DNA of 64,000 bases from Acidobacteriota bacterium (lineage in GTDB: Bacteria > Acidobacteriota > UBA6911 > RPQK01 > JADFOI01), in assembly GCA_963663035.1 (NCBI GenBank), contig OY760074.1:1952001-2016000 (forward strand). Direction: 5' to 3'. The translations under genes were made by a program, and so were the position numbers. The first letter of the stretch is position 1. Every line of letters starts with the position of its first letter. Below the pieces are notes generated by a model that was not told where the DNA came from, ran no database searches, and saw only the letters and a program-made list of their open reading frames with translations. This document shows, one piece after another, positions 1 to 64,000 of the stretch.

Positions 1-1
1 C

Positions 2-415
2 AACAATCTCTATCCCCGCCTGATCCGGGACGGCTATGGGGTGAGGGGTTTTGTCAGCGAAGCCTACTGGTGTGAATGCAGCACTCCCGAGAACTATCTA
101 CTGAGATCACTGGAAGTCCTTCAAAAAAGAGGATTGGAAAACCTGATTGAGGGTGAGATCAGCTCTCCATGTGAAGGCGTGGTGGCCACTCACTCCGTCC
201 AGGTAGATAGTGGGAGCTTTCTGAAAAACTCAATCCTGTGGGACCAGGTGAGAGTGGGCCGAAATTCGTCTCTCAGCGATGTTATAGTCACGGAAGGAGT
301 TACGCTGGGGCCGGACACTCATCTGGAAAATGTTATAGTCACTCCCTTGCTCGATAACGTTCAACCCCAGCAGACCGCACAACGGGTTGATGACTATCTG
401 ATCTGGCCGTTATGA
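2..415 (+). CDS. NDP-sugar nucleotidyltransferase (MurU/mannose-1-P guanylyltransferase-like), 5' part outside window
   Basis: Frame is open from nt 2 (NNLYPRLIRDGYGVRG..YWCECSTPENYL, like YW.D.GTPE.YL), followed by a short beta-helix-like tail; overlaps an AmgK-like kinase gene. Confidence 0.75.
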   Translation, partial: NNLYPRLIRDGYGVRGFVSEAYWCECSTPENYLLRSLEVLQKRGLENLIEGEISSPCEGVVATHSVQVDSGSFLKNSILWDQVRVGRNSSLSDVIVTEGVTLGPDTHLENVIVTPLLDNVQPQQTAQRVDDYLIWPL

Positions 416-1431
416 ACCGAGGCACTAAACTCCCCTCAAGTCAGCAGCGCCTGATGGAGTTCATCGAGCGAGAGTTTCCGACCGGACCCAACCACCACCA
501 TGTCAGCAAACTCTCCGGCGACGCCTCAGCGCGCCAATATTACCGATACATGAGCAAGACTGGACAATCTTTTGTCCTAGCCGCCTATCCAGAGACCTTT
601 GACCCGGACCGTTTCAACTATCGGCAGGTGTGCCATCTCCTGACTGAGATCGGGCTTCCGGTCCCGAAAATCATCACGATGGATCCAGAACTGGGCATCG
701 TCCTTCAGGAAGACCTGGGAAACGAATCGCTCCAGGTCCGGCTTCTGACCGCTGCCAAGGACGAACGCCGGCTTCTCCTACGCCAGGCCATCGACTACAT
801 TGTCACCATCCAGCAGGACGGCACCAGGGCATTGCAGCCGGAAGATGAGGCCTCCCGGCTGGCCTTCGACGAGGAGAAGCTGAACTGGGAACTCCTCTTT
901 TTCGAGTGTCATTACCTGAGAGGCTATAAAGGGCTGGAACCGGCGGAGACGAAGAATCTGAAGGACGAGTTCACCAGGCTGGCGACGGAACTGGCTGGTT
1001 TCTCTCGCTGTCTCTGCCACCGCGACTATCACGTCCGTAACCTGATGTTAAAAGACGGTACGATCTACATTACCGACTTCCAGGATGCACGCCAGGGCCC
1101 CGCCTCCTACGATTTGGTATCGCTCCTGAAAGACTCCATCGACTTGGAGACTCAGGAAATTAACGAGTACCGGGACTACTATCTGGATCGAGCCTCCCTC
1201 TCCCAAACAGGGGAGGCTTTCATGCGCCAGTTTCACCTGATGTGCATTCAACGCCTGCTCAAGGCTTTAGGCACCTATGGCTTCCAAATCGTCACACAAG
1301 GCAATTTTCTCTACCAGCAGTACGTGCCAGGTTCGCTGCAACGATCGCTCATCTCCTTGCAAGCTGTTCCTGAGTTTCCTTATATTCAAAGCATCGTTGA
1401 GGGAGATCTGGGCTCCCGGAAAAAACCATGA
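412..1431 (+). CDS. APH-family phosphotransferase, AmgK-like anomeric MurNAc/GlcNAc kinase
   Basis: [53 protein letters not shown] motifs; ATGA overlap with the nucleotidyltransferase. Confidence 0.75.
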
Positions 1432-2720
1432 CTCACGTTTATATCGAAGATATCGCTGACCACGTGGAGAAGGAAGTCACCCTGAAGGGTTGGCTCTACA
1501 ACAAGACCGACAAAGGGAAACTCCGCTTTCTGATGATCCGAGACGGCACGGGAATGATCCAGGCAGTAGTGTTTCAGAAAAACGTCTCGCCCGAGGTGTT
1601 CCAAGCCACAGACTCGCTCACTCAGGAATCCTCTCTCATTGTGACAGGAAAGATCAGACAGGATGAGCGCGCTGCGGGGGGCTTCGAGATGGATGTCAAC
1701 CATCTGGAGGCTATCCAAGTGGCGGAGTCCTATCCCATTACGCCAAAAGAGCATGGGACTTCCTTTTTGATGGACAACCGCCACCTGTGGCTGCGCTCGG
1801 CTCGCCAGCATATGATCATGCGAGTCCGCAGCGAAATCATCAAAGCCTGCCGGGATTTCCTGGATGACCGTGGCTTTATCCTGGTCGACACACCCATCAT
1901 CACTCCAGCGGCCTGTGAAGGCACAACCACCCTGTTTGGAATAGACTACTTTGACGAGACCGCTTACCTGACACAGAGCGGTCAGCTTTACAACGAAGCG
2001 GCCTGCATGTCCGTGGGGAAGACCTACTGCTTCGGTCCCACCTTCCGGGCGGAAAAGTCGAAGACTCGCCGTCACTTGATGGAGTTCTGGATGATCGAAC
2101 CGGAGGTGGCCTATGCCGAGCTGGACGACATCATGACCCTGGCCGAAGAATTCCTTTGCGCCATCGTTCAGCGAGTGCTCTCTGAAAGAAGAGAAGAGTT
2201 GGAGGCCCTGGAACGCGACATCACCTTGCTGGAGGCAGTGCAGGCTCCCTTTCCGCGTATCAGCTACAACGAAGCTTTCGACATTCTCGAAACAGAGGGA
2301 ACACAGACGCCACGGGGCTCCGATTTCGGCGGAACCGATGAGACCATCGTCTCTGCTCACTTTGACCGACCGGTCATCGTCCACCGCTACCCCAAAGCAA
2401 TCAAAGCCTTTTACATGCAGCCCGATTCGGATGATCCAGAGCTGGCACTGTGCATGGACATTCTGGCACCGGAAGGCTACGGAGAAATTATCGGCGGCAG
2501 CCAGCGCATCCACGACCATGACCTTTTGGTTGAGCGCATCAAGGAACACAATCTTCCCATTGAATCCTTCCAGTGGTATCTCGACCTGCGCAAGTATGGA
2601 AGCGTGCCTCATTCCGGATTCGGAATGGGAGTGGAGCGCGTAGTTGCCTGGATTTGCGGTATCGACCACGTTCGTGAAACGATCGCCTTCCCCCGCATGC
2701 TCTCTCGGATGTACCCCTGA
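1428..2720 (+). CDS. asnS: Asparagine--tRNA ligase
   Basis: OB-fold N-terminus, [49 protein letters not shown]. Confidence 0.95.
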
Positions 2721-2723
2721 AAA

Positions 2724-2758
2724 CTCCTGCCTCCTGACTCCTACCTCCTGACTCCTGT
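2724..2758. repeat. Heptamer tandem repeat (CTCCTRN)x5
   Basis: ctcctgc ctcctga ctcctac ctcctga ctcctgt directly after the asnS stop. Confidence 0.9.
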
Positions 2759-2801
2759 CTATTGTCGGGGGGCAGTTGTGCCTGCTAACATCAGCCCTCC
2801 T

Positions 2802-3725
2802 ATGAAGACTAAAATCCTGGATGGGAAAAAAGTTGCTGAGGAAATTAAGTCCGAGGCTGCCGAAGAGACTCGAAAGCTTTCTCAGGAGAACCTGGTCCCT
2901 GGCTTAGCGACCGTCCTGGTAGGTGACAATCCGGGCTCTCAGATGTACGTGCGCATGAAGGCCCGCACCTCTAAAGAGCTGGGAATGCATTCTGAAATCG
3001 TCGAGCTTCCCACCGAAACCACAACCGAGGAGCTGCTCCAGGTCATCGAGCGACTCAATGGGACCGAAGAGATCGATGCGATTCTCGTCCAACTTCCCTT
3101 GCCCGATCAGATCGACGAGTCCCGAATCCTCAAGGCGGTCCGCCCCGACAAAGATGTGGACGGATTTCATCCCGAGAATGTTGGCCGTCTCGTCTCCGGA
3201 AACGTGGGCCTTGCACCCTGCACCCCGATGGGAATCATGTATTTGCTGGAAAGAGAGGGCGTTACACTGAAGGGAGCGGAAGCAGTCGTGGTGGGACGCA
3301 GCAACATCGTCGGCAAACCCTTGGCGTTTCTGCTGCTCCACCAACACGCCACCGTCACGCTCTGCCACTCCCGCACCCGCGACTTGCCCGCTGTGTGTCG
3401 CCGAGCAGATATCCTGGTGGCAGCTGTTGGACAGCCCGCCTTAGTGACCCGAGACTACCTGAAAGAGGGAGTCGTCATCATCGACGTGGGAACAAACCGT
3501 TTAGAAAGCGTAGAGGAAGGCATACGCCTCTTTGGGAAAGACTCGAAGAGAGTTGCCCGAATTCAAGAGAAGGGTTCTACCCTGGTGGGCGATGTTCATC
3601 CTCGCGACCCCATCGGTGTGGCCAAGGCCCTGACTCCGGTCCCGGGCGGCGTCGGTCCGCTGACCATCGCTCAGCTCATGAGAAGTACCGTTACAGCGTG
3701 CAAAATGCGACGAGGAGGCAAATAA
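2802..3725 (+). CDS. folD: Methylene-THF dehydrogenase/cyclohydrolase
   Basis: ILDGK, KDVDGFHP, PCTP, GRSNIVGKP, TPVPGGVGPLT; ATG 2802 preferred over GTG 2778. Confidence 0.95.
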   Translation: MKTKILDGKKVAEEIKSEAAEETRKLSQENLVPGLATVLVGDNPGSQMYVRMKARTSKELGMHSEIVELPTETTTEELLQVIERLNGTEEIDAILVQLPLPDQIDESRILKAVRPDKDVDGFHPENVGRLVSGNVGLAPCTPMGIMYLLEREGVTLKGAEAVVVGRSNIVGKPLAFLLLHQHATVTLCHSRTRDLPAVCRRADILVAAVGQPALVTRDYLKEGVVIIDVGTNRLESVEEGIRLFGKDSKRVARIQEKGSTLVGDVHPRDPIGVAKALTPVPGGVGPLTIAQLMRSTVTACKMRRGGK

Positions 3726-3779
3726 GCTTCAGATTGCTCCCAAGCCGGTCAGCGGTCAGGGGGTTTGCGGTCAGCTTCC

Positions 3780-4736
3780 CTACTCGATCTCGTAGACGAA
3801 GACTCGGTTGTCCTCTTCGGCGGTGATGTAGGCGAAACGATCATCGGCTGAAAGTTCAATATCGATTGGATGCTTGCCGACCTTGACGCTGGTGATCTCT
3901 TCAAAGTCGGCTGAAAAAACAGACAGCATATTGTCTCCCGTTTCCACCACAAAGACCAACCCATCTTCGCTCACGGCGATTGAAAATGGCTTGGAGCCGA
4001 CGCTGACACGCCGGACTTCCTTGAAATCGAGCAAGTCCACCACGGAAATATCGTCTGACCCACTGTTGGAGACGTAAAGAGTGTTTCCGTCAGGTGAAAG
4101 GGCCAGAGCATCAGGACCCAGCCCAACCGGTATTTGCTTGATCACTCTGCGGCTGGCCGTTTCGATGATGTAGAGCTCATTAGAACCGCCGCATGCCACA
4201 AAAAGAAGGTCACCCAGCGCCGAGACCGCAGCTGCCAGAGGTCTCACACCGACTATGACCTCTCCCATGACGCGGTGAGAGGATATGTCGATAACGTCGA
4301 TTCTCCCGATCGCCCCCCTACCGAAGTTGGTGACGAAAGCCTCAGAGCCACTGGGGGAGACTGCTATGTTGCTGGGCATGTCCCCCACCTTTATATCGTC
4401 CAGGATCTCATAGGTGCTGGTATCGATCACCTTGACCAGCCCGCTTCCCAGATTGGTGACGAAGAGCTTATCCCCAGCCGGAGCGACTGCGATACCCACG
4501 GGTTCGAGACCAGCGTAGAAGTCCTCTTTCTTGCGGTTGTCCGCTGTGTCGATCACCGAGATCTCATTGGAGGCGAAGTTGGTGACAAAAAGCCAGCGGC
4601 CATCCGGGCTGAGGGCCGCATAGGTGGGAGCTTTACCTACTTTTGGCTTGTCTATCTCAGAGAGGCGAACCGCTGACAGGCTCGTCAGTGAGATCAAAAG
4701 AAGTGTGGCTGTTCTTGTGAGTTTAGTCCTTCTCAT
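3780..4736 (-). CDS. Secreted YncE/YVTN beta-propeller protein
   Basis: Signal peptide then about 7 repeats of VG..P..IA.SPDG..L.VTN..S..ISVID. Confidence 0.85.
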   Translation of the reverse strand: MRRTKLTRTATLLLISLTSLSAVRLSEIDKPKVGKAPTYAALSPDGRWLFVTNFASNEISVIDTADNRKKEDFYAGLEPVGIAVAPAGDKLFVTNLGSGLVKVIDTSTYEILDDIKVGDMPSNIAVSPSGSEAFVTNFGRGAIGRIDVIDISSHRVMGEVIVGVRPLAAAVSALGDLLFVACGGSNELYIIETASRRVIKQIPVGLGPDALALSPDGNTLYVSNSGSDDISVVDLLDFKEVRRVSVGSKPFSIAVSEDGLVFVVETGDNMLSVFSADFEEITSVKVGKHPIDIELSADDRFAYITAEEDNRVFVYEIE

Positions 4737-4765
4737 GGTTGATCAGTAGTAGCAAGTTACCAGTT

Positions 4766-5767
4766 TCACCCTACATCTTCAACAGACAGCTCGACCTCCG
4801 CTACGATCTCGTCCAGATGTTCCTCCCTCTTATAGAGGGAGTACAAGATGGATCCGGGAAGCGCAGTCAGCAAATAGGCGGAAAAAGTCACCAGAGACAA
4901 GCTTACAGCCATTTCTACGGGAAACCCAATCTGCGAAAAAAGCAGATAGAAAAGACTTTCGCGCAGACCGATGCCATTGATGGTCAAAGGGACCATGATG
5001 CTCAGGTTAATGAGGGGAACAAAGATCAGAAAGATCCCAAAGGGAGCGTGAATATCAATGGCCAGTGCTGCAATCCAAACGATTACCACGGCCAGAAGCT
5101 GGATGATCAGGGACAGGAGAAGGGCCACGATCATGGATGACCTGTTAGCCAGAAGCCTGCGCAATCCCCCATAAACCAACTCCATTCTAGCCTCGATCTG
5201 CTGCAGGTGTCGGTTCCTCAAAAAGGAGCTGATTCTCCGGTGTATCCAGGAATTAAAAAGCATCAGATTCCCCAGGAGATACAAAGTGACCAAGACCAAG
5301 AAGACATAAAGCAATGGTATCCCTTCCACTTTGATGTTCTCGATGGAGGCAAAAAGGGTTCCGATGACGAGTAAAGCGCAAAGGCCCGCACTTCGCTCTA
5401 AAACGGTGGTCGTGAGTGTGGTCGACATTCCTCGGTCTTTTCGCTTGGACAGATAGTAGGCACGGAAGAAGTCACCCCCGATGCCCGAGGGCAGAAAGAG
5501 ATTAAAAAAGAATCCGATAAAGGTAATCTTGGCCAGAGGTGAAAAATCGATGTGGATGTCGAAGTTGACGAGAACCGTCCTCCATCGAAAAACGGAGAGG
5601 AAGACACTGAGAACATGTACCAGGGTCGCCAACAGGATGAGGATGGGATTAGCCGAGAGAAGAATAGCCACAAGCTCTCCCAGATCCATCTGATATCCGA
5701 GAAACAACAACAAGGCAAGGGTGATGATGGTTTTGGTGAGAATCTTTCCCCGGTCAGACATGAACAC
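4766..5767 (-). CDS. Lysylphosphatidylglycerol-synthase-TM (UPF0104) flippase-like membrane protein
   Basis: RW..L, FFN.FLPS.IGGD..R, ER, P.T.NG.G.RE motifs; multiple TM helices. Confidence 0.85.
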   Translation of the reverse strand: MFMSDRGKILTKTIITLALLLFLGYQMDLGELVAILLSANPILILLATLVHVLSVFLSVFRWRTVLVNFDIHIDFSPLAKITFIGFFFNLFLPSGIGGDFFRAYYLSKRKDRGMSTTLTTTVLERSAGLCALLVIGTLFASIENIKVEGIPLLYVFLVLVTLYLLGNLMLFNSWIHRRISSFLRNRHLQQIEARMELVYGGLRRLLANRSSMIVALLLSLIIQLLAVVIVWIAALAIDIHAPFGIFLIFVPLINLSIMVPLTINGIGLRESLFYLLFSQIGFPVEMAVSLSLVTFSAYLLTALPGSILYSLYKREEHLDEIVAEVELSVEDVG

Positions 5768-5783
5768 TCAAATTGTGGCAGAA

Positions 5784-5812
5784 TTGCAAGACGCACGTCA
5801 ACGTCCTATAAT
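5784..5812 (+). promoter_or_regulatory. Sigma70-type promoter TTGCAA-17-TATAAT
   Basis: -35 at 5784-5789, -10 at 5807-5812, 9 nt before ATG 5822. Confidence 0.65.
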
Positions 5813-5821
5813 CCAGTCTAT

Positions 5822-6202
5822 ATGCCAGTTTACGAGTACTCATGCCAGAAATGCGGGAGGCACTTTTCCCGTTTTTTCTGGAGGATCTCCGACGCCGATG
5901 GAACTCGGTGCCGCTGTGGTAGTGCTAAGCTCGAGCAACTCGTCTCAAGGGTCTCTATGCCGCGCTCCGAGGAGAGCCGTATGGAGAGCCTGGCCGATCC
6001 ATCGGGATGGGGCGACGTCGATGAAAGCGACCCAAAATCAATGGCTCGCATGATGAAAAAGATGGGGAATGAGATGGGCGAAGAACTGGGACCGGAATTC
6101 AACGAGGTTGTAGACAGGCTTGAATCAGGAGAGGATCCTGAGTCCATTGAGAGTTCCCTGGGCGCAGCGGGTGGTGCCGGCGACACAGACAACCTGTTCT
6201 GA
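5822..6202 (+). CDS. FmdB-family zinc-ribbon protein
   Basis: MPVYEYSCQKCG..F...C.CGS..L..LVS; real start 5822, not 5552. Confidence 0.85.
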   Translation: MPVYEYSCQKCGRHFSRFFWRISDADGTRCRCGSAKLEQLVSRVSMPRSEESRMESLADPSGWGDVDESDPKSMARMMKKMGNEMGEELGPEFNEVVDRLESGEDPESIESSLGAAGGAGDTDNLF

Positions 6203-6233
6203 CGGAGTTTGACACAGCCTGACGGAAGGATTT

Positions 6234-6743
6234 GTGATGGGTGCATCTGAAGTGAACTGGTATGCGGTGACGACCAGGTCCAGGCATGAGAAGGTGGTGG
6301 CAGAACAGTTGTGGCAGAAGGAAATCGAGTGCTTTTTGCCGCTGCATGAAGTGGTCTCCAAATGGAAGGACCGCTTCAAGAAAGTTCAGTTCCCCTTGTT
6401 CCCGGGTTACCTGTTCATCCATGTCCCGATTCAAAAGCGGCGCCTGGATATTCTGAAGGTTCCCTCGGTAGTACGCATAATCGGGTTCAACGGTGAGCCG
6501 GAATCTATCCCTGAAGCGGAAGTCCAGGCCGTAAAGCAGCTGGTCTTCAGCACTTTACCCCACGATCCCTATCCATACATTGTGAAAGGAAATCGAGTGG
6601 AAATCGTTCGAGGTCCACTGCGAGGACTTCAGGGCAGTCTGGTCGAGAAAAAAGGCGCATTGAGGTTCATTCTATCGATCGATCTGATCCAGCAGGCGGT
6701 CGCCTGTGAAGTGGATGCCTGCGACGTGGTCAAAATCCCCTAA
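6234..6743 (+). CDS. UpxY/RfaH-like NusG paralog (transcription antiterminator)
   Basis: NGN domain WYAVTTRSRHEK..FLP..W.DR.K....PLFPGYLF plus KOW G..V.I..GPL.GL.G; ATG alternative at 6237. Confidence 0.88.
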   Translation: MMGASEVNWYAVTTRSRHEKVVAEQLWQKEIECFLPLHEVVSKWKDRFKKVQFPLFPGYLFIHVPIQKRRLDILKVPSVVRIIGFNGEPESIPEAEVQAVKQLVFSTLPHDPYPYIVKGNRVEIVRGPLRGLQGSLVEKKGALRFILSIDLIQQAVACEVDACDVVKIP

Positions 6744-6854
6744 CAGCTGACAACTGACAGGTATCTTATAGCATTTACTGAAGATCTCTTATGTCAGTGG
6801 TCAGGTGTCAGTTGTCAGGGGATTATCAGCTGTCAGGTGTCAGTTGTCAGCTGT
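6744..6854. repeat. Head-to-head heptamer arrays (CTGACAR / TGTCAGY) between convergent genes; possible hairpin
   Basis: cagctgacaactgacagg at 6744-6761 is largely complementary to tgtcagttgtcagctg at about 6838-6853. Confidence 0.75.
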
Positions 6855-9539
6855 TCAACGGCCGCAGCACTTCTTATATTTCTTGCCCGAGCCACAGGGA
6901 CAGGGCTCATTGCGGCCTACCTTGGGGGTGTTCCGAATAACTGGACTCACGGCTGCCGCAGTTTGCCCCCCCCTTGACTGGCGGGGCTGAAAGGCAGGCT
7001 CGGCTGTGTCCTCGGAGCGAGAATAGCTCATGGGCTGTTGCTGGCGGGCTTTCAAGAGATCCTGTTCGTCTTCCTTGGTGATCGGCCGCAGCAAAAAGAG
7101 CATCCGCACGATTTCCTCAGTGGCCCGGTTCCAAAGCTCTTCGAACAACGAAAAGGACTCTCGTTTGTACTCCACCAGCGGATCACGCTGTCCGTAACCC
7201 CGCAAGCCGATTCCTTCCTTGAGATGATCCAGAACAAGGAGATGATCCTTCCACTGCTGATCCATGATCTGCAACATCACCACGCTCTCGTACCATCGCA
7301 TCATCTCCGAACCGATCTGCTCTTCCTTTTCCTGGTACTTCGATTGGATTTGCTTGAGCAGTCGGTCTTCCAGTTCGGGCCGCGACAACTGATCCACATC
7401 TTGAGGGAGATCGATCCCGTAGACCCGCCGCAGGTTCACCTGCATTTTTTCCAGATCCCATTCCTCCGGATCGGTCTCTTTATCGGCATAGATATCCAGA
7501 AACTCGATCAGGATGTCCTCAGCCAGCCCTAAGATGTATTCTTTCCGGTCCTCTCCTTCCAGTATCTCGCGGCGGAATCGGTAGATTTCCGCACGCTGCT
7601 TGTTCATCACATCGTCATACTCCAGGAGATGTTTTCTGATCTCGAAGTTCCTGCCTTCCACCTGCTTTTGGGCTCGTTCGATCTGCCGGGTGATCAGCTT
7701 GGATTCGATGGGGACACCCTCCTCCATTCCCAGCTTGTGCATCAGACCGGAGATATTATCGGAGCCAAAGATGCGCATCAGATCATCCTCAAGGGACAAA
7801 TAAAAGCGACTGGATCCGGGGTCTCCCTGGCGACCGGATCGACCCCGGAGCTGATTGTCTATACGCCGAGACTCATGTCTTTCCGTGCCGATGATATGAC
7901 AGCCACCCAGTTCGACCACCTTATCGTGCTCCTTTTGCCAGGCCGGAAGCAGCTTCTCCAGCTCTTTGCGATACTCCTCTTGAGTCTCCTCGGCCGGACT
8001 CTTTCGAGCCCGCAAATTGAGTCTGGCTTGAAACTCATGGTTTCCACCCAGAATGATGTCGGTACCACGTCCGGCCATATTGGTGGCAATCGTCACCGCA
8101 CCGATCTTACCCGCCTGGGCGACAATTTCGGCTTCCCGCTCATGATATTTGGCATTGAGAACCACATGCTTGATACCGCGGCGCTTGAGCAAGCCCGATA
8201 GTCGCTCAGACTTTTCAATGGAGGTGGTCCCCATCAACACCGGGCGTCCCAGCTCATTCAGTTCCTTGACCTCATCGGCAACAGCTTTGAACTTCTCCCG
8301 CTCTGAGCGGTACACCAAATCAGGAGCTTCGTGCCGGATCAGTTCCTGGTTGGTGGGAATGACAATCACGTCAAGCTTATAGATCTTCTCGAACTCGGTG
8401 GCCTCTGTTTCGGCCGTGCCTGTCATGCCCGCCAGTTTGTCGTACATGCGGAAGTAATTCTGAAAGGTAATGGTGGCCAGGGTCTGGTTCTCGCGTTCAA
8501 TTTTTACACCCTCTTTCGCCTCCAGTGCCTGGTGCAGGCCGTCTGAGTAGCGGCGTCCCGGCATGAGGCGCCCGGTGAATTCGTCAACGATGATCACCTG
8601 ACCGTCCTTGATCATGTAATCCGCGTCTCTCTTGAACAGGGTGTGAGCCTTCAGAGCCTGCTGGATATGATGAACCAGGTCCATATTGCTGGGATCGTAG
8701 AGGTTCTCCAAACCCAGAAACTTCTCCCCTTTTTCAACACCTGATTCTTGAAGCACGACGCTGCGGGCTTTCTCGTCGATCTTGTAGTCCTGTTCACGAA
8801 CCAGCCGCGGGATCAGTTTGTTGATCTTGTAATACTTGTCGGTAGACTCTTCGGAAGGACCGCTGATGATAAGGGGAGTACGGGCTTCATCGACAAGGAT
8901 GGAGTCCACCTCGTCGACTATTGCGTAGTAGTGATTCGGCTGGACGCAATCCTTGAGCGCGTATTTCATGTTATCGCGCAGGTAATCGAAGCCGAACTCG
9001 TTGTTGGTTCCATAGGTGACATCAGACCGGTAAGCTGCCCGGCGTTCCTCTTCAGGCATGTCGTGCTGGATCACTCCTACGCTCAGGCCCAGAAAATCGT
9101 AGAGGGGTTCCATCCAGTCCGCATCGCGCCGCGCCAGATAGTCATTGACCGTGACAACGTGAACACCTTTTCCAGCCAGGGCGTTGACATAGACCGCAAG
9201 AGTGGCCGCCAGAGTCTTCCCTTCTCCGGTCTTCATCTCAGCAATTTTGCCCTGATGAAGCACCTCTCCTCCGATGAGCTGGACATCGAAATGACGCATC
9301 TCAAGGGTACGCCGGCCGGTTTCGCGGACCGCAGCGAAGGCTTCAGGGAGAATTTCCTCAAGCGATTCCCCCTTTTCCAGACGAGATTTAAATTCGGGGG
9401 TCTTCGATTTCAGAGCAGCATCGGAGAGCGGAGAGATTTCCTTCTCCAGCTCGTTGATACTTTCGACGAGCGGCTGAATCCTCTTGAGCTCTCGTTCATT
9501 GTGGCTCCCCACAATCTTTGTCAAAATCGAATTGAACAT
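6855..9539 (-). CDS. secA: Preprotein translocase SecA
   Basis: [38 protein letters not shown]-terminal SEC-C motif [13 protein letters not shown]. Confidence 0.98.
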
Positions 9540-9638
9540 GACTGGTCGATTCTACCATGATCCCACGGCGTACAGGGACGGACACCTAACCCGTGAAATT
9601 CGTGGAAGTTTGTGTCGTTCGTGGGATAGAATCCATAG

Positions 9639-11099
9639 ATGGAGATCTCTGAAGCCCTCACATTTGACGATATCCTGCTGATGCCAGCCAAGAGTAATGT
9701 CTTGCCGGGGGAAGTAGACCTCCAAACCCGCTTCTCTCGCAATATCCCTCTCAATATCCCTCTTGCTTCCGCGGCCATGGACACCGTGACGGAAGCCAGG
9801 TTGGCCATCGCTTTGGCCGGGCAGGGAGGGATCGGGATCGTCCACCGCAATCTGTCCATCGAAGCCCAGGTTGCCGAAGTGGAGAAAGTGAAGCGCTCTG
9901 AATCTGGAATGATCGTGGATCCTGTGACCATGCAACCCAAGGACCGGATCCGGGACGTTTTGGAGGTCATGGATCACCACAAAATCTCCGGTGTTCCCAT
10001 CACCGACACCAAAGGAAAGCTGTTTGGGATTCTCACCAACCGCGATTTGCGCTTCGAGACAGATCTGGATCTTCCGGTTTCGCAACTGATGACAAAAGAC
10101 AATCTGGTCACTGTGCGCCAAGGGATATCCATGGAAAAGGCCAAGAAGAAGCTTCACGAACACCGCATCGAAAAGCTGCTGGTGGTGGACAAGGAAAACC
10201 GACTAAAGGGCCTCATTACCGTCAAAGACATCATGAAGGTGATCACCTACCCCAATGCAGCCAAGGATTCCTATGGCCGCCTGCGGGTGGGAGCGGCCGT
10301 GGGTGCTACCGGAGATTTTTTGGAGCGGGCCATTGAACTGGAGAACGCCAAGGTTGATGTCATCGTGATGGACACGGCTCATGGGCATTCCATGCGCGTC
10401 CTGAAGGCGATCCGACAACTGAAAAAGAAGTTAAAGCGGGTTGATCTTGTGGTCGGTAATATCGCAACCGGGGAGGCGGTCCGCGAACTGGGTGATCTGG
10501 GCGTGGACGGCGTCAAAGTCGGCATGGGACCGGGCAGTATTTGCACCACTCGCGTGGTCACGGGGGCTGGAGTCCCTCAAGTTACGGCTATTATAAATGC
10601 GGCTCGAGTCGCCCGCAAGATGAAGCTTCCCCTCATTGCCGACGGCGGAATCAAGTACTCGGGAGACATCAGCAAGGCCCTGGCCTCGGGTGCCGACTGC
10701 GTGATGGCGGGGAACCTGTTTGCAGGCACCGACGAGTCTCCGGGCGAACTGGTCTTCTATCAGAACCGCAGCTACAAGACTTACCGAGGGATGGGCTCTC
10801 TGGGAGCCATGGGCGAGGGAAGCGCCGATCGATACGGCCAGGAGGATGTGGAGGTGCAGCGCAAATTGGTCCCGGAAGGCATTGAAGGGAGAGTTCCGTA
10901 CAAGGGCAGCACGGAGGATCTGATTCCGGTCCTAATGGGCGGGGTCCGAGCCGGAATGGGGTACTGTGGGGTTAAAAACATTCACGAGTTACGGACCAAA
11001 GTTCGCCTCATTCGCGTTAGCCACCTGGGACTGCGCGAGTCCCACGTTCACGACGTCATCGTGACCAAGGAAGCACCGAATTACCGCCTGGGGGACTAG
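9639..11099 (+). CDS. guaB: IMP dehydrogenase
   Basis: [12 protein letters not shown] pair, [30 protein letters not shown]. Confidence 0.98.
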
Positions 11100-11118
11100 C
11101 CCACATTTCTCACACCAG

Positions 11119-11240
11119 GTGTTCGTCGCGAAGCGGCGGAAGGGCCGGCCTGAGGCCGCTCCCACAGTCCACCGACCGCTAGGACCAGGCCCAGAAGGTG
11201 GGTGCCGCCTCAGTGCGGCGAATGGGCGCGAAGCGCCGCC
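11119..11240. repeat. GC-rich palindromic (REP-like) intergenic segment between convergent guaB and aroF
   Basis: ggcctgaggccgctcccac faces gtgggtgccgcctcagtgcggc; short gcgaagc palindromes at both ends. Confidence 0.4.
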
Positions 11241-12299
11241 TTATCTGGAAGTTGAAACCTGGAGCCTGGAATCCGAAACCCTTGAATCCGCTATCGTTCT
11301 TCCCACTGCTCCGGTAATCACTCGCAGTTCTTCCATCAGCATGTCAAAGTGCTCCAGGTCCAGGGTTTGAGCCCCATCACAGATGGCGTTTTCGGGGTCG
11401 TGGTGGACTTCCAGCAACAGACCATCAGCACCCGCCGCCGCCGCCGCTCGTGCCAGGGGCGGAACCTTGTCCCGAAATCCTATGGCATGGCTGGGGTCTA
11501 CGACAATGGGCAGATGGCTCAATTCATGTATGACCGGGATTGCCGAGATGTCCAGAGTGTTTCTGGTGTGCGTCTCAAAGGTGCGAATCCCTCTCTCACA
11601 AAGGATCACCCGCTGATTCCCTTCGGCCATAATGTATTCAGCCGCCAGGAGCAAATCGGAAATCGTAGCGCTCATCCCGCGCTTGAGGAGGGCCGGTATA
11701 CCACTCTGGCCAATGTCGCGCAGCAGACCGTAATTCTGCATGTTGCGAGCTCCGATCTGAATGATGTCGATGTAATCTCGAGCCAAAGGAAGTTGAGACG
11801 ATTCCATAACTTCCGAAATCACCAGCAGCCCATGTTTGTCGGCGGCCTTGCGAAGGTCCTTCAACCCCTTTTCGCCATGGCCCTGAAAGGAGTAAGGAGA
11901 TGTGCGAGGCTTGAAGGCCCCACCCCGGATCACCTTGGCTCCTGCGGCCTTGATTCTGCCAGCAATGATATCGGACTGCTCGAAATCCTCGATCGTGCAG
12001 GGGCCCGCCATCACCACAACCTCGTTGCCGCCGATTTTCACATCTCCCACCTCGATGATCGACCCCTCCGGGCAAAAAGCTCGTGAAGCCAGCTTATAGG
12101 GCTGGGTGATGGGGTGCACCTCTGCCACGCCATCCACCAGCTCAAAATCACGGATATCAACTACCTGAGAACCTACTGCACCCAGAATAGTATGCTCCAC
12201 ACCCGTGGAACGGTGCACGTCAAATCCCTGGGATACCAGTTTCTCGATCACACCTTCGATCTGGCCTTCCGTGGCACGTTGTTTCATCACAATAACCAT
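11241..12299 (-). CDS. aroF: DAHP synthase type I-beta with N-terminal ACT/ferredoxin-like domain
   Basis: MVIVMK N-terminal domain, AGPC, RGGAFKPRTSPYSFQG, IGARNMQN, LCERGIRTFE, DPSH. Confidence 0.95.
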   Translation of the reverse strand: MVIVMKQRATEGQIEGVIEKLVSQGFDVHRSTGVEHTILGAVGSQVVDIRDFELVDGVAEVHPITQPYKLASRAFCPEGSIIEVGDVKIGGNEVVVMAGPCTIEDFEQSDIIAGRIKAAGAKVIRGGAFKPRTSPYSFQGHGEKGLKDLRKAADKHGLLVISEVMESSQLPLARDYIDIIQIGARNMQNYGLLRDIGQSGIPALLKRGMSATISDLLLAAEYIMAEGNQRVILCERGIRTFETHTRNTLDISAIPVIHELSHLPIVVDPSHAIGFRDKVPPLARAAAAAGADGLLLEVHHDPENAICDGAQTLDLEHFDMLMEELRVITGAVGRTIADSRVSDSRLQVSTSR

Positions 12300-12305
12300 G
12301 GTTTG

Positions 12306-12635
12306 TTACTCCTTTTCTAGCTTCCTTGCACCTTTGTGCTCTTGTGTCTCGTGCGCATTCTTGAGAGCTCCTGACTCCCGCTCCGCCCGTCTGGACTCAT
12401 CGATAATTCTCTCAAATAGACGCTTGACAGCCTCCTTTGTGAGCGGTCCATGGGCCTCCTTCCGGACATTGCCAATGACGTCTTCTTCGCGTCTCGGGTC
12501 ATAAATCTCTATTTTCAGCTTGTCTTTCAGCTTTCCGATCTCAATGGCGCATTCACCGCGTTGATTGAGGAGCTTCACCAGCTTCAAATCGATTTCATCA
12601 ATCTTCCTGCGCCACTTCTCAATATCGTCCATCAC
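12306..12635 (-). CDS. Monofunctional chorismate mutase (AroQ type)
   Basis: R.KIDEID..LV.LLN.R...A.EIG.LK.....IYDP.RE..V...F..II.ESR. Confidence 0.9.
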   Translation of the reverse strand: MMDDIEKWRRKIDEIDLKLVKLLNQRGECAIEIGKLKDKLKIEIYDPRREEDVIGNVRKEAHGPLTKEAVKRLFERIIDESRRAERESGALKNAHETQEHKGARKLEKE

Positions 12636-12662
12636 TGAAATCCGTGTGATCCATACGTTCCC

Positions 12663-12701
12663 AAAAAAAAGGGCCGTGAGTAGCGTCCCTACCCACGGCC
12701 C
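12663..12701 (-). terminator. Intrinsic terminator of the aromatic attenuator
   Basis: Minus-strand GGGCCGUGGGUAG-ggacg-CUACUCACGGCCC-U8: 13-bp stem with one G-U, ending 27 nt before chorismate mutase. Confidence 0.9.
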
Positions 12702-12727
12702 TAGTCAGTCTCCCTTGTGACTTTTAC

Positions 12728-12796
12728 TTATACCGGTGGGCAGAAATTCTCCATGTGCCACCAATAAAAAAAATAAAAGTTACAAGCTAAAGTCAT
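12728..12796 (-). CDS. Aromatic-rich leader peptide MTLACNFYFFYWWHMENFCPPV (22 aa)
   Basis: ATG 12796 to TAA 12728; codons 7-13 are TTT TAT TTT TTT TAT TGG TGG; overlaps alternative pairing segments upstream of the terminator. Confidence 0.88.
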   Translation of the reverse strand: MTLACNFYFFYWWHMENFCPPV

Positions 12797-12806
12797 ACGC
12801 GCCTTT

Positions 12807-12835
12807 AAGTTAGCCGATTATGAGCCTGAAAGCAA
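12807..12835 (-). promoter_or_regulatory. Candidate promoter TTGCTT-17-TAACTT for leader/chorismate mutase/aroF
   Basis: -35 at 12835-12830 inside the trpA 3' end, -10 at 12812-12807, 10 nt before the leader ATG. Confidence 0.45.
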
Positions 12836-13591
12836 GCTTTTTCTGACATATTCTCCCACTTTTTTCACCAGCTCCGCATCCGCTCGGTGCTCTTCAATAA
12901 AGCCCACAATGGCCGAACCCACCACTGCTGCATCTGCGTACTGCCAGACCTTCCTGACATCTTCCTTCGAGGTAATACCAAAGCCCACTGCTATGGGGAG
13001 CCGTGTGTAGCGGCGTAGAAGCTCCACTGTCTTGGGAACCGCAGCTTCTACATCGGTTTGCTTCCCAGTGACGCCCGTACGTGCCACCAGGTAGAGAAAA
13101 CCCTGGCTGACGTCACAAATCTTCTGGAGCCGCTCATCCGAGGAGGTCGGAGCCGCCAGAAAGATCGTATCCAGTTCCTTCAGAGGCTCCATACGAGAGT
13201 ATTCCTCGGGCGTGAGGTCGGTGATCAGCACTCCATCCAGACCAGCCCGGAAACCTTCACGATCCAGGTTCTCCAGTCCATAACTCAAAACCGGATTCAT
13301 GTAGCTCATGAACACCAGTCCGACCTCGGTTCTGGTTCGAATCTCAGCAACCAGATCGATGTAATCAGAAAAAGAGTATCCGTGCTGGAGCGCCTGAAAG
13401 GACGCCTTTTGGATAATGGGGCCGTCGGCAATGGGATCAGAGAAAGGAATGCCGATCTCAACGACATGGGCTCCACTTTCCGCTAGATGCAAGACAATCT
13501 CCCGGGTCGTGTCCAGATCAGGATGACCCGCCGTCACATAGGGAATGAAACACTTCCTATTTTTGGCGAAGATCTTTGATAATCTCGACAT
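12818..13591 (-). CDS. trpA: Tryptophan synthase alpha
   Basis: [41 protein letters not shown]; start MSRL at 13591 preferred. Confidence 0.95.
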
Positions 13592-14780
13592 CTTTGTCTC
13601 CACGACCGGAAAGGTTGATGATAATCCTCAGATCACGCGGATCTGACTTCGTGAGCTGCGCCAACTCTTCTCTTTTCAGACAGTAGGCCACCGCATGTGC
13701 GGATTCCAGTGCCGGAATGATACCCTCCAGCTCACTGAGAACCCGAAAAGCCTCCAGCGCCTCCTGGTCGTCAACCGAAGTGTACTCAACGCGCCCGATG
13801 TCACGTAGATAGGCATGTTCAGGCCCGATGGAAGGGTAGTCCAGTCCCGCCGAGATGCTGTGAGTGGTCGAAACCTGACCAAGCTCGTCCTGCAGAAGGT
13901 AACTGAGGGTCCCGTGCAAGACCCCCGGCCTGCCACCTTGAAAACGAGCTGCATGCTGGCCCAGCTCTGGCCCTTTTCCACCCGCTTCCACCCCGATCAT
14001 CCTCACCGAGTCATCCTTGAGGAACTCGTAAAAGAGACCGATGGAATTGCTGCCCCCGCCCACGCAGGCGACGAGGAGATCAGGAAGCACGCCCTCCATC
14101 TCCAGAATCTGTTGGCGAGCTTCTCGGCCAATCACGGATTGAAAATCCCGCACTATCGTGGGATAGGGATGACCGCCCAAAACTGAACCCATCAGGTAAT
14201 GAGTATTTTCGACATTGGTCACCCAGTCTCTCATGGCCTCGTTAATGGCGTCCTTGAGAGTACAGGCTCCGGCATCCACCGGAGTCACCTGCGCTCCCAG
14301 GAGCTCCATACGAAAGACATTGAGCGCTTGCCTTCGCATGTCCTCGATGCCCATGTAAACCTCACACTCCAGATCCAGCAGCGCACAGACACTGGCCGTG
14401 GCCACACCATGCTGGCCGGCACCGGTCTCCGCGATAATTCGGCTCTTTCCCATCCGCCGCGCCAGAAGGGCCTGACCCAGAGCGTTGTTGATCTTGTGTG
14501 CACCCGTATGACAGAGGTCTTCTCGCTTCAAATAAACCCTATGGCCCACCCGCTCGGAAAAACGCCGGGCCGGGGTAAGCGGTGTGGGACGCCCTGCAAA
14601 AAGATGCAGAAGTTCCTCAAGCTCTCTCTGGAACTCCTCATCCGCTCCCGCCTCCAGGTAGGCCTGTTCCAACTCTTCCAAAGGAGACATGAGCGTCTCT
14701 GGGACGAAGACTCCCCCGTAACTGCCAAAGTGGCCTCCTGACTTGAACTCTTCCCTTTCAGGCTTCGATTTCTTACCCAT
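13557..14780 (-). CDS. trpB: Tryptophan synthase beta
   Basis: [48 protein letters not shown]. Confidence 0.98.
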
Positions 14781-15420
14781 TGCTTACACTCGCTCCCCTC
14801 ACATTCTCCATAAAACGCCTTAGTTTTCTTACGTCTTTCGTCCCCGGCGCCCCTTCGACTCCTGAACACACGTCCACGCCGGCTGGTTGAAGAAGATCAA
14901 TGGCTTCGGCCACATTCCCCGGCCTCAGGCCCCCCGACAGGATAAAAGGACGATCAATATTACGCAGCTCTTCCCAGTCAGCTGTCTTTCCCCGACCCCA
15001 GGAGGTATCGATGAGAATTTCGTGGTTGGGAAAGCGATGTGCTTCTGAAGGAGAGGTCGCAATATAAAGGGGTTGGTGGGCGGGAGGAAGTTCTGATTCA
15101 GAGTGCAGACCGTGCAGCTGAAAGGAGCCGATCGAAGGCACACGGCTGCTCGCTTTGGCTGTAGCGCTGAGAACGTCCTCACCGCTGACGACCATCACAG
15201 CCACCGTCAGGACATTCTCTGGAATTGCTTGAATGATCTCTTCAACCTCTTCCGGATCAATATAACGCGGGCTTTGGAGGTAAAAATTGAATCCCAGCGC
15301 GTTGGCTCCCAACTCGATAGAACTCAGAGCATCTTTGAGATTCGTGATTCCGCAAACCTTCACCATGAAACAGGGCGAATTCTTGACTCCGAATTGACCC
15401 GACTGCTCCTCAGCTGACAT
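14773..15420 (-). CDS. trpF: Phosphoribosylanthranilate isomerase
   Basis: [35 protein letters not shown]; true start may be about 15366. Confidence 0.92.
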
Positions 15421-15423
15421 GGA

Positions 15424-16233
15424 TTATTCCTCGCCTCTCAGTTGCCGCAGGGTCGCTCCTGGGTCGGAAGAGTCCATGAGAACCGAGCCGATCAGAAAAG
15501 CACTGAAGCCGGCATCCTGCAGCTCAACGATCTGTGAGTGTTCCTGGATTCCCGACTCTGAAATCAGGATGTAGCCTTCCTCTCCCTCCATCCGCCTGGC
15601 CATCTCAAAGGAGGTGCCAAGATCGACTTGAAATGTACGCAGGTCGCGATTGTTGATCCCAATGATGCGAGCACCACTGTTGATAGCCTTCTCCAATTCA
15701 AAGGGATCATGAATCTCAACTAAAGCATCGAGGTGAAACTCCTCTCCCAAGCGGATCAGACTCTCAAGTTGCCCCTCGGACAGACAGGAAGCAATCAGTA
15801 GAAAGGCCGAGGCGCCGGCATTCCTGGATTCAACCACTTGATACCGATCCACTATGAAATCCTTTCGCAACAGGGGTGTCTCGGGCATTTCCTGGGCAAT
15901 TTCCTTCAAGAAAGCCAAGTCTCCGGCGAAGTAGTTCTTCTCAGTCAGCACTGACAGGGCCACGGCTCCATTCTCGCGGTAGACTCTGGCCAGATCCCCA
16001 GCGGGCAGCTGGCAGGCAAAGGCGCCGCGGCTGGGACTCTTATATTTGATTTCCGCGATGATGTTGACACCAGCTTCTGTCAGTGCGGACTGAAAGGAGA
16101 CAGATAACTGCTCAGGAATCTGGCCCAGCAGATCCTCCAGGGGAAGCTCTTTTCTGGTCTCGATGAGTTCCCGCTTCTTGGATGCGACGATTTCCTCAAG
16201 TACAGTCACGTGTTCTCCACTGACAACTAACAA
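15424..16233 (-). CDS. trpC: Indole-3-glycerol-phosphate synthase
   Basis: IIAEIKYKSPS, SVLTE, LRKDF, GINNRDL, SESG; real start likely GTG about 16209 because the upstream part is heptamer repeat. Confidence 0.95.
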   Translation of the reverse strand: MLVVSGEHVTVLEEIVASKKRELIETRKELPLEDLLGQIPEQLSVSFQSALTEAGVNIIAEIKYKSPSRGAFACQLPAGDLARVYRENGAVALSVLTEKNYFAGDLAFLKEIAQEMPETPLLRKDFIVDRYQVVESRNAGASAFLLIASCLSEGQLESLIRLGEEFHLDALVEIHDPFELEKAINSGARIIGINNRDLRTFQVDLGTSFEMARRMEGEEGYILISESGIQEHSQIVELQDAGFSAFLIGSVLMDSSDPGATLRQLRGEE

Positions 16234-16254
16234 CTGACAACTGACAGTTGACAG
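16220..16254. repeat. Heptamer tandem repeat (YTRACAR)x5 between trpD and trpC
   Basis: ctgacaa ctaacaa ctgacaa ctgacag ttgacag. Confidence 0.9.
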
Positions 16255-17265
16255 TTAAGTTGTTGAATAGACCTTGATCAGTTGCGATAACTTCTCCAAT
16301 GCGGCACCCGAATCCAGAGACTCCCTGGCCTGCTCGATAGCCTCGTTGAAATCCCCTGCTCCCGCCACATGCAGAGCTGCCGCAGCATTGAGGACCACGA
16401 CGTCGCGGGCCGGACCCTGAATCTCACCTTCCAGGATTCCGCGAATCATGCGGGCATTCTCTTCCGCTGAGCCACCCGAGAGTTGCTCAATGGGACTGAC
16501 CTCAAAGCCAAGATCCTTTGGATCCAGATCGAAACTTTCCACTTTCCCGTCTCTGGCATCGGATATGCGCGCCGGGGCTCCCGTGGAGAGCTCATCCAGA
16601 CCATCGTGACTGTGGACCACCCAGGCTCTTTGGCAGCCCAAACCCAACAGGGCACGAGCCAACTTCTCGGTCAGGTCAGGAGAATAGACACCCACAATTT
16701 GATAGGGAGCCGAAGCCGGATTGGTCAAGGGACCCAACAGATTGAAAATGGTTCGCCGGCCGAGTTCACGCCGAATTTTGGCCACCCTCTTCATGGCGGG
16801 ATGAAAATGTGGAGCAAACATGAAAGCCAGACCAATTTCATTCAAAGAGGGCTCCGCGGCTTCCAAAGACCTTTCAATCCGAACTCCCAAGGCGTCCAGG
16901 ACATCAGCACTGCCGCAGCGGGAGGTGAGGGCCCGATTGCCGTGTTTGGCCACCGGAAGGCCCCCACCGGCGATCACAAAGACCGCAGCAGTCGAGATGT
17001 TAAAAGTATCCGCTCCCCCTCCCGTCCCTGCCGTATCGATCAACCTGGCATGCCTGGCACGCACAGGAATGGCCTGCCGGCGCATCACGCGGGCAAAACC
17101 GACGATCTCTGCAGGGCCCTCTCCTTTGATGGCCAGTGCTGTCAACAGAGCGCCGATGTCCTCATCGGGCGTCTCCTTCGCAAGAATCAGCTCCAGTGAC
17201 TGTTCCGCTTGAGCTTCAGTCAGGTCCTCGCCCTCACTGACGACTCTTGTGAATTCCTTCAGCAT
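16255..17265 (-). CDS. trpD: Anthranilate phosphoribosyltransferase
   Basis: DTAGTGG, FNIST, KHGNR..S..GSAD, RTIFNLLGPLTNP, DGLDE. Confidence 0.97.
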   Translation of the reverse strand: MLKEFTRVVSEGEDLTEAQAEQSLELILAKETPDEDIGALLTALAIKGEGPAEIVGFARVMRRQAIPVRARHARLIDTAGTGGGADTFNISTAAVFVIAGGGLPVAKHGNRALTSRCGSADVLDALGVRIERSLEAAEPSLNEIGLAFMFAPHFHPAMKRVAKIRRELGRRTIFNLLGPLTNPASAPYQIVGVYSPDLTEKLARALLGLGCQRAWVVHSHDGLDELSTGAPARISDARDGKVESFDLDPKDLGFEVSPIEQLSGGSAEENARMIRGILEGEIQGPARDVVVLNAAAALHVAGAGDFNEAIEQARESLDSGAALEKLSQLIKVYSTT

Positions 17266-17266
17266 G

Positions 17267-17833
17267 TCATTGTTGTAAAAAATTTTCTAAAATCTTCTGT
17301 CCTTCCAGGGTCATGACGGATTCGGGGTGAAATTGGACTCCAAAGACATCATACTCTCGATGACGCAAACCCATGATCAACTCATCCTCGGTCCAGGCGT
17401 TCACAAGCAGACATTCAGGCCAATCTTCTCGCCCTAACATAAGAGAATGGTATCGGGTGGCCTCGAAGGGATTGGGAATATTCGACAGCACCGAATCACT
17501 GTCATGATAGATGAAAGAAGTCTTGCCATGCATCAGCTGTGGGGCCCGGACCACCTTGGCTCCGAAAGCTTCCCCGATGGTTTGGTGACCCAGGCAGACT
17601 CCTAATATGGGGATTCGGGCGGCGAACTCTCGAACCAAAGAGACACAGATTCCCGCATTGCAGGGCAGTCCTGGTCCAGGGGATATCACGATACGGTCTG
17701 GATTCACCTTGCTGATGTCGGCAAGAGTCACTGCGTCGTTCCGGTAAACCTGGATATCACAGCCCAGCATGCCCAGATACTGCACCAGGTTATAGGTAAA
17801 ACTATCGTAGTTATCGATGACTAGAATTTTCAT
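17267..17833 (-). CDS. trpG: Anthranilate synthase component II
   Basis: IDNYDSFTYNL, ISPGPG, GVCLGHQ, RYHSL, QFHPES. Confidence 0.95.
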   Translation of the reverse strand: MKILVIDNYDSFTYNLVQYLGMLGCDIQVYRNDAVTLADISKVNPDRIVISPGPGLPCNAGICVSLVREFAARIPILGVCLGHQTIGEAFGAKVVRAPQLMHGKTSFIYHDSDSVLSNIPNPFEATRYHSLMLGREDWPECLLVNAWTEDELIMGLRHREYDVFGVQFHPESVMTLEGQKILENFLQQ

Positions 17834-17852
17834 TCCAAGTTAAGAGCCTTTT

Positions 17853-17885
17853 CTCCTGACTCCTGACTCCTGTCTCCTGACTCCT
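17853..17885. repeat. Heptamer tandem repeat (CTCCTGW) between trpE and trpG
   Basis: ctcctga ctcctga ctcctgt ctcctga ctcct. Confidence 0.9.
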
Positions 17886-17889
17886 TTTC

Positions 17890-19266
17890 TCATGCCAGCT
17901 GCTCCCCCAATTCCACGGCTCGAATGAGCGCCTCGGCTTTGTGGAAACACTCCTTGTTTTCCAATTTGGGGACTGAATCGGCAACGATCCCGGCGCCGGC
18001 CTGTATATAAGCCTTTCCCTCCTTTAGAACAACCGTGCGAATGGTAATACAGGTGTCAAGATTCCCTGAGTAATCCAGATACCCGATAGCACCTGCATAA
18101 ATGCCTCTCCGGATGGGCTCAAGCTCCTGGATGATCTCCATGGCTCTCACCTTGGGAGCTCCGCTGACCGTCCCGGCCGGAAAGCACGCCGCCAACGCAT
18201 CGAAGCGATTCAACTCGGGGCGCAAGGAACCTCGCAAGGCACTCACCAGGTGCATCACATGAGAGTACTTTTCCAGGAACATGAGACCCTCTACCTGCAC
18301 GGATCCGTATTCACTGACGCGCCCCAGATCGTTGCGACCGAGATCAACAAGCATGAGATGCTCGGCCCGCTCCTTTTCATCAGAGAGCAACTCCTCTTCA
18401 AGCTCTTTCTCTTCCGTTGCATTGCGTCCGCGCCGGCGGGTACCCGCGATAGGCCGATATTGAAGGTCCCGCCCCTGAACGCGGATCAGCATCTCCGGCG
18501 AAGAGCCGGCAATGCTCTGATTCCCCAACTTGAGAAAGAACATATAGGGGGACGGATTGAGGACACGCAGAGCTCGATAGACGTTGAAGGGATCCCCTTC
18601 AAAATCGGTTTCAAACCGCTGGGAAAGAACCGCCTGAAAGATGTCTCCTGCACGGATGTATTCCTTCACCTTTTCTACGGCGGCATAAAAACCTTCCTGG
18701 GAGAAGCTGGATGTGACTTTCTTGTGTGAAGTTTGGGGATAGTCACCGAGTTCGCGAGACACTAACTGGGTGTCTGTCCCCAATTTCACCTGCCCCCCAA
18801 ACAGCCTTTCTTCCAGCTCTTCCACCTTCCTTTCCCCCTGGTGGGACAGGATGATGATTTGGTGTTTCAGGTGGTCAAAGGCCAGGATTTCGGAGTAAAA
18901 ATCCATCAGCACTGGTCCGGAGCCACTCTCCAATTCAGTGCTGTCGGCCCCCTTCAGTTCCGGTAATCGTTCAAACTCCCGGACCATTTCGTAGCAAAAG
19001 GCACCCACGGCTCCTCCGGTAAAAGGCGGAAGATCCGGGTGGGAGGGGCGTTTTTCCGAAAAATTGCGGCGGAAGTCTGCGAAATTACCTTCGAAGCTTT
19101 GATCAGGATCGACTCCGATGAAGGAATAACGCCCGATCTTCTCTCCGCCTTCGACCGATTCCAGCAGAAAGGCCCGCTCGGAGTCCCTGGCAATTCTCAG
19201 AAAGGCCGAGACCGGGGTGAGCAAGTCTGCCAAAACTGACTTATGATAAATCATCCAACGTTTCAC
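17890..19266 (-). CDS. trpE: Anthranilate synthase component I
   Basis: LLES (Trp feedback motif), NPSPYM, SSPE, PIAGTRRRG, EHLMLVDLGRND, PAGTVSGAPK. Confidence 0.95.
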   Translation of the reverse strand: MKRWMIYHKSVLADLLTPVSAFLRIARDSERAFLLESVEGGEKIGRYSFIGVDPDQSFEGNFADFRRNFSEKRPSHPDLPPFTGGAVGAFCYEMVREFERLPELKGADSTELESGSGPVLMDFYSEILAFDHLKHQIIILSHQGERKVEELEERLFGGQVKLGTDTQLVSRELGDYPQTSHKKVTSSFSQEGFYAAVEKVKEYIRAGDIFQAVLSQRFETDFEGDPFNVYRALRVLNPSPYMFFLKLGNQSIAGSSPEMLIRVQGRDLQYRPIAGTRRRGRNATEEKELEEELLSDEKERAEHLMLVDLGRNDLGRVSEYGSVQVEGLMFLEKYSHVMHLVSALRGSLRPELNRFDALAACFPAGTVSGAPKVRAMEIIQELEPIRRGIYAGAIGYLDYSGNLDTCITIRTVVLKEGKAYIQAGAGIVADSVPKLENKECFHKAEALIRAVELGEQLA

Positions 19267-19279
19267 TCAATTCCGTGTA

Positions 19280-19490
19280 GCCGGGATTATGCATAGGTTT
19301 TCGTGACGAAGTGCCACAGGCGCCGCGATGACAAGGCGGGCGAAGGGGTACCCGCTTGCGGGTCGGGCCCCGCAGGCGTACTCATGCAGTACGCCGAGGA
19401 GCCCAAGGGGTACCCGCTCTGCGGGTCGCACAACGCAGTCAGCGTGGATGATTGCGGCACTGCAGTAGAAAATTTATGCATAATCCCGGC
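19280..19490. mobile_element. MITE copy 1 (211 bp, with 64-bp internal expansion), TA-flanked
   Basis: TA|GCCGGGATTATGCATA ... TATGCATAATCCCGGC|TA; near-identical to 37965-38111 and 42958-43104 outside the expansion. Confidence 0.88.
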
Positions 19491-19491
19491 T

Positions 19492-19529
19492 AAAATAAAA
19501 AGGCCGTGGAGAAATTCTCCACGGCCTTT
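19492..19529 (-). terminator. Attenuator terminator upstream of trpE
   Basis: Perfect 14-bp inverted repeat AAAGGCCGTGGAGA-att-TCTCCACGGCCTTT running into UUUUUAUUUU on the minus strand. Confidence 0.88.
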
Positions 19530-19585
19530 GAGCTTTGATCTCTACTGGGCCCTATGAAGGTTACAGTTCTCCGGCGTCTGGAGTC

Positions 19586-19627
19586 TTAGTTGTACTCGAT
19601 CCGCCAGAAGCAACCGTAAACAATCAT
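19586..19627 (-). CDS. trp leader peptide MIVYGCFWRIEYN (13 aa)
   Basis: SD-like GAGGAAGG before ATG 19627, single TGG at 19606-19604, TAA at 19588-19586, upstream of the terminator. Confidence 0.7.
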   Translation of the reverse strand: MIVYGCFWRIEYN

Positions 19628-19646
19628 ATGGCCTTCCTCATCCGCT

Positions 19647-19676
19647 AGCATAGGAGGACCCGGACCTCTAAGTCAA
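19647..19676 (-). promoter_or_regulatory. Candidate trp promoter TTGACT-18-TATGCT
   Basis: -35 at 19676-19671, -10 at 19652-19647. Confidence 0.55.
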
Positions 19677-19717
19677 GAACTTTTTTGCCCTCAGTGGTTC
19701 CAGCGCGCTTCGCGCAC

Positions 19718-19862
19718 GTTCCAGGTTCCAAGTTCCGACTTTGGGATTTGGAATTCTGAATTTGGAATTTGTTTGGAATTTTGAATTTGGGATTTCAGCC
19801 GGTCTGTCGGCTGTTGTCAGCTGTCAGTTGTCAGCTGTCAGTTGTCAGCTGTCAGTTGTCAG
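19718..19862. repeat. Composite heptamer array (TTCCAGG / TTGGAAT / TGTCAGY) with embedded palindrome CAGCCGGTCTGTCGGCTG
   Basis: Three heptamer classes in succession after the rho stop; 19791-19818 recurs inverted at 26385-26412. Confidence 0.85.
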
Positions 19863-21169
19863 TGGCCCTGTTTTCCGCCGGCTGACATGGAATTGAGGAA
19901 CTCGGCATTGCTCTTGACCTTACTCAGCTTTTCAAGCAGCAATTCCATGGCCTCGGTAGCAGAGAGCGGGTTGAGAACTTTCCGCAGCACCCAGACCCGG
20001 TTTAGCGTCTCTTTATCCAGCAGCAATTCTTCCTTGCGGGTACCGGAACGATTGATATCGATAGCCGGGAAAATCCTCTTGTCCACCAGCTTGCGATCCA
20101 GATGCAACTCCAAGTTACCTGTTCCCTTGAACTCTTCGAAAATAACATCATCCATTCGGCTGCCGGTGTCAATCAGGGCGGTAGCAACAATGGTCAGACT
20201 CCCCCCTTCCTCTATGTTGCGTGCAGCACCGAAGAAGCGCTTGGGACGTTGCAAGGCATTGGAATCCACACCACCCGAGAGCACCTTGCCAGAAGGAGGA
20301 ACGATGGTGTTGTAAGCGCGGGCCAGCCGGGTGATGGAATCGAGCAGAATGACCACGTCTTTCTTGTGCTCGACCAGCCGCTTGGCCTTTTCAAGCACCA
20401 TCTCAGCCACCTGGACGTGCCGGGTAGCCGGCTCGTCAAACGTCGAGCTGATGACCTCACCCCCTACCGATCGCTCCATATCGGTCACCTCTTCGGGGCG
20501 CTCGTCGATGAGCAACACGATGAGCACGCTATCGGGATGGTTGGTGGTGATCGAGTTGGCCAGGCTCTGCAGAATCATGGTTTTTCCTGCCCGGGGCGGC
20601 GAAACGATCAATCCCCGCTGTCCTTTCCCAATCGGGGTCAGGAGATCCATGACTCGCCCTGCCAGGTTGTCCTGAGTGGTCTCCTGAATAAGTTGCTCCT
20701 CGGGATAGAGCGGTGTCAGGTTTTCGAAGAAGGTCCTCTCCCGAGCGACGTCCGCATGCTCGAAGTTAATCGCCTCCACCTTAATCAGGGCAAAGTAGCG
20801 CTCGCCCTCCTTGGGAGGCCTAACCTGTCCCGAAACCGTGTCGCCGGTTCGCAGGTCAAATTTGCGGATTTGAGACGGTGAGACGTAGATGTCATCCGGA
20901 CCAGGGAGGTAATTGTATTCGGGGGCCCTCAGGAAACCGAACCCATCGGGCAGAGTTTCCAGCACGCCTTCTGAAAAAATCAGTCCACTGCGCTCGGTTT
21001 GTGCCTTCAGGATCTGAAAGATCAGTTCCTGCTTACGCATCCCCGTTAACCCAGTAATACTCAAGTCCTTGGCAACTTGAGTCAACGCCTGGATGTTCAA
21101 TTCCTTGAGCTCTTGAATGTTCAAAGAATCCACTTTCTGTTTGACTGAGGGGGAACTTGCTTCACCCAT
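19859..21169 (-). CDS. rho: Transcription termination factor Rho
   Basis: [54 protein letters not shown]. Confidence 0.98.
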
Positions 21170-21172
21170 GAC

Positions 21173-21730
21173 TTAAATCCTCTCCAGTATTCGCCACAAT
21201 TCCTTCTTCCCCATTCCTGTGGCGGCGGAATAAGGGATTACACCACAATGGAAAACGTTTTTCATCCTATTTAGAGACTTTTGAAGCTGATGGGACGACA
21301 GCTTGTCAACCTTGGTTGCAACAACCTGGAATGGAATGCTGAACTGTTCGAGCCACTGTTTCATGACCCGGTCCAGTTCAGTCGGCTCATGGCGAGCATC
21401 CACGATCATAACCGTCAGCTTCAGGTTCTCGTCCTCTCTCAGAAATTCCTCAATCATCACTCCCCAACGGGCCCGAATGTTGGCTGGAACCTTGGCAAAT
21501 CCATAACCCGGCAAGTCTGTAAAAATCCATCTGTCATTGACATTGAAAAAGTTGATGACCTGGGTGCGCCCTGGTGTGGCACTGGTCCTGGCCAAACCCT
21601 TTTTACCCACCAGATTATTAATTAAGCTGGATTTTCCAACATTTGATCTTCCCGAAAACGCGATCTTGGGAAGCTGCAGCTGAGGATATTCCCCTTTGTG
21701 AGTCGCGCTTTTGAGAAAGTGAACAACCAC
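21173..21730 (-). CDS. engB: Ribosome biogenesis GTPase EngB/YihA
   Basis: GRSNVGKSSLIN, PGRTQ, DLPGYG, TKVDK. Confidence 0.95.
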   Translation of the reverse strand: MVVHFLKSATHKGEYPQLQLPKIAFSGRSNVGKSSLINNLVGKKGLARTSATPGRTQVINFFNVNDRWIFTDLPGYGFAKVPANIRARWGVMIEEFLREDENLKLTVMIVDARHEPTELDRVMKQWLEQFSIPFQVVATKVDKLSSHQLQKSLNRMKNVFHCGVIPYSAATGMGKKELWRILERI

Positions 21731-21868
21731 TGACGGCTAACAGTTTACCACTAACAAAGCAGAATCACGATTCGTGGAATGCCAAATCTTGAATTGACAG
21801 CTCTGTGTCACACGTTGTTTGGATTTATGTCGTCAATTGCCAGTTGTCAACTGTCTGCGGCTAGCTGT

Positions 21869-24289
21869 TCAGTGGACGCCGGGACGATCTCCCTCCTTGA
21901 TCTGAGGAGGTCGCTGTTCTTTCACCACTTCTTCTCGGTCCTTTTTGCGGATGGGTCCTTCAAATGCGATGTCCAAAACCTCATCCATGGTATCGACGAG
22001 CACAATCTTAACATCTTCCAGGACCGAGGTGGGAATTTCTTTCAAATCTTTCTCATTGTCTCTTGGTAAAATAACCGTCTTTATACCGCCCCGGTGAGCG
22101 GCCAGCACTTTCTCTTTGACTCCACCAATGGGCAAGACCTTACCTCGCAGTGTGATTTCACCGGTCATGGCTACGTCACGGCGCACGGGAACGCCAGCCA
22201 GTGCCGATATAATCGTAGTGGCCAGGGCAATCCCCGCAGAAGGCCCATCTTTCGGAATAGCACCTTCGGGAACATGGATATGAAGATCCAGTAACTTGTG
22301 GAAATCCCTTCCCAAACCAAACTCGCTACTCCGGGAGCGGACAAAGGACAATGCCGCTTTGGCCGATTCCTGCATCACCTCACCGAGCTTGCCGGTGAGC
22401 GTCAGGTTACCCTTTCCTTTCATGGTGGTCGCTTCGGTCAGAAGGACTTCACCGCCCACCTCGGTCCAGGCCAAACCGGTGGCCAAACCGACTTCACTGG
22501 CCTCTGCGACCAAGGGCTGACGGTATCTTTGAACACCCAGAAGCTCCCCCACTACCTTTGGGGCGATGACGGACTTTTTGTGTTCCTTTTTCTTTCCTTT
22601 GGCCACTACAACCTGGCGGGCCACTTTACGGCAAACGTTGGCGATCTCTCGCTCAAGACTGCGAACGCCCGACTCACGCGTAAAGCTACGGATAATTTCC
22701 AGAATGCCTTCCTCGCTGAACTCAATATTGGAGGGCTTCAGACCCTGCTTTTTTAACTGCTTCTTGACCAGGTACTGTGTGGCAATGTTCAATTTTTCCA
22801 ACTCAGTGTAACCGGAGATGTGGACAACTTCCATCCGGTCTTGAAGCGGCCGCGGAATGGTATGAAGCACGTTAGCGGTGCAAATAAACATGACGTTGGA
22901 AAGATCGAATTCGGTATCCAGATAGTGGTCGACAAAGGTACGGTTGTGTTCCGGATCCAGCACTTCCATTAACGCCGCTGAGGGATCGCCGCGAAAATCC
23001 ATGCTCATCTTGTCCACTTCGTCCATCAGGAACACCGGATTCTTGGTGCCTGCCTTCTTCATCATCTGGATGATCTGGCCTGGCAGGGCGCCGATATAGG
23101 TCCTGCGGTGTCCGCGAATCTCCGCCTCATCCCGGACTCCACCCAGCGAGAGCCTGACAAACTTGCGCCCGGTAGCGTGAGCGATGGAACTTCCCAAGGA
23201 ACTCTTTCCCACTCCCGGAGCACCCACGAAGCAGAGGACTGATCCCTGCTGTGTCTTGGCAGAAAGTTGCCGAACCGCCAGAAACTCCAGGATACGCTCT
23301 TTCACTTTCTCGAGCCCATAATGATCTTCATTTAAAGCGCGCTCGGCCCGCAGCAGATCCTTGATCTCACGACTTCTCTTACTCCACGGCATGCTGACCA
23401 GCCAATCGATATAAGTGCGACTGACAGTCGTCTCAGCACTCATAGGAGGCATCTGCTCCAGACGCTGAATCTCGTTGGTCGCTTTTTCATGAGCGTCTTT
23501 CGGCATCTTCGCCTCTTCGACCTTTTTCTTCAGCTGTTCGATCTCATCTTTCTCGTTTCTTCCCAGCTCCTTCTGGATGGCCTTCATTTTTTCGCTCAGA
23601 TAGTACTCGCGCTGGGCCTTTTCCATCTGGCGACGCACACGGCCTTGAAGAGACTTGTCCATCTTGACCTTGTCGATCTCGATGTCAATGAACTCGCATA
23701 TCTTCTCGATCCGCTGGGCAGGATCGGCGATCTCCAGCAAGGCCTGCTTGTCTTCCACCGAAATGGGCAGATTGGCTGCAATGGTATCGGCGAGACGGTC
23801 GGCCTCGCTGCTGTGTGCCGCCTGAATTATCGTCTCATCGTTAATGTTCGGATTGAGCTTGGCAAATTCCTCAAAGAGAGAATTCAACCGCTTGGTCAAC
23901 AGGCTCAGCTTGGAAGGGGAGACTTTGGACACCGGATCGAACTTCACTTCCGCCTGAAAAAACCCGTCCACTTCCTCCACCCGAACAGCTCGCGCTCGCC
24001 GCAGACCTTCAACCAGAACCTTAATATTGCCATCGGGAAGTTTGAGGCTCTGAACGATATTGGCTGCTGTCCCGACCGGATAGATGTCAGCAGAGGTAGG
24101 ATTATCCATGGAGGCGTCGATCTGGGTGGCCAGATAGATCTTCTTGTCGGACTCCAGAGCCCTCTCCAAAGCCAACACCGAGGAGTGGCGCCCGATGACG
24201 AAGGGGACCATCATGTAAGGAAAGACCACCACGTCCCGGATCGGAACCATGGGATAGATTTCAGTCACTTTCTCGTCTAAGTTTGTCAT
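21869..24289 (-). CDS. lon: Lon protease
   Basis: [46 protein letters not shown]. Confidence 0.98.
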
Positions 24290-24471
24290 GCCTTAAAAGG
24301 AACGAACCTTCGATTCTCTCTTCTCTAGATACACTCCCAACACAAACGTTTCAACCGTAAACAGACCATGTATCACTCCGTACTGACCATTTCAGGGTGC
24401 ACAAACCATTCCCAAAATCTCTTCACAGGGAATTCCGAGAATCTCACCGATCAGCAGGATGTGCTCAGCGA

Positions 24472-25722
24472 CTATCCAGCCTTTTCAAGCAGCTTGAACA
24501 CGACCTCTTTGTTTTCGACCATCTCGCGGGTGACCACAAACTCTTTCACCTTCTTGGTCGACGGAAGTTCGAACATCACATCTAACATAAGATCTTCTGT
24601 GATCAACCGCAAGCCCCGAGCACCGATTTTTCTCTCCAGCGCCTTTTCTGCGATGGTATCCAGTGCGTCGGCGGTAAACTTGAGAGAAACACCCTCGAAT
24701 TCAAACATTTTCAAATACTGCTTGACCAGGGCGTCGGTTGGCTCGGTGAGAATTTGGACTAGCGCTTCTTTGTCGAGCTCGTGCAAGTTGCAAATAATGG
24801 GAAGCCTTCCCACAAACTCTGGAATTAATCCATACTTTATGAGGTCCTCGGGTAAGATTTCCTCCAGGATCTCCGATTCCTCTGCATTTCTCCAGCGAGA
24901 AGAGCTCAACTCTGCGTTGAACCCGACGCAACTTCGCCCCAACCGATTCTGAATGACCTTGTCCAACCCCACGAAGGCTCCGCCGCAAACAAAAAGGATG
25001 TTGGTGGTGTCGATCTGCACAAATTCCTGATGCGGATGCTTGCGACCTCCTTGTGGGGGAACATTGGCCGTCGTTCCTTCCAGGATTTTCAGAAGGGCTT
25101 GCTGCACCCCTTCACCGGAAACGTCGCGTGTGATGGAAGGGTTCTCATCTTTTCTCGAAATTTTATCGATTTCGTCGATGTAGATAATTCCTTGCATGCA
25201 GCGGTCGCGGTCACCTCCAGCAGCCTGCAGGAGTTTGAGAATAATGTTCTCTACGTCCTCGCCCACATATCCGGCTTCGGTCAGGGTCGTTGCATCGACA
25301 ATAGCAAAAGGAACGGAGAGCATGCGGGCCAGAGTCTGGGCAAGCAAGGTCTTTCCAGTCCCCGTGGGACCGATCAACAGCACATTGCTTTTGGCCAGCT
25401 CTACATCGTGGTGGCGACGCCGGCTGATTTTGATTCTCTTGTAATGGTTGTAGACTGCAACAGCCAGCTTCCTCTTGCAGACCTCCTGGCCGATCACATA
25501 TTGATCAAGGAAATCCTTAATCTCGATTGGCTTAGGAATAGCTTCTTTGACGGAGGAACCTTCCGCCGTCACGTCGTCGCAGATTATTTCGTTGCAGACA
25601 TCGACGCACTCGTCGCAGATAAAAACGGTCGGACCGGCGATCAGTTTCTTAACGTCATTCTGACTTTTGTTGCAGAACGAGCAGTGCAGGACCTCATCTG
25701 CGTCTTTCTTCATGGTTGTCAC
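24472..25722 (-). CDS. clpX: ClpX ATPase
   Basis: CSFC zinc domain, [23 protein letters not shown] loop, VGF loop. Confidence 0.98.
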
Positions 25723-25725
25723 GGA

Positions 25726-26346
25726 CTAGCTTTTAGTTCCTTGCTCCACGACTTCAGGAATGACATGTTTTTCGATGATCTCATCAATTATACCATATAC
25801 CTTAGCCTGCTCCGCACTCATGATAAAGTCACGTTCCACATCTTCCGCAATTCGCTCCGTTTTCTGTCCGGTGTGCTTTGCAAGAATCTCATTGGTCATC
25901 TCTCGCATTCGAAGGATCTCTTTAGCATGAATATCGATGTCGGTTGCCTGTCCGGAGAGTCCTGTTATGGAAGGCTGGTGGATCAAGATCCTACTGTTTG
26001 GCAACGAGAACCGCTTCCCTTGAGTCCCAGCCGTAAGAATCAGGGCTCCCATCGAAGCCGCTTGTCCGATGCAGATTGTGGTCACATCGTTTTTCACAAA
26101 CTGCATGGTATCGTAGATCGCCAGTCCAGCAGTGATCGATCCTCCAGGCGAATTGATGTACAGGGAGATATCCCGATTGGGGTCTTCCGCCATCAGAAAC
26201 AATAGCTGGGCGATAACCAGGTTGGCCACTTGGTCCTCTACGGGTGTCCCCACAAAAATAATATTGTCTTTGAGCAGCCGCGAGTAAATGTCGTAAGCAC
26301 GTTCACCTCGGTTCGTTTGCTCAACCACCATCGGAATGAGAACCAT
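25726..26346 (-). CDS. clpP: ClpP peptidase
   Basis: [29 protein letters not shown]. Confidence 0.98.
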
Positions 26347-26384
26347 TGCGCTACTCCTCCCCTGCTATTATCGATAAGACCGCG

Positions 26385-26546
26385 GACAACAGCCGGCAGA
26401 CCGGCTGAAATCCAAGATCTCAAATCCCAAATCACCGCCGGCCGAAGGCCGCCGGAAATTCAAAATCCCAAATCCTAAACTTGAACCCTGACCACTGGCA
26501 ACAGACCTCCTGACTCCTGTCTCCTGACTCCTGTCTCCTGTCTCCT
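26385..26546. repeat. Composite heptamer array (palindrome + AAATCCC + CTCCTGW) between tig and clpP
   Basis: gacaacagccggcagaccggctgaaatc, aaatccc/aaattca units, then ctcctga/ctcctgt units. Confidence 0.8.
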
Positions 26547-26555
26547 TCTCTTGTG

Positions 26556-27854
26556 TCACCCTTTCACCTTTGCACTTTCCAAGAGCATCTCCAGTACCTT
26601 GCCACGAATCAAGCGGGCTTTTTCTTCCTCCATCCGATTCTCCTGCTGAAAGTATTGTCGCACTTTTTCCTTTGGCTGGTTCATGGAATCAGCCATCTTT
26701 TCCAGTTCCTGCTCCAGTTCTTGAGTGGAAATCTCAATTTTCTCGCGACGACCAATTTCACTCAGGATCATGCTTCCCCTCACCTGCTGCTCCGCCTGGG
26801 GCCGGAAATCCTTTCGAACCTTCACCCAGTCCACCTTGGCCCGACTGGGGTCAAGCCCCTGGGAGGCCATTCGGTAAGCCAGATCTGTGAGCATTCCGTC
26901 AGTCCGCTCCTTGACGAGAATCTCTGGAAGTTCAAAACTCGAGTTCTTACCCAACTCTTCCAAGAGCTTATTTCCCAAATCCCTTTCCCGATTTCTTTCC
27001 CGCTCGACACTCAAACGTTCCCTGATCTTCTCCTGCAACTCCTTCAGCGTCTCGTAGTCACCCAGGTCCTTGGCAAACGCGTCATTCAGTTCCGGGAGTT
27101 CCTTCTTCTTAATGTCACTCACTTGCACTGTGAAAGCCACCTTGTGCCCAGCCAGTTTCTTTTCCGGGTAATCGGAATCGTACTCGACTTCAAATTCCTT
27201 CTCCTCACCCCTATCTGTCCCCGCCAGAGCTTTCGTGAAAGCCTCATGGGTGTGTTCATCGCCTATCTGAACCATCACGTTTTCTTCCTGGAATGACTCG
27301 CGGGTATCACCACCCTCTTCCACATCGAGGTACGCGCCCACAAGGTCAATAATCACAAAATCTCCCTCCTCTGCGGGCCCCTTCTCGACCGAGACCAGGG
27401 AGGAGTGCTCATCACGCAACTTCTCCACTTCCTGCTCAACCTTTTCTTGAGTCACAGGCTTCGATTCGGCAGTGACCTCAAGGCCCTTGTAGGCGGGAAG
27501 CTCGATTTCCGGATGAATCTCAAAGTTGGCCTCGTAGACCAGCGGGTTTCCCTCCTCAAAGGTCAGGTTTTCCAGACTGGGCTGACCGAGCGGTTGAACC
27601 CCCTTTTCCCGGATCGCCTGGTCGTAGGAGTCAGCAACCAACTTCTGCACAACATCGCTGCGAATATCCTTTCGATAGTGCCGCTTGACGAGCTCAACTG
27701 GCGCCTTTCCCTGACGAAATCCAGGAAGCCGCGCCCGCCGCTTATAGGCTCCAGCGACCTCATCAAATTCCTTCAGAGCAAGACCCGCGGGAACCTCTAC
27801 CTTAAGGCGTTTCTTCACCGTACTCACATCTTCAAGCTCCACACTGATCTCCAT
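26556..27854 (-). CDS. tig: Trigger factor
   Basis: PGFRQGKAP signature, FKBP-like middle domain, position before clpP-clpX. Confidence 0.95.
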   Translation of the reverse strand: MEISVELEDVSTVKKRLKVEVPAGLALKEFDEVAGAYKRRARLPGFRQGKAPVELVKRHYRKDIRSDVVQKLVADSYDQAIREKGVQPLGQPSLENLTFEEGNPLVYEANFEIHPEIELPAYKGLEVTAESKPVTQEKVEQEVEKLRDEHSSLVSVEKGPAEEGDFVIIDLVGAYLDVEEGGDTRESFQEENVMVQIGDEHTHEAFTKALAGTDRGEEKEFEVEYDSDYPEKKLAGHKVAFTVQVSDIKKKELPELNDAFAKDLGDYETLKELQEKIRERLSVERERNRERDLGNKLLEELGKNSSFELPEILVKERTDGMLTDLAYRMASQGLDPSRAKVDWVKVRKDFRPQAEQQVRGSMILSEIGRREKIEISTQELEQELEKMADSMNQPKEKVRQYFQQENRMEEEKARLIRGKVLEMLLESAKVKG

Positions 27855-27949
27855 GGGAATGTTATTGTACCACCCGACTTCGCCACGCGCTCAGAACGAG
27901 CGTTTCAGCTTTCAAGTTTCAGGTTTTGTCAGTTGTCAGTTGTCGCCTG

Positions 27950-29941
27950 TCAGTGGTTCGTCATCTCCAGCAGCTTGCCCAGGGTTTCCATGACCTGAGG
28001 GTCAAACTTCCCCTTCTTGGCATCTCGCTGCATCTCCGCGAAGGCCGCCCGATGGTCCCATCGATCCCGGTAAGGCCGCCAGGAGGTGAGAGCATCGTAG
28101 GTGTCTGCCACGGCCAGAATACGAGCACCCATCGGGACTTGATCTCCAGCCAAACCTAACGGGTAGCCCGATCCGTGTAAACTCTCATGGCTGGCCTCGA
28201 TGATTTCAAAAAGGACCTTATTTTGATAACCCATCTGTCTCAACACGCGAACCGATTCCCGGCTGTGTTTGGTCACTTCTTCAAACTCTTCCTTGCTCAA
28301 ACTTCCGGCCCGATTGAGAAGATGGTGGGGAACAATCACCTTTCCCAGATCGGCCAGGTAGCCCGCTTGTAGAATGTCTAGTTTCTCCTGAGCACTCAGG
28401 TCAAGGCTGTCAGCCACTGCATAGGACAGGAAGCCGACCACACGCGAATGACCGATGGAGCCATCGAGGGCTTCAACCGGAAGAAGGATGTCCTCCGGGT
28501 AGACAAACAGTTTATCCACTTCCTCCTGATACCGGTCATGGAGCTTCTGGGGAATCTTTTCCCGATCCTCCAGAGGCTTTTTTAGCCCCAGGACCTCGTA
28601 TAGATACAGTCTGTCTTTCTTACCCCGGATGGAGACCGCATCCATTTGATTCATCTTTAAAGTGGTCTCGGCGTAGGCCAGCTTGACCTTGTCATCCTTG
28701 GGATCCTCTTGCAGCGCTTTGCCCAGATGCTCATGAGCCTGCAAGAGGTAATCGCCCTTGAGAAAGAGAAATCCGAGCTTCTTCATCAAGTCCACATCGT
28801 CTGGCCTTTTTTCCAGCTGCTGAGAGTAATCAGCGACTTCCTTCACAAAGTCTGGATCCTCGGATTCGCTGTGTGCGAAAACGGTCTTCCTTCGCACCTC
28901 CACAAAGCGGTTAACTTCCTCGTAGGTGGAAGAATCGATGGTGATCATTCCTGGATCACATAACTCCTGGATCCTTGAGGCCAGGTTGACCACGTCCCCG
29001 ATGGCGGTGTAGGTCTGTCGCCTATGGCCAATCAGCCCAATGATCGGTTCTCCAGTAGAAATTCCGATACGCATCTGCCAGGGGAAATCCCCATTGGCGA
29101 TCCGCTCCTGCATCTTCAGCCCGGCGATGGTCGCCATCAAAGCGTGTCTTTGATAGTCAATGGGGGCCCCAAACTCCACCATAATGCCATCACCCATATA
29201 TTTGTCGATGTGGGCACGGTAATCCAAAAGAACCTCTTCCATTTCCTCAAGCAGTCTGTTGAGATCGGTAATAACCAGTTCGGGTCTTCTCTCCTCCGAA
29301 AATTTGGTGAAGTCTTTCAGATCGGAAAACAGAATGCTCACTTTTCTTTTCTCGGTGCGAAGCCTTTTCTCGATGATCAGCTTGACGACCGAGGCATCCA
29401 TAGTCGAGTAGAGGGCATCCTCCACCTTCTTCTTCAGCTCTTCGACAGCTCCCTTCGATTTCTCCAGGCTTTCAGTCCTCTCTAGCACCTTTTCTTCCAG
29501 GTTCTCTGCATGATCTCGAAGCTCCCGGTCAGCCACCTCAATTCTTGCCTGGCTATCCTCCAGATTCCGATTCAGGGCTCTCACCTGCTCCACTTCCGTC
29601 TTCAAGCGGGTGGTCAGTTGCCCCACCACAGCTCCCGTCAGGATCAGAAAGCTGGACCAGGCCACGATATTCATCCACAGGTCAAGATGACTAAAAGCAG
29701 GCATGAAGGAGGCGGGAAACAGATAGGCATACAGAGCGACGATCAGGGTACAAAGGACACCGCCTAGAAGTGCCCTTCGCACCCCCAGGTAATAGGCTCC
29801 AAGCAGGATGGGAATAAAATAGAAGTTCAGAAAAGCCAGCTTATAGGGAATCAGGTAGTTGATGCCGGCTACGCTGACCAAGATGAGGAGAACAAAAGCC
29901 TGTTCAAAATTCCTGATCAGGTAATTCCTGATAGCGTCCAA
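27950..29941 (-). CDS. Membrane class III adenylate cyclase with TPR insert and degenerate HD-GYP domain
   Basis: About 4 TM helices, coiled coil, FSDLKDFT / DKYMGDG / YTAIGDVVNLASR, TPR-like helices, then HSRVV..LADLGK..SHE..GSGYP..AVADTYDALT..RPYR. Confidence 0.85.
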   Translation of the reverse strand: MDAIRNYLIRNFEQAFVLLILVSVAGINYLIPYKLAFLNFYFIPILLGAYYLGVRRALLGGVLCTLIVALYAYLFPASFMPAFSHLDLWMNIVAWSSFLILTGAVVGQLTTRLKTEVEQVRALNRNLEDSQARIEVADRELRDHAENLEEKVLERTESLEKSKGAVEELKKKVEDALYSTMDASVVKLIIEKRLRTEKRKVSILFSDLKDFTKFSEERRPELVITDLNRLLEEMEEVLLDYRAHIDKYMGDGIMVEFGAPIDYQRHALMATIAGLKMQERIANGDFPWQMRIGISTGEPIIGLIGHRRQTYTAIGDVVNLASRIQELCDPGMITIDSSTYEEVNRFVEVRRKTVFAHSESEDPDFVKEVADYSQQLEKRPDDVDLMKKLGFLFLKGDYLLQAHEHLGKALQEDPKDDKVKLAYAETTLKMNQMDAVSIRGKKDRLYLYEVLGLKKPLEDREKIPQKLHDRYQEEVDKLFVYPEDILLPVEALDGSIGHSRVVGFLSYAVADSLDLSAQEKLDILQAGYLADLGKVIVPHHLLNRAGSLSKEEFEEVTKHSRESVRVLRQMGYQNKVLFEIIEASHESLHGSGYPLGLAGDQVPMGARILAVADTYDALTSWRPYRDRWDHRAAFAEMQRDAKKGKFDPQVMETLGKLLEMTNH

Positions 29942-30071
29942 TAATCAATCCTCTTCGCCCTCCCCCCTTCATTACACACCTTGCAAGGTTTGAAATCAAG
30001 AATTTTCCAAGACTAAGTGCTCCCTTCCATAAATGGGGTAATGTTTGCAGAAGGGGCTTGGCATACTGTGA

Positions 30072-30101
30072 TTGACAGGAAAGAGACAGAATCAATAGAA
30101 T
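30072..30101 (+). promoter_or_regulatory. Sigma70 promoter TTGACA-18-TAGAAT for tRNA-Lys
   Basis: Near-consensus hexamers ending 29 nt upstream of the tRNA. Confidence 0.65.
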
Positions 30102-30130
30102 CAATTTCTTTCTTTTGGAAGCAGACAAGT

Positions 30131-30206
<76 letters not shown>

Positions 30207-30236
30207 TCCCGTGGATCATCCCGCGATGAGAGTGCC

Positions 30237-30941
30237 ATGATCTCATCCCACCGCGATTCTGGTAAGCGGTCCATCATACTGGAAACGCAGGACTTGAGCT
30301 ATGCAACCAAGGAGCGTCGCATAGTCCAGGACATCTCTCTTCAAATTCCAAGAGGAGAAGTGTTGGCCATAGTGGGTCCCAGCGGCTCGGGTAAAACCTC
30401 CTTTCTGCGACTTCTCAACCGGCTTGACGAGCCAACCGGTGGAAAAGTCTTGCTGGCCGGGAAAGATTACCGGAAGATTGCGCCTCGCATACTGCGCAGC
30501 CGAATCGGAATGGTCATGCAGATCCCCGTTCTCTTTCCCGAGACCGTTGCAGACAACCTGCAATACGGTCCACGAGCAAGAGGAGCAGAGCTTGAGGCTA
30601 CTCGCCTGGAGTCCCTTTTGAGTCACGTCGGCTTGGACGGGTACGCGAGTTGGAGTGTCCATCATCTGTCCACAGGTGAAGCTCAGCGTGTCTCGCTGGC
30701 TCGGGCTCTTGCCAACTCCCCGGAGGTCCTCCTGCTGGATGAACCGACTGCACCACTGGACGGAAAAACCAAACGCGAAGTCGAGCAGCTCATCTCTCAA
30801 ATTGTTGGTGACGAGAACTTAAGCTGCCTGATTGTCACCCATGATCTGGAGCAGGCAGCCCGTATGGCAAGCCGGGTCATGGTTTTGGAGAATGGCAAAC
30901 TCGCCAAGATAGGCGCCATCGACGAGGTATTTCATGCTTAA
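30237..30941 (+). CDS. ABC ATPase, FetA/YbbL-like
   Basis: GPSGSGKT, LSTGEAQRV, LLLDEPT, VTH. Confidence 0.85.
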   Translation: MISSHRDSGKRSIILETQDLSYATKERRIVQDISLQIPRGEVLAIVGPSGSGKTSFLRLLNRLDEPTGGKVLLAGKDYRKIAPRILRSRIGMVMQIPVLFPETVADNLQYGPRARGAELEATRLESLLSHVGLDGYASWSVHHLSTGEAQRVSLARALANSPEVLLLDEPTAPLDGKTKREVEQLISQIVGDENLSCLIVTHDLEQAARMASRVMVLENGKLAKIGAIDEVFHA

Positions 30942-31719
30942 CCAATTTTTCTCGGACTCTTTAGCTCTGGCAGCGGCACAAGCTGTCCTGGTCATTCTGC
31001 TATCCGTGGGAGTGGTCTTGGCTGCACGTCGACATTCGATCCACCTGGGAACCGAAGTTGCGATTTCCTTGACCAGAGGCCTTGTCCAAATCGTCACCGT
31101 GGGCTCAGTGCTGGTTCTGCTCCTTCAAGGTCCAGACTGGACAAGTGTTTTAGTCCTCGTGGCCATGGTGTTCAGCGCAGCTGCTATTTCGGCCCGGCGG
31201 TCCCAAGGCTTGGCTGATGCATTTCGCGTCTCCCTGTGGAGTATCGGGTTTGGTGCGGGGATGGTTATTCTACTGATGACCTGGGCCGGAGTCATCCAGA
31301 CATCCATTACCACCCTGGTTCCAATCGGAAGCATGATCATAGCCAACGCCATGAACAGTAATGCCCTCGCTTTGGACCGATTCCGCGCCGAGGTGCAATC
31401 GCACACCGGACAAGTTGAAGCGGGACTTGCTCTGGGAGCTGATCCCGGAAAAGTCGTGCTGCCCTATGCCCAGGCCGCCGTCCGGGCAAGCCTGATTCCC
31501 CGCATAGATGCGCTGCGCTCCCTTGGTATTGTGTGGATCCCGGGTGTTATGGCAGGAATGCTCCTGCAAGGCGCCGATCCCGTCTACGCCGCTGTCTATC
31601 AGTTCGTGGTGATCGCGATGATCTTTTCTTCCTCCGGGCTGACGACTCTCGCCAGTACCCTGCTCATCCGAGGTCGCGTCTTCTCCCCAGCACAACAGTT
31701 GATCTTACGATCCGACTGA
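30934..31719 (+). CDS. UPF0014 ABC permease, FetB/YbbM-like
   Basis: R..VQ, P.GSM.I.NAM, LALGA, G.V..PG.M.G.LL.G.DP..A..YQ. Confidence 0.85.
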   Translation: MLNQFFSDSLALAAAQAVLVILLSVGVVLAARRHSIHLGTEVAISLTRGLVQIVTVGSVLVLLLQGPDWTSVLVLVAMVFSAAAISARRSQGLADAFRVSLWSIGFGAGMVILLMTWAGVIQTSITTLVPIGSMIIANAMNSNALALDRFRAEVQSHTGQVEAGLALGADPGKVVLPYAQAAVRASLIPRIDALRSLGIVWIPGVMAGMLLQGADPVYAAVYQFVVIAMIFSSSGLTTLASTLLIRGRVFSPAQQLILRSD

Positions 31720-32490
31720 GGCTGAGGCTGAGGCTGAGGCTGCGGAAATCAACCTCTCATTGGCCAGTATCAGCCCCGGAGTCTCCACCAGCCAACCCTC
31801 CATATGCTCCTTCTCAAATTCTTGCTCCAGCTTTCTGAGAACCCGTCCCAAGTTGGGAGGCCTCCAGCGGAGCCGATGGCCGTCCGAGGCAATAGCATCC
31901 ACCAGGCCTTCTGTGAGCAGTCTCCGCACACATCTCTTTGCGCGCGATCCCGAGCCCCCCATGAAACTGTCTGCATTCACCTGGACCACACATCCCATCT
32001 CCAAGAAGTGTTTGATCCGAGCTGGGTCCTTCTGAATCGCCACATATCGTTCCGGGTGAGCAATGACTGGCGTATTACCAGCCGAAAAAACTCTCATGAT
32101 CACTTCCTGGATCTGGCTAAACTGGAAGCCCGTATGAAACTCGAGCAACAGATAACGACTGCCGTTGAGAGTCAGCACACATCCCTCATCCAGAGCCTTC
32201 AAAAACTCTGGAGAGGCGTAGTTTTCAGCCCCCGCGAAGAGGTGCATCTCTTCCAGAAAAGGAAAGGCATCCTGACAGGACTCTAACTCCGATTTGAGTT
32301 TTTCAACCCGGTCACCGATCTCAACAAAATCATTGTTGTTGAAGAGGTCGAGAAACATATGGGGTGTGAGCACGATCTTCCTGGTTCCTGTCTCATGGGC
32401 AATCTTTAACATGGCAATCGTCTCATCCACACTGACCGAGCCATCATCGACCCCCGGCAGTACATGCGAATGTATATCAATCAATTCCAT
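31705..32490 (-). CDS. CpsB/YwqE PHP-type protein-tyrosine phosphatase
   Basis: IDIHSHVLPGVDDGS, TPH, AHPERY, ASDGH; start MELID at 32490; C-terminal ASASASAS encoded by (GAGGCT)4. Confidence 0.9.
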   Translation of the reverse strand: MELIDIHSHVLPGVDDGSVSVDETIAMLKIAHETGTRKIVLTPHMFLDLFNNNDFVEIGDRVEKLKSELESCQDAFPFLEEMHLFAGAENYASPEFLKALDEGCVLTLNGSRYLLLEFHTGFQFSQIQEVIMRVFSAGNTPVIAHPERYVAIQKDPARIKHFLEMGCVVQVNADSFMGGSGSRAKRCVRRLLTEGLVDAIASDGHRLRWRPPNLGRVLRKLEQEFEKEHMEGWLVETPGLILANERLISAASASASASVGS

Positions 32491-32525
32491 GTTCTCACTT
32501 TTCAGTGTATCAGCTATCAGCTGGT

Positions 32526-33494
32526 CTAAGTGGTCAGCTGGCTGGCCCAAGCTCGGTTCGCCTGGTACCAGAGAACGAGAGCCTTCAGGCCTGCTTTAAA
32601 ATCGTGTTGGGGTGCCCATTCCAGAAGCTCGGAGGCTTTGGTGATATCGGCCCATGTGGCTAACACGTCGGCCGGGTGACGGGGTCGAAACTCCAGTTTG
32701 GCTTCTTTACCGACCAGTTCTTCAATGAGCCGGATGGCATCCAGAAGGACAATGGGTTGGTCGGACCCCAGGTTAATGGTTTGGTAACCCAGCGGTCTCA
32801 GCGCCTGAATGGTACCGCGTGCAATATCGTCCACGTAGGTGAAATCACGAGACTGCTGACCGTCACCGAAGACCATGACGTCCTGTCCCTCACTGATCCA
32901 TTGCACGAAACGAAACAGGCTCATGTCGGGGCGGCCGGCCGGGCCGTAGACCGTGAAGTATCGAAGCACTGTGATATCGATGCCGTAAAGGAAATGGTAG
33001 CTGTGGCACAGTGCTTCAGCCCCTTTCTTAGAAGCTGCATAGGGCGAAAGAGGTTCATGGGTAGGGGCATCTTCTCTGAAGGGCACAGATTCGCTGGCTC
33101 CATAAAGACTTGACGTGGAGGCCAAGACAAACTTGTTGACATCAAACTCTCGGCACAGCTCCAATAAATTCAGCGTTCCTGTAATATTGGTCTCAAGATA
33201 CACCCATGGATTTTCCGTTGACTGGCGGACACCAGCCCGAGCCGCCAGGTTAATCACAGCCTGGAACTTTGCAGAGAATAGATCCCGCAGCTGATCTCGG
33301 CTGCAGATGTCCACTTGTTGAAATCTAAACTCAGGCTTACCCTGAAGTTGCTCCAGACGCCACTGTTTGAGCCGCACATCATAGGCATCGTTGAGATTGT
33401 CGATTCCCACCACCTCATGGCCCTGTGCAAGCAAAAATTCACAGACTTTGGAAGCGATGAAGCCGGCGGCACCAGTTACCAGATAAGTCGTCAT
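32526..33494 (-). CDS. UDP-glucuronate 4-epimerase-like extended SDR
   Basis: TGAAGFI, LAARAGVR.S, YAASKK, LRYFTVYGP.GRPDM, RDFTYVDDI. Confidence 0.88.
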   Translation of the reverse strand: MTTYLVTGAAGFIASKVCEFLLAQGHEVVGIDNLNDAYDVRLKQWRLEQLQGKPEFRFQQVDICSRDQLRDLFSAKFQAVINLAARAGVRQSTENPWVYLETNITGTLNLLELCREFDVNKFVLASTSSLYGASESVPFREDAPTHEPLSPYAASKKGAEALCHSYHFLYGIDITVLRYFTVYGPAGRPDMSLFRFVQWISEGQDVMVFGDGQQSRDFTYVDDIARGTIQALRPLGYQTINLGSDQPIVLLDAIRLIEELVGKEAKLEFRPRHPADVLATWADITKASELLEWAPQHDFKAGLKALVLWYQANRAWASQLTT

Positions 33495-33512
33495 TCCCTT
33501 TCCTCAGCCAAA

Positions 33513-35240
<1,728 letters not shown>

Positions 35241-35268
35241 TCAATGGGATTCCTCGGATGGGCTGGAT

Positions 35269-35379
35269 CTAGGAGTTGATGATCTCTTTTAAGCCTCTGC
35301 CAGGAGTAAAATAAGTAACCGTTTTGGCGGGGACCTGGGAACTCTTAGCCACGCTCTCGGTCAAGTCAGCTTTTGTCAT
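35269..35379 (-). pseudogene. Internally deleted HU/IHF-beta gene, 36 aa: MTKADLTESVAKSSQVPAKTVTYFTPGRGLKEIINS
   Basis: HU/IHF N-terminus (MTKADL.E.V) joined in frame to the C-terminus (VPAK.V..F.PG..LKE.IN); SD AGGAGGTG intact. Confidence 0.75.
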
Positions 35380-35526
35380 TTCTTCACCTCCTACGAGAAT
35401 CGAAGCACCCTGAAAAAGAGGATCTTACCACGTTCTTCCCAGAGCCAGAAGAGCTCAGAATCCGTGATTCACTGCTCACCTTGCTGCCCTGAACCCTTCT
35501 TTGACTCCTGGCCTTGTCTCCACTAG

Positions 35527-37143
35527 CCGCAATTATTCATAAGTTTGGGGTGAGTGTCGATTTTCTGCGGAAGTTCAGGGCTGAGAGTGTGTTCAGGTGC
35601 GATTACAAGGCGTCCAAGCTTGTTGAGCCGAATAGAGATGAAGCGAGAGCCCCTTCCGGAAACAGCTCGGCCCGCAGGGGGCTGTATATCTGTGTTGGCG
35701 CAGGGAGTCAGGGGAACGTCAGGTGGGACACAGACGGTGCATCAGTAATGCGAAGAGCTTTTGTTCGGGATAAGACGATGCCAGGTGCACCCAGATGCGA
35801 CGAGAAGTTTCCCGAACCCGGGCACCGATTTTGAACAGGCGGCGGCGGAGCGTCTCAATCTCCAGGTTGTGCCAGGGAGTCCCGCACAGGTAATCCCGCA
35901 GGCGCAGGATTAAGACATAGGCCAGGGCGTGGATGAAGAGTCGGAACTGGTTGGCCAGGAAACGGTGGCAGCTCAAGCGATCCATGGCCAGATCTTTTTT
36001 GAAAGCTTTCACGAAGTTCTCGCACTGGCCCCGTCCGATGTAGTGGTCATACAGCTGCCCGGCCGTGAGATCCTGGCGGTTGGTGACCACAAAGCGACGG
36101 TTGAACCCGCGCTCACTCACTTCCACCTTGGCCACCATGCGCCGCTCCCGGTCCCAACTGTCGGCCTGATAGACGAGCTCGGTGAACTGGCGTTGCTTTT
36201 CTCCTGAGTCGTCATAGTCTGCTTGCACCTGCTCAACCAAGGGCTCGACGGTGGCCGCCAGCCGGGAGTTGCGGGCAAAGCCCACCACATACTGCAGTTT
36301 TTCCTCCTCACAGAACTCGTACAGTGCCGGCGTCGCAAAGCCACTGTCGGCTCGCACTTCGATCGGAACATCGGATCCCAGAACCTGGCGCATCCGGGCC
36401 ACCACCCGTTTGAGAACCGCCACCGCGTGGGCGGCCGCCCCCTGGTTGCCGGGCCGCAGTAGCGCACATACCAGATCGCCCGTCTCGCCATCGAATAGCA
36501 GCAGCGGATGATACATGTGCTCGCGATAATAGCCGTGGTAAAAGCTGAACTCCTGCTGCCCATGCGTGACGTCATCCGTGCTGTCGATGTCCAGGATGAT
36601 CTTCTCGGGCCGGCTCTTCTTGCGGTGCTTCAAGTAGGTCTCCAGCAGCCACTGTCCCAGGCGAGTGAGATCCTTCGAGTCCACCGAGTTCTCCAGTCGC
36701 GACAGCGTGGGTTGAGAAGCCAGATCCGGATCGCTTTCCGGCAGCCGATCACACACGGTCTTGAAGATGGGATCCGAGCGCAAGCTGTCGGCATCGTTGC
36801 AGTCCTCATAGCCGGCCACGATCTGAAAGCTGCGCTGGGTGAGCAGTTCGCGAATCTGGTGGCGGACGTAGCGGCTATCTCGAGCGTCCTTCAGGCAGGA
36901 GGCAAAGCCAGCCGTCAGTCCGTGCTGTTGATCCAGGGCGTACAGACACAGCAGCCCGGCATCTCCATCGAATCGAGCCACCACTTTTCTGTCAGGGTGA
37001 GATGGCAAGTTGATCTGGCAGACTGCATCGCTGGGCCGTACCTTTTTGGTTTGGAGTTGTTTCATAACCCCTTTTATATCAAAGAGGTACGGCATCTTTT
37101 TGTGGATCAGACCCCTTCTTCTAGAATTTATGAATAATCCGGG
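35527..37143 (-). mobile_element. IS1380-family insertion sequence (about 1.62 kb)
   Basis: Inverted repeats CCGCAATTATTCATAA / TTATGAATAATCCGGG, flanked by CTAG on both sides (35523-35526, 37144-37147). Confidence 0.9.
35719..37095 (-). CDS. IS1380-family DDE transposase
   Basis: GYEDCNDA..LR.DP, LASQPTLSRLEN, LDIDST, HGQQE, LRPGN, RADSGF, Y..RG..EN..K..K, F.AN..RL. Confidence 0.92.
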   Translation of the reverse strand: MPYLFDIKGVMKQLQTKKVRPSDAVCQINLPSHPDRKVVARFDGDAGLLCLYALDQQHGLTAGFASCLKDARDSRYVRHQIRELLTQRSFQIVAGYEDCNDADSLRSDPIFKTVCDRLPESDPDLASQPTLSRLENSVDSKDLTRLGQWLLETYLKHRKKSRPEKIILDIDSTDDVTHGQQEFSFYHGYYREHMYHPLLLFDGETGDLVCALLRPGNQGAAAHAVAVLKRVVARMRQVLGSDVPIEVRADSGFATPALYEFCEEEKLQYVVGFARNSRLAATVEPLVEQVQADYDDSGEKQRQFTELVYQADSWDRERRMVAKVEVSERGFNRRFVVTNRQDLTAGQLYDHYIGRGQCENFVKAFKKDLAMDRLSCHRFLANQFRLFIHALAYVLILRLRDYLCGTPWHNLEIETLRRRLFKIGARVRETSRRIWVHLASSYPEQKLFALLMHRLCPT

Positions 37144-37181
37144 CTAGAATCCACGCGGAATCACACCAACCCTTCAAACTC

Positions 37182-37991
37182 ATGCCAGAACAGCTGCACA
37201 GCCATACCTCAATTGAATGGGCGCTCAAACGGGATCGCCTGATTGTCATCGCTGGTCTGGCGGCAGTTTCACTGGTTGCCTGGGCTTACATGTTTTACCT
37301 GGCTGGGAAGATGGGGAACATGAAGGTGGGGATGGACATGGCTCTGCCTCAAATCGATCCCTGGGGAATGATGGATCTCCTCCTGACCTTTTTCATGTGG
37401 ACAGTCATGATGGTTGCCATGATGGTGCCTTCCGTTTCCCCCATGGTCTTATTGTTGGCCACCATTAACCGACAGCGTTTCCCGGAGTGAAGTCCTGTAG
37501 CCCCCACAGCGATCTTTATGCTTGGCTATCTGATCGTTTGGACACTCTTTAGTTTGATGGCCACATTGGCTCAGTGGGGCTTGCACTCGGCGGCGCTTCT
37601 CTCTTCCACAATGGTGAGCACGAGCCCTATCCTGGGCGCGGCATTACTGATTGCCGCTGGTCTCTTTCAGTGGACTCCTCTTAAAAGCGCCTGCTTGAAA
37701 CATTGCAGGTCGCCCCTGGAGTTCCTTACCAGGAATTGGCGAAAAGGAACTGGGGGTTCTTTGCTGATGGGTCTCCGACACGGTGGAGTCTGCACAGGTT
37801 GTTGCTGGGTCCTCATGGCATTGCTCTTTGTGGCCGGGGTGATGAACCTCCTTTGGGTGGGACTTATTGCGATCTTTGTGCTGGCTGAGAAGATCTTTCC
37901 CCGTGGAGACTTGATGGGACGTGCGGCGGGAGGAGTCCTGGTCCTTGCGGGCCTGATCCTCTTAGCCGGGACTATGCATAGGTTTTCGTGA
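37182..37991 (+). pseudogene. DUF2182-type metal-binding membrane protein interrupted by in-frame TGA (37488-37490)
   Basis: MW..MM.AMM.PS, Q.TPLK..CL..CRSP, G..C.GCCW.LM motifs; both ORF pieces are in the same frame (RFPE*SPVAPTAIFM); the last codons run into MITE copy 2. Confidence 0.8.
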
Positions 37992-38111
37992 CGAAGTGCC
38001 GCTGGCGCCGCGATGACAAGGCGTGCGAGGGGTACCCGCTTGCGGGTCGCACAACGCAGTCAGCGTGGATGATTGCGGCACTGCAGTAGAAAATTTATGC
38101 ATAATCCCGGC
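37965..38111. mobile_element. MITE copy 2 (147 bp), TA-flanked
   Basis: Same terminal inverted repeats; 3 mismatches to copy 3 by eye. Confidence 0.9.
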
Positions 38112-39745
38112 TAGGGTTTAAGATCGCTCCAGATTTTCTCCAGATCGGGAGCCTTCCACCAACGATCTGCACCCGTGTCTCGGACGATCACCTGAGCGGC
38201 ATTGTAGCCCGGGGCCCCGGTAATGTTGCCGCCCGGATGGCAGCAGGAACCCGCCAGGTACAGGCCTTCGACGGGAGTGCTGTACTGAGAGCACTCCGGA
38301 AAGGGGCGCTTGTCCAGAAATTGATCCTCACTCAATTCTCCGCACATCCAGTCCCCATGCTGCATGTTGGGAAGGTGCCGCTCAACATCCAACGGACTCA
38401 GCCCAAACCAATCCACAATGGTGTCCTTATTGATGTTGGGAGCATATTGACTGATGAACTCAATCTCCCTTTCACACAGTTCATCGACAATCTCATCCCA
38501 GTGCTGGGGACTTTCCTTGAGAGAGTAAGGCGCTAGCTGCCAGAACCAGGCCACATGCTTCCCCTCCGGTGCCTGGGTGGGATCAAAAACGGTGGGTACG
38601 CCTCCGATGAGCTGGCGCCGTGTGGGAACCCGACCCGCATAGCAATCCTCAATCACGCGGCGAATGTCCTCGGTGCTGTCCACACCCATCACCATGAGCC
38701 AGGCCTTCATAACGTCGGGGTCATATTCCGCTGCCACCCACTGGGGCCGCTCGTGCAAAGCCAGGTGAACAGTGAGAATGGGAGTGGTCTGCGAGTACTT
38801 GAAATTCTCAGCCCGCTTTTTCAATGTCGCATCGATTTTGTCGCCGTCCAATAACTGGAGGAAAGTCTGCTGTGGGTTGAGCGTACTGGCTACGAATTTG
38901 CGGGCTTTCAAGATGCGGCCATCCGCCAGGCGCACCCCCACGGCACGCCCATCCTCCATAAGAATCTCCACTGCTGACTGACCTTCGTAGACTTCTCCGC
39001 CATTCTTGATCACCATCTGGTTGAGAGTATGGGCCATTCGGTGGGAAGTTCCCCGCGAGATGGTGGAAGAGATTCCGGCGGCACAGGCTACCGGCACGAC
39101 ATAACCCTGCCCCGGCTCATCCAGTTCATTGCCGCGAATCAAAAACAGGTAGCTCACCATGGCCTTCACCTGGTCACTTTCGAAGACCTCTTCCACCACA
39201 TCACTGATGGTACGATGTGCAAACTCGTAATAGAGCTTTCCAGCCTCACTTTTCTCGAGCAACGCTCTTTTTTTCTGGGCCGGCATGGGAGGCGAGAAGG
39301 TCTCCGGTGCGATGATGGATTGAACCACAGGCTTAAAGCGCCGATGAAAATCACGAAAGGTTTTGGCGTCTTTTTCGCTAAAGCGCGCGATACTGGAACA
39401 GGTCTGCTCGACGTCATGATTGTGCCAAAGCAGACAAGTCTTATCCCGAAACAACATGCCCACCGCAATCTCTGGTCGGATGTATTCCTGCCCATAACTG
39501 GACAACTCCAGGTCTTTGAACCAGGGCAAGTCGGGAACGGCTCGGTGGTTTTGTGAGTGAATATTGTGCCAGAAACCATGAGCTCGGGGATTCTCGTGGG
39601 CATCCAATCCCCCTCCCACCTCCAGGTGCCGCTCCACTACAGCCACGGAGAGACCGGCTTTCAAGAGATACCCCTGGAGAATCATCCCGTTGTGACCGGC
39701 ACCGATCACGATTCCGTCGTATTCATGACCTGAGTTTGTTGCCAT
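38111..39745 (-). CDS. Phytoene-dehydrogenase-like FAD oxidoreductase (COG1233)
   Basis: IGAGHNG, E....GGG, DPTQAP.GKH, TPVEGLYLAGS..HPGG.ITGAPGYNAA. Confidence 0.85.
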   Translation of the reverse strand: MATNSGHEYDGIVIGAGHNGMILQGYLLKAGLSVAVVERHLEVGGGLDAHENPRAHGFWHNIHSQNHRAVPDLPWFKDLELSSYGQEYIRPEIAVGMLFRDKTCLLWHNHDVEQTCSSIARFSEKDAKTFRDFHRRFKPVVQSIIAPETFSPPMPAQKKRALLEKSEAGKLYYEFAHRTISDVVEEVFESDQVKAMVSYLFLIRGNELDEPGQGYVVPVACAAGISSTISRGTSHRMAHTLNQMVIKNGGEVYEGQSAVEILMEDGRAVGVRLADGRILKARKFVASTLNPQQTFLQLLDGDKIDATLKKRAENFKYSQTTPILTVHLALHERPQWVAAEYDPDVMKAWLMVMGVDSTEDIRRVIEDCYAGRVPTRRQLIGGVPTVFDPTQAPEGKHVAWFWQLAPYSLKESPQHWDEIVDELCEREIEFISQYAPNINKDTIVDWFGLSPLDVERHLPNMQHGDWMCGELSEDQFLDKRPFPECSQYSTPVEGLYLAGSCCHPGGNITGAPGYNAAQVIVRDTGADRWWKAPDLEKIWSDLKP

Positions 39746-39762
39746 ATTATTAGCCTTGCTCC

Positions 39763-41298
39763 TCAGATGGAGGCCGGAATCGAGAGTCCCAGATCACTGG
39801 CAATCACCTTGGCAGCGATATAGCCCGGAGCTCCCTCAATTCCGGCGCCCGGATGCATGTAAGCTCCCCCCAGGTACAGATTCTTGATGGGGGTTCGAAA
39901 ATTGGATAGTTCAGGCAGCGGCCGGCTGGCACCCAGCTGGACTCCGGCAGACTTTCCTCCAAAAACGGCTCCCTGGGGATAGCGCCACTTGGTCACAAAG
40001 TCATCAGGAGACATGGAGGCTTGCCGCATGACATTTTTCGTTGTGACGTTGGGAAAGTACTCGCCTACCCAACCGAGGACCTGCTCGGTATAAGAGGCGG
40101 CGACCTCACTCCACGGTCCACTCTTCAGCTTTGCTGGAACGATCTGCCAGATGAGAAAGGTGTGTTTTCCCGGCAGGGCCTGGGAGGGATCATGCAGAGA
40201 AGGACAGGAGACGATGGCTCCCAGACGGTTGGGAAGCTCGCCGCGCTGGATCTGGGCAACGTGCTCCTGGACATCTTCCGCTGATTCAAAACCCAGGGTC
40301 CAGCGAAGGGCCTTTGCGGCGCTCGGATCCTTTGCCCTGACCTGAGGGGCCTCATTAAGCGCTGCATGAATCACGAACAGCGAAAACTCTTCCCACTGAT
40401 AATCACCCAACCGCTGGCCCAGCTCCGCAGGAATGTGTTCCTCACCGACCAGAGACCGGAAAGTGGTGTGGAGGTCCACCGTACTGACCACAACCTTGGC
40501 CAAAAGCTTCCGTCCAGTGGAGGTCTCCACGCCCACAGCCTGGCCGTTCTCTATCAGGATTCGCCTCACGGGAGTCGAGTCCCAGATCCAGCCGTTGTTT
40601 CTCAACTGCTCCGTCCACAGAGACTGAGCCAGCTCATGACTTCCCCCCTCGACTATTCGACTCGCTGTGGCCGTGCCCACCACCAACTCGAGGAAACGGC
40701 CGGCACCTGCATAGTCATACAAGATCCCCCGCGGGACCATGAAGTGGCTCAGCAAAAGCGCCTGTGTCAAGGGATGCTGGAAATCGGCCTGAATGGCCTC
40801 CAACGGAGTCAACTCGGCGCGCGAATCAAAGCCTTCATGTCCCATCCCGTTGCCAGCCAGATTGAGAAGGTAGGGCTGGTAATGGGCACTCAAGGCGGCA
40901 TGAAAAGCCTCAGAGTGTCGACGCCACACCTCGGCATCCTGTTGGGACCAGCGAGAGAGATTCGAGACCGTCTGCTCGAGGTCAGAACACAGGGTGAGGC
41001 TCTCCCCATCTTGTTTGAGAAGGCTGCTCTGCACGGAGGGATGGAGATAGATCGTGTTGGCGTCGCGCAGGCGCAGGTCCTCATAAATCGGAGTGACGTC
41101 TACCGTGTCGTGATAGTAAGAGCCCGTGTTATGCCAGCAGCCCATAACGGTGAACTCTTCAGTGGAAAGCCCTCCCCCGGATTCCAGCCGTCGCTCACAC
41201 ACCAAGACACTGAGACCGGCCCTGCCCAGGTAGTTTCCCACCACCATTCCGTTCTCACCTGCTCCTATGATGATGGCATCAAAAGTATCCTTACTCAT
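39763..41298 (-). CDS. Second phytoene-dehydrogenase-like FAD oxidoreductase (divergent paralog)
   Basis: IGAGENG, GGGLSTEE, GGSH, RTPIKNLYLGG..HPG.GI.GAPGY. Confidence 0.85.
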   Translation of the reverse strand: MSKDTFDAIIIGAGENGMVVGNYLGRAGLSVLVCERRLESGGGLSTEEFTVMGCWHNTGSYYHDTVDVTPIYEDLRLRDANTIYLHPSVQSSLLKQDGESLTLCSDLEQTVSNLSRWSQQDAEVWRRHSEAFHAALSAHYQPYLLNLAGNGMGHEGFDSRAELTPLEAIQADFQHPLTQALLLSHFMVPRGILYDYAGAGRFLELVVGTATASRIVEGGSHELAQSLWTEQLRNNGWIWDSTPVRRILIENGQAVGVETSTGRKLLAKVVVSTVDLHTTFRSLVGEEHIPAELGQRLGDYQWEEFSLFVIHAALNEAPQVRAKDPSAAKALRWTLGFESAEDVQEHVAQIQRGELPNRLGAIVSCPSLHDPSQALPGKHTFLIWQIVPAKLKSGPWSEVAASYTEQVLGWVGEYFPNVTTKNVMRQASMSPDDFVTKWRYPQGAVFGGKSAGVQLGASRPLPELSNFRTPIKNLYLGGAYMHPGAGIEGAPGYIAAKVIASDLGLSIPASI

Positions 41299-41410
41299 GT
41301 TCTTTTCTCCTCTTCCGCTAGACTTTACTATATTGAAGCTCTATTAATAAGGGGGAAAATCTCATAAGGGGCACACCCATACCCCGGACACAGTACCTGA
41401 GAGCCTTCGG

Positions 41411-42958
41411 ATGTCAAACAGGGATATTCAGACAGCTTCCCATTATCACGAACAGACCAAGCATTCCTATCAGAGCGTCCGTTCCAATCCCCACTATATG
41501 AATTGGTCGACTCAACCGGTTCCTTTCAAAATTTATCCCGAGCTGGAGCCCATCCCGCTCCCGCGCCAGTGGAAAGAGACAGAGACCGCCGCCCTGTCAG
41601 CTATCTCCCAACTCACCGTCCCGGTAAAGGGCGAAAGGATTCCAAATCTCAATGATCTGGCCCGGCTGCTCTACTTTTCGGCAGGGGTCACCAGAAAGAG
41701 AAGCTCTCCCATGGGAGAGGTACTGTTTCGGGCGGCCTCCTGCACGGGAGCTCTTTACGAAGTGGAACTTTACCTCGTCTGTGGTGCCCTGCCGGATCTG
41801 CCGGCGGGTGTCTACCACTTTACTCCCCAGGACTTTGCCCTGCGCCGCTTGCGCAAGGGCGACTATCGGGCAGTGCTGGCTCACGCTTCCGGTGAGGAAC
41901 CCAATGTGGTGGCAGCTCCTGCGGTGATCATTTCTACGGGGACTTACTGGCGTAACGCCTGGAAGTACCAGGCCCGCACCTATCGTCACTTCGGCTGGGA
42001 TAATGGCACGCTTCTGGCTAATCTGCTGGCTATAGGGCTCGCTCTGCAGTTGCCGGCTGAACTGATCCTCGGCTTCGTGGACGATGATGTAACTCGACTG
42101 CTGGATCTGGAGAACGAACGCGAAGTGGCGTTGTCCATGGTATCGCTGGGCAGCACAACCCAGAAAGCCGCTGAGCTGGCGGCGGAAGTAGAGCCGCTGG
42201 GACTGGGTAAACCGCCTCTTGCACAAGGGGAGGTGGACTACCCGGCAATGCGCCTCATGCACTCTGCCAGCGGTCTCCTTTCAAAAGAGGAAGCCGCCCT
42301 TTGGCGAGGACAAACTCCTACCCAGGATGCTCCTGTCCCCAAAGGTCAGGTCTGGAAGCTTGATCCTCAGCCCGAAGCCGCCCCTGACTCGATTGAGCAG
42401 GTGGTACGGCGCCGCGGCTCCAGTCGACAATTTGAACATCAGCCCATCTCCTTTCAGGAATTCTCCACAGTGCTTTACTGCTCGGCGCAGGGGATAGCAG
42501 CTGACTTCCTGGAACCCCTTGGCGTTTTCCTGAATCATTGGTATCTGATCGTCAATGCAGTGGAGGACATTCCATCGGGCGCCTATGTTCTGCATCGCCA
42601 GAGCTGGGAATTGGAGCTCCTCAAGGAGGGGAACTTCAGAGGCGAGGCCGGATACTTAGGTCTGGAGCAGGCGCTGCCGGCGGATGCCAGTGCTAACGTC
42701 TTTTTCCTGGCCGATTTAGAACCGATTCTGAAACGCTTCGGTAACCGCGGATATCGGGCGGTACAGCTGGAGGCTGGAGTCCTGGGAGGAAAGCTCTACC
42801 TGGCCGCCTATGCCCAAGGACTGGGCGCCACCGGGCTTACCTTTTACGACGATGATGTGATTGAATTTTTCTCTCCCCATGCAAAGGGAAAAAGTGCTAT
42901 TTTTCTGATGGCCCTGGGACATAGTCGTTCTCCTGTGACAGGCAGACCGCGTCTCTAG
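41411..42958 (+). CDS. SagB/ThcOx-like FMN nitroreductase-family protein, two domains
   Basis: YHEQTKHS, RAASCTGALY..ELY, WKYQARTYR, second domain RRRGSSR..F, R.YR...LEAG..G..LYLAA...GLGATG...YDD. Confidence 0.82.
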   Translation: MSNRDIQTASHYHEQTKHSYQSVRSNPHYMNWSTQPVPFKIYPELEPIPLPRQWKETETAALSAISQLTVPVKGERIPNLNDLARLLYFSAGVTRKRSSPMGEVLFRAASCTGALYEVELYLVCGALPDLPAGVYHFTPQDFALRRLRKGDYRAVLAHASGEEPNVVAAPAVIISTGTYWRNAWKYQARTYRHFGWDNGTLLANLLAIGLALQLPAELILGFVDDDVTRLLDLENEREVALSMVSLGSTTQKAAELAAEVEPLGLGKPPLAQGEVDYPAMRLMHSASGLLSKEEAALWRGQTPTQDAPVPKGQVWKLDPQPEAAPDSIEQVVRRRGSSRQFEHQPISFQEFSTVLYCSAQGIAADFLEPLGVFLNHWYLIVNAVEDIPSGAYVLHRQSWELELLKEGNFRGEAGYLGLEQALPADASANVFFLADLEPILKRFGNRGYRAVQLEAGVLGGKLYLAAYAQGLGATGLTFYDDDVIEFFSPHAKGKSAIFLMALGHSRSPVTGRPRL

Positions 42959-43104
42959 CCGGGATTATGCATAGGTTTTCGTGACGAAGTGCCGCTAGCG
43001 CCGCGATGACAAGGCGTGCGAGGGGTACCCGCTTGCGGGTCGCACAACGCAGTCAGCGTGGATGATTGCGGCACTGCAGTAGAAAATTTATGCATAATTC
43101 CGGC
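42958..43104. mobile_element. MITE copy 3 (147 bp), TA-flanked
   Basis: Same terminal inverted repeats; left TA plus G forms the TAG stop of the upstream gene. Confidence 0.9.
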
Positions 43105-43114
43105 TAATTGTTGC

Positions 43115-44038
43115 ATGATGTCCACAAATCAGCTCTTAAGCGATTGTCACTGTCATTTTTTCTCGCCTGCCTTCTTCCAGGCGCTGGCCCAGGAGAAGGG
43201 AGTCGAGGCCGCTCAGGATCCCGTAGCAGAGATTACCCAGCTACTCGGTTGGGAGGCTCCGGTTTCGTCCCAGGAGCTGGCTAAACGTTGGGTCCAGGCA
43301 CTGGACCAAAGTGAAGTCGACCGGGCGGCTCTCATTGCCAGCGTTCCAGGTGACGAAGAATCAGTGGCGGTCGCCATAGCCCAACATCCTGATCGGTTTG
43401 TGGGGTTCTTTATGGTGGATCCATCCCGTGAGGGGACGGAGGAGAGAATCCGGAGGGCCGTCAGCGAACTCGGCCTGCGCTGCATCTGCCTGTTTCCCGC
43501 CATGCATCAGTTTCATCTCTATGAAGAGAAGGCCATCAAGGTTTTTGAAACAGCGGCTTCCTTGAAGGAAGCTGTGGTCTTTGTCCACTGCGGCCTGCTG
43601 TCTGTTGGTGTGCGAACGAAATTGGGTTTGCCCAGCCGGTTTGCCATGCGATTTTCCAACCCGCTGGACTTACATTCCGTTGCCCTGAGTTATCCCGAGG
43701 TGCCTATGATCATCCCCCATTTCGGTGCCGGACTCTTCAGAGAGGCGCTCATGGTAGCTGATCTCTGTCCCAACATTTACCTGGATACATCCAGTTCCAA
43801 CAGCTGGATCAAGTTCCATCCCTCTCTGACTCTGGAAGAGGTGTTCGGTCAAGCACTCCAGGTCGTGGGAGCAGATCGACTTCTGTTTGGTACAGACTCT
43901 TCCTTCTTTCCCCGCGGCTGGCAGCGCAGCGTCTGGGAAACTCAGGTTGCTGTTTTGGAGAGTCTCGGCGTGGATGAACTGACCAAGGAAAAGTTTTTCA
44001 GCGGCAACTTCAACCGGCTGTTCCCCCAGCCGTTATGA
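43115..44038 (+). CDS. Amidohydrolase_2 family metallohydrolase
   Basis: DCHCH, FVHCG, IPHFG, YLDTS, LLFGTDS; start after the MITE (43115 or 43118), not 43016. Confidence 0.85.
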   Translation: MMSTNQLLSDCHCHFFSPAFFQALAQEKGVEAAQDPVAEITQLLGWEAPVSSQELAKRWVQALDQSEVDRAALIASVPGDEESVAVAIAQHPDRFVGFFMVDPSREGTEERIRRAVSELGLRCICLFPAMHQFHLYEEKAIKVFETAASLKEAVVFVHCGLLSVGVRTKLGLPSRFAMRFSNPLDLHSVALSYPEVPMIIPHFGAGLFREALMVADLCPNIYLDTSSSNSWIKFHPSLTLEEVFGQALQVVGADRLLFGTDSSFFPRGWQRSVWETQVAVLESLGVDELTKEKFFSGNFNRLFPQPL

Positions 44039-44053
44039 GATTTAAATGACGGC

Positions 44054-44794
44054 TCAAGATTCGTCAGCTTGCTTTGCCGTTTTACAGTCGAACATGTCAC
44101 ATATCAAGTACATTTCAGCCCAATCTGGATACACAATGTTTTTCCCGTGATAGGGCGAGTCATCAAGGGTGAGATCAGTACTACGGACTCCATCCTTTTC
44201 GAAAAAATGCATCTGACTTGAAAGGGTGTATCGATTTCCACTGGAATCTATCACGTTAACAGGCGCATATCCCATCGACCTTTCCCGAGCAACCATTGTC
44301 GCCGCACGAACATTGGCAGGCAATGCGTCGTCTGATGGCGATATCCCATGGCTATCATCCAAAATCGTGACACTTTGATCGATCGGAAACTTTCCAAAAC
44401 AGTCACCTGTAGTGGCAATGAGGAGTGCCTTTTGCACCCGCAGGCCATTTGGCAGCCTAATTTTACACGGGAAATATACATCCTTTCCGTAGTGGTCCGG
44501 TGCACCTATAATTTGATTTAGAATTTCCATTTGACTGATCGTCGGGATCCACGACTGCGATTTCCATTGTGCGTATAATTCATGTCTGGCAACCTTGTTG
44601 ATAAACTGCGCGTTATCCGCAAGAACCCACAGGGTTTCACATGTATCACATTGATATTCGATGACTGTCTTGATCTTTGAAATCGCGTTGATATTCTTAG
44701 AGTGACCAATCAAAGATTTATGAATGCCGTCCACCTCACACGAGCGGCATCTGTTCCGCCATTTGCTATATCTGTCGAGTATCTTCGAGATCAT
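44054..44794 (-). CDS. Hypothetical protein, AT-richer than neighbours
   Basis: 246-aa ORF with two CxxC pairs (CRSC, CDTC); no family recognised. Confidence 0.6.
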   Translation of the reverse strand: MISKILDRYSKWRNRCRSCEVDGIHKSLIGHSKNINAISKIKTVIEYQCDTCETLWVLADNAQFINKVARHELYAQWKSQSWIPTISQMEILNQIIGAPDHYGKDVYFPCKIRLPNGLRVQKALLIATTGDCFGKFPIDQSVTILDDSHGISPSDDALPANVRAATMVARERSMGYAPVNVIDSSGNRYTLSSQMHFFEKDGVRSTDLTLDDSPYHGKNIVYPDWAEMYLICDMFDCKTAKQADES

Positions 44795-44944
44795 GTGTCG
44801 CCTAATTACTGATTATCTGGTTTCCAGATAAGTCCGATATGGGTTGACACCAACGCCGGCTGTGCTCTAAATTTTTCTAGACATCGGTTAACTTCTCTCC
44901 CTTAGGATGTCCGCAACACAGGCGGCTTGGAAAGGAACGATCAC

Positions 44945-45307
44945 ATGGCAAAGGTACGATATTTCGTGGACGACGTGGACGTCGCTGTCAGCTTCTACGT
45001 CCAACATCTAGGCTTTGAATTGAATTTTAATGCGGGGCCTTTTGCGATGATAGCGAAAGACGACCTCACCCTGTGGATCAGCGGCCCGAAGACCTCGGCA
45101 GCCAAGCCCATGCTCGACGGTCGTGTGCCGAAACCCGGAGGATGGAATCGATTCGTTTTCGAGGTTGACGACATTGAGACCGTGGTTGCATCAATGAGGC
45201 AGGCAGGCATCAAGTTCCGCAACGAAATCATCAGCGGCGTTGGCGGGAAGCAGATCATCGCCGAGGACCCGTCTGGCAACCCGATTGAAGTGTTCCAGCC
45301 GGCGTGA
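44945..45307 (+). CDS. VOC/glyoxalase family protein
   Basis: VRY.VDDV..AV.FY...LGF, PGGWNR...V.D, DPSGNPIE.FQP; SD AAGGA before ATG 44945. Confidence 0.9.
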   Translation: MAKVRYFVDDVDVAVSFYVQHLGFELNFNAGPFAMIAKDDLTLWISGPKTSAAKPMLDGRVPKPGGWNRFVFEVDDIETVVASMRQAGIKFRNEIISGVGGKQIIAEDPSGNPIEVFQPA

Positions 45308-45328
45308 CTTTAGAATCTGAGTCTTGTA

Positions 45329-46264
45329 TTAGCTCTCGGCCCGCTTGATAGACTCTCGAACCTCCTCGAAAGTTAGGACCCGGACTCTGGTAGGGACGGA
45401 TTTTCCGCGCACAGTCACGACTTCCTCCCGCCCCTGCAAGATCTCCCCGGGTAGGTGGCAGAAGGAGCCTTCACTGATGACCACGTCACAGTTCCACTCC
45501 TTGGTTGTACTCTCCAACCGGAAAGCCAGATTTACAGCGTCGCCCAGGGCAGTGTTGTCTGCCCCCACTCCCAGGGCAGCCTCGCCTGAATTAATACCGA
45601 CTCCCACCCGTAGTTCCGTTGTCTCCGGCAGGTACTTCTTTCCCAGATTTCGGGTTAGCTCCTGAATTTCACAGGAGGTTCGCAGGCTTTCCAGGACATG
45701 CTCGCCGGGATCTCCCTCGTTGTCCCACACGGCCATTACGGCGTCGCCGATGAATTTATCTACTCTTCCATTCCTCTTTTCCACAGCCTTCTCTACCACC
45801 TCAATCCATTGGGACATCACCTCGGTCAGATTCTCGATCGAGATCGACTCCGCCAGTTTGGTAAAGCCACGAATATCGGCCACCAGAATGGTCGTGAGCA
45901 CCACCCTCGAAACCACGTGCAGGGTGGTCGCTTCTACTGTGAGCCCCTCATCCGGCAGAACCTTCTCGGAAATCTCCTTCTGGTGGAAAATGAAGGATGT
46001 GCTCCCAATGGCGATCACATCACCGGACTGCAGAAGCTTGGGAGTGGAGATCCGCCGATCATTGAGGAAGCTGCCATTTCGACTACCTAGATCAATCAAG
46101 TAATACTGTTCACGGCCCACCATACGAATCAGGGCATGACTGAGCGACACCGTCGTGTCGTCCAGCGGAACAGTGTTGGCTGCATCCCTCCCGATAGCCA
46201 CCACCGACCCGCAAGGGTACTTCAGGTTTTTCTCCCCTTGAAAAATCTCTATGTGAGCTGGCAT
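45329..46264 (-). CDS. FHA-domain class III adenylate cyclase
   Basis: FHA GR...VS..HA...DLGS.NG; cyclase ADIRGFT, DKFIGDA, TALGDAVNLAFRLE, VRGK. Confidence 0.9.
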   Translation of the reverse strand: MPAHIEIFQGEKNLKYPCGSVVAIGRDAANTVPLDDTTVSLSHALIRMVGREQYYLIDLGSRNGSFLNDRRISTPKLLQSGDVIAIGSTSFIFHQKEISEKVLPDEGLTVEATTLHVVSRVVLTTILVADIRGFTKLAESISIENLTEVMSQWIEVVEKAVEKRNGRVDKFIGDAVMAVWDNEGDPGEHVLESLRTSCEIQELTRNLGKKYLPETTELRVGVGINSGEAALGVGADNTALGDAVNLAFRLESTTKEWNCDVVISEGSFCHLPGEILQGREEVVTVRGKSVPTRVRVLTFEEVRESIKRAES

Positions 46265-46559
46265 TTGTTTAATTGATTGTAGTTTTCGACTCTATAAACG
46301 GCAAGGAAATTCAGCATGAGACCGAGGAGGCACCTTCCTGAGCCTTCTGGAGAAGTTTTCTTTTGATCTCATCTGTTCTAGAATAGTGAAGAGATCGCGA
46401 GCACTAGAATCAAATACTGGGATTTTCCTGTCCCCGTTCCGAACGAGTTGCGAGCTGCTTTTCGGAAGATCACGGATCTCCGAGGTTTTTAACAAGTTCG
46501 TGTCGAAGTCATTGGCCCTATTCAGACCAGCCCAACCCAACAAAAGATTAGAATGAGAG

Positions 46560-47351
46560 GTGCTTCAATTGATGGAATGGGCCGTGCTTTCGGACATCGG
46601 AACAACCCGGCAGACGAACGAGGATTCCTACCTGGCAGATCCGGAAAAACAGCTCTATATCGTGGCAGATGGGATGGGCGGGCAGGCGGCCGGAGCGGTT
46701 GCTTCGAAGCTGGCTGTCTCCGTAATCTCCGACTTCATCGAGAGCGCAGAAAAGCCTAGTGAGCTCACTTGGCCCTTTGGTTTCAACGATTCCCTTCCCC
46801 ACCAACACAACGTCTTGAAAACCGCGATTTTACTCGCCAATTCAAGAGTGCTGCAAAAAGCTGAACAGATGGAGAAGGACCTCAAGATAGGGACAACCCT
46901 GATCGCCGTGTGGGTCCAGCAGCGGACGGCGCATTACAGTCACGCTGGTGATTCCCGTCTCTACCTGTTGAGAAAAGGGGAACTCACTCAACTGACGGAA
47001 GATCACACTTTGGTACAGGAGCAGTTGAACAGAGGCATCATTACGCAAGAGGAAATGGAAGATCATACTTTACGGCACGTGATCACGAGATCCATAGGAG
47101 GCAGAGAGAATGTGGAAGTTGAAGTGGAAGAACTCCCTCTTGCAGTTGGGGACCAACTTCTCCTCTGTTCAGATGGTCTAAGCTCCTCTTTAGGAAATGA
47201 AGATATCTCTCGGATTCTTCAAGCTGAAGCGGACCTGGAAATAGCTTGTGAACAACTCATTCGGTCGGCCCTGGAGGCCGGGAGTCGAGACAACATCACA
47301 GCCGTTCTCTTGAGGTTGATGCCGATTGAAAAAGTCGTACGAAGGGTGTAG
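46560..47351 (+). CDS. PP2C/Stp1 Ser/Thr phosphatase
   Basis: R..NED, VADGMGG, GTT, GDSR.Y, LLCSDGL, G..DNIT. Confidence 0.93.
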   Translation: MLQLMEWAVLSDIGTTRQTNEDSYLADPEKQLYIVADGMGGQAAGAVASKLAVSVISDFIESAEKPSELTWPFGFNDSLPHQHNVLKTAILLANSRVLQKAEQMEKDLKIGTTLIAVWVQQRTAHYSHAGDSRLYLLRKGELTQLTEDHTLVQEQLNRGIITQEEMEDHTLRHVITRSIGGRENVEVEVEELPLAVGDQLLLCSDGLSSSLGNEDISRILQAEADLEIACEQLIRSALEAGSRDNITAVLLRLMPIEKVVRRV

Positions 47352-47405
47352 AGACCACAATGGGCTAACATTTTCAGTAATCAAGTCTGAGTAGAGATAC
47401 CCAAT

Positions 47406-50400
47406 ATGTCAGAAGAGTTGTTCTTCGATAGATACGTCCTAAAGAAACCACCAATGGGTGAGGGTGGAATGGGTGCGGTCTACGAGGCTTACGACCAGAA
47501 GCTCGGTTGTCGTGTTGCCATCAAGATGATGAGCTCCGAGGTAGCGGCCAACAACGAGTTTCGCAGGCGATTCTATTGGGAAGCCTCTTCGGCTGCCAAA
47601 TTTCGAGACTGCGCAAACATTGTAACGATATTCGACTACGATGTGGCTGAGGGAGATCAACCTTTCATCTCGATGGAGTTTCTGGAAGGTCAGGACCTGA
47701 AAGCCAAGCTGAAGGAGTCCTCACCGCTCGAACTACCTCTTTACGAATGTCAGGCTTTCAGCTTCAAGGAAAAACTGGAAATCATCGTTCAAGTCTGCCG
47801 TGGACTTGCCCGAGCTCACAGCGGCGAAGTGTTTCATCGAGATATCAAGCCAGGGAATATCTTCATCACCCGTGAAGGACCCGTCAAGATCCTGGATTTT
47901 GGCGTTGCTCGGATCATGGACTCCACTTTAACCCAAGAAAATGTGACTTTGGGAACCCTTCCCTGGATGTCACCCGAACAGATAAGGGGTCGCCCTGTTG
48001 ACGGACGAAGTGATGTCTGGAGCACCGGGGTTGTCCTTTACGAAGTCCTCTGTCACCGCCGGCCTTTTCTCGGAGACCAGATCGCACTGGTTCGTCAAAT
48101 CTCCTCCGAAGCCTATCCCCCACTCACCAGGTACCTGCCCGCTTGCGCCAAAGAACTGGAGGAGTTGGTGGGTCGCGCCCTGGCGAAAGACCCGGCACAG
48201 CGTTTTGCAACTGCTAACGACATGGCCAACTCTTTGGAGGAATTCAGTCGACTGCTGGACTCTAAGGAGCAGGAACTCTTCTCAGAAGTCGAGAACCTCC
48301 AAGAACTTCTCCGGAAGTGGCGTTCTGAGGCGGGCGAGTTGCAGGTCCCAGCTATTTTAGAGGGTTCCGTCTTCACCAGAGAGGCAGACCCAGACCAAAC
48401 AACGCCGCTATGGAAAGTGGACTACGGGACTCTTTTGGAGCGCCACAATGAACTCTTCGGATGGTGGCAGCTCTTCAATGACCATCCCGATAGAGTGACT
48501 CCAGTATTTGAACTTCTGTCCAAGAGTACAGAAGAGTTCGAGACAGCAGATATCTTGTCTTGCTTGGAAACCCTCAAGCAAATCAAGAGTTTAGATAGCC
48601 GTATTGCCCACGTGGAGATGCTCGAAGTCGAATGTGGTTGGATCTTGGGTCAACCTCGCCAACGCCGTAAAGAGCTGATTGATGCGAAAGTTGGTCGCTG
48701 GCGTGAAGAGCAGCAGAAACTTGAGATTTACCTGAAAACGAGGGCAATGCTGGAGGAAGCAGAATCTTACCTCGAAGAGAAAGATTATCAGGCAGGGCTG
48801 GAGGCCGTTGAGAAACTGCTCACACTCTCTCCAAAGCACCCACAGGGACTGAAGATAAGAAGCTCAGCCGAACGGGCTATCGAGCGTCTCGGAGAAGTGG
48901 AGGAGGTGCTCAGCCGGGCAAAAGCTGCATTTGAGGCGGGCGATTACCAGACCTGTGTGGAAGCCACCGATCAAGGGTTGAGGCTGGATCCCGAACACGA
49001 TGAGCTCAAGAAACTCAATCAACTAGCCAAGGACGCGCTGGAGAGAAGTCGTCAGGTCAAGGATCTGTTCCAGCAAGCTGAACAGGCCCTGGATGCAGAA
49101 AATTACCCTTTGGTTCTCCAGTTGGCAGGAGAGGTTCTGTCCCTTGAACCTGATCACGAGGAGGCGCTACGGATCCAGAACCAGGCCAAAGGGGCCCAAG
49201 AGCGACGGCAACGAATCGAAGAACTCATGGCCTCCGCTCGAGCTGCCGTTCAGGCTCAAGACCCTGAATCCTGTCTAAAGGCCACAACGGAAGCACTCGA
49301 GCTGGACCCCAAAAATGGGGCATTACTGGCTCTTCAGCAGCAGGCTCAGGAGATTCTGGACCTGCGTGGGAAAGTTGAGAATTTACTCACGCAGGCTAAA
49401 CAAACCTTACAGGCCGAAGACTTCAAAGGGGCACTTCAGTTAGCCGACGAAGTGCTGAACGTGCGGGCTGAGGACGAGGAAGCCCTCAGTGTTCAGAAAG
49501 AGGCAAGAGAAGCGCTCGAACGCCAAGAGAGGATCGCCGAGCTGCTGACCTTTGGGCTCGCCGCCCTTGAAGCAGGCGAGTTTCAGACCTCTCTACGGCT
49601 GGCTCAACAGGGGCTCAAGCTAGATCTGGAGAACAGCGGACTAGAAGAGCTCCGGTCTCGCTCCCAAGAAGCCCTGGACAGCATTCAGAAGACTAAAGAG
49701 CTCTTGGCACAGGCCCATAAACTCCTTGAAGAAAACAACGAAACAGGGGTTCTCCAGGTCGTTCAGGAAGTCTTGGCCCTGGATTCGCAGAACACGTTGG
49801 CCTTACAGCTGAAGCAGGAAATTGCAGTTCGATCCGAAAACAGGGAACGGGAGCAGAAAGTCCTGGTCCTGCTTGCTGCTGCCCAGGAAGCTCACCAGGC
49901 TGGGAATTTCGAGAGCTGTCTCAGGTCTACCCGAAAAGCTCTCGCCCTGGCCCCCGACCATCCCGAAGTCAGAGAGCTGGATCGCTTGGCGATCGAGGCA
50001 CTGGAGAGAAATCGCAGGGTTGAAGCTCTTCTCAAGAAAGCCCAAAGAGCGCTCCAGGCAAAGGACTATCCTTCGGCTGCAGAAACTGCCCAGCAGGCTC
50101 TGGACCTGCAGCCTCAGGATCAATATGCCCTGCAGATTTGCCGAGAGGCAGCCGAAGCTCTTGAACGCCAGGAAAGAATATCCGAGCTGTTGCAAGAGGC
50201 ACAGGCATATTTCAGCAGTCAAGACTACGAGAGCTGTCTCAAGGCCTCTCAAGAAGGTCTGCAATTAGACCCACGGCACACAGAACTTGGCAAGCTGCGA
50301 AAAAAAACACAGGAAATACTCGATGAGATTGGCAAAATTGAACAGCTTCTGGGAGAGGCGCGCGAGGCTCTAAAGGATGACGACTACCCGGTCGCTCGAA

Positions 50401-53400
50401 AACGGGCGCGGGGCATTCTGGAACTGGAAAGTGACCACCCCGAAGCTCTCAAGATCGACGAAACAGCCACGCACGCGGTTAGGCGCCTGGTAGAGCTCAA
50501 CCAGATATTGGCTTCGGCGCAGCAGTCATTTGAGAAGAAACAATACCAGAATTGTCTGGAAGAGGTTCAAGAAGGGTTGAGGGTCGAACCCCAAAACGAG
50601 GGACTTTTACGACTTCAAGAGCAGGCTCAGGAGGCTCTGGAGAAGCTCCAAAAAATTGATGCATTGTTTGAGCAAGCACAAGAGTTGCTCGAGCAAAAAG
50701 AGGACGATCCCGTACTGGAAAAGGTCAGGGAGATCCTCTCGCTGGATCCGGAGAATGCCCAGGCAGTAAAGCTGAAGCAGGAACTTGCAGTTCGATCAGA
50801 AAACAGAGAACGGGAGCAGAAAGTCCTGGTCCTCCTTGCTGCTGCCCAGGAAGCTCACCAGGCTGGGAATTTCGAGAGCTGTCTCAGGTCGACCCGAAAG
50901 GCTCTCGCCCTGGCCCCAGACCATCCCGAAGTCAGAGAGTTGGATCGGCTGGCGATCGAGTCACTTGAGAGAAATCGCCGGGTTGAAGCTCTTCTCAAGA
51001 AAGCCCAAAGAGCGCTCAAGGAAAAAGATTATCCTTCGGCTACAGAAACTGCCCAGAAGGTTCTGGACCTGCAGCCTCAGGATCAATATGCCCTGCAGAT
51101 TTGCCGAGAAGCAGCCGAAGCTCTGGAACGCCAAAAAAGAATATCCGAGCTGTTGCAAGAGGCACAGGAATATTACGGCAGCCAGGACTACGAGAACTGT
51201 CTCAAGGCCTCTCAAGAAGGCCTGCAAATAGACCCACGGCACGCAGAACTCCGCAAGCTGCGGAAACAAGCTCAGGAGATACTCGAGAAAAGTCTCAAAA
51301 TTGAACAGCTTCTTGCAGAGGCGCGCGAGGCTCTAAAGGACGACGACTACTCTGTCGCTCAAAAACGGGCCCGGGGCATTCTGAAGCTGGAAAGTGACCA
51401 CCCCGAAGCTCTCAAGATCGACGAAACAGCCGCGCAAGGGGCCAGACGCCAGCAACAGCTGAACAAGATATTAGCTTCGGCGCAGCAGTCCTTAAAGAAA
51501 GGAGAATTCCAGAATTGTCTGGAAGGGGTTCAAGAAGGATTGAAAGTCGAACCCCAAAACGAGGGACTTTTACGACTTCAGGAGCAGGCTCAAGAGGCTC
51601 TGGAGAGGCTCCAGAAAATTGATGAATTGTTTGAGCAGGCACAAAGGTTGCTCAAGCAAAAACAGGACGATCCTGCAATGGAGAAAGTCCGCGAGATCCT
51701 CTCGCTGGATCCGGAAAATGTGCAGGCAATACAGCTTCGCAAGAAGGCTGTAGCTCGGTTAGAAGCCCGCGAAAAAGAGGAGAGAGTCTCGGATCTGCTA
51801 GCTCAGGCAGAGGAAGCTTACCAGCAAGGTGAGTTCAAGACTTGTCTGCAGGCAACTGCAGAAGCTTTAGTTCTGGCGCCCGCCCATCCAGAAACAAAGA
51901 CACTAGACCAAAAAGCCAGAGAGGCATATGAGAAGGAGCAGCAGGTGGAGGACCTTCTCGCTCGAGTCCACCGGTTCAGGACTGCTGAGAACTACCGGGC
52001 GGCGCTGGAAGCCACCGAGCAGGCCTTGGCCTTGCAACCTGACCTAGGGGAACTCCAAGAGATCAGGGATAGCATCACTAAGGCTCTGAGCCATCAGGAG
52101 ACAGTCAAAAAGCTGCGAACGAAGGCACGAGATCTCTACGAATCGGGGGACTATCACGGCTGTCTGAAGGCCTGCGACGAAGGACTGAAGTTAGAACCTG
52201 AAGAACGTGACCTGCTCCGCTTGAATCAGCTTGCTGCCGAAGCCATCAAACAAGAAAAGAGACTTGAAGACCTACTCGAGCAGAGCCGTCAGGCCCTGGA
52301 TCAAGGAGATTTCAGCCGCGCCCTGGGATTCTCCGAACAGGCTCTGACGATTGATCCAAATCATGGGGAAGCCCTGCAAATGCAAAAGGGGGCCAAGCAG
52401 GAAGCCGAGCGCAGGCAAAAGCTCGACAGCTTCCTCTTTTCCGCCAGACGGTTGTTTGAGGCAAAGGAGTACTCCAAATGTGTGCAGGCAGTGGAAAGCG
52501 GCTTGAAGCTGGACCGGGAGAACTCGGAACTGTCGGAACTTCTGGAACGTGCGCAGCAGTCTCTTGACAAGCAACTGCGCATAGGAGAACTGCTTTCCCA
52601 GGCACGAGAACTGTTCAAAGGAGCCAAGGATCGGGAGGTAGTCGTTACTGCGAAGGAACTTCTTGCTCTGGATCCAAAACATTCAGAGGGCCTTCAGCTG
52701 CTTGAGAAAGCGCAGGCTCGAATCAGAGCCAGAGAGCGCAGGGAGAGGGTAGATCAGCTTCTTGAAAAGGTCCGGAGGTCGTACCAGGCGAGCGAATACC
52801 AGAAGTGCTTAGAAGCCAGTAAAGAGGCACTGGCACTGGAGCCGGACTCTCCCGAGGTTACAGAATTTCAAGTCAAAGCCCAGGAAAAGCTGGAACAATC
52901 GGAGAGACAGGGGCGCTTACTGGAGGCGGCCGGAAAGAAACTGGAAGCAAAGGACTTCGGGGGTGCCATTGATCAAGCCCAGGCGGTCCTGCTTCTCAAT
53001 CCCGGCCAACCGGATGCCCTCAAGATTCAACAAAAAGCAGAGGAGGGATTGGAGCGGCAGAGACGGGGTGATGAATACCTGACGTCTGCCGAGGCGGCTT
53101 TTGAAGCGGAAAACTACAAGGCCTGTCTGGAGGCGGCCGCTCAGGGGCTCGAGGTACAACCGGAACAGGTTCGCTTCAAGCAGTTACAAAGACTGGCCGG
53201 GCGGGCCCTGCAAAAACGAGAGAAAACCATGAGTAGCCTTCTGGATAAGGCGAGAAGGCAGCTGAAGCTCGAGAACTTTCGCAAGGCTCTGACGCTGACA
53301 CAGGATATTCTGGCTTTAGATCCCGACCATAGAGAGGCCATTGAAATCCAGGAAACGGCGAAGGATGGCATTGAGCGTCTCGGACCCGATGCGGAACCTG

Positions 53401-53693
53401 GGCTATGGGAGTACGCCTCCCGGCCTATAGCTATTCTGGCCGCCATCCTCATCATGGTTTTCGCCGTTTATCAACTGTTTATTGCTCCAGCTCGAGAACT
53501 TTCCACTCTGGTGGCGTTGGCCCAGGAATCGTTTGAAGCTGGCGAGTACCCGGCGGCCCAGCTGAGGATCACCGAAGGGCTGAATTTGGATCCGGAACAG
53601 CCAGATTTACTTCTTCTTGATGTCGAGGTGAAAAAAGCCCTGGCGGAAGCTGCTGTGCCAACGGTCCCCCCTGGAATCCTCTCTTTGAACTGA
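47406..53693 (+). CDS. Hanks-type Ser/Thr kinase with about 29 TPR-like 53-aa repeats and a C-terminal TM helix; 3' end cut by IS3
   Basis: GEGGMG.V, VAIK, HRDIKPGN, DFG, GT..WMSPE; repeats LL..A......Y..C......L.L.P.H; TM segment PIAILAAILIMVFAVYQLF; the stop TGA is the first 3 nt of the IS. Confidence 0.88.
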   Translation: MSEELFFDRYVLKKPPMGEGGMGAVYEAYDQKLGCRVAIKMMSSEVAANNEFRRRFYWEASSAAKFRDCANIVTIFDYDVAEGDQPFISMEFLEGQDLKAKLKESSPLELPLYECQAFSFKEKLEIIVQVCRGLARAHSGEVFHRDIKPGNIFITREGPVKILDFGVARIMDSTLTQENVTLGTLPWMSPEQIRGRPVDGRSDVWSTGVVLYEVLCHRRPFLGDQIALVRQISSEAYPPLTRYLPACAKELEELVGRALAKDPAQRFATANDMANSLEEFSRLLDSKEQELFSEVENLQELLRKWRSEAGELQVPAILEGSVFTREADPDQTTPLWKVDYGTLLERHNELFGWWQLFNDHPDRVTPVFELLSKSTEEFETADILSCLETLKQIKSLDSRIAHVEMLEVECGWILGQPRQRRKELIDAKVGRWREEQQKLEIYLKTRAMLEEAESYLEEKDYQAGLEAVEKLLTLSPKHPQGLKIRSSAERAIERLGEVEEVLSRAKAAFEAGDYQTCVEATDQGLRLDPEHDELKKLNQLAKDALERSRQVKDLFQQAEQALDAENYPLVLQLAGEVLSLEPDHEEALRIQNQAKGAQERRQRIEELMASARAAVQAQDPESCLKATTEALELDPKNGALLALQQQAQEILDLRGKVENLLTQAKQTLQAEDFKGALQLADEVLNVRAEDEEALSVQKEAREALERQERIAELLTFGLAALEAGEFQTSLRLAQQGLKLDLENSGLEELRSRSQEALDSIQKTKELLAQAHKLLEENNETGVLQVVQEVLALDSQNTLALQLKQEIAVRSENREREQKVLVLLAAAQEAHQAGNFESCLRSTRKALALAPDHPEVRELDRLAIEALERNRRVEALLKKAQRALQAKDYPSAAETAQQALDLQPQDQYALQICREAAEALERQERISELLQEAQAYFSSQDYESCLKASQEGLQLDPRHTELGKLRKKTQEILDEIGKIEQLLGEAREALKDDDYPVARKRARGILELESDHPEALKIDETATHAVRRLVELNQILASAQQSFEKKQYQNCLEEVQEGLRVEPQNEGLLRLQEQAQEALEKLQKIDALFEQAQELLEQKEDDPVLEKVREILSLDPENAQAVKLKQELAVRSENREREQKVLVLLAAAQEAHQAGNFESCLRSTRKALALAPDHPEVRELDRLAIESLERNRRVEALLKKAQRALKEKDYPSATETAQKVLDLQPQDQYALQICREAAEALERQKRISELLQEAQEYYGSQDYENCLKASQEGLQIDPRHAELRKLRKQAQEILEKSLKIEQLLAEAREALKDDDYSVAQKRARGILKLESDHPEALKIDETAAQGARRQQQLNKILASAQQSLKKGEFQNCLEGVQEGLKVEPQNEGLLRLQEQAQEALERLQKIDELFEQAQRLLKQKQDDPAMEKVREILSLDPENVQAIQLRKKAVARLEAREKEERVSDLLAQAEEAYQQGEFKTCLQATAEALVLAPAHPETKTLDQKAREAYEKEQQVEDLLARVHRFRTAENYRAALEATEQALALQPDLGELQEIRDSITKALSHQETVKKLRTKARDLYESGDYHGCLKACDEGLKLEPEERDLLRLNQLAAEAIKQEKRLEDLLEQSRQALDQGDFSRALGFSEQALTIDPNHGEALQMQKGAKQEAERRQKLDSFLFSARRLFEAKEYSKCVQAVESGLKLDRENSELSELLERAQQSLDKQLRIGELLSQARELFKGAKDREVVVTAKELLALDPKHSEGLQLLEKAQARIRARERRERVDQLLEKVRRSYQASEYQKCLEASKEALALEPDSPEVTEFQVKAQEKLEQSERQGRLLEAAGKKLEAKDFGGAIDQAQAVLLLNPGQPDALKIQQKAEEGLERQRRGDEYLTSAEAAFEAENYKACLEAAAQGLEVQPEQVRFKQLQRLAGRALQKREKTMSSLLDKARRQLKLENFRKALTLTQDILALDPDHREAIEIQETAKDGIERLGPDAEPGLWEYASRPIAILAAILIMVFAVYQLFIAPARELSTLVALAQESFEAGEYPAAQLRITEGLNLDPEQPDLLLLDVEVKKALAEAAVPTVPPGILSLN
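49808..51730 (+). repeat. 963-bp (321-aa) near-identical tandem duplication inside the kinase gene
   Basis: gctgaagcaggaa at 49808 and 50771; ctcgctggatccgga at 50738 and 51701. Confidence 0.9.
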
Positions 53694-54957
53694 CCTGCCC
53701 CCACGAACGAGTCCACCCTCTATGCTAGACCCGGGACCATTTGAAGTCCACTCCAAGGGATTGGATCCAGTGCCTGCGACCTAGGTAGTTTGGCCTCTGG
53801 CGCCGGCGGCCGATAGGCCAAGGCGCTGTGAGGCCGGATCTGATTGTAATCCCTCCGCCAGCGTTCTACCAACACCTTGGCTTCCCCCAGCGTGTCGAAG
53901 ATCTCCATGTTCAGCAGCTCATCCCGTAGTTTCCCGTTGAAACTCTCAATGTACCCATTCTCCCAGGGGCTGCCCGGCTCGATGTACAAGGTCCTTACCC
54001 CAACAGCCTGCAGCCAGTCCCGGACCGCCTGTGCCGTAAACTCCGATCCGTTATCGGACCGGATAAACTCAGGCACTCCCCGATCAACGAATAACTCCGC
54101 CAGCCGGTCCAACACGTCTTGGTGATTCATCTGCCGTTTCACATCAATGGCGAGGCACTCTCTGGTGTACTCATCCAGGATCGTCAATAGCCGAAAGGCT
54201 CGCCCATCATGGGTCCGTTCATGCACGAAATCATAGCTCCAGACGTGGTTCTTGCGAGCCGCTCGTAACCGAACACAGGAACCGTCATTAAGCCACAGCC
54301 TCCTTCGTTTCGGCTGTCTGGACGGGACTTTCAGCCCTTCTTGTCTCCACAGCCTCTCCACCCGCTTAGGATTCACCTTCCACCCTTCCCCATGAAGTAT
54401 CGCCGTGACCCGCCGGTAGCCATAACGCCCGTATTGCGTAGCCAACTCCACCATCCGGGCCACCAATCGGGCCTCATCATCGGGAATTTGCCTTTCCCTT
54501 CGCTGGGTCGATCGAACCTGTCCCAGCACTTGGCAGGCCCGACGTTCGGAGACTCGCTCTGCTCCTAATCGCTCTCGTACCCACATCACCGCTCGTCTCC
54601 TGTTCGCCGGGCCTAGAAGTTTCCCGAGGACACTTCCTTCAGGATCTGCTTGTCCAAAGACAGATCCGCCACCAGCTTCTTCAACCGGGTATTCTCCTTC
54701 TCCAACACCTTCAACCTCTTGGCCTGGTCCAACCGGAGCCCTCCGTACTCTTTGCGCCACCGGTAGTAGGTCTGCTCGCTCACCCCCATCTGCTTCGACA
54801 CCTGTCCCACCCTCTGTCCTTGGGCCAGACCCACCTCTGCCTCACGCAGCTTCATGATGATCTGTTCTGCCCTAAACCGCTTCCCTGCCATCCTTGCCTC
54901 CTTCCTAAACCGGAAATCCTAACATTCAAACTGGACTCGTTTTAGGGGGCAAGGTCA
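53691..54957 (-). mobile_element. IS3-family element copy 1 (1267 bp), no target duplication
   Basis: TGACCTGCCCCC...GGGGGCAAGGTCA ends; orfA 54613-54891 (HTH) and orfB to 53720 ([24 protein letters not shown]); GGGAAAC slippery site at the orfA end. Confidence 0.95.
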
Positions 54958-54958
54958 G

Positions 54959-56203
54959 AGGGAAATTTTCTTTAACGAAACCTTCGACGGCAACGGCAGG
55001 ACATGTGGCACCTGTCATCGAGCGGAGAGCAACTTTACTATCGACCCCGCTTTTATCGCCACCCTGCCGGATGACGATCCGCTCTTTGTCGCCGAATTCA
55101 ATCCTGACCTGAAACAGAACTTCGAAAACCCAAGACTGATGCGAGACTTCGGGTTAATTCTGGAAAACCAAGACGGGTTTGATGACCTGGAAAACAATTT
55201 CAACATGCGTGGTGTTCCTCATACCCTCGGTCTTCGAAACTCGGTCGACAGCCGTCAAGGTCCTCGCACTGGCTGGTCCGGTGATGGATCGCCAGGAGAC
55301 GGATCGGTTCGCTCTTTCGCCGTTGGAGCCGTCGTTCAGCACTTCACCAAAACACTAAACCGCGTTTCGGGCGTTGATTTTCGACTTCCTACCGATGAGG
55401 AGTTGGATGCGCTGGAGGCATTCCAGTTCTCTCTCGGCCAGCAGGAAGATCTAACCTTGCCGCTGCCGCTTAAAGGCACGGTTGCGTCACGAGGCCAGGA
55501 GATCTTTAATGATCCCACCCTGGGCAAGTGTTCCGCTTGCCATTTAAACGCCGGTGCCAACGGGGACCCCAATATTTTTGGTGCTGATGCAGGCAATTTG
55601 AACTTCAACACAGGTGTTGAAGATCTCCCCGATCAACCTGCTGACCTCACCGGGGAATTGGTGCCACCAGACGACGGCTTTGGTACGCCCGGCAGCGGTG
55701 AGTTCAACACCCCGTCTCTCGTTGAGGCTGCAGATACCGGCCCGTTTTTCCACAATAACTCGCTTGAAACGATTGAGGGGGCAGTCGCCTTTTATAACGG
55801 TGACGCCTTCAACAACTCGCCGGCAGGCCAGCTTCTGGCTGGCGCTACGGGCAGCGGCATCAATCTGGATGCGACCCAGGTCGAGGCGGTGGCTGCATTT
55901 CTCAGGGTCATCAATGCCTTGGAGAATATTCGGCAAAGCATTGAGTTCTTAGAGTCTTTCGTACATAGGGAGTTCTTGGGGAACGAGGTCTTCGGTCAGT
56001 TGCTTGAGCGTGCTATCCAAGAGACAAATGACAGCATAAAAGTACTCACTGCCGGCGGCCTCCACCCAATAGCAGTAGCTCACCTAAGAGAGGCACGCAG
56101 GCTCACTAGGGAGGCAATCGAGAAACGTTCATCGAGTGGCGAGCTTGCTCAAGAAGCTATTCTTGAGCAGGAGCGCGCGCGGGACCAACTCGTTGAACCG
56201 TAA
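54959..56203 (+). pseudogene. Di-heme cytochrome c peroxidase/MauG-like protein, 5'-truncated by IS3
   Basis: Frame open from the IS edge: REIFFNETFDGNGRTCGTCH, then CSACH and FNTPSL..A.TGPFFHN; no start codon or signal peptide before the first heme motif. Confidence 0.75.
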
Positions 56204-56260
56204 CGACCCATGGCGTTTTGTATTCTATTAGTTGTAGTATGAAAGAGGAGATATATAGCC

Positions 56261-56638
56261 ATGCTAAAGTCTTTCATGACAATAGGCGTGTTAGTTACAT
56301 TGTTTGTGGGCCTGCCTGATGCCCAAGCACAAAGGGCTAGTGAGATATTTATCCCCATCGGGCAATCTCCAGGTTTGTCTGGTAAATACACCGAGATAGG
56401 GAAAATCGATGCTGCCAACGCTCAGGACCAGACCATTACGATGACTAACTCATCGGGAAGCTCTACTGTAGAGATCACGGAGAGCACAAATATCTGGTTG
56501 GACAGGAGTAAGCTTCAATTAACCAATCAGAAGGGGGCTTTCGCCAATCTCCAAACGGGCCAGACGATTGAAGTCAAGTACAAAGACAACGATCCAGGGA
56601 GTCCAGTGGAATGGATCAAAGTGCAAGTCACTGAGTAG
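56261..56638 (+). CDS. Small secreted beta-rich hypothetical protein
   Basis: SD GAGGAG, signal peptide ending AQA, G.I...I.....L..G..IEV.Y pattern. Confidence 0.7.
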   Translation: MLKSFMTIGVLVTLFVGLPDAQAQRASEIFIPIGQSPGLSGKYTEIGKIDAANAQDQTITMTNSSGSSTVEITESTNIWLDRSKLQLTNQKGAFANLQTGQTIEVKYKDNDPGSPVEWIKVQVTE

Positions 56639-56709
56639 TCTAGCCAGTGATCGCCTGCCTTTCGCGAAGAATGGCTCCTAGATTGACCGAGCTTCCCACG
56701 AATTTGGGC

Positions 56710-58143
56710 TGTGCCTAGTAAAAAGTCCGTCCGCCTGTCCCCCCCCGAAAAATATCGTCCGCCTTGTACAGCAACGACTTATGGAGTTCTTGAGTCTGAG
56801 CTCGAGGCCTCGTATTCTGGGGCCATGAGAGAGATTCGTTGCCTGTTCCAGATCATCCTCGAGACGATTTCTGACCTCAAGCAAGCTGCCGGATACATCC
56901 ATACTTTTCTATCGGCTCTCTTCAGCTCAAGGGCAACTTTGGCGGCACGAGTCTTGGCGGCAGAAAGTCAGTTGGCCGCGTGCAAGCGTCGGATCGAGGG
57001 GAAGGATCTACCGAGGCCCAGATTCACCCAGGCTTTCAGACTGCTTTGGGTGTTGCTGTCCAAGGCCTGGGATGAATGGCATCAAGTGTTACATCTGATG
57101 CAGCCCGCCACGGTCAAGCGCTGGCACACCACAGCCTTCCGTCTCTACTGGCGTAGGAAGTCGAGGGGACAGCCTGGCTGGCCTCCAGTGCCAAAGGAGA
57201 TGCGGGATCTGATTCGCCGGCTGAGCCGAGAGAATCCTGTATGGAGTGCCGAACGAATCCAGGACACCTTGCGGCTTCTCGGCTGCGATCCTCCTTGTGA
57301 CGACACCATCCGCAAGTACATGGGCCAGTCGAAGAATCAGCCTGACAAACCAACGAACTGGCTGCCTTTCCTGCGCAACCATCTGGATGTCTCCTGGGCG
57401 ATGGACTTCTTTACCGTGATCACGGTTGGCTTCTGATTTCTCTACGTTTTTGTCGTCTTTGAACATGGTCGAAGGAGGGTGATGCATTTCTCGACGACGT
57501 TTCATCCCTCCATGGCATGGGTTATTCAACAGCTTCGAGAAGCTACGCCCTTCGGTCGTCAGCCCAGATATTTGTTCCGTGACAATGACGGCATCTACGG
57601 CCACGGAGTGCGGAAGTTCCTGGGCAGCTGTAACATTGAAGAGATGCGAACGGCGTACAGGAGTCCTTGGCAGTATCCTTATATAGAAAGGTTTGTCGGC
57701 ACGCTCCGCAGGGAACTGCTCGATCATGTCATCGTGCTCAGTGAAAGGCACCTGAACCGTTTACTCAGGGAATACATTGAGCAGTACTACCATTCCGCCC
57801 GGCCACATCAGGGACTGGACGGTGGCACACCCGTTCCCACTAAGAAGCCGAGTGTAGCTGCTGGGCCACTCAAGCTGATCTCGATTCCGATCTGCGGTGG
57901 GCTTCACCATCGCTACGAACGGGTGGCAGCGTAAGACTCAGGTCACAACCGACTCATTCCCTCAACATCTGTCCGACACAGGCAAGGTCTGCCTGGGGGG
58001 CTTCTTCAGCCGCAAAGCAAACGCCTGTCCACTGATTCTCATCGTGGTTCGTAGTGCTCGTCGAGGAAGATCATTCAAATTTGCAACCTGAGCCTGCGCC
58101 TTGTGCTTCCTAACCGGTTGGAATGGAGTTTTTCGGAGGGACA
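56710..58143 (+). pseudogene. Integrase-core (rve) transposase element with nonsense TGA at 57434-57436
   Basis: P.TV.RWH, NP.W...RI, W..FL.NH, DFFTV...F*FLY.FVV..H.RR, RDND..YG, SPWQ..ER..GTLRRE.LDH, GGLHH.Y; IR-like ends TGTCCCCCCCCGAAAAA / TTTTTCGGAGGGACA; boundaries approximate. Confidence 0.75.
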
Positions 58144-58242
58144 GCCTAAGATCTGCAGCACCAGCTTCGCAGCGCCGCGCGACACCGTCCAATAGTGAAC
58201 TGATCCATAAGATCTGCACTCCAGAGACTATCTTTGTCGTCT

Positions 58243-59181
58243 TCACAATGCAGTTCTCGGCTTGTCGTGGCATAGCTGAACCAAGTCTGCGATCCTTGCT
58301 GTGCCGACACACATGACGGTGTCTGCAGCGCCCCAATAGATCTTGAGAGTACCGTCGTCCTCGGCAACGGCCCCACAGCTAAAAACAACGTTATGCACGT
58401 AGCCTGTTAACTCCCAGGAATCTTCTGGGGACACTATCCAATCGTCGGCAACACCGAGCACTTTGGCGGGGTCGGCAAGATCATGCAGCGCCACACCCAG
58501 GCGATACACGGCACCATCCATGGTCGGAAACACGCCGTGGTAAATGCTAAGCCATCCGTCGGGCGTCTTGATAGGCGTCGCGCCCGGACCTATCTTCATT
58601 TCGTCCCAATGACACGGGACAGGCCGGATCACCGGCACCGAATCACCCCAGTGAACCAGATCCGGAGACCAGGACAGCCAGATGCACCAGGGGTTAATTT
58701 CCGAGTGGGGCCGATCCAGCCTCGCGTAACGGCCGTTGAACGTGTCCGGGAAAATCACGACATTACGCATGTCTGCCTGACTAATAAGCGACACTCTCTC
58801 GACTGTCCTAAAATCGCGCGTTTTTGCCAGACCGATGCGCACGCCAAACCTGGAATAAGCGCTGTAAGTAATATAATGCTCACCGGCAATGGAACAAATT
58901 CGCGGGTCCTCGACACCGTACTCCTCGTGCACTGCAAATTTATTTTCGCTGGAGGGCACCATGAATGGCTTGGGATCTGCCTGGAATTTGTAACCGTCAT
59001 CACTCCGTGCGATACCGATAATCGATCGTCCGTTACGTAAGTGCGAACGGAACAGCAGGATGTATTGGCCGTCAAACCTGGTTGCCCCCGCATTGTGAAC
59101 CGTCTCTACGGCGTAGGGGATGTCGTGCTTGGTGAGGATTGGATTGCCCTGATACCGCGTCACCAAAGGTTTATTGATCAT
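58243..59181 (-). CDS. GH130 beta-mannoside phosphorylase
   Basis: NPIL, HNAGA, GVEDPR, YITY, RNVV.FP, RP, KIG.G..P, YHG, Y..G, G.V.NVVF.CG. Confidence 0.88.
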   Translation of the reverse strand: MINKPLVTRYQGNPILTKHDIPYAVETVHNAGATRFDGQYILLFRSHLRNGRSIIGIARSDDGYKFQADPKPFMVPSSENKFAVHEEYGVEDPRICSIAGEHYITYSAYSRFGVRIGLAKTRDFRTVERVSLISQADMRNVVIFPDTFNGRYARLDRPHSEINPWCIWLSWSPDLVHWGDSVPVIRPVPCHWDEMKIGPGATPIKTPDGWLSIYHGVFPTMDGAVYRLGVALHDLADPAKVLGVADDWIVSPEDSWELTGYVHNVVFSCGAVAEDDGTLKIYWGAADTVMCVGTARIADLVQLCHDKPRTAL

Positions 59182-60199
59182 CGCGTGCTTCCCCGTTCAA
59201 AATCTTCTGGTAAACGCGAACATAGTCGCGTGCCATACGTGTGCTCGTAAAGCGCTTTTCAACATCGGCGCGGCAGATGGATCTGTCAATTGTTCTAACG
59301 CCAGCTACCGCATTTATCGCGCCTTCAATGTCCTCAACAATATAACCGGTTTCGCCGTCACGGATGATTTCTGGCATTGAACCACGGTCAAACGCAATGA
59401 CGGGCGTACCGCACGCCATAGATTCAATCAGGCTCAATCCAAAAGGTTCGTCGAAACTGATTAGATGCAACAGTGCCAGCGCGTGGCCTAACACCTCCGC
59501 CCTTTGGTCGGGTCCCACAGAACCCAGATAATCCACAGTCGTGCCGTCAATATGAGGCTTCACTTTGGTTGCGAAGTAGTCCTGATCCTGAATGATGCCG
59601 GCGATCACCAGCTTTATTCCGACGCGCTGTGCCACTTGAATTGCTTCGTGCACGCCCTTCTCTGGATGGATGCGACCAAAGAACAGGAGATACTCGCCCT
59701 CGGCGCCCGAAAATGGGAATCGTGCAACATCAATACCGTGATGGATGGTGGCTATGTAATCGAGTTCCGGCGACCTATCTGACTCACTGATCGCTACGTA
59801 GTGGCTCTGAGCATTATATTTTCTGTAGACTGGTATGATTGCCGGCGATGAGAAACCGTGGATCGTCGTCAGCACCGGTGTCTCAACGAGCGCAGAGTAC
59901 GTGAGCGGTAGAAAGTCAAAATGATTATGAATGAGATCATAATCGGCGGAACGTTCGAAGACCTCGGCAATATGCAGGCACTCTGCGACTTTCGGGTTAA
60001 CGGAAGGATCCTCGGAATAAGGACGTGGGCACACAGCGACCAGTTTGCCGCTGGTTTGCGAATCCCTGGTGGCGAAAAGAGTCACGTCCAGGCCCAGTCG
60101 CACCAACTCTTCCGTGAGAAGGCTCACGACGGATTCCCATGGCCCGTAATGCCGAGGAGGCGTCCGCCACGAGACGGGGCTAAGGACTGCGATACGCAT
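59171..60199 (-). CDS. GT4 glycosyltransferase
   Basis: PP..YG.WE..VS.L.E.L, GRI.PEKG, EPFGL..IE.MACGTPV. Confidence 0.9.
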   Translation of the reverse strand: MRIAVLSPVSWRTPPRHYGPWESVVSLLTEELVRLGLDVTLFATRDSQTSGKLVAVCPRPYSEDPSVNPKVAECLHIAEVFERSADYDLIHNHFDFLPLTYSALVETPVLTTIHGFSSPAIIPVYRKYNAQSHYVAISESDRSPELDYIATIHHGIDVARFPFSGAEGEYLLFFGRIHPEKGVHEAIQVAQRVGIKLVIAGIIQDQDYFATKVKPHIDGTTVDYLGSVGPDQRAEVLGHALALLHLISFDEPFGLSLIESMACGTPVIAFDRGSMPEIIRDGETGYIVEDIEGAINAVAGVRTIDRSICRADVEKRFTSTRMARDYVRVYQKILNGEARDDQ

Positions 60200-60345
60200 A
60201 AACATGCTCGAAGTTGGTGATTCTCGAAAGTGTGAATTCTAATGCAAGCTTCCGACGGCTTACACGGCTATAATCCGCACGGTCTGAACCTGGGCCACTT
60301 ACCCATGTTCATTGTCAGTCAGATTCAATTAGTGCGCAAGCATCA

Positions 60346-61821
60346 ATGAGACGTACAGAACGACGCAAGCAACTGGTCAAACGGCGGTCAACCCTGCTGA
60401 ATGCTGAGAGCGCACGCGTTATTACCCGGCCGTATATTCCAGGAGACAAGGCGCGCATAAAAGTCCTGATCGATCGGGTCTCCAAGCTGAGCGACGACGA
60501 GGGGCATCACTTGCTGGAGGCCGTATTCCAGGACTTCTCAGGTCGTCACCGGAACTTTCGAGGGGCCCTTCAGAGGAACTTTAGTCGTATTGCAGAACAC
60601 GTCCCGAAACGTATCTCTTTGTCATCCGAGCAACAACTTCTCCTTGGTGCCTACTTTACCTCAGAGTATTCAGTCGAGGCAGCCGCGCTCTTCAATCCAT
60701 CTATCGTTCCCCATCCTCACCAGAAAGGCGTTGACAAAGGATCGCAGCGATTCGTCATGAGCTTCAGGGCGACCGGTGAAGGTCATGTGTCCTCGATTGA
60801 ATTTCGTAGCGGAATCGTTGACAAGAATCACGATATCTACTTCGATCCTCTTAGCCAATACGTGGCCACGCCTGAGATGCGCACAGATCCTGTTTATTAT
60901 CGTCTTCATTTTCGACAAAAACTCGAAGAGATGGGAGCACGCGAGCAGATCACGAATCACCTATTGGAAGGACTAGATGAGACGTTTACGTTTGTTGAGC
61001 TGGAAACACAGATCAAGAATCTCCGTTCGACCAAGTTTCGACTGAGGGACAAACAGCACGCAATTGATGCGGCATTGTGGCTGGCTCGGTCCAACTATGA
61101 AGTGAGATTCCGCCCTGATGAACAGATTTCTGAAAGGGTGATCTTCCCGGTGTCTCCAAACGAGAGCGCAGGCATCGAGGATGCTAGGTTTGTGCGTTTC
61201 GAGGATGATGATGGATCAGTCATCTACTATGCCACTTACACCGCCTACAATGGGTTTGCCATACTGCCGCAAATTCTCGAGACTGCCGACTTCGTGACGT
61301 TCAAGATGCATACAATCAGCGGCAAAGCTGCGCTGAACAAGGGTATGGCGTTATTTCCGAGAAAGATCAACGGCAAGTTCGTGATGTTGTCACGCCAGGA
61401 TGGCGTCAATAACTACATCATGTTCTCGGACAGCGTTCGTTTCTGGAACGAGGCGAAACTCCTGAAGGAGCCTGTGCATCCGCTGGAGTTTGTTCAGGTT
61501 GGCAATTGTGGCTCGCCCATGGAGACGTCTGAGGGATGGCTCGCACTTTCCCACGGCGTTGGACCGATGCGCAGATACAGCATCTGGGCCGAGCTTTTGG
61601 ACCTTGACGATCCGTCGCGGGTTATCGGTCGGCTAGATGAGCCGATACTGACACCTGATGAGCATGAGCGGGACGGCTACGTGCCCAATGTGGTCTATTC
61701 TTGCGGAAGCATGATTCATGGGGACGCGTTGGTCGTCCCTTATGGCATTGCTGATCAAAGATGCAGAGTTGCTACCGTCTCTATACCGGAGCTGTTATCA
61801 CGGCTCATGAGGTGCCTTTAA
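60346..61821 (+). CDS. GH130-family protein with N-terminal extension
   Basis: EYS.E.AALFNPSIV, RA.GEGH.SS, GIEDARF, NKG.ALFP, GNCGSP, GYVPNVVYSCG. Confidence 0.88.
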   Translation: MRRTERRKQLVKRRSTLLNAESARVITRPYIPGDKARIKVLIDRVSKLSDDEGHHLLEAVFQDFSGRHRNFRGALQRNFSRIAEHVPKRISLSSEQQLLLGAYFTSEYSVEAAALFNPSIVPHPHQKGVDKGSQRFVMSFRATGEGHVSSIEFRSGIVDKNHDIYFDPLSQYVATPEMRTDPVYYRLHFRQKLEEMGAREQITNHLLEGLDETFTFVELETQIKNLRSTKFRLRDKQHAIDAALWLARSNYEVRFRPDEQISERVIFPVSPNESAGIEDARFVRFEDDDGSVIYYATYTAYNGFAILPQILETADFVTFKMHTISGKAALNKGMALFPRKINGKFVMLSRQDGVNNYIMFSDSVRFWNEAKLLKEPVHPLEFVQVGNCGSPMETSEGWLALSHGVGPMRRYSIWAELLDLDDPSRVIGRLDEPILTPDEHERDGYVPNVVYSCGSMIHGDALVVPYGIADQRCRVATVSIPELLSRLMRCL

Positions 61822-64000
61822 GCCGAGACTGTCCCGCGACGTGCCTGTCGGCGTCTGATTCCACAACGTGATTGTGATTCGCTGTTAGTCCTCGCAGATT
61901 GTAAATGGCGAGTAGGGAGAACAGGTAAGACAGCGTCGATTCCGCGCCCTGATTTTCATTGACACCTTCGCTCGTGAGCCCATCGCGGCATCCGCCGCCG
62001 GCATGATCGTAAAGTTTGATTTGTTGATCGTTCTTTCCCAGAAACCAGTTGAAGCAGGTTGATGCCAGCTGAGTCCATTCGTCACGCTGCGTGCATTCAT
62101 AGGCTTCGATACTGGCGCCGATCATGGAAGCTGCTTCAAGAGGCTGTTGATCGTATCGCGCTTTGCTACCAGATTTCTGGAACCAACCTTTATTTCCAAC
62201 TGGTGCGAACCTGACCTGCCCCCACGAACGAGTCCACCCTCTATGCTAGACCCGGGACCATTTGAAGTCCACTCCAAGGGATTGGATCCAGTGCCTGCGA
62301 CCTAGGTAGTTTGGCCTCTGGCGCCGGCGGCCGATAGGCCAAGGCGCTGTGAGGCCGGATCTGATTGTAATCCCTCCGCCAGCGTTCTACCAACACCTTG
62401 GCTTCCCCCAGCGTGTCGAAGATCTCCATGTTCAGCAGCTCATCCCGTAGTTTCCCGTTGAAACTCTCAATGTACCCATTCTCCCAGGGGCTGCCCGGCT
62501 CGATGTACAAGGTCCTTACCCCAACAGCCTGCAGCCAGTCCCGGACCGCCTGTGCCGTAAACTCCGATCCGTTATCGGACCGGATAAACTCAGGCACTCC
62601 CCGATCAACGAATAACTCCGCCAGCCGGTCCAACACGTCTTGGTGATTCATCTGCCGTTTCACATCAATGGCGAGGCACTCTCTGGTGTACTCATCCAGG
62701 ATCGTCAATAGCCGAAAGGCTCGCCCATCATGGGTCCGTTCATGCACGAAATCATAGCTCCAGACGTGGTTCTTGCGAGCCGCTCGTAACCGAACACAGG
62801 AACCGTCATTAAGCCACAGCCTCCTTCGTTTCGGCTGTCTGGACGGGACTTTCAGCCCTTCTTGTCTCCACAGCCTCTCCACCCGCTTAGGATTCACCTT
62901 CCACCCTTCCCCATGAAGTATCGCCGTGACCCGCCGGTAGCCATAACGCCCGTATTGCGTAGCCAACTCCACCATCCGGGCCACCAATCGGGCCTCATCA
63001 TCGGGAATTTGCCTTTCCCTTCGCTGGGTCGATCGAACCTGTCCCAGCACTTGGCAGGCCCGACGTTCGGAGACTCGCTCTGCTCCTAATCGCTCTCGTA
63101 CCCACATCACCGCTCGTCTCCTGTTCGCCGGGCCTAGAAGTTTCCCGAGGACACTTCCTTCAGGATCTGCTTGTCCAAAGACAGATCCGCCACCAGCTTC
63201 TTCAACCGGGTATTCTCCTTCTCCAACACCTTCAACCTCTTGGCCTGGTCCAACCGGAGCCCTCCGTACTCTTTGCGCCACCGGTAGTAGGTCTGCTCGC
63301 TCACCCCCATCTGCTTCGACACCTGTCCCACCCTCTGTCCTTGGGCCAGACCCACCTCTGCCTCACGCAGCTTCATGATGATCTGTTCTGCCCTAAACCG
63401 CTTCCCTGCCATCCTTGCCTCCTTCCTAAACCGGAAATCCTAACATTCAAACTGGACTCGTTTTAGGGGGCAAGGTCAAACCATCCGCCAGACGGATCGA
63501 GCTGGATGTCTCTTAACCATTCGAGTACATCGATACCGGTCTTCACCATGTCATCATCGTTGGTAACGCGACCACAGGCCATCAGCGCTTCGGGCAGGCG
63601 TGCATTGTCGTAGGTCAGCATCGATTCGTACCATTGCCAGTCTTTGGTAGCGTACTGCCTGAAACGGGCCAGGAGTCTGTCGCCCAGCGATTTGATCAGC
63701 TCACGAACCTGGTGGTTATTGTCATTCCTGCGGAGGTACGCCTGCATTCCAAGGATAGGGAATGCAATAGCGCGGGAATGCGAAAAGTCCTCCAGCGCTG
63801 GCAGCGCGTCGTGAAAGATCTTCGTAGCGAGAGCGACTTGACCGGAGTTATGCCCCCAGCCAGCCATCACGCCCAGGGCCCAACACGCCCGTCCGTGAGA
63901 ATCTTCGGATCCAGTGGCGTCCTGCCATTTGCGCTCGTAAGACATGAAATTACGAAATCGCCCAGTCTCTGGATTGAAACCATCATTTAGAAAACTGAGA
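61805..64000 (-). pseudogene. C-terminal helical domain of a probable GT4-fusion protein, split by IS3 copy 2; 5' end outside window
   Basis: RFRNFMSY, SEDSHGRA.WALG, W.W.E..LTYDNARL, then GGWF|IS|APVGNKGW..DQQPLEA, WFLG.N, GGC.DGL...N.NQGAESTL. Confidence 0.8.
62212..63478 (-). mobile_element. IS3-family element copy 2 (1267 bp) with AACC target duplication
   Basis: Appears identical to copy 1; AACC at 62208-62211 and 63479-63482. Confidence 0.95.

Follow-up and report, generated by a model that had tools for sequence, protein, structure and literature searches.

A predicted leader-peptide attenuator rich in aromatic codons upstream of chorismate mutase and DAHP synthase genes in Acidobacteriota

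The interval between trpA and chorismate mutase

The window analysed here, a 64,000-nt stretch of DNA from an Acidobacteriota bacterium, carries a trp operon whose last gene, trpA, is followed on the same strand by a gene for chorismate mutase and one for a type I-beta DAHP synthase (Table 1). Pfam assigns these neighbors to TrpA, CM_2 chorismate mutase, and DAHP_synth_1 with a ferredoxin-like N-domain, and the DAHP synthase scores 460.6 bits against NCBIfam NF006421 (cut-off 335). The gap between the trpA stop (12820-12818) and the chorismate mutase GTG (12635) measures 182 nt, homologues favoring the ATG at 12632 as the chorismate mutase start. The initial annotation had placed an unannotated ORF with seven aromatic codons in this gap, and that ORF is indeed there, running from an ATG at 12796-12794 to a TAA at 12730-12728, with an AAGG 5 nt 5' of the ATG as a candidate ribosome-binding site from which the leader may be translated. 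A six-frame count over the whole genome (3,594,683 bases) gives 22 runs of 5 consecutive F/Y/W codons, 2 of 6, and a single one of 7, which is the leader run FYFFYWW. Both 6-codon runs were considered as further leaders and rejected, being out-of-frame readings within long genes.

Table 1. Features of the trpA-chorismate mutase interval and of the flanking genes, in window coordinates.
Feature	Coordinates	Strand	Basis or remark
-35-like hexamer TTGCTT, inside the last trpA codons	12830..12835	-	TTGAT[T/C] in relatives; putative promoter element
-10-like hexamer TAACTT, 17 nt after the -35-like hexamer, just 3' of the trpA stop	12807..12812	-	Putative promoter element
trpA, last gene of trpEGDCFBA (19266-12818)	12818..13603	-	Pfam TrpA
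Leader ORF, 22 codons plus TAA, MTLACNFYFFYWWHMENFCPPV	12728..12796	-	Read from the sequence; orthologs at the same position
Regulatory codons 7-13, UUU UAU UUU UUU UAU UGG UGG (F Y F F Y W W)	12758..12778	-	Sequence
Segment 1, 5' arm of the 1:2 hairpin, overlapping the aromatic codons	12758..12786	-	MFE folds
Segment 2 core UUUCUGCCCACCGGU, partner of segment 1 or segment 3	12732..12746	-	Fold simulation
Segment 3: terminator 5' arm (12702-12689) and antiterminator 3' arm (12699-12686)	12686..12702	-	Terminator scan, folds, alignment
Segment 4 (terminator 3' arm, 12683-12670) and U8 (12670-12663)	12663..12683	-	Fold and terminator scan
Chorismate mutase (AroQ, CM_2), 109 aa from GTG	12306..12635	-	Pfam 1.3e-23
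Type I-beta DAHP synthase with N-terminal ferredoxin-like domain, 6 nt 3' of chorismate mutase	11241..12299	-	Pfam; NCBIfam

The four attenuator segments that the initial annotation had read in the interval are all in place: GGUGGCA, the part of segment 1 carrying the Trp codons, at 12762-12756; CUGCCCACCGGU of segment 2 at 12743-12732, with the leader stop codon directly 3' of it; GGGCCGUGGGUAG of segment 3 at 12701-12689; and CUACUCACGGCCC of segment 4 at 12683-12671. The terminator scan returns a 14-pair stem (12702-12670) with 9 G-C pairs followed by T8, one pair longer than the 13 bp first counted for segments 3 and 4, so that an intrinsic terminator, as expected of an attenuator, lies between the leader and chorismate mutase. 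A scan of the 27-30 nt from the U tract to the chorismate mutase start found no promoter-like site; with no room and no scanned promoter after the terminator, polymerase must read through it to reach the chorismate mutase and DAHP synthase genes. This chorismate mutase is the sole CM_2 match in the genome. On the other hand, the genome encodes another type I-beta DAHP synthase, a paralog with 44% identity whose gene starts 12 nt after an OmpA-like gene, and a leader was looked for before it and found to be absent. The attenuator therefore very probably governs the only AroQ chorismate mutase found but just one of two DAHP synthase paralogs, and the earlier suggestion that it controls entry into the shikimate pathway was overstated.

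Predicted folds and a proposed switch

The 166-nt leader RNA folds at -56 kcal/mol, compared with -40.8 +/- 3.5 kcal/mol in 200 shuffled sequences (z = -4.3), none of which did as well, and its minimum free energy structure without masking consists of the 1:2 hairpin together with the terminator. When a stalled ribosome is simulated with its A site at any of codons 8-13, the RNA synthesized up to segment 3 forms a 14-bp antiterminator (-24.7 kcal/mol), which fades progressively from codon 16 and is absent with the ribosome at the stop codon. The antiterminator and the terminator are predicted to be mutually exclusive, the 2:3 helix taking up 12699-12686 of the terminator 5' arm. Once segment 4 is present, equilibrium folds always favor the terminator, so the attenuator model depends on the usual kinetic argument.

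Together with the conservation described below, these folds strongly support the earlier proposal of ribosome-mediated attenuation before chorismate mutase and DAHP synthase, and the element is in all likelihood a classical transcription attenuator of the leader-peptide type. RNA polymerase, coming from the trp operon or starting at a conserved promoter-like site that overlaps the end of trpA, would transcribe the 22-codon leader, in which we infer that translation proceeds through the Phe, Tyr, and Trp codons at positions 7-13. If charged tRNA-Phe, tRNA-Tyr, or tRNA-Trp were scarce, the ribosome would stall at these codons and mask segment 1, leaving segment 2 (UUUCUGCCCACCGGU) free to pair with segment 3 (CCGUGGGUAGGGA) as soon as the latter is synthesized; the terminator 5' arm would then be withheld and the blocked terminator would let the polymerase continue into chorismate mutase and DAHP synthase. 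If, on the other hand, all three tRNAs were charged, the ribosome would reach the UAA beside segment 2 and mask that segment, whereupon the 14-bp terminator with its U8 would form and transcription would end 27-30 nt before chorismate mutase.

Conservation of the leader in related genomes

The search for conserved aromatic-run ORFs in relatives, which the initial annotation had also put forward, bore out its expectation. Of the 29 related loci with both trpA and chorismate mutase, 24 have an aromatic leader ORF between the two genes (22 of 27 when the locus of the window itself and an unpublished genome are left out), and a covariance model search added three more leader-bearing genomes. In all, 25 published genomes of the order besides that of the window (26 with it) have the leader at this place. 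The runs stay aromatic while their letters change, as in FYFFYWW, FYWFYWW, FYLFYWW, FCFFYWW, YYLFYHW, FYLFYHGY, YLFFY, FYFYY, YFYRW, FYFLYWW, and FYYFF. In an alignment of 18 sequences, which are related to each other and not independent, the terminator helix is 97.6% paired and includes one compensatory pair (CG 6, UA 6, UG 5). Eight pairs make up the antiterminator core (columns 69-76 with 116-123), and over the 18 sequences 141 of their 144 cells are paired; a control in which the partners were slid by 1-3 columns left 30-49% of all cells paired. Antiterminator pairs are mostly conserved and not covarying, and for some measures the controls discriminate weakly, 79 of 500 shuffles reaching the observed number of pairs that change on both sides. 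Alignment column 121 alternates between partners, with column 71 (GU 8, GC 7, AU 3) and with column 136 (CG 6, UA 6, UG 5), a compensatory alternation between the antiterminator and terminator helices. The 1:2 hairpin, which would keep 2:3 from forming on an untranslated leader, is the weakest element, with 68-80% of cells paired, and the unmasked, shortened transcript of 12 orthologs out of 23 adopts the antiterminator despite it.

The ribosome geometry was followed by the same stall simulation in these 23 orthologs, and it holds in the 15 leaders of family f1 and genus g25 that are read through to a stop at segment 2. In these 15, a stall at the last aromatic codon sequesters 10-14 of the 13-17 bases of the terminator 5' arm, compared with 0-7 when the ribosome stands at the stop. 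Two genomes are exceptions: G010, in which an in-frame stop directly follows FYFY, has 10 bases sequestered in both states, and G024 has 6 bases sequestered in all states. The g6 variant (MVSLRGFYYFFRNG) departs further, having only a 6-bp antiterminator extension; in 4 of 5 genomes it forms when the ribosome stalls at the first aromatic codon but not when it stalls at the last. A four-segment scheme for these g6 relatives (FYYFFRNG) was rejected as not fitting; there, only an ACGGCU/GGCCGU extension, stacked on an intervening hairpin, competes with the terminator. The covariance model R1, which could be used for annotating the family, missed the g6 variant under strict filters in 7 of 9 g6 genomes, and its tallies consequently undercount the element.

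The conservation bears directly on a simpler view of the locus, namely that the hairpin and U8 simply terminate the trp operon and that the short ORF is a chance reading without regulatory role. The hairpin follows the trpA stop by 116 nt, a plausible distance for the terminator of an operon, and in some related Acidobacteriota (L005 and L010-L014) trpA and chorismate mutase almost abut with no leader between them. However, several families keep the ORF, its aromatic codons, and the place of its stop despite nucleotide divergence, the run is the only one of seven in the genome, and the segment complementary to the terminator 5' arm is conserved as well. Moreover, a constitutive terminator at this site would silence the only chorismate mutase found, because the gene starts so shortly after the U tract and no promoter-like site intervenes. 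A plain terminator is accordingly a very improbable account of the locus.

Within the attenuator model, which signals the leader senses is a separate matter. The initial annotation had described the element as trivalent for Phe, Tyr, and Trp, which holds for the codon content in its genus, where Trp codons occur in 7 of 7 genomes; over the order, in contrast, Phe and Tyr codons are present in 26 of 26 leaders and Trp codons in just 17 (absent in 9). The attenuator could thus be effectively a Phe/Tyr sensor, with UGG UGG kept for the pairing of a G-rich segment 1 with CCACC and Trp limitation being no selected or physiologically relevant signal. This would be in line with the relatives lacking WW, which have other G-rich codons at that place (CGG, GGG, CAC-GGG), and with the first controlled gene, chorismate mutase, drawing chorismate away from Trp. 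It would also agree with the aroR leader of Corynebacterium glutamicum, which is described as answering Phe and not Tyr (PMC11802643), so that codon content is no guarantee of response. Several observations point the other way. Every one of the 7 genomes of the genus retains WW, as do three further lineages (g3, G024, and G059), while the neighboring codons vary; a ribosome halted with UGG 12-13 in its empty A site is better placed than in any other stall to mask segment 1 and free segment 2; and the trp operon reads into the leader, so that stalling at Trp codons would usefully carry trp transcripts on to DAHP synthase. Since UGGUGG pairs with CCACC of segment 2, selection for Trp sensing and selection for structure are inseparable by sequence alone, and we consider it possible but rather unlikely that Trp plays no part as a signal.

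Another question is whether the ORF matters as a protein, either as a functional micropeptide or as a nascent arrest peptide with a conserved C-terminus (H..CPPV). A C-terminal Pro-Pro-(V/I/E/A)-stop is found in 17 of 26 leaders (7 of genus g1, G011, G009, G013, G014, and 6 of genus g25), and Pro-Pro is an established slow-translating motif (cf. bioRxiv 10.1101/2024.04.15.589488). The conservation of Pro-Pro can be accounted for, however, because its CCCACC nucleotides form the core of segment 2, the partner of both segment 1 and segment 3. In addition, Pro-Pro is replaced in G008 (CPLV), in G007 (CSSL), in G024, and in the g6 group, and the N-terminal part of the peptide varies freely. A role of the peptide itself is therefore improbable, and the attenuator reading accounts for the same residues at the level of RNA.

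Transcription input and relation to known systems

Over the 21 nt from the trpA stop to the leader, a scan gave no terminator-like site, and transcripts of the trp operon are thus expected from the sequence to run straight into the leader. A promoter of its own may also serve the leader. The -35-like hexamer reads TTGAT(T/C) in 22 of 23 leader-bearing loci (TTGCTT in the window), the Leu codon at this place being TTG in all 27 loci compared, and a TAnnnT at 17-nt spacing follows in 21 of the 23. The consensus promoter scan did not flag the -10-like TAACTT of the window. In the window's family this hexamer lies only 10 nt from the leader ATG, so a transcript starting from it would be nearly leaderless, with a 5' UTR of about 4 nt and no Shine-Dalgarno sequence. 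Among 8 matching sequencing runs, two metatranscriptomes (one recorded as RNA and one presumed to be, sharing 0.10 and 0.05 of the sequence words) gave, at 85% likeness, short contigs of relatives only, which touch parts of DAHP synthase and of trpB/trpA, none of them covering 12225-13372, and are uninformative on expression or 3' ends.

The same window holds a second attenuator-like leader upstream of trpE (19627-19495), with an aromatic-rich ORF (MIVYGCFWRIEYN). Like the leader before chorismate mutase, it has a terminator motif (GGCCGUGG...CCACGGCC) with a U tract, and it scores 24.8 bits with the covariance model built from the aro leaders; unlike that leader, it has a single conserved Trp-Arg in place of an aromatic run and controls trpEGDCFBA. 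Because a related attenuator-like leader precedes trpE, leader-peptide control is plausibly in use in this lineage. A more elaborate arrangement may be suggested tentatively, although we think it unlikely to hold as a whole: the two related attenuators would bracket trpEGDCFBA as a twin design, the downstream one acting as a conditional operon boundary and an OR gate. It would end trp transcripts when the aromatic tRNAs are charged and fuse trp with chorismate mutase and DAHP synthase when Trp, read at the WW codons, is short; the promoter embedded in trpA (TTGAT-N17-TAnnnT) would separately feed a nearly leaderless mRNA for control by Phe and Tyr; and the Pro-Pro before the stop would program a pause, keeping the ribosome over segment 2 until the terminator has formed.

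T-box, TRAP-like, and riboswitch systems control aromatic genes in Firmicutes, and the switch could likewise be set by a trans factor, such as an uncharged tRNA in a T-box, a TRAP-like protein, or a metabolite, and not by a translating ribosome. An Rfam cmscan of 10000-22000 at E <= 10, however, matched no leader family and no T-box, the only Rfam overlap with the leader being SorY, whose 19.3 bits fall far short of the gathering score of 111, and the conserved feature is an aromatic-codon ORF that such mechanisms do not need. A trans factor is hence hardly credible as the switch, and a translating ribosome is retained as the sensor. Two related loci, L001 and L002, gave no Rfam match at gathering thresholds. 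Type I-beta DAHP synthase genes preceded by aromatic leader peptides also recur in many phyla, again with no Rfam match at the leader. One T-box was seen at locus L062, on the opposite strand. The sequence family is thus new and uncatalogued, whereas the mechanism is of a textbook kind already known, and to a specialist the element will be neat rather than surprising. It nevertheless provides a concrete and testable regulatory element for aromatic amino acid biosynthesis in Acidobacteriota, and its codons for three amino acids, the trp operon upstream with a related leader of its own, and the natural variation in Trp codons make it a good system for the gain and loss of signals in multivalent attenuators.

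Among well-known attenuators, enterobacterial trpL-trpEDCBA and pheL-pheA (Rfam families Trp_leader and Phe_leader) have the same layout, with codons in segment 1, a stop beside segment 2, and a 2:3 antiterminator opposed to a 3:4 terminator with a U tract. They carry codons for one amino acid and control a terminal pathway, whereas the acidobacterial leader has codons for three, matches no Rfam model, and controls an entry enzyme together with the enzyme at the Phe/Tyr branch point. Multivalent leaders are known from E. coli thrL (Thr, Ile) and ilvL (Leu, Val, Ile), which likewise use a single leader for several amino acids of a shared pathway but concern other amino acids and genes and are unrelated in sequence. 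Literature searches found no characterized aromatic leader of this sort for this lineage, in agreement with the initial annotation. The closest precedent is aroR-aroF of C. glutamicum, together with the uORFC-13-1 motif, and not the isoenzyme/TyrR scheme of E. coli. The aroR leader (Phe-Tyr-Phe) before aroF was predicted (PMC4046766) and is reported to respond to Phe limitation (PMC11802643, summarising Neshat et al. 2014). As described there, it shares with the acidobacterial leader a short mixed-aromatic ORF directly before a DAHP synthase operon and ribosome-mediated attenuation, and C. glutamicum likewise has two DAHP synthases with one under the leader; the likeness is one of function and arrangement. 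According to the same accounts, aroR differs in having three regulatory codons and no Trp, compared with seven including two Trp here, and in belonging to a different phylum and not lying behind a trp operon, and its description mentions no chorismate mutase. The two DAHP synthases, aroF and that of the window, presumably belong to different classes. The uORFC-13-1 motif before Acholeplasma aroF, predicted by comparative analysis only (PMC8632094), is similarly described as placing a uORF that contains Phe codons, along with promoter-like boxes and a terminator, before a DAHP synthase gene, but it belongs to Mollicutes and has a U run coding for at least one Phe, with no run of Tyr or Trp codons described.

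The leader and its predicted folding under simulated ribosome stalls

The leader ORF, its run of aromatic codons, and the terminator with its U8 tract, placed by the initial annotation in the spacer between trpA and the chorismate mutase gene, are all present as described (see table). The leader RNA folds far better than its shuffles (z = -4.3), into a long hairpin of segments 1 and 2 (12786-12758, carrying the aromatic codons, and 12746-12732; hereafter 1:2) plus the terminator of segments 3 and 4 (12702-12686 and 12683-12670). When all six frames of the genome (3.59 Mb, 54% G+C) are read, consecutive Phe, Tyr, or Trp codons form 22 runs of five, two of six, and one of seven, the last being the leader itself; these residues account for 5.9% of codons in 13 neighboring genes. 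The two six-codon runs were considered as further leaders and rejected as out-of-frame readings within genes.

Features of the trp-aro locus and the second DAHP synthase gene
Feature	Position	Strand	Remarks
rho	21169-19859	minus	followed by promoter-like site, short leader, terminator, trpE
Promoter-like TTGACT-N18-TATGCT	19676-19647	minus	upstream of trpE
trpE leader ORF, MIVYGCFWRIEYN	19627-19586	minus	
trpE leader terminator, 14 bp	19529-19499	minus	
trpE-G-D-C-F-B-A	19266-12818	minus	followed by 182-nt spacer with leader
Leader start ATG	12796	minus	AAGG 5 nt upstream
Leader ORF, 22 codons, MTLACNFYFFYWWHMENFCPPV		minus	codons 7-13, UUU UAU UUU UUU UAU UGG UGG
Leader stop UAA	12730-12728	minus	
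Terminator hairpin, 14 bp	12702-12670	minus	runs into U8, which ends at 12663
AroQ chorismate mutase, 109 aa	12635-12306	minus	
Type I-beta DAHP synthase, 352 aa	12299-11241	minus	ferredoxin-like N-domain; 6 nt after chorismate mutase
Second DAHP synthase paralog	G000:C1, about 338035-339075 (L111:1536-2576)	minus	same genome, outside window; strand as in L111

Stalls were simulated by masking the transcript through 12 nt past the A-site codon and folding it to the end of segment 3. With the ribosome on codons 8-13, the minimum free energy structure of the window leader is a 14-bp antiterminator (12746-12732 with 12699-12686, -24.7 kcal/mol), which erodes with the ribosome at codon 16 and beyond, and at the stop codon no structure competes with the terminator. 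The full leader, unmasked, folds into 1:2 plus the terminator. The same simulation was applied to 23 orthologs. In 15 leaders of the window's family and of genus g25, namely those read through to a stop codon adjoining segment 2, the terminator 5' arm, 13-17 bases long, has 10-14 bases sequestered when the ribosome stalls at the final aromatic codon, against 0-7 when it sits at the stop. Genome G024 gives 6 sequestered bases in every ribosome state. The G010 leader is interrupted by an in-frame TAG right after FYFY, with a segment 2-like sequence still present downstream, and gives 10 in both states; the TAG reflects an error in sequencing or assembly, or else a shortened leader whose segment 2 the ribosome never covers. 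In genus g6, the sole competitor of the terminator is a 6-bp extension in which GGCCGU from the terminator arm pairs with ACGGCU, a stretch overlapping the stop codon and the final sense codons; in 4 of 5 genomes it forms when the ribosome stalls at the first aromatic codon and disappears when the stall is at the last. For 12 of the 23 orthologs, the truncated RNA favors the antiterminator even when it is not translated, so that termination there would need a ribosome at the stop rather than the 1:2 hairpin. With segment 4 included, the terminator is the equilibrium fold in every case, and the model therefore requires the usual co-transcriptional argument. We regard it as highly likely that the element is a functional leader-peptide attenuator.

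Conservation in relatives

The DAHP synthase search returned 80 loci, relatives labelled Acidobacteriota or Terriglobia among them, and 14 of the 80 show trpA-chorismate mutase-DAHP synthase synteny. Chorismate mutase was used to fetch 30 loci from whole genomes within the order; trpA and chorismate mutase occur together in 29, and 24 of these carry an aromatic ORF (at least 4 of 6 residues aromatic) between the two genes. Without the window's own locus and G017, an unpublished genome that supports no claim here, the count is 22 of 27, a conservation that the initial annotation had proposed to test. Applied to 76 genomes of the order, a covariance model built from 18 of these leader sequences added leaders in G001, G063, and G064, giving 26 published genomes with the leader, the window's included. 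All seven genomes of the window's genus carry FY(F/L/W)FYWW-H...(C/R)PPV (one with FCFFYWW); other genera of its family have FYFFYWW, FYLFYHGY, YYLFYHW, YLFFY, or FYFYY, genus g25 has YFYRW or YFYWW followed by ...YPPE, G024 has FYFLYWW, and genus g6 has a shorter MVSLRGFYYFFRNG. The ORF is absent from five of the 29 loci. The spacer of G012 holds a decayed leader (ATG GGC CTG TAG) and no terminator, and that of G021 keeps promoter-like boxes and a terminator and has lost the ORF; both look like natural loss variants, and G029, G026, and G047 have other spacers. The DAHP synthase of G021 was recovered as several tblastn pieces. In the more distant Acidobacteriota loci L004-L014 the leader is absent, and trpA and chorismate mutase nearly abut or are separated by a repeat element.

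In the alignment of 18 leaders, the terminator helix is 97.6% paired, with six invariant pairs and one pair changed on both sides (columns 121/136: CG 6, UA 6, UG 5), and the antiterminator core, eight pairs between CUGCCCAC (columns 69-76) and GUGGGYAG (columns 116-123), pairs in 141 of 144 cells; shifting the antiterminator partners by 1-3 columns leaves just 30-49% of cells paired over the whole structure. The partner of column 121 is column 71 in the antiterminator (GU 8, GC 7, AU 3) and column 136 in the terminator, an alternation that is what an attenuator would predict. Because the aligned sequences are kin, these figures measure conservation and not independent events, and several shuffle controls are not extreme (e.g. 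79 of 500 shuffles match the observed count of doubly changed antiterminator pairs). The 1:2 helices are kept less well (68-80% of cells paired).

Transcription, possible Trp sensing, and proposed scope of control

The leader ATG comes just 21 nt after the trpA stop, and a scan found no terminator-like site between them, so trp transcripts must enter the leader. The sequence TTGAT(T/C)-N17-TAnnnT overlaps the end of trpA and is probably an internal promoter; a promoter consensus scan did not flag it. The -35-like hexamer (TTGCTT in the window) occurs in 22 and the -10-like hexamer in 21 of 23 leader-bearing loci, and the Leu codon within the -35-like hexamer is TTG in 27 of the 27 loci printed. 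The three invariant -10 positions are those that matter most in sigma-70 promoters. The -10-like hexamer lies 21-26 nt from the leader ATG in g25 and g6 and only 10 nt from it in the window's family, where a transcript would begin about 4 nt before the AUG, without a Shine-Dalgarno sequence. The U tract is followed within 27-30 nt by chorismate mutase, and the spacer scan found no promoter-like site in this interval; chorismate mutase and DAHP synthase would hence be reached by read-through.

The initial annotation had called the leader trivalent. Phe and Tyr codons are present in 26 of 26 leaders and the Trp pair is kept throughout the window's genus, but Trp codons occur in only 17 of 26. 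In the window, UGG codons 12-13 are geometrically the most effective stall. Transcription of trp continues into the leader, and read-through that depends on Trp would be a sensible way to join DAHP synthase to the trp message. UGGUGG is also the segment 1 stretch that pairs with CCACC of segment 2, and relatives lacking the Trp pair have other G-rich codons at the same place, so that selection for Trp sensing cannot be told apart from selection for structure by sequence alone. On balance, we lean toward a real Trp response.

Three PF00793 matches were found in the genome: the attenuated DAHP synthase, KdsA, and a further DAHP synthase of type I-beta, 346 aa long and 44% identical to the first, which lacks a leader and begins 12 nt downstream of a gene for an OmpA-like lipoprotein. 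No type II DAHP synthase was found in the genome, and the CM_2 chorismate mutase is the only one found. Judged from gene content, the attenuator would govern the enzyme at the Phe/Tyr branch point and one of the two isoenzymes for entry, rather than the whole of shikimate-pathway entry.

Precedents, related leaders, and neighboring repeats

No Rfam family matches the leader, and literature searches found no description of an aromatic attenuator of this kind in Acidobacteriota, in agreement with the initial annotation. Precedents of the same kind are database-predicted attenuators before aroA-I-beta operons (PMC1173090, Table 7), the uORFC-13-1 motif ahead of aroF in Acholeplasma (PMC8632094), and the Corynebacterium glutamicum aroR leader (Phe-Tyr-Phe) before aroF. 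The last was predicted in PMC4046766, and a review (PMC11802643) credits Neshat et al. 2014 with showing that it responds when Phe is limiting. The kind is thus known, but the sequence family to which the element belongs is very probably new and uncatalogued; it is notable for codons for all three aromatic amino acids, for its position at the boundary between the trp operon and the chorismate mutase-DAHP synthase genes, and for a related leader also before trpE.

The set returned by the DAHP synthase search also contains small ORFs with aromatic runs (e.g. YYYF, YSYFYF, YYYYYYF; ..IYYFNFYWGF..; SYSYYYGYGYF), which lie ahead of type I-beta DAHP synthase genes and have strong G+C hairpins with U tracts behind them, in other phyla: Chloroflexota-labelled loci L039, L041, L045, L070, and L071, with L061 labelled Oceanobacillus; Clostridia loci L017, L026, L029, L031, L037, and L062; Negativicutes loci L072, L076, and L077; and L035. 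No Rfam family matched at these sites, and such leader attenuators before DAHP synthase look widespread and uncatalogued.

Upstream of trpE, window positions 19676-19495 (minus strand) form a second, attenuator-like unit, which scores 24.8 bits with the aro-leader model, chiefly because it shares the terminator motif GGCCGUGG..CCACGGCC with the aro leaders, and whose 156-nt leader RNA folds with z = -5.6. Because relatives carry MIVCSFFWRNWDI, MAIFSFFRYGWRF, and MTNNSFLGHTWRLLAT, a single Trp-Arg is the conserved core of this leader. Between its terminator and trpE lies a 209-nt element (19281-19489) with terminal inverted repeats (..CCGGGATTATGCATA..), whose 15-nt repeat end has 28 copies on one strand of the genome and 24 on the other, with eight pairs within 600 nt, five of them about 145 nt; it looks like a MITE family. 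The relatives' loci L088 and L089 have similar repeat ends in the interval from the aro terminator to chorismate mutase. Tandem CTGACA(A/G)-type heptamer repeats occur on the minus strand just past the rho stop (19860-19801) and between trpD and trpC (16250-16231), and a similar GTCAGCTGTCAG-type stretch lies near genome position 2389050.
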